From NCBI GenBank assembly GCA_044356295.1, contig JBIKWN010000076.1, positions 1-10,954 on the forward strand: DNA of 10,954 bases, read 5' to 3'. How positions within the stretch are numbered: the stretch's first letter is position 1; every line of letters begins with the position of its first letter. Source of the stretch: Bdellovibrionota bacterium (lineage in GTDB: Bacteria > Bdellovibrionota_C > UBA2361 > JBIKWN01). The translations under genes were made by a program, and so were the position numbers. The notes below the pieces were generated by a model. That model did no database searches and was not told the DNA's origin. It saw only the letters and a program-made list of their open reading frames with translations. Shown piece after piece: positions 1 to 10,954 of this stretch.

Positions 1-1
1 C

Positions 2-1612
2 AGCGGTAAAAATCTCTCGTTGCAGTAAAGAAGTAACATCTTCAGCGGAACTTGCTGCAATTTGCATACATCCAATTAATCGAGAAAAAAATTGGGCAGA
101 AGAAACTTTAGATTTTAGAATCAATGCATCATCTTTTAAAACTGAACAGCTTCCAGATGTAATCACTTCAACAAGCTGAGACGCAGTAATAGAGGTAGGA
201 GAAATTGTTGAAAGAATTTTATTAAAAGAGATCTTTTGAGCAGTTGTGATCCCCTTCTTTTTAGAAATTGTTTTAAGATCCGAAATTTTCTTTTTGTGAT
301 CTACTGGATTTAAATCTGCAAAAAGTGAAACGATACGCTCTTCAATCAAAGAGCGATATTCTGCGCGTATATCTTTAATAAGTAACCCTAAAAAAACATC
401 TATAGAGTCAGTGTCTTTTGGACTTAGCCTGTCAAAGGCAATAAATATTTTAGCCCAATCTTCCCTAGACGGGTCTTTAATTATTTTTAGAAAGTCATCT
501 CTGATTTTTTTTGAAGCTGCTGATTTTGGAGCAATTGCAACGAGTGAATCAATAAGCTCAGGTTGATTCGCTTTTATTATCGGAAGAATTTCTGCTTCTA
601 AATCAGCAGGAATAGTACTCAGGCTTGCTCCAATAACAGCGATATTTTTCTTGTCTATGTCATCAGCACCTTTTAATGAAATACGAAGCTCAGTACCAAT
701 AATAGCTGAAGCAATATCTTGTTGTTTTTCTACGGCTTCTGAAGTTGACGTCTGACTAAGAAGTTTAAGAATACCAATCTGAAGAGTCTTAAATTCAGAA
801 ATATTGAGACTTTCAAAAACAACACGAACAATTTCGGGATGTAAGAGTGATAATTCAGGTAGTGAAGACAGAAGCGCAACCCCAACCCCTCTTTTCTTTC
901 CACCTTCCTTGATAAAATGTTGTGCCAATATCAGGGAATCAGTCTGTGAAGCAGAAGCATGTAGGATTAATTGAGCAATAGCGTATTCTGATAATGAAGA
1001 AATAATTAATCTATCGATAATGAAATCTTTTTTACGAGTAAATAGTTCAAAAAGAATATTTTGAGCAGAAGCAACTTGATGGAGCTCGAGTTCTCTGACC
1101 GAAAGATCTATTAACGATAGTATTTGAGTTTCATCAGTCACTCGAAGCGCCATTAACGATGAGGTTCTAGGGGCGCCAACTCTTAAAAACTCAGGATTAG
1201 ATATGTCATGTTCTAGAGTAAAAAGTGTTGGAATAACTTTTAATGATTCAGGTAATAGAAGAGGAAGAATTGCTAAAGCACATTCCTTTGCTGTTTGATC
1301 CCTTTCAGCATTATTAATTGCAACAAGTTCACCAATTTTTGGTTCATCGAGAGCTGCTATTCCAATACGATTAGGAGTACCGGGAGGTGGTATGTTATTA
1401 CTTCGTGCCCCCAAAGACTCTTTTGCTTTCAAAAGATTATTTAAAAAAGATGAAAAGCTATGTTTCTGATCTGGGGTTAGGGTGCCTGCAATAATTCGAG
1501 CATTGGCACAATCACTATAGATAGCCCTTTTAATATCATCCTCAGCAAAAGCTGCGGAAATTCCAAATCTAAGAAAGAGAACAAGGCATATCCCGAAATT
1601 GAAAGACTTCAT
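2..1612 (-). CDS. Large exported hypothetical protein, predicted alpha-helical (possibly HEAT/ARM-like solenoid); 3'-truncated at window edge, >=537 aa
   Basis: Manual translation from ATG at 1612 shows no stop before the window edge: MKSFNFGICLVLFLRFGISAAFA|EDDIKRAIYSDCANARII...EDVTSLLQREIFTA. The ATG overlaps the TGA of the upstream ABC gene (ATGA) and is preceded by a purine-rich GAGACAGGGG. The N-terminus looks like a Sec signal peptide with an A-F-A cleavage motif. The body is rich in Leu/Ile/Ala amphipathic segments. The fold assignment is an inference. Confidence 0.85.
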   Translation of the reverse strand, partial: MKSFNFGICLVLFLRFGISAAFAEDDIKRAIYSDCANARIIAGTLTPDQKHSFSSFLNNLLKAKESLGARSNNIPPPGTPNRIGIAALDEPKIGELVAINNAERDQTAKECALAILPLLLPESLKVIPTLFTLEHDISNPEFLRVGAPRTSSLMALRVTDETQILSLIDLSVRELELHQVASAQNILFELFTRKKDFIIDRLIISSLSEYAIAQLILHASASQTDSLILAQHFIKEGGKKRGVGVALLSSLPELSLLHPEIVRVVFESLNISEFKTLQIGILKLLSQTSTSEAVEKQQDIASAIIGTELRISLKGADDIDKKNIAVIGASLSTIPADLEAEILPIIKANQPELIDSLVAIAPKSAASKKIRDDFLKIIKDPSREDWAKIFIAFDRLSPKDTDSIDVFLGLLIKDIRAEYRSLIEERIVSLFADLNPVDHKKKISDLKTISKKKGITTAQKISFNKILSTISPTSITASQLVEVITSGSCSVLKDDALILKSKVSSAQFFSRLIGCMQIAASSAEDVTSLLQREIFTA

Positions 1613-3303
1613 ATGTCCCCTGTCTCACATTCCAAGCGCCAATTTCCTCCGCCAGTAAGATCGAGCACGACATCATGATATTTTGAAAGTGATGTGCTGT
1701 AACCAACTGAAACATAACTTTTAACTACAGATTGAAGTTTTTTGTATAAAACCTCTTCCATTTTTTGATCGAGTGCTGTGGTGGCTTCGTCGAGAAATGC
1801 ATATTTTGGTTTCGAAATAAGAAGCCTTGCAAATGAAAGTTTTTGCTGTTCACCAGTAGACAAAATATTTGGCCAATCAACGACGATGTCAAAGCCACCA
1901 AGACGATGAAACATATCCTCAAGTTTTACTGTTTGGATAATTGAAAAAAGGTATTCATCTGAAAGTGCTTTATGTTTTGATGTATAGAGAAGTTGACTTC
2001 TAAGGGTCCCAAGTACCATGTACGGACGTTGCGGTAGGTACATTGATTCTTCACGAGGTGGTGCTGTAATAATTCCTTGACCTGACCTCCATAAGCCTGC
2101 CATTACCCGAAGCATTGATGATTTTCCTGCACCACTTGTGCCAGTGATCAGTAGTGATTGCCCTACTTCGAGTTCTAAGGACATCTCTTTTAAGAGAACC
2201 TGATCTTTCTTTGGTGTATAAACAGAGACTTTTTCGAAATGTATTGCTTCACCATGCTTTAGGATAATTTGTGAGCCGATAAGATCTTTATTACTTTCAA
2301 TTGTATCAAGGGCTTCCCAGAAAGCGCCCAGTCGTGAAATCACAGCTCCAAATGAAGAGAGACTTCCAAAGTTTTGAACGATGATAGAAAGTGCGCCCAA
2401 TACTTGACCAAACGCAAACCCCGCTTGAGTAATTTTTCCAAATTCTAAATCACCATTTAAATACGCCGGCGCAACAATAACTGTAGGTAAAATAGAAACA
2501 AGATAGTTATAGCCGGTAGTGAAAAAATTAAGATTTCTGTTCCAATTAACTATCTCTAAGAGATTGATAAGAGCGATTTTTAGTTTTTGACGAGAACGTG
2601 TTTTTTCTTTCTCTTCATTTCCGTAAAAAGCGATGCTCTCTGCGTTGTCTCGGACATTGATTAACTTATATCTATAATCTGCTTCTTTTTTTAATTGAGC
2701 AAAATTTAATCCAATTAAAGGACGACCTAAAAAATAAGTTGATAGAGAACCAAAAATTGCATATCCAATCACTGAAAAAACAAGTGTTGGAGAAATAGCC
2801 CACAGAATTCCCGTAAACGAAAAAAGTGCAATGAATGAATTAAGAATAATGAGAAGGAATGAAATACTTTGCGAAGTAAAAGCACGTATATCTTCAGCGA
2901 TACGTTGATCAGGATTATCTACCCCTTGAAACGCGAACATTCGATAATAAGCACCGTTAGAAAGATAGCGGTCGATCATTTTTCGACTCAGCCACCTTCT
3001 CCAAAGAAGCGCTAGTCGCTCTTCGGTATAGCGGTAAAAAACAACAATCGGCGTTGCACATGCAAACACTAATAAGTATCGATAGAGCTGCCTAATAAAT
3101 TCATCGCTCTCTCGAAGTGAAAGAGCTGTCATAAAATCTCGCCCTACGTAACTGAGGAATACGTTTACTCCACTTACCAAGAGGGCAAATCCGAGAAGGA
3201 CGAATAAAAGACCAAGTGCAGCAAAACGCATTTCAGAAACAAAGAATGGCTTTGCTATGCTTTTGAACTGAATCCAGGTTTGGCGATTAATACGTGACGA
3301 CAC
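1609..3303 (-). CDS. ABC half-transporter, fused permease + ATPase, ABCD/YddA/BacA(Rv1819c)-like family (ABC_membrane_2)
   Basis: Multiple hydrophobic TM segments in the N-terminal ~330 aa. Family motifs DNPDQRI and EAA-like NAESIAFYGNEEKE. Walker A GTSGAGKS, Q-loop YLPQRPY, signature LSTGEQQ, Walker B FLDE and D-loop TALD. GTG start. Confidence 0.93.
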   Translation of the reverse strand: MSSRINRQTWIQFKSIAKPFFVSEMRFAALGLLFVLLGFALLVSGVNVFLSYVGRDFMTALSLRESDEFIRQLYRYLLVFACATPIVVFYRYTEERLALLWRRWLSRKMIDRYLSNGAYYRMFAFQGVDNPDQRIAEDIRAFTSQSISFLLIILNSFIALFSFTGILWAISPTLVFSVIGYAIFGSLSTYFLGRPLIGLNFAQLKKEADYRYKLINVRDNAESIAFYGNEEKEKTRSRQKLKIALINLLEIVNWNRNLNFFTTGYNYLVSILPTVIVAPAYLNGDLEFGKITQAGFAFGQVLGALSIIVQNFGSLSSFGAVISRLGAFWEALDTIESNKDLIGSQIILKHGEAIHFEKVSVYTPKKDQVLLKEMSLELEVGQSLLITGTSGAGKSSMLRVMAGLWRSGQGIITAPPREESMYLPQRPYMVLGTLRSQLLYTSKHKALSDEYLFSIIQTVKLEDMFHRLGGFDIVVDWPNILSTGEQQKLSFARLLISKPKYAFLDEATTALDQKMEEVLYKKLQSVVKSYVSVGYSTSLSKYHDVVLDLTGGGNWRLECETGDI

Positions 3304-3336
3304 TGCCCTCTATGGTATGAGGGATAAGAGATTACT

Positions 3337-3480
3337 TCAACGGGGTGAATAATGCTCTTTGGCATACTCTTCTATGGGCTGATCTTTAGTGAAAAGCTTG
3401 AACATTTGGGTACGTCCTGATGAATTGACAGAGACTAATGCATTTATATCTGGAGGTAGTGTAATTTGGGGGTTTTTCAT
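3337..3480 (-). CDS. Possible small protein, 47 aa (MKNPQITLPPDINALVSVNSSGRTQMFKLFTKDQPIEEYAKEHYSPR)
   Basis: Occupies most of the 269-bp gap between two same-strand genes. An SD-like GGAGAGGG lies 7 nt before the internal ATG at 3480, which I prefer to the ATG at 3525. No recognisable family. Confidence 0.4.
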   Translation of the reverse strand: MKNPQITLPPDINALVSVNSSGRTQMFKLFTKDQPIEEYAKEHYSPR

Positions 3481-3572
3481 TACAGAGCCCTCTCCAACGA
3501 GGCTGCCTGCTCCTTGTATAGTCATTCGTTCGAGGGTCGCTTAATGAGACTTTTTTCTAGATTTAAGCTGGT

Positions 3573-5507
3573 TCAAGTGAGTTTTAGATCTCTTATCGAT
3601 TTGGATGCAAGGTGACAAATACCAGCCTCGCACAGAAAAAATTCTGTTTCATGATTATTTGAAATTTTTTCTTTAATAGTATCGACATGAGATATTGTAT
3701 TTTTATGATGGACGAAAAGAGCGATCGTTGGGTCAAGTTGTAAAAGATCTATTTTTTCTTTTGAGACATTAATTGCAATCACTTCTCGCTCATACCTTTG
3801 TTTAGATATGAAATATCGATTCATTGCGGATGGATATGTAGCAGCAATCACTGCAAGAGAATTATCCAATGTAGTATTGATAGTAAACCATTGGTGGGAA
3901 GAAAACGCTTTGCTTAGAAATTTTGTATTTGCAAGTGAAACAGAATTCGGCGAAGGCATTGCTCCATCAACAATTTCAAAGCGCTCGACAATCAGATCGC
4001 TTGCTGATGAAGATTTATATAATCCCCGATCTGCAACCCAAAGGGCTTTATCTTGTTGTTCTTGAAGATTTTTTGCTAGCAGCAACCAGTCCTCATTGAA
4101 GTCTGATTGATAAAGGTGAATTAGGCCTTCGATAAGATATGCATAATCTTCAAGAGTTGCATTGATAGTACGTATCGTCTTAGAAAGAATTCTGTTTAGA
4201 GGTTTTTCTCTAAAAGTTAAAAAATGTCTTGCAAGTTTCTGTGCAGATTCTAAGTACGTTACAGATTTTGTTTCTCGGTATAAAACACAGAGCGCTGAAA
4301 GAATTAAGCCATTCCATGATGTAATTACTTTGTAATCACATAGGGGGCGTTCTCGTTTCTGTCTTAGCTCTCGAAGTTTTTCGTACAATGGGTCTAGTTT
4401 CTGCGAGGTAACGTCTGCGAGTGACTTTCCTACAAGCGAAATATTTCCTTCGAAATTGCCTTCTGTGGAATACTCAAAAGTTTCCGCAAGAATATTCCTT
4501 AGTTCGGTTGGTAACTCAGAAATTTCTTCAGGGCTCCAAATATAATACTCACCTTCTTTGCCAACATCGCCTGCATCTTCAGCACTCATGAATAATCCAT
4601 CTGGAGTTTGCATCTGGTACAGTAGATACGCTGCAGTTTTTATCGCAACCTGTAAAAAAGGTTGAAAGCCTGAAACTCTAAAACCTTCGACGAATGCTTG
4701 AATGAGTAGTGCATTGTCATAAATCATTTTTTCGAAGTGCGGGATTTCCCAAGAAGCATCTGTTGCATATCGATGAAACCCGCCCTCAACATGATCAAAC
4801 AATGCACGTTTACCGATATGCTCAAGGGTCGTTAAAGCAGCATGATGAAAATCTTGGGGAGCATCTGGATACATGAGTAGTGATTGTATCTGCTGACTTG
4901 GTGGAAATTTTGGTGCTGGTCCGAACCCACCATAGTTTCTATCAAAATTTCTAAGGAGCGCTTCGCACCCCCTCTTCCAACTATCTTGTAGATTATACTC
5001 TTTACCGAGCGCTCCCTTCTTTTGATTACCAGCTTCTAATGCAGCAGTAATACTTTGTGCGCTTTCCAGAATTTTCTCTGGTTCAGTTGTCCAGATCTCA
5101 TGTAAACGTTCACACAGAGAGATAAATTGTTGTTGTTTAACAAATGTACCACCCCAAAATGGTTTCTTATCGGGGGTCATAAAGATACTCATCGGCCAAC
5201 CACCGTGGCCTGTTAACCCCGTAACTACATCCATGTAGATTTGATCTACATCTGGGCGTTCTTCTCTATCGACTTTAATTGAAACAAAATTACTGTTTAA
5301 AACATCTGCAACTGACTGTATTTCGAAAGAGTCTTTCTCCATCATATGGCACCAGTAACAGGTGGCATATCCAATAGAGAGAAAAATTGGCTTATTATCT
5401 CGTTTAGCAACTTCAAATGCTTCATCGCACCAAGGATACCAATCAACAGGATTGCTTTTATGTTGCAAAAGGTACGGACTTGTTTCGCTTTGAAGATGAT
5501 TTTGCAT
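3573..5507 (-). CDS. yyaL: Thioredoxin-domain protein of the YyaL/SSP411 (SPATA20, DUF255) family with C-terminal six-hairpin glycosidase-like domain
   Basis: Family hallmarks [37 protein letters not shown] (CxWC), [47 protein letters not shown] and DGAMPSPNS. Confidence 0.93.
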
Positions 5508-5527
5508 AAAATCCGAACTGATAAAAA

Positions 5528-6046
5528 TTAGTATCCTCTTACATTATGAAACTTGTGAGGAATCTGATCTGTATCAAGTGGCAGTCTATACTTGTCAGGA
5601 TCATTGTGATCATACTGAATGGTTGGAAAATTTATTATTGAGGCATCTTTTAAGCCGATATTATGTACAGCATGCCAAACGTTAATCGGAATATTCATGA
5701 TTCGGCGATTGTATTCAGAAAGAACTACTTTCGAGACCTGCTTATACGTCGAAGATTCCGGTCGTGGATCATAAAAAACAACTTCAAGTTCACCATAAAT
5801 CAAGAAATAGCGGTCTTCATGTTTTTTGTGTAGCGCCCAACCTTTTACTACATTTGGTCGCACTGTGTAGAGGTACGAGAACACCATCGGATCAGGATGC
5901 CAGTTCCATCGAGGATCATATAACTCAAATACTGAACCTCTATCATCGATATGTGTTTTTGACTCCCTAAAAGTTACACCATCGGGTAGTTTCGTTAAAT
6001 TTACTCCCTCATTGGTTACTGTGGCTACATCTTTTTTAGGTTGCAT
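5528..6046 (-). CDS. RmlC-like cupin (dTDP-4-dehydrorhamnose 3,5-epimerase-related sugar-nucleotide epimerase/isomerase)
   Basis: N-terminal D-D-R-G-x-x-x-E motif typical of RmlC/FdtA cupins, [12 protein letters not shown] segment, cupin motif 2 [12 protein letters not shown]-terminal Y..NDPDKYR. The catalytic motif is atypical (see findings). Confidence 0.8.
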
Positions 6047-6066
6047 AATTTTTACCTATTAATTCT

Positions 6067-6095
6067 TTGAAGAAAGAGTGTGGATTATATAAAGT
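6067..6095 (+). promoter_or_regulatory. Candidate sigma70 promoter for the GT2 gene within a 96-bp divergent intergenic region
   Basis: TTGAAG (6067-6072), a 17-nt spacer, then TAAAGT (6090-6095), 47 nt upstream of the ATG at 6143. AT-rich DNA makes chance matches likely. Confidence 0.35.
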
Positions 6096-6142
6096 AAAGC
6101 TTTCGAAAGGAATGGGTTTGTAACTGCCTAAGAGCTTTATTT

Positions 6143-7009
6143 ATGGTCAAAAAAGCCACAATAATCATGCCGACACATGATCACGGCGAGCTAATACATA
6201 GTTCGATTAGATGTGTTCTGGCACAGACATGTGATGATTTTGAATTTTTCATTATTGGTGATGGAACGCCTGAAATAACAAAACAAATTATAAAGGAATA
6301 TCAACAGAAGGATTCTCGAATCTCGTATTTTGATTTCCCGAAAGGTCCAAGACTTGGAGAAGCATACCGCCATGAAGTGCTGCAAAAAGCTTCAGGCAAA
6401 ATTGTCTGTTATGTCGCAGATGATGACATCTGGCTTCCTCATCATGTTGAATATATGTATGAACTACTTGAAGACAAAGATTTTGCACAAGCTTTTCGTC
6501 TTACGGTGCTCCCTGACGATAAAATCTTTATTGGTGATGGTCATTTTGACGTACCATGGCACAGAAGTGATCTTTTAGCAGGAAGAAATTTTGTTGGGCT
6601 TACTGCTGCTGCACATACTTTGTCGTTTTATCAAAAACTTCCCTTTGGATGGCGAACAACTCCGGTAGGGATTCCGACTGATCTCTATATGTGGCAACAG
6701 TTCTTAAATCAGGACTCATGCCGTCCTGTTACTGGGCTTCGCCCATCGGTTATCGGTTTAGCTCAGGCGTTAAGAAATGAATCATCTTTTGACCAGCGCC
6801 TCGATGAACTACTAAGGTGGGAATCGTTTGCTGGGGCAAGCAATGCCGAACAAAAGGCTTCGGAATTAGCTCTCGATTTTCTTTTATTTAGAAGAGCAGA
6901 ACTCGAGAAAGCATATCAAGAACATCAAATTGCTTACCGTAATCATCTTCAAGTTGTTGCAGATTACGAATCGAAGCTCGCTGCATCGAATCAACCGTTG
7001 AAAGATTAG
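6143..7009 (+). CDS. Glycosyltransferase family 2 (GT-A fold) with C-terminal helical/coiled-coil-like tail
   Basis: ATIIMPTHDH...SIRCVLAQT..DFEFFIIGDG N-terminal GT2 signature, ASGKIVCYVADDDIW (DxD motif) and a TDLYMW acceptor-region motif. The tail RRAELEKAYQEHQIAYRNHLQVVADYESKL is amphipathic. Confidence 0.9.
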   Translation: MVKKATIIMPTHDHGELIHSSIRCVLAQTCDDFEFFIIGDGTPEITKQIIKEYQQKDSRISYFDFPKGPRLGEAYRHEVLQKASGKIVCYVADDDIWLPHHVEYMYELLEDKDFAQAFRLTVLPDDKIFIGDGHFDVPWHRSDLLAGRNFVGLTAAAHTLSFYQKLPFGWRTTPVGIPTDLYMWQQFLNQDSCRPVTGLRPSVIGLAQALRNESSFDQRLDELLRWESFAGASNAEQKASELALDFLLFRRAELEKAYQEHQIAYRNHLQVVADYESKLAASNQPLKD

Positions 7010-7010
7010 A

Positions 7011-8975
7011 CTAAATAAACTGAGGGTGGTTTCTAATTCTAAAGATAAAATCCTCACGCTCAGATTCCTCTAAGTCTGCAGGAAACTGTGAATGACTTCT
7101 TTCCCAGCGAGAAAGCCATTTTGCATCAAGCAGAGGATAAGATTCTTTTTTGGCAGCTTCGGCTGTGAGCATCACAGTTGTTTCTGTTTTTTTCCCAGTT
7201 GCACTTCCATATGCTACATAAAATCCAGCAGCAAGAAGAGCAGCTCGAACCCTGGTAGCAGCTGAAAAAGTAAATCCTGACCAAGAACCAGATCCAATCG
7301 ATGCAAAAAGAGTTTGAAAAGTTTTATAGGTCCAAAGAGGGCTATCTACTTTATAAGAAAATGGATCGTAATACACAATATCGGGCAAAGAAGCCGCAGG
7401 ATAGGTTTTCATAAAATCATCAAGGTACAGATTCCACTGAAACTGTTCAGCAGTAATTTTTTTCTGGTTATAAAGCTCTGTGACCCAAGGATGTTGAGCA
7501 TGTGGAAATTTTGCTTTCTTTGATAAAACTAATTCAAGTGGCTCAAGGGTGATTTCAAAGCTTTCAATAAGTAGGTTACAAACTTTCTCTCCTTGCTCTT
7601 TAAGAGCAAGCCAACAAGAAATAGCACCCATCGCATTTGTGGCAGCACCGAGCCCAACATCCCAAATAGTAACTTGAGGTTCTGACAAGAATCTCTCTTT
7701 TAATTTTGCCTGCTCAACATATAATGTATTTGATTCTCGGTAAGGATCTTCTGAGGAGTGCATAACTTCTCCTGAATCTCGGTGTCGAATTGAAACGACA
7801 TATTTATTCTCTCGATTTTTTCTCTCAACAATTTCGTAAATTTTGCCTGGTGTCGTCTCTTCTTCCTCTGAAAATAATTTTCTTGTTTTTTCGTAATAAT
7901 CACCAAAGGTACCTTGCCTGAGGTTGGTGCGGATATCATTCATGATAGCTCCATAGAAATGAATATTATGAAGCCCTATCCAAGAGTGGCTACTTACATC
8001 ATATGTTTTAATTAAGTGATGAAGATAACTTCTGGTGTAATTTTTACAGGTAAAGCAATCACACTGTGAATCGATTGGGTTTTGATCATCAAAGAAGATA
8101 CTTTTTCGAAGATCAATTTTTCCGGTTCGATTAAAAGCAACACCTTGTTGCCCAAGCATCGTAGGCAACACACAATCAAACATATCAATGCCGCGAGAAA
8201 CTGCTTCAAGTATATCAAGTGGAGTACCAACACCCATAAGGTACCGCGGTTTTCCTTCAGGTAAGTATGAAGCAACAAGTCCTGTCATTGCTTCACGCTC
8301 ATCTTTTCCTTCTCCAACGGCAAGTCCACCGATAGCGATTCCACAAAAAGGCATTTCACTAATTGCCTGTGCACTTTCAATACGAAGTTTTTCAAAGCAG
8401 GCACCTTGTACAATCCCAAACATCCCCTGAGTGGAATCCTGCTTAGCAACTAAAGAACGTTTAGCCCAACGATGAGTCAATTGCATTGCTCGTGCTGCAT
8501 CATCATAGGTTGTTGTTGATGGAACACATTCATCGAGAACCATCATGATATCACTTTGGAAAGCTCTTTGTGCTTCGATGCTTATTTCAGGGGATAGAAA
8601 AATTTTTTCACCGTTTACATGATTTCTAAATACGGCACCCTCTTCTGTGATTTTTCTTGCATGAGAGAGAGAAAAAATTTGAAACCCTCCTGAATCGGTA
8701 AGAAAACCGTATGGCCATTTTGAAAACTCACGGATCCCAGTCCCTTTATTAGTAAAGAATGAAGCTCCTGGACGAAGAATAAGATGATAGGTATTAGCCA
8801 AAAGCATTTGGAAACCCATCTGTTCAATTTCACTTATTCGTTGAGAGCGTATTGCAGCATGAGTCCCAACAGGCATAAAAATAGGAGTCTCAACATCTGC
8901 ATGAGCTGTTTTTAAGTGCCCTAACCTAGCTTTAGTAGAGGAACATTTTTTTTGTATCGTGAATGAAACGCTCAT
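7011..8975 (-). CDS. tgt: tRNA-guanine transglycosylase (aa ~1-368) fused to MnmC2/MnmD-like SAM-dependent methyltransferase (aa ~378-654)
   Basis: TGT motifs: TPIFMPVGT, NTYHL, TDSGGFQ, MVLDEC, GIVQG, GGLAVGE, PRYLMGVG, DMFDCV, and Zn site C305-x-C307-x2-C310 with H336. Methyltransferase motifs: GEVMHS, WDVGLGAATN, ESFE, DIVYYDPFS..DSPLWT, TFSAATRVRAALLAAGF and GKKTE. One continuous reading frame. Confidence 0.92.
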   Translation of the reverse strand: MSVSFTIQKKCSSTKARLGHLKTAHADVETPIFMPVGTHAAIRSQRISEIEQMGFQMLLANTYHLILRPGASFFTNKGTGIREFSKWPYGFLTDSGGFQIFSLSHARKITEEGAVFRNHVNGEKIFLSPEISIEAQRAFQSDIMMVLDECVPSTTTYDDAARAMQLTHRWAKRSLVAKQDSTQGMFGIVQGACFEKLRIESAQAISEMPFCGIAIGGLAVGEGKDEREAMTGLVASYLPEGKPRYLMGVGTPLDILEAVSRGIDMFDCVLPTMLGQQGVAFNRTGKIDLRKSIFFDDQNPIDSQCDCFTCKNYTRSYLHHLIKTYDVSSHSWIGLHNIHFYGAIMNDIRTNLRQGTFGDYYEKTRKLFSEEEETTPGKIYEIVERKNRENKYVVSIRHRDSGEVMHSSEDPYRESNTLYVEQAKLKERFLSEPQVTIWDVGLGAATNAMGAISCWLALKEQGEKVCNLLIESFEITLEPLELVLSKKAKFPHAQHPWVTELYNQKKITAEQFQWNLYLDDFMKTYPAASLPDIVYYDPFSYKVDSPLWTYKTFQTLFASIGSGSWSGFTFSAATRVRAALLAAGFYVAYGSATGKKTETTVMLTAEAAKKESYPLLDAKWLSRWERSHSQFPADLEESEREDFIFRIRNHPQFI

Positions 8976-9054
8976 TTGGTCTAATGCTGTGTTCTAAGAT
9001 AAATCTGTGCTAAAAAGTAAGTTACAGAAAGCTGTATTAAAATATTTAAGTTCT

Positions 9055-10017
9055 ATGACCCAACAAAATTCCCAACGAATTAAAATTGGTACGAGAGGCA
9101 GCGACCTTGCCCTCTATCAAACTAATTTTGTTCGAAATGCTCTGTGTGAGAAATTTCCCTCTCTTAGCATCGACATTATAGAGATTAAAACACTTGGTGA
9201 CAAAAAACAGGGCACTTCACAGGCGGCCTTTGGTGATAAAAAAGACTGGGTCTATGAACTAGAGATGGCTTTACTTGATCAATCGATAGATATAGCTATT
9301 CATTGTGGTAAAGATATTCCTGGAAATACTGAACCTGGACTCTCGCTGATTCCTGTCATGGAACGAGAGAGTCCATACGATATTTTCATTGGACGAAAAA
9401 AAGAATCTGGTGGAAGATTTTCTTTTGAAGAAACGTTGTCGCAATATTCACATTCAGGATCTTTTAAAATTGGCACTGCTAGCCTTCGAAGAAAAGCTGC
9501 AATAAAGAAATCATACCCTCTTACAGAACTCGTAGATCATAGAGGTAATGTTCCAACCCGAATTAAAAAGCTTGATGAAGACTCATCGCTTTCAGGAATA
9601 ATCCTTGCTGAAGCAGGTGTAGTTCGATTGAAAGCGCTTTCCAAAAATGAATTTTCAAGAATACCATTTTCAATTTCAGTCCCTGCAATGAATCAAGGAA
9701 TACTTGCAGCGCAGTTTCGAGATGATAATTTTGATATTAAAGATAAGCTCGAAGCGATTTCTTCAATAGACTTGAAATCAATCTTTTTTGCAGAGAGAGA
9801 AGTAGCAAAAATTTTGGAGGGCGATTGTAAAACTGCTATCGGAATCTTTGCTGAGCTTAAGACTAAAGAGCAAGGAACACTTTACTGTGAAGTCTATGAT
9901 CCAAATGGAATAAAAAGTATTAAATCTTCTAAAGATTTTGCCCTTTCTGATTGGAAGAGTGCAGCAAACGCACTTTGTGATGAGCTCATTATGCACGGCG
10001 CAAAAGCTCTTTTGTAG
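9055..10017 (+). CDS. hemC: Hydroxymethylbilane synthase (porphobilinogen deaminase), divergent
   Basis: IKIGTRGSDLALYQ, IKTLGD, DIAIHCGKDIP, GTASLRR, RGNVPTRIKKLD, ILAEAGVVRL, PAMNQG and AERE...LEGDC (cofactor-attachment Cys). ATG at 9055 is preferred to GTG at 9007 because homologs start a few residues before IGTR. Confidence 0.92.
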   Translation: MTQQNSQRIKIGTRGSDLALYQTNFVRNALCEKFPSLSIDIIEIKTLGDKKQGTSQAAFGDKKDWVYELEMALLDQSIDIAIHCGKDIPGNTEPGLSLIPVMERESPYDIFIGRKKESGGRFSFEETLSQYSHSGSFKIGTASLRRKAAIKKSYPLTELVDHRGNVPTRIKKLDEDSSLSGIILAEAGVVRLKALSKNEFSRIPFSISVPAMNQGILAAQFRDDNFDIKDKLEAISSIDLKSIFFAEREVAKILEGDCKTAIGIFAELKTKEQGTLYCEVYDPNGIKSIKSSKDFALSDWKSAANALCDELIMHGAKALL

Positions 10018-10028
10018 TTTTCTTACAG

Positions 10029-10811
10029 TTAAGGTATCTGCTTCACTGGGTGATAGATTTTATTCCAACGTAACCCTGCTCGTTTAAACCCTGGACGCCA
10101 TCGTAGGGTTCCTTCATCTAATCGACCAATAGGAGTTGGAGGGGTTCCGATGTAAAAATTCTTATTTTCACGAATTCGAAATGGACCGTTACCGCCAAAA
10201 TCACCAATTGTAAAATGATTGCGATGAAGAAGTGTTGGAATAAGAACTTCAGAATGTCCTTTCCACCCTTCGCTTAGTTTTAAATCAATAAACTGCAATG
10301 CTTTTTTTGAAATACGATAGATTGGATGAAAACAACGGATTCTTTCTTCCAGAGGAATTGAATCAGTGTGATGTTCTAAATTCCAAAAAAACCAATATGG
10401 TTCTTCTTGAAAGGTATGTATATGAGAGGCTACAAAATCATACTGAGTTTCATGAAATGATTGAAAAAAAGTTTTCCAAAATCCCCTAAATCGAACATCA
10501 AACTCGATAATCCAAAAGTAATCATATTCTGGATGTGCTCTTGCAAAATGAATAAGTGAAAAAGGAGCACTTCCAGGAACTACTGTTTCTGCGATCATTT
10601 GGAATCCTAGGTTTTTCAGGTCGGGCAATGAGCAGTAGTGAATAGGAAGTTGATCTGTATGGCTGGGTGGTTGAGAAGCGTTTTTTTGCTCACCTTGAAA
10701 GAGTATCCATGTATCACCGAATGAGTTCGTGGCTTTCGCTATTTTACTAGCCTCATGACGCACACTGTCATTATCTAAATGAGTAAGGATCAGGAAGGCG
10801 CCTCGTGGCAT
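10029..10811 (-). CDS. DUF3405-like protein, probable GT-A-fold glycosyltransferase/glycan-modifying enzyme
   Basis: YDYFWIIEFDVRFRGFW (ExD in a DxD-like context), PIYRISKKAL, GHSEVLIPTL and C-terminal IYHPVK match my recollection of DUF3405 proteins. A GGAG lies upstream of the ATG. Confidence 0.6.
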   Translation of the reverse strand: MPRGAFLILTHLDNDSVRHEASKIAKATNSFGDTWILFQGEQKNASQPPSHTDQLPIHYCSLPDLKNLGFQMIAETVVPGSAPFSLIHFARAHPEYDYFWIIEFDVRFRGFWKTFFQSFHETQYDFVASHIHTFQEEPYWFFWNLEHHTDSIPLEERIRCFHPIYRISKKALQFIDLKLSEGWKGHSEVLIPTLLHRNHFTIGDFGGNGPFRIRENKNFYIGTPPTPIGRLDEGTLRWRPGFKRAGLRWNKIYHPVKQIP

Positions 10812-10882
10812 TTTAGTTGGGGCTCCGCAAAAAGGGTTTCTGAGTTATAGAATCATAGAGATAAGATTATGGGGTTGCAAAT

Positions 10883-10954
10883 TCAGCTTGGGTTCCTTCC
10901 CCCTTTATTTTCGAGTAGAAAGTTATTGAAGATATTTTTAGTAACGCGAAGGTC
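10883..10954 (-). CDS. Possible C-terminal end of an upstream gene entering from the right edge (...DLRVTKNIFNNFLLENKGGRNPS*)
   Basis: Open frame from the window edge to TGA at 10883-10885, on the same strand as the DUF3405-like gene. A second frame is also open, so the frame is uncertain. Confidence 0.25.
   Translation of the reverse strand, partial: DLRVTKNIFNNFLLENKGGRNPS

Follow-up and report, generated by a model that had tools for sequence, protein, structure and literature searches.

The queuosine pathway is viewed as closed, with a single transglycosylase in each bacterium. The window analysed here, a stretch of 10,954 nucleotides from a member of the Bdellovibrionota, carries a gene in which a tRNA-guanine transglycosylase (TGT) and a methyltransferase are joined in one reading frame. 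This raises the question of what the two halves do together. An earlier note on this DNA had proposed that both act on the same nucleotide, inserting preQ1 and then N-methylating it. We examined the protein, its relatives and the genomes that carry them with this proposal and its alternatives in view.

Results

As the earlier note had described, a single ORF (P0001) spans positions 7011..8975 and encodes 654 aa plus the stop; it lies on the minus strand, which that note left unstated, and the plus strand of the interval has stops throughout. Pfam and NCBIfam matches confirm that a complete TGT and a methyltransferase share this ORF. The TGT domain, which belongs to a clade of fused paralogues, covers aa 15-366 (7878..8933, minus strand) and scores 441 bits with Pfam and 421.9 bits with the NCBIfam Tgt equivalog TIGR00430, above the cut-off of 306.75 for the latter. 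It is followed on the same strand by an acidic linker of about aa 367-378 (7842..7877), in which SEEEETTPG indeed occupies aa 369-377, by an MnmC2-like SAM-dependent methyltransferase domain of about aa 379-612 (7140..7841), and by a C-terminal helical extension of about aa 613-654 (7014..7139) bearing WL.RWERS ... HPQF, which is conserved in the methyltransferase subfamily. Methyltransf_30 (PF05430) matches aa 493-601 with 45.9 bits against a gathering cut-off of 22, and the NCBIfam MnmC2 domain model NF033855 matches aa 399-600 with 78.6 bits, under its cut-off of 136. No Pfam domain other than PF01702 and PF05430 was found in the protein. In the full-length structural model both domains are confident and linker residues 372-376 are disordered (pLDDT <50). 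Given a pTM of just 0.60 and the linker disorder, the model does not place the two active sites in any fixed position relative to each other.

The fusion is genuine and widely distributed among bacteria. The family is present at 81/81 loci examined, and 73 of them hold one ORF of at least 600 aa, on which ground an assembly artefact was rejected; the remaining eight have shorter family ORFs that were not checked individually. Among species genomes the C-terminal domain is encoded in at least 590 of at least 599 candidate stretches, and a protein search returned 423 proteins, with both domains in all 120 among the matches listed. The description of TGT as normally stand-alone holds; the fusion is nevertheless common, not rare. 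Carriers include Leptospira, Opitutaceae and Bdellovibrionota. Within the same genus the fusion is missing from a 62%-complete genome and present in an 86%-complete one.

Beyond generic genes, no conserved neighbour of the fusion gene was found at the 81 loci. An ABC ATPase recurs at 11 loci, a response regulator at 10 and a histidine kinase at eight, with varying distance and orientation. Neighbour clusters 1-6 are mostly shadow ORFs that overlap the fusion gene; among the members listed, at most 14 for each cluster, the only non-overlapping ORF is L036 in cluster 5, and a few members, at loci without a family ORF >500 aa, could not be placed. The neighbourhood bears on the idea that the target is DNA and not RNA, modified with a 7-deazaguanine in a Dpd-like manner and then methylated. 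A product of this kind exists, since the occurrence of N-methyl-preQ1 in some phage DNA, mentioned in the earlier note, is borne out by the mdPreQ1 described in the accessible part of PMC10516641. The patchy distribution of the fusion type, found in 12 of 41 relatives, is also like that of accessory genes. Yet the fusion gene has no recurrent defence or phage genes as neighbours, the protein passes the cut-off of the tRNA Tgt equivalog, and a PADLOC search gave it no match with an E value of 0.01 or lower, hence none to DpdA. (The canonical Tgt of this genome gives a weak 28.9 bits to DpdA.) Moreover, the validated mdPreQ1 methyltransferase of phage, DpdM, is of a different family, DUF3109/YkgJ, according to the same excerpt of PMC10516641. 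We regard a DNA target as hardly credible.

The TGT half is a second copy. In the phylogenetic profile suggested by the earlier note, a canonical stand-alone tgt accompanies the fusion in 48 of 50 fusion genomes; that of the present genome lies 1.7 kb downstream of queA. In a quick IQ-TREE tree, 73 fused TGT domains form one clade separate from 31 stand-alone TGTs (SH-aLRT 100). A 121-genome sample of the order gave a second TGT in 40 of the 43 genomes with a strong methyltransferase match, and outside the fusion the fused-type paralogue was seen only as two truncated relics.

In Tgt, Asp102 and Asp280 are catalytic, the base pocket is formed by Asp156, Gln203, Gly230, Leu231/Ala232 and Glu235, Cys158 and Val233 are specific for preQ1, and zinc is bound by CxCxxC...H. 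These roles rest on established knowledge and on the accessible part of PMC6165067. In the window protein, D94 and D267 correspond to the catalytic D102 and D280 of Z. mobilis, D148, C150, Q190, G217, L218, A219, V220 and E222 make up the preQ1 pocket, and C305, C307, C310 and H336 the zinc site, such that every catalytic, base-pocket, preQ1-specific and zinc residue is present. The same is true of the clade: D102, D156, C158, Q203, G230, L231, A232, V233, E235, Y258, M260, D280 (Z. mobilis numbering) and the zinc ligands are found in 73/73 fused domains, and with Cys158 and Val233 the pocket is of the preQ1 type. Because the catalytic, pocket and zinc residues are all kept, catalysis with a preQ1-type base is expected of the TGT half.

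Clade-specific changes were found close to this pocket. Near Cys158, Z. mobilis Y161 is replaced by S (70/73) and P162 by T (71/73), positions at which stand-alone TGTs have aromatic residues and Pro, and G69, also beside the base pocket, is replaced by A. These changes could fit a bulkier base, as would be expected if the order of steps were reversed, with free preQ1 methylated first and N-methyl-preQ1 then inserted by the paralogous TGT. Bacterial TGT does accept N-substituted preQ1 analogues, as reported in the accessible part of PMC9561289. However, the two residues that make for a narrow pocket, Cys158 and Val233, are the same in all 73 domains, and the matched MnmC2 relatives (E. coli MnmC and Aquifex MnmC2) act on tRNA-bound nucleotides. 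The reversed order is, in our judgement, improbable.

The domain also differs on its RNA side. In the window protein, M273 and Q276 occupy the positions of Z. mobilis R286 and R289, where Arg is present in 31/31 stand-alone TGTs versus 0/73 and 2/73 fused domains, respectively. New basic residues appear elsewhere in the fused domains, Arg at Z. mobilis position 240 (73/73) and Arg or Lys at 304 (73/73). Both Arg286 and Arg289 reportedly contact tRNA in a TGT-RNA complex structure of 2003. Our literature search on the role of the two residues yielded no more than a position for Arg286, next to the ribose-34/phosphate-35 pockets (accessible part of PMC5395182). The replacement of these presumed RNA-contact arginines suggests that the RNA is held differently, or that the substrate is not the canonical U33-G34-U35.

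These altered residues would also suit a TGT half that exchanges no base and serves as an anticodon-loop clamp, recognising U33-N34-U35 and presenting nm5U34 to the methyltransferase. U33 and U35 are common to the mnm5s2U tRNAs (Lys, Glu and Gln, with UUN anticodons) and the TGT substrates, which lends this idea some appeal. But 73/73 domains retain the nucleophile, the general acid and the complete 7-deazaguanine pocket without change, which is unexpected for a mere binding module, and we hold such a clamp to be very improbable.

The methyltransferase half was compared with MnmC. Its motifs are WDVGLGAATN (aa 438-447), SFE (E474), DPFS (D537), LWT and G.K..TT. HMM alignment to 2qy6, the N-terminal domain of E. 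coli YfcK, reproduced the motif pairs that the earlier note had drawn with E. coli MnmC; the aligned motifs of 2qy6 are GfGtglN, isFE, flDgFapaknpdmWt, tFtsagfvrrglqeaGF and GrKrE. E474 aligns to Glu-101 of E. coli MnmC and D537 to Asp-178, and both are invariant in 36/36 fusion proteins. In MnmC these two residues are critical for SAM binding and catalysis (PMC3648344). The domain search recommended in the earlier note gave the expected result, Methyltransf_30 together with the MnmC2 fold. The predicted domain structure (pLDDT 91.4, pTM 0.90) has its best PDB match in 3vyw (E 5e-15, TM 0.70), followed by 2qy6 and then 3ps9, 3awi and 3pvc. The methyltransferase half forms a separate subfamily: on its profile, members reach 200-400 bits and the canonical MnmC proteins encoded in the same genomes 19-56 bits. 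With NF033855, the stand-alone members give 62.8-77.2 bits.

Members of this subfamily also occur without a fused TGT. In a FastTree tree the clades at the base (28, 14 and 6 sequences) contain stand-alone proteins only, and the fused forms are nested inside; stand-alone rows were those starting with M, of at most 330 aa and with the domain beginning by residue 30, and some may be fragments. Three genomes (G108, G115 and G067) pair a stand-alone methyltransferase with only one TGT, which scores as canonical, and in G108 the gene adjoins trmD. In 5/5 genomes with a stand-alone member, this is the sole Methyltransf_30 protein. Because of the basal stand-alone clades and of the genomes with a canonical TGT only, the methyltransferase can be useful without a TGT of its own. 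In another genome, G074, a DAO gene close to the stand-alone methyltransferase was considered as a possible MnmC1 but discarded, as it scored 47.5 bits with the cut-off at 174.

TGT substrates have GUN anticodons and those of the nm5U pathway UUN anticodons. The results above also bear on a reading in which two activities merely share one chain, the C-terminal half being an ordinary nm5(s2)U to mnm5(s2)U methyltransferase serving the ammonium route of MnmEG, like Aquifex MnmC2, and the N-terminal half a second queuosine-type TGT with a separate role that has nothing to do with the methylation (for example different expression, different tRNA isoacceptors or salvage). The closest solved relative is indeed Aquifex MnmC2, and the stand-alone members, basal and accompanied by a canonical TGT only, fit this reading well. 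The gene profile adds to it: the fusion is the only Methyltransf_30 protein in 30 of the 50 fusion genomes, and these 30 have no other MnmC2 or MnmM candidate, though MnmG is there. Furthermore, canonical MnmC (four genomes) and the fusion type (12) never co-occur among the 41 relatives. Because the fusion is so often the sole Methyltransf_30 protein, with MnmG in 49/50 genomes and MnmM in 3/50, the methyltransferase could simply be an nm5U methyltransferase. In contrast, this reading does not explain why a redundant TGT paralogue with its catalytic residues in 73/73 domains is kept almost only when fused, and the substrate tRNAs of the two halves would differ. A canonical MnmC is present besides the fusion in eight of the 50 genomes, the domain with its 78.6 bits falls under the 136 bits required by the MnmC2 equivalog, and 22 of the 41 relatives have no Methyltransf_30 match, so the function is dispensable in the order. 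Overall, we consider two separate activities less likely than not, but a strong rival.

Discussion

We tentatively favour successive preQ1 insertion and N-methylation as the best single reading of this gene, which would then encode a two-enzyme protein for RNA wobble-base modification with halves working in succession. The N-terminal half, as an active Tgt paralogue, would replace a guanine of an RNA loop by a 7-deazaguanine of the preQ1 type, and the C-terminal MnmC2-like SAM methyltransferase would methylate the exocyclic CH2-NH2 of the inserted base. The pathway would then end in N-methyl-preQ1 as an alternative to queuosine. It is possible, if somewhat more doubtful, that a bacterial enzyme of this kind writes N-methyl-preQ1 in RNA by way of a neofunctionalised TGT, perhaps on RNAs or positions beyond the four canonical GUN tRNAs, before the MnmC2-like half caps the amine. 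The literature searched held no report of N-methyl-preQ1 in tRNA.

The profile of queuosine genes is in part favourable to this proposal. A supply of preQ1 is plausible because queF is over cut-off in 43/50 fusion genomes, this genome included; it was not found over cut-off in the other seven, among them all three Riflebacteria genomes. On the other hand, queA is over cut-off in 46/50, so that ordinary Q synthesis would compete for preQ1-tRNA. The claim of the earlier note that both halves serve one nucleotide is strengthened by the dedicated TGT paralogue, the preQ1-type pocket, the presence of queF and the occurrence of a canonical MnmC beside the fusion in 8/50 genomes. It is weakened by the subfamily members that stand alone beside a canonical TGT, and an ordinary nm5U methyltransferase remains the alternative.

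If the proposed function is true, a second, conserved and catalytically intact TGT with an aminomethyl N-methyltransferase would point to a branch of 7-deazaguanine RNA chemistry that is currently hidden in databases under the plain name 'Tgt', and the methylated queuosine precursor would be one not yet reported in tRNA. The protein would also provide a naturally occurring enzyme that both inserts and methylates a base at a specific site, and a case in which to study how TGT changes its RNA specificity. If the methyltransferase instead proves to be a plain MnmC2, the fusion still identifies the mnm5U methyltransferase that is missing in several phyla, and the TGT paralogue needs explaining.

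Among known systems, DpdM performs the reaction proposed for the fusion, preQ1 N-methylation, but in DNA (accessible part of PMC10516641). It has an unrelated metal-binding fold, and its DUF3109 domain with the CxxxCxxCC metal motif was not found in the fusion protein by Pfam. Because the DUF3109 family is unrelated, DpdM is no precedent for the methyltransferase domain studied here.

Compared with bacterial Tgt (TIGR00430; Z. mobilis and T. maritima structures 1ozm and 2ash), the fused TGT is a full-length match over the equivalog cut-off, has about 50% of its residues identical to the Z. mobilis enzyme (in the alignment as printed) and keeps most dimer-interface residues (Y330, H333 and E339). 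It differs in being a second copy, in a separate clade, with a methyltransferase attached at its C-terminus. Similarly, the C-terminal domain shares with MnmC2 (the E. coli MnmC domain and stand-alone Aquifex aeolicus protein, PDB 3vyw) the Pfam family, the fold (TM 0.70) and the equivalents of Glu-101 and Asp-178, and it would likewise N-methylate the exocyclic aminomethyl group of a wobble base. In contrast, it is only about 20% identical, falls under the NCBIfam MnmC2 cut-off, belongs to its own subfamily with the WL.RWERS...HPQF extension, and has as its fusion partner a TGT and not the FAD domain MnmC1.

The same architecture (COG0343/PF01702 + MnmC2) appears in section 6 of bioRxiv 10.1101/2023.12.21.572861, next to four further types of MnmC2 fusion, in a one-sentence listing that proposes no function; in the accessible text of that preprint the word 'TGT' occurs once. 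What is new here is that both halves of the fusion are paralogues of housekeeping enzymes.

Fusion gene and neighbours

The fusion is encoded by a single open frame on the minus strand (7011-8975, 654 aa); read on the plus strand, the same interval contains many stops. Pfam places a TGT domain at aa 15-366 (441 bits), followed by the linker SEEEETTPG at aa 369-377 and a Methyltransf_30 domain at aa 493-601. The N-terminal half exceeds the NCBIfam cut-off for the Tgt equivalog (421.9 vs 306.75), and aa 399-600 match the MnmC2 domain model at 78.6 bits, below its cut-off of 136. These assignments uphold the earlier note's reading of a TGT, a linker and an MnmC-type methyltransferase in one ORF.

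The gene is solitary: a GT2 glycosyltransferase gene (6143-7009, plus strand) converges on it and hemC (9007-10017, plus strand) diverges from it. Ordinary neighbours by Pfam are an SbmA/BacA-like ABC transporter with fused ATPase (1609-3303, minus strand) and a 644-aa DUF255 thioredoxin-domain protein (3573-5507, minus strand). Two further minus-strand ORFs lie at 2-1612 (open-ended, at least 537 aa, hydrophobic N-terminus, no Pfam family at E ≤0.01) and 10029-10811 (260 aa), where the sole Pfam match is a 41-residue piece of DUF3405 (30.8 bits).

Distribution of the fusion

With the C-terminal 285 residues as query, 423 proteins were recovered, and both Pfam domains were present in 120/120 of the matches listed. 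A pattern scan in which each species was represented by a single genome yielded at least 599 stretches, at least 590 of them confirmed relatives. Among the matches listed, the nearest relative is from Bdellovibrionota (81% identity), and record titles name as carriers Bdellovibrionota, Oligoflexia, Bacteriovoracaceae, Opitutaceae, other Verrucomicrobiota, Kiritimatiellia, Lentisphaerales, Leptospira ilyithenensis, L. ognonensis, Riflebacteria, Binatia and Steroidobacteraceae. The family is present at all 81 loci of a set made up of the window and 80 loci kept, as a single ORF of at least 600 aa at 73 and as shorter ORFs at the remaining 8. The fusion is thus real and common, and the assembly artefact that had been considered falls away with these 73 loci. 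The domain occurs in 12 of 41 genomes related to the window's (9 of the 31 high-quality ones), patchily across families.

Public annotations call the fusion plainly 'tRNA guanosine(34) transglycosylase Tgt'. The earlier suspicion that similar fusions might already be in databases proved right, with the 423 proteins recovered, and the text of one preprint names TGT among MnmC2 fusions in a single listing sentence (bioRxiv 10.1101/2023.12.21.572861). No other mention of a TGT-MnmC2 fusion was found in the literature searched.

The TGT half

The window's genome encodes a second TGT (370 aa) on a separate contig, 1.7 kb downstream of queA and followed by ORFs that on visual inspection resemble yajC and secD. 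Fifty genomes were compared, the window's and 49 others that carry the fusion. In 48 of them TGT was matched two or more times, once in a frame of ~370-460 aa and once in one of ~670-870 aa; in the other two (G017, G039) the fusion was found and a stand-alone TGT was not. A quick IQ-TREE analysis took in 73 fused domains and, from the same genomes, 31 stand-alone TGTs. A branch with SH-aLRT 100 set all 73 apart from the stand-alone TGTs, with mixed taxa within the fused clade; fused and stand-alone domains share 37.5-46.5% identity.

Residue numbers are those of the Z. mobilis TGT, taken from an alignment with chain 1ozm. All 73 fused domains keep D102, D156, C158, Q203, G230, L231, A232, V233, E235, Y258, M260 and D280, as well as the zinc ligands C318, C320, C323 and H349. 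Because these catalytic, pocket and zinc residues are kept, the fused TGT domain should exchange bases, and Cys158 and Val233 mark its pocket as preQ1-type rather than queuine-type. In the columns of C318, C320 and C323, 6 to 11 of the 31 stand-alone TGTs show no cysteine, which may reflect misalignment in a variable loop.

The RNA side differs. Arg286 and Arg289, which we take to be tRNA contacts around U35, are both present in 31/31 stand-alone TGTs, as they are in the structures from T. maritima and Z. mobilis. The fused domains have Q, A, S, M or E at 286 (Arg in 0/73) and mostly Q at 289 (Arg in 2/73). Further changes of the fused clade are M240 to R and N304 to R/K (73/73 each), Y161 to S (70/73), P162 to T (71/73) and G69 to A (72/73). 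According to PMC5395182, Arg286 belongs to helix alpha-B and lies next to the ribose-34/phosphate-35 pockets.

The methyltransferase half

A domain search of the C-terminal half was expected to return Methyltransf_30/MnmC, and did so both by Pfam (45.9 bits, cut-off 22) and by structure. The predicted domain model (pLDDT 91.4, pTM 0.90) is closest to Aquifex MnmC2 (3vyw, E 5e-15, TM 0.70), followed by the E. coli and Yersinia MnmC methyltransferase domains. Glu-101 and Asp-178, to which PMC3648344 assigns a critical role in SAM binding and methyl transfer by MnmC, align with E474 and D537 of the fusion, which are invariant in 36/36 fusions. The full-length model is confident for both domains (pLDDT 90.4), with a disordered linker and a pTM of 0.60; the model does not indicate a fixed mutual arrangement of the two domains.

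Fused domains score 42-66 bits against Methyltransf_30 in the 50 genomes, and their own profile gives canonical MnmC 19-56 bits vs 200-400 bits for subfamily members. A search with the methyltransferase profile against 1.84 billion representatives returned 459 proteins at E ≤1e-30. The top 150 are for the most part 250-340 aa long and cover the whole domain. A search for stand-alone lengths gave many fragments and recurrent ~292-aa proteins on long contigs. A FastTree tree was built from 95 fused domains, 98 stand-alone ones and 5 canonical ones. The canonical domains sit on a branch of length 3.5, the basal clades (28, 14 and 6 sequences) are purely stand-alone, and the fused forms are nested and have stand-alone rows scattered between them. 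This topology suggests an ancestral stand-alone state, with fission as a later event. Both halves of the fusion are paralogues of housekeeping enzymes.

In a sample of 121 genomes from the order around G043, 43 have a strong methyltransferase match, and in 40 of these TGT is matched two or more times. The remaining three (G067, G108, G115) pair a stand-alone methyltransferase, in G108 encoded after trmD, with a single canonical-scoring TGT. At least two TGT matches also occur in 6 of the 78 genomes lacking a strong methyltransferase match; in the one inspected (G105), as in a third copy in G046, the TGT is of the fused-clade type, with Q/A then Q at the two Arg sites, and stops within the linker. 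In G074, a 596-aa fusion-type gene (L145, 15558-17348, minus strand) keeps only the first half of the methyltransferase part (34% identity), which is decayed, and the contig also carries an intact separate methyltransferase at a distance of 8 kb (7051-7935, minus strand). In G139 and G114 (L127, L134) both parts are in frame with one stop between them (TGA and TAG, respectively), which could be recent fission, read-through or sequencing error.

Discussion

A TGT clade that is near-exclusively fused, intact catalytic residues and a coexisting canonical Tgt together point to a joint task of the two halves, one that the housekeeping enzymes do not carry out; a canonical MnmC, too, coexists in 8/50 genomes. 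The simplest such task, which we favor tentatively, begins with the TGT half, which would insert preQ1 into an RNA possibly bound differently from canonical TGT substrates; the MnmC2-like half would then N-methylate the preQ1 aminomethyl group. The reverse order, methylation before insertion, seems improbable. From the survey of queF (over cut-off in 43/50 genomes) and queA (46/50), preQ1 should be available in fusion genomes, but ordinary Q synthesis is also present. The gene profile proposed earlier cuts both ways: a second TGT (48/50) and queF accompany the fusion, but so does queA. The seven genomes without queF over cut-off include all three Riflebacteria, which gave no QueF match and each of which has two full-length mnmG genes ~2 kb apart on one contig (G017:C50, G029:C47, G030:C19).

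Alternatively, the halves could act independently, the C-terminal one as an ordinary nm5U methyltransferase. Stand-alone methyltransferase clades exist, and many fusion genomes lack another MnmC2: in 30/50 genomes there is no candidate nm5U methyltransferase of a known type other than the fused domain, with mnmG over cut-off in 49/50 and MnmM in 3/50. The window's genome, which has queA, queF, mnmG and canonical tgt, has no other Methyltransf_30 protein. A further Methyltransf_30 match occurs in 20/50 genomes, and in 8 of these, both Leptospira species included, canonical MnmC/MnmC2 (112-126 bits) coexists with the fusion. We regard independent action as a strong rival, somewhat less probable than insertion followed by methylation; the remaining probability is spread over other readings, such as a clamp role or a DNA target. 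Among the 41 relatives, canonical MnmC occurs in 4, the fusion type in 12, both in none, an unclassified or marginal Methyltransf_30 match only in 3 and no match in 22; the predicted methyltransferase activity is thus dispensable there, which is neutral between the readings. Insertion followed by methylation, as first proposed, stands on the near-exclusively fused TGT clade beside canonical Tgt, against the stand-alone methyltransferases and the many genomes without another MnmC2.

The fusion protein gave no match to the PADLOC defence-system models. In the literature searched, N-methyl-preQ1 was found in print for phage DNA only, an occurrence mentioned in the earlier note and confirmed by PMC10516641, where it is made by DpdM. 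That enzyme, a preQ1 N-methyltransferase acting on DNA, is unrelated to the methyltransferase half of the fusion.

Follow-up and report, generated by a model that had tools for sequence, protein, structure and literature searches.

Bacterial tRNA-guanine transglycosylase (Tgt) acts on G34 in the U33-G34-U35 loop of tRNA-Asp, -Asn, -His and -Tyr, and is regarded as having a single job, bound to a fixed U33-G34-U35 rule. Its gene usually lies beside queA (and yajC-secDF). Two arginines of the Zymomonas mobilis (Zm) enzyme, Arg286 and Arg289, reportedly read U35 according to Xie, Liu and Huang in 2003; a residue-level statement of this contact was looked for in the accessible Tgt literature and none was found. 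Arg286 is located in helix alphaB, adjoining the ribose-34 and phosphate-35 pockets, and the floor of the pocket is made up of Val45, Leu68 and Val282 (PMC5395182). Asp280 is the covalent nucleophile (PMC6165067), and the pocket motif is GGhsG/sG in the preQ1/queuine type and GGhsbb in the preQ0 type (PMC10164549). The wobble-uridine methyltransferase MnmC2 carries motif I, (GX)GXGXN, and motif IV, DXF, which holds the catalytic Asp (PMC3527978). TGT/MnmC2 fusion proteins have been listed by Jaroch et al. 2023 (bioRxiv 10.1101/2023.12.21.572861), with the same PF01702 and PF05430 in one chain as in the protein described here. The fusion architecture is therefore already in print; the accessible part of that main text on these fusions says nothing of a second Tgt copy or of lost arginines, and no mention of the arginine loss was found in the literature searched.

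The window, a 10,954-nucleotide stretch of a Bdellovibrionota genome (contig JBIKWN010000076.1, positions 1 to 10,954), contains such a fusion gene, positioned between a GT2 gene and hemC. Its features are as follows.

7011..8975, minus strand: ORF of 654 aa (stop codon in the coordinates), a Tgt paralogue fused to an MnmC2-type methyltransferase
7878..8933, minus strand: Tgt domain (TIM-barrel plus zinc subdomain), residues 15-366, from Pfam TGT and NCBIfam TIGR00430
7794..7868, minus strand: linker, residues ~370-394, from the whole-protein AlphaFold2 model
7014..7793, minus strand: MnmC2-type SAM-dependent N-methyltransferase domain, residues ~395-654, from Pfam, NCBIfam, sequence and fold matches
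8142..8177, minus strand: motif D267-CVLPT-M273-LG-Q276-QG (canonical DCVxPT-R-xx-R-xG), from translation and alignment
8157..8159, minus strand: M273 codon, at the place of Zm Arg286 (phmmer alignment)
8148..8150, minus strand: Q276 codon, at the place of Zm Arg289 (phmmer alignment)
8175..8177, minus strand: D267 codon, the counterpart of the covalent nucleophile Zm Asp280, invariant in 21/21 fusions
8694..8696, minus strand: D94 codon (Zm Asp102), invariant in 21/21 fusions
7635..7661, minus strand: SAM motif I, D439-V-G-L-G-A-A-T-N447, from motif reading
7356..7367, minus strand: motif IV, D537-P-F-S540, the MnmC2 DXF catalytic-Asp motif, from motif reading

The Pfam TGT match spans residues 15-366 at 441 bits, and the Pfam Methyltransf_30 match spans residues 493-601 at 45.9 bits against a gathering score of 22. 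With 421.9 bits on the TIGR00430 equivalog, well over the cut-off of 306.75, the Tgt domain is an ordinary Tgt by overall sequence, and because the protein passes this cut-off, annotation pipelines label the fusion an ordinary Tgt. AlphaFold2 modelling of the whole fusion yielded a pTM of 0.58 and a disordered linker, with residues 372-377 below pLDDT 50, and thus gives no indication that the two halves share a fixed active site.

Residues 267-278, taken from the minus-strand translation of 8142..8177, are DCVLPTMLGQQG, and the Zymomonas Tgt counterpart is DCVLPTRSGRNG. In the phmmer alignment against PDB chains, 'dcvlptmlgqqgvaf' falls opposite 'dcvlptrsgrngqaf' in the Tgt of Zymomonas mobilis (1ozm_A, E 1e-96) and opposite 'dsvfptriarhgtal' in Thermotoga Tgt (2ash_A). 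The alignment offsets of +9, +8 and +13 provide the residue equivalences: D94, D148, C150 and Q190 align to Zm Asp102, Asp156, Cys158 and Gln203; V220, E222 and D267 to Val233, Glu235 and Asp280; and M273 and Q276 to Arg286 and Arg289. All four zinc ligands, C305, C307, C310 and H336 (Cys318, Cys320, Cys323 and His349), are retained. So is the preQ1-type pocket, composed of D148, C150, Q190, G216-E222 and M247 (Met260), in which GGLAVGE fits the preQ1/queuine pattern GGhsG/sG. Residues invariant in 21/21 fusions comprise D94, D148, C150, Q190, G216-G221, M247 and D267, the zinc ligands C305, C307, C310 and H336, and V36, L59 and N61. An earlier note on this DNA had read the motif with both arginines gone, which the translation and the phmmer alignment bear out; its further claim that the residues for catalysis and preQ1 selection are all kept agrees with the alignment, the re-read identities and the clade-wide invariance.

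The arginine loss was followed across the subfamily in a sample of 151 proteins, made up of the query plus its 150 top-ranking representatives at 50% identity. A regex motif match at least 200 residues from the N-terminus made 133 of the 151 rows readable; the 18 rows dropped are fragments or regex misses, and five of these fragments are visibly arginine-less. Both arginines are present in 99 readable proteins, neither in 33, and the first only in one. All readable ordinary-length Tgt representatives outside the arginine-less clade retain both (99/99), including three that we take to be of the eukaryotic QTRT1 type. Among fusions, both arginines are absent from every full-length representative aligned (21/21) and every locus read (14/14), and the same-genus orthologue carries an identical motif, DCVLPTMLGQQGVAF. 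The loss is neither accidental nor peculiar to one protein. The earlier note had asked whether the loss is conserved among homologous fusions and had held that close homologues retaining the arginines would speak against its reading; the loss is conserved, and the homologues lack them, and the interpretation given in that note is supported in part.

The tree of 130 Tgt domains places the 33 arginine-less tips and one mixed tip in a single clade (support 0.998, stem 0.36); the absence of both arginines is the defining trait of the entire fusion clade. The arginine-less group has A, S, Q or M at the Zm286 place and Q, W, E or K at the Zm289 place. No other position combines conservation of 80% or more in canonical Tgt with retention of 15% or less among the arginine-less sequences, a contrast that is circular for these two columns because the motif served to define the groups. 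The same group gains R at Zm240 (31/32) and R or K at Zm304 (30/32). Comparison with the same-genus orthologue gives a pN of 0.11-0.13 and a pS of ~0.75 in both halves, and the Tgt and methyltransferase domains are both under purifying selection.

The fusion gene is not in the queA-tgt locus, which contains the other tgt of the genome, a canonical gene with DCVMPTRAGRFG located on another contig (C53), 1.7 kb from queA; yajC and secD accompany it, as read by eye from translations without a profile test. At least two Tgt-family matches are present in 13/13 relatives and 5/5 distant genomes with an arginine-less Tgt (18/18). QueC, QueF and MnmG were found in the source genome, and a search of it for another Methyltransf_30 protein and for MnmM found none. 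QueF scores over its cut-off in 10/13 relatives with the paralogue versus 9/28 without it, relatives that are not independent, and in 5/5 distant genomes; the QueF profile has no match in three of the 13 paralogue relatives (G003, G017 and G031, 93-94% complete). QueA, present in 39/41 genomes, is near-universal in the order, and its presence is therefore uninformative. The 26 flanking ORFs of six fusion loci share no family and include no que or dpd genes. With nothing conserved among them, neighbours were dropped as a pathway pointer. No odd tRNA was found either, the 37 tRNA genes being an ordinary set with ordinary anticodon loops. Carriers belong to Verrucomicrobiota, Acidobacteriota, Myxococcus and Riflebacteria, in addition to the order of the source genome.

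Each half also occurs alone. An arginine-less Tgt of 388-397 aa stands by itself in G009, G027 and G038, genomes from which the MnmC2 domain is absent, and an MnmC2-type protein stands by itself in G010 and G005, which have only canonical Tgt. Stand-alone copies of the methyltransferase subfamily are also seen as ~280-aa proteins on long contigs. The Tgt and methyltransferase activities therefore need not be coupled. A PF05430 search of 16 carrier genomes (10 fusion relatives including the source genome, and 5 distant) found no canonical MnmC.

The methyltransferase domain, modelled by AlphaFold2 with a pLDDT of 94 and a pTM of 0.91, shows the MnmC2 fold with an N-terminal module over the SAM site. 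Foldseek ranks 1-9 are all MnmC or MnmC2 (TM 0.57-0.70), and the closest solved sequence is Aquifex MnmC2 (3vyw; E 1.8e-26 with the subfamily profile). Motifs I and IV are retained, with the third Gly of motif I replaced by Ala and motif IV reading D537-P-F539. The NCBIfam MnmC2 equivalog-domain NF033855 scores 78.6 bits, under the cut-off of 136, which indicates a divergent subfamily. We give slightly better than even odds to the methyltransferase half doing the ordinary MnmC2 job, converting nm5(s2)U34, the product of MnmEG, to mnm5(s2)U34. DpdM was considered as a relative of this domain and ruled out, being a DUF3109 protein.

The reading we favour, at a probability of about 0.5, is an active second transglycosylase that has changed in how it recognises the nucleotide following the exchanged G, joined to an MnmC2-type methyltransferase. 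The gene would encode a second, neo-functionalised bacterial-type Tgt, a flexible linker and an MnmC2-type SAM N-methyltransferase. The fused Tgt, presumably active, would still swap guanine for preQ1 made by the cell itself. The change lies in the short helix after the nucleophile, where uncharged residues stand in for both invariant arginines; elsewhere, at Zm positions 240 and 304, two basic residues have been gained and fixed. The canonical queA-tgt locus would keep ordinary Q34 formation, and the fused Tgt would differ in how it reads the nucleotide 3' of the G that it exchanges. Such altered reading would mean that the target G lacks the canonical U35 after it, pointing to a non-GUN G34 tRNA or another loop as the candidate target. 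Because the catalytic machinery is whole and two otherwise invariant arginines are replaced, the second Tgt probably edits a different RNA site, and a canonical Tgt alongside the fused copy is what would be expected if the latter took a new role. Arg286 and Arg289 might, however, contact nothing but the backbone, and the basic residues gained might make up for their loss, in which case GUN specificity would be unchanged. That the clade puts preQ1 at a G outside the four GUN tRNAs and the fused domain then N-methylates it is a speculative extension, which we regard as quite doubtful. The sites would then be a G34 before a non-U base or a loop UG, such as U35-G36 of tRNA-Gln(UUG), a tRNA already expected to be bound by the MnmC2 half. 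This would yield 7-(methylaminomethyl)-7-deazaguanosine, whose only known occurrence so far is in phage DNA, where it is formed by an unrelated enzyme.

The two halves could also act in succession, the Tgt half inserting preQ1 and the MnmC2-like half methylating its 7-aminomethyl group; we consider this unlikely. Its product in RNA would again be 7-(methylaminomethyl)-7-deazaguanosine, by the chemistry that turns nm5U into mnm5U. Fused enzymes often do successive steps, as in MnmC1/MnmC2 and MnmL/MnmC2 (bioRxiv 10.1101/2023.12.21.572861), and the chemistry of the acceptor amine is identical, the catalytic Asp of DXF is retained, the methyltransferase falls under the MnmC2 equivalog cut-off (78.6 vs 136) and the methylated base is natural in phage DNA (PMC10516641). 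The phage enzyme, however, is DpdM, of an unrelated family, and N-methyl-preQ1 in RNA was not found in the literature searched. The occurrence of the methyltransferase subfamily in G010 and G005, with only canonical Tgt, and of the arginine-less Tgt in G009, G027 and G038, without the methyltransferase, argues against such coupling, as does the lack of a predicted fixed inter-domain geometry. The nearest solved relative of the methyltransferase is the Aquifex enzyme, a validated nm5U methylase, and the absence of canonical MnmC from the 16 carriers searched is as expected if the methyltransferase fills the MnmC role.

Retention of both ordinary functions, with the fused Tgt serving the four GUN tRNAs and the new basic residues compensating for the arginine loss, would make the fusion a device that only co-regulates two wobble-base pathways. 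The equivalog score of the Tgt half, its complete set of pocket residues, the flexible linker and the potentially compensating R at Zm240 and R/K at Zm304 are consistent with this, but redundancy hardly explains why a second Tgt-family match is kept in 18/18 paralogue genomes, and the 99/99 retention of both arginines in ordinary representatives and the long stem branch (0.36) also tell against it; we hold it to be rather unlikely. In a non-catalytic role, suggested by the conservation of the interface residues Y317 and H320 (presumably the equivalents of Tyr330 and His333 at the Zm dimer interface), the Tgt half would bind RNA or dimerise in the manner of the accessory subunit QTRT2, either bringing tRNA to the methyltransferase or partnering the canonical Tgt. 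The eukaryotic enzyme indeed combines a catalytic paralogue with a non-catalytic one in a heterodimer (PMC6165067). Such a role is nevertheless very unlikely: a scaffold would have no use for the two catalytic Asp residues, the zinc ligands or the complete base pocket, all of which are invariant in 21/21 fusions and under purifying selection. Highly improbable is action on DNA, as in DpdA, or on non-tRNA RNA. Tgt relatives have already moved to DNA (PMC10164549 and PMC10516641), and once an element that reads uridine is lost, other sequence contexts could become acceptable; against this, the DpdA profile NF041059 has no match at E <= 0.001, the pocket is of the preQ1 type and not the preQ0 type GGhsbb, and the window and six other loci contain no dpd, restriction or defence neighbours, the context being housekeeping.

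If the arginine-less clade has a different target, an unmapped 7-deazaguanine site would be present in the RNA of all carrier groups, and the clade would serve as a natural experiment on the recognition by Tgt of the base that follows the exchanged G. RNA-labelling methods based on Tgt would benefit from a variant with looser sequence requirements.

Among the known systems, Aquifex aeolicus MnmC2 (DUF752, 3VYW), a stand-alone nm5U34 methyltransferase, shares the fold (TM 0.70), motif I and DXF with the C-terminal half; the fusion domain differs in being ~20% identical, in having DPF instead of DAF and in being joined to Tgt. DpdA exemplifies a Tgt-fold enzyme with a changed nucleic-acid target, whereas the fusion has neither a DpdA match nor a dpd context and its pocket is of the preQ1 type. 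DpdM, which accounts for methyl-preQ1 in DNA, offers a natural N-methylated preQ1, but as a DUF3109 protein it is unrelated to MnmC2. Eukaryotes possess two Tgt paralogues per organism, QTRT1 and QTRT2, as does the genome described here; QTRT2 has lost catalytic residues, whereas the extra paralogue here retains every one. Bacterial Tgt (Zymomonas mobilis and Thermotoga maritima; EC 2.4.2.29) aligns with the fusion over the whole domain (E 1e-96 to 7e-98) and has in common with it the nucleophile, the acid/base Asp, the zinc site, the pocket for preQ1 and the floor of the ribose-34 pocket. The fusion differs from bacterial Tgt in the replacement of both arginines, in its C-terminal methyltransferase, and in being a second copy beside canonical tgt, outside the queA-tgt locus.

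The window protein carries a complete TGT domain (residues 15-366, 441 bits) followed by a Methyltransf_30 domain (residues 493-601, 45.9 bits), both assigned by Pfam in the same chain.

7011..8975, minus strand: 654-residue ORF, TGT plus Methyltransf_30 (Pfam)
8177..8142, minus strand: residues 267-278, DCVLPTMLGQQG, translation of the window

Among PDB sequences the protein aligns best with Tgt of Thermotoga (2ash, E 6.9e-98) and of Zymomonas (1ozm, E 1e-96), and public sources name the fusion proteins plainly as queuine tRNA-ribosyltransferase or Tgt. Alignment to the Zymomonas (Zm) enzyme places DCVLPTMLGQQGVAF opposite DCVLPTRSGRNGQAF, with M273 and Q276 occupying, by alignment offsets, the positions of Arg286 and Arg289, which Xie, Liu and Huang reportedly found in 2003 to read U35. 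The absence of both motif arginines claimed in the earlier note is borne out by this alignment and by the re-read translation. The retained residues that it listed match exactly, D94, D148, C150, Q190, V220, E222 and D267 corresponding by offset to Asp102, Asp156, Cys158, Gln203, Val233, Glu235 and Asp280. A short predicted helix (270-276), directly after the nucleophile-bearing strand, holds both M273 and Q276.

The window protein was searched against 1.84 billion cluster representatives; about twenty of the best 150 matches are full-length two-domain proteins of 650-736 aa. Arginine is absent at both positions in 21/21 aligned full-length fusions (consensus DCILPTALAQQGVAF), making the loss a conserved subfamily trait; the earlier note had named retention of the pair in close homologues as counting against its reading. 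Both are likewise absent in all 14 fusion loci read (the window, L004-L009, L085-L089 and pieces in genomes G032 and G034). In 133 of 151 proteins (query plus best 150 matches) the motif was readable and lay 200 or more residues from the N-terminus, the other 18 being fragments or pattern misses. Ninety-nine of the readable motifs hold both arginines, 33 neither and one, P0068, the first only; the 99 belong to proteins of 345-550 aa whose matched stretch stops inside the Tgt domain. A FastTree phylogeny of 130 Tgt domains unites 33 arginine-less tips and P0068 in one clade (support 0.998, stem 0.36), with one odd arginine-less sequence, P0129, outside it. P0068 (413 aa) has regained the first-position arginine within this clade (DCVIPTRMAWQ); P0129 (379 aa) reads DGVLPTVDGHQDD, lacking the Cys and both arginines. 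Zm286 and Zm289 are the sole positions strongly conserved in ordinary Tgt yet lost in the arginine-less group, a result that is circular for those two columns because the motif itself served to sort the groups; the telling point is that no other conserved position is lost. The arginine loss is real and no accident: within this well-studied enzyme family it is a change that defines a clade.

The window's genome (G000; 2.96 Mb, 93.6% complete) contains two Tgt-family matches. The second match, of 370 aa with motif DCVMPTRAGRFG, is encoded 1.7 kb downstream of queA and followed by ORFs resembling yajC and secD (translations read by eye). QueF, QueC and MnmG are present, and the cell can therefore make preQ1 and xm5U34. 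Aragorn places tRNA-Thr(GGT) twice on contig C50 of this genome, once spanning the contig ends (c[18085,71]), coordinates which suggest a circular or repeated small contig.

Across 41 genomes of the same order, Tgt and QueA are each found in 39 and the arginine-less Tgt in 13, all 13 having at least two Tgt matches. Five distant fusion genomes (three Verrucomicrobiota, one Acidobacteriota and one Myxococcus MAG) have two each. Nine of the 13 carry both domains in a single open frame, and the G032 fusion is divided between two contig ends. Three genomes of one genus (G009, G027 and G038) encode stand-alone arginine-less forms of 388-397 aa with motif DCILPTALASQGVCF or DCIIPTALASQGVCF.

L101:2141-3334, minus strand: stand-alone arginine-less Tgt, G009
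L099:2410-3579, minus strand: stand-alone arginine-less Tgt, G027
L100:2622-3788, plus strand: stand-alone arginine-less Tgt, G038

No Methyltransf_30 match was found anywhere in these three genomes. Their Tgts nest within the fusion clade, which marks them as secondary losses or splits, and the Tgt half can therefore work without the methyltransferase. QueF scores above cut-off in 10/13 relatives with the paralogue versus 9/28 without, and in 5/5 distant carriers; three of the 13 gave no match, and the pattern is only suggestive because related genomes are not independent. The 19/41 total for QueF, against 39/41 for Tgt and QueA, means that many order members may rely on salvage of preQ1 or preQ0 instead of synthesis.

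The methyltransferase half belongs to a divergent subfamily, since it scores 78.6 bits against the NCBIfam MnmC2 cut-off of 136. The subfamily profile was built with stand-alone members of ~280 aa, whose contigs reach 995 kb. Its match to Aquifex MnmC2 (3vyw) has an E of 1.8e-26, and its matches to the N-terminal domains of MnmC range from about 1e-11 to 1e-14. In a Foldseek comparison of the AlphaFold2 model of the domain (pLDDT 94, pTM 0.91), the first nine places all went to structures of MnmC or MnmC2. The domain retains motif I as well as the DXF motif bearing the catalytic Asp, both described for Aquifex MnmC2 (PMC3527978). The fusion's own Methyltransf_30 is the sole one in the window's genome, where a search for MnmM found none; in the five distant carriers nothing beyond the fusion clearly matches Methyltransf_30, the single extra match scoring 24.7 bits (G043). 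Within the order, G011, G018, G028 and G039 have long canonical MnmC genes and G014 a fragment; none of the five has the paralogue. Two further genomes, with canonical Tgt only, have a separate fusion-type gene.

L098:5284-6045, plus strand: stand-alone fusion-type MnmC2-like gene, G010, 253 aa
L102:3766-4722, minus strand: stand-alone fusion-type MnmC2-like gene, G005, 318 aa

Together, this evidence makes the usual MnmC2 reaction (nm5U34 to mnm5U34, by the ammonium route of Aquifex) more likely than a new role, which would be the less probable alternative.

Elsewhere in the window, a 260-aa ORF (10029..10811, minus strand) matches Pfam only over 41 residues of DUF3405 (30.8 bits), a mainly eukaryotic family. 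Another ORF (2..1612, minus strand; 537 aa) has a hydrophobic N-terminus and matches no Pfam family. It overlaps by 4 bases the end of an SbmA/BacA-like gene with fused ABC transporter permease and ATPase (1609..3303, minus strand), and the two probably form one operon.

We infer, at a probability of about 0.5 and in line with the earlier note, that the second transglycosylase would be active and preQ1-using, with an altered contact to the nucleotide after the exchanged guanine. The canonical enzyme would retain ordinary Q34 synthesis. A non-catalytic scaffold seems improbable. The catalytic Asp residues, zinc ligands, GGLAVG, Cys150, Gln190 and Met247 are invariant in 21/21 aligned fusions, as are V36, L59 and N61 of the ribose-34 pocket. 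Both halves are under selection, with 0.11-0.13 non-synonymous differences per site against ~0.75 synonymous (saturated) relative to a same-genus orthologue that is 82% identical and has the identical motif. It is somewhat less doubtful, and still unlikely, that an ordinary, compensated Tgt is simply joined to MnmC2; the arginine-less group has gained a fixed Arg at Zm240 (31/32) and a fixed Arg/Lys at Zm304 (30/32), which could compensate, but it consistently accompanies a second Tgt, which speaks against redundancy.

An enzyme that inserts and then methylates, yielding methyl-preQ1 in RNA, would account for the joining of the two halves and is a slightly stronger, though minority, candidate. 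The whole-protein model has both domains well folded (mean pLDDT 89.5; pTM 0.58; residues 372-377 disordered) and predicts no fixed joint active site, and a full-text search found no paper on N-methyl-preQ1 in RNA. DNA or another non-tRNA target is very improbable; across the window and six other fusion loci no neighbouring genes are conserved, and que and dpd genes are absent. The arginine-less clade makes a concrete question testable: where the second Tgt writes. The TGT/MnmC2 architecture itself is already listed by Jaroch et al. (bioRxiv 10.1101/2023.12.21.572861). Methyl-preQ1 is known from phage DNA as the product of DpdM, a DUF3109-family protein unrelated to the methyltransferase of the fusion (PMC10516641).
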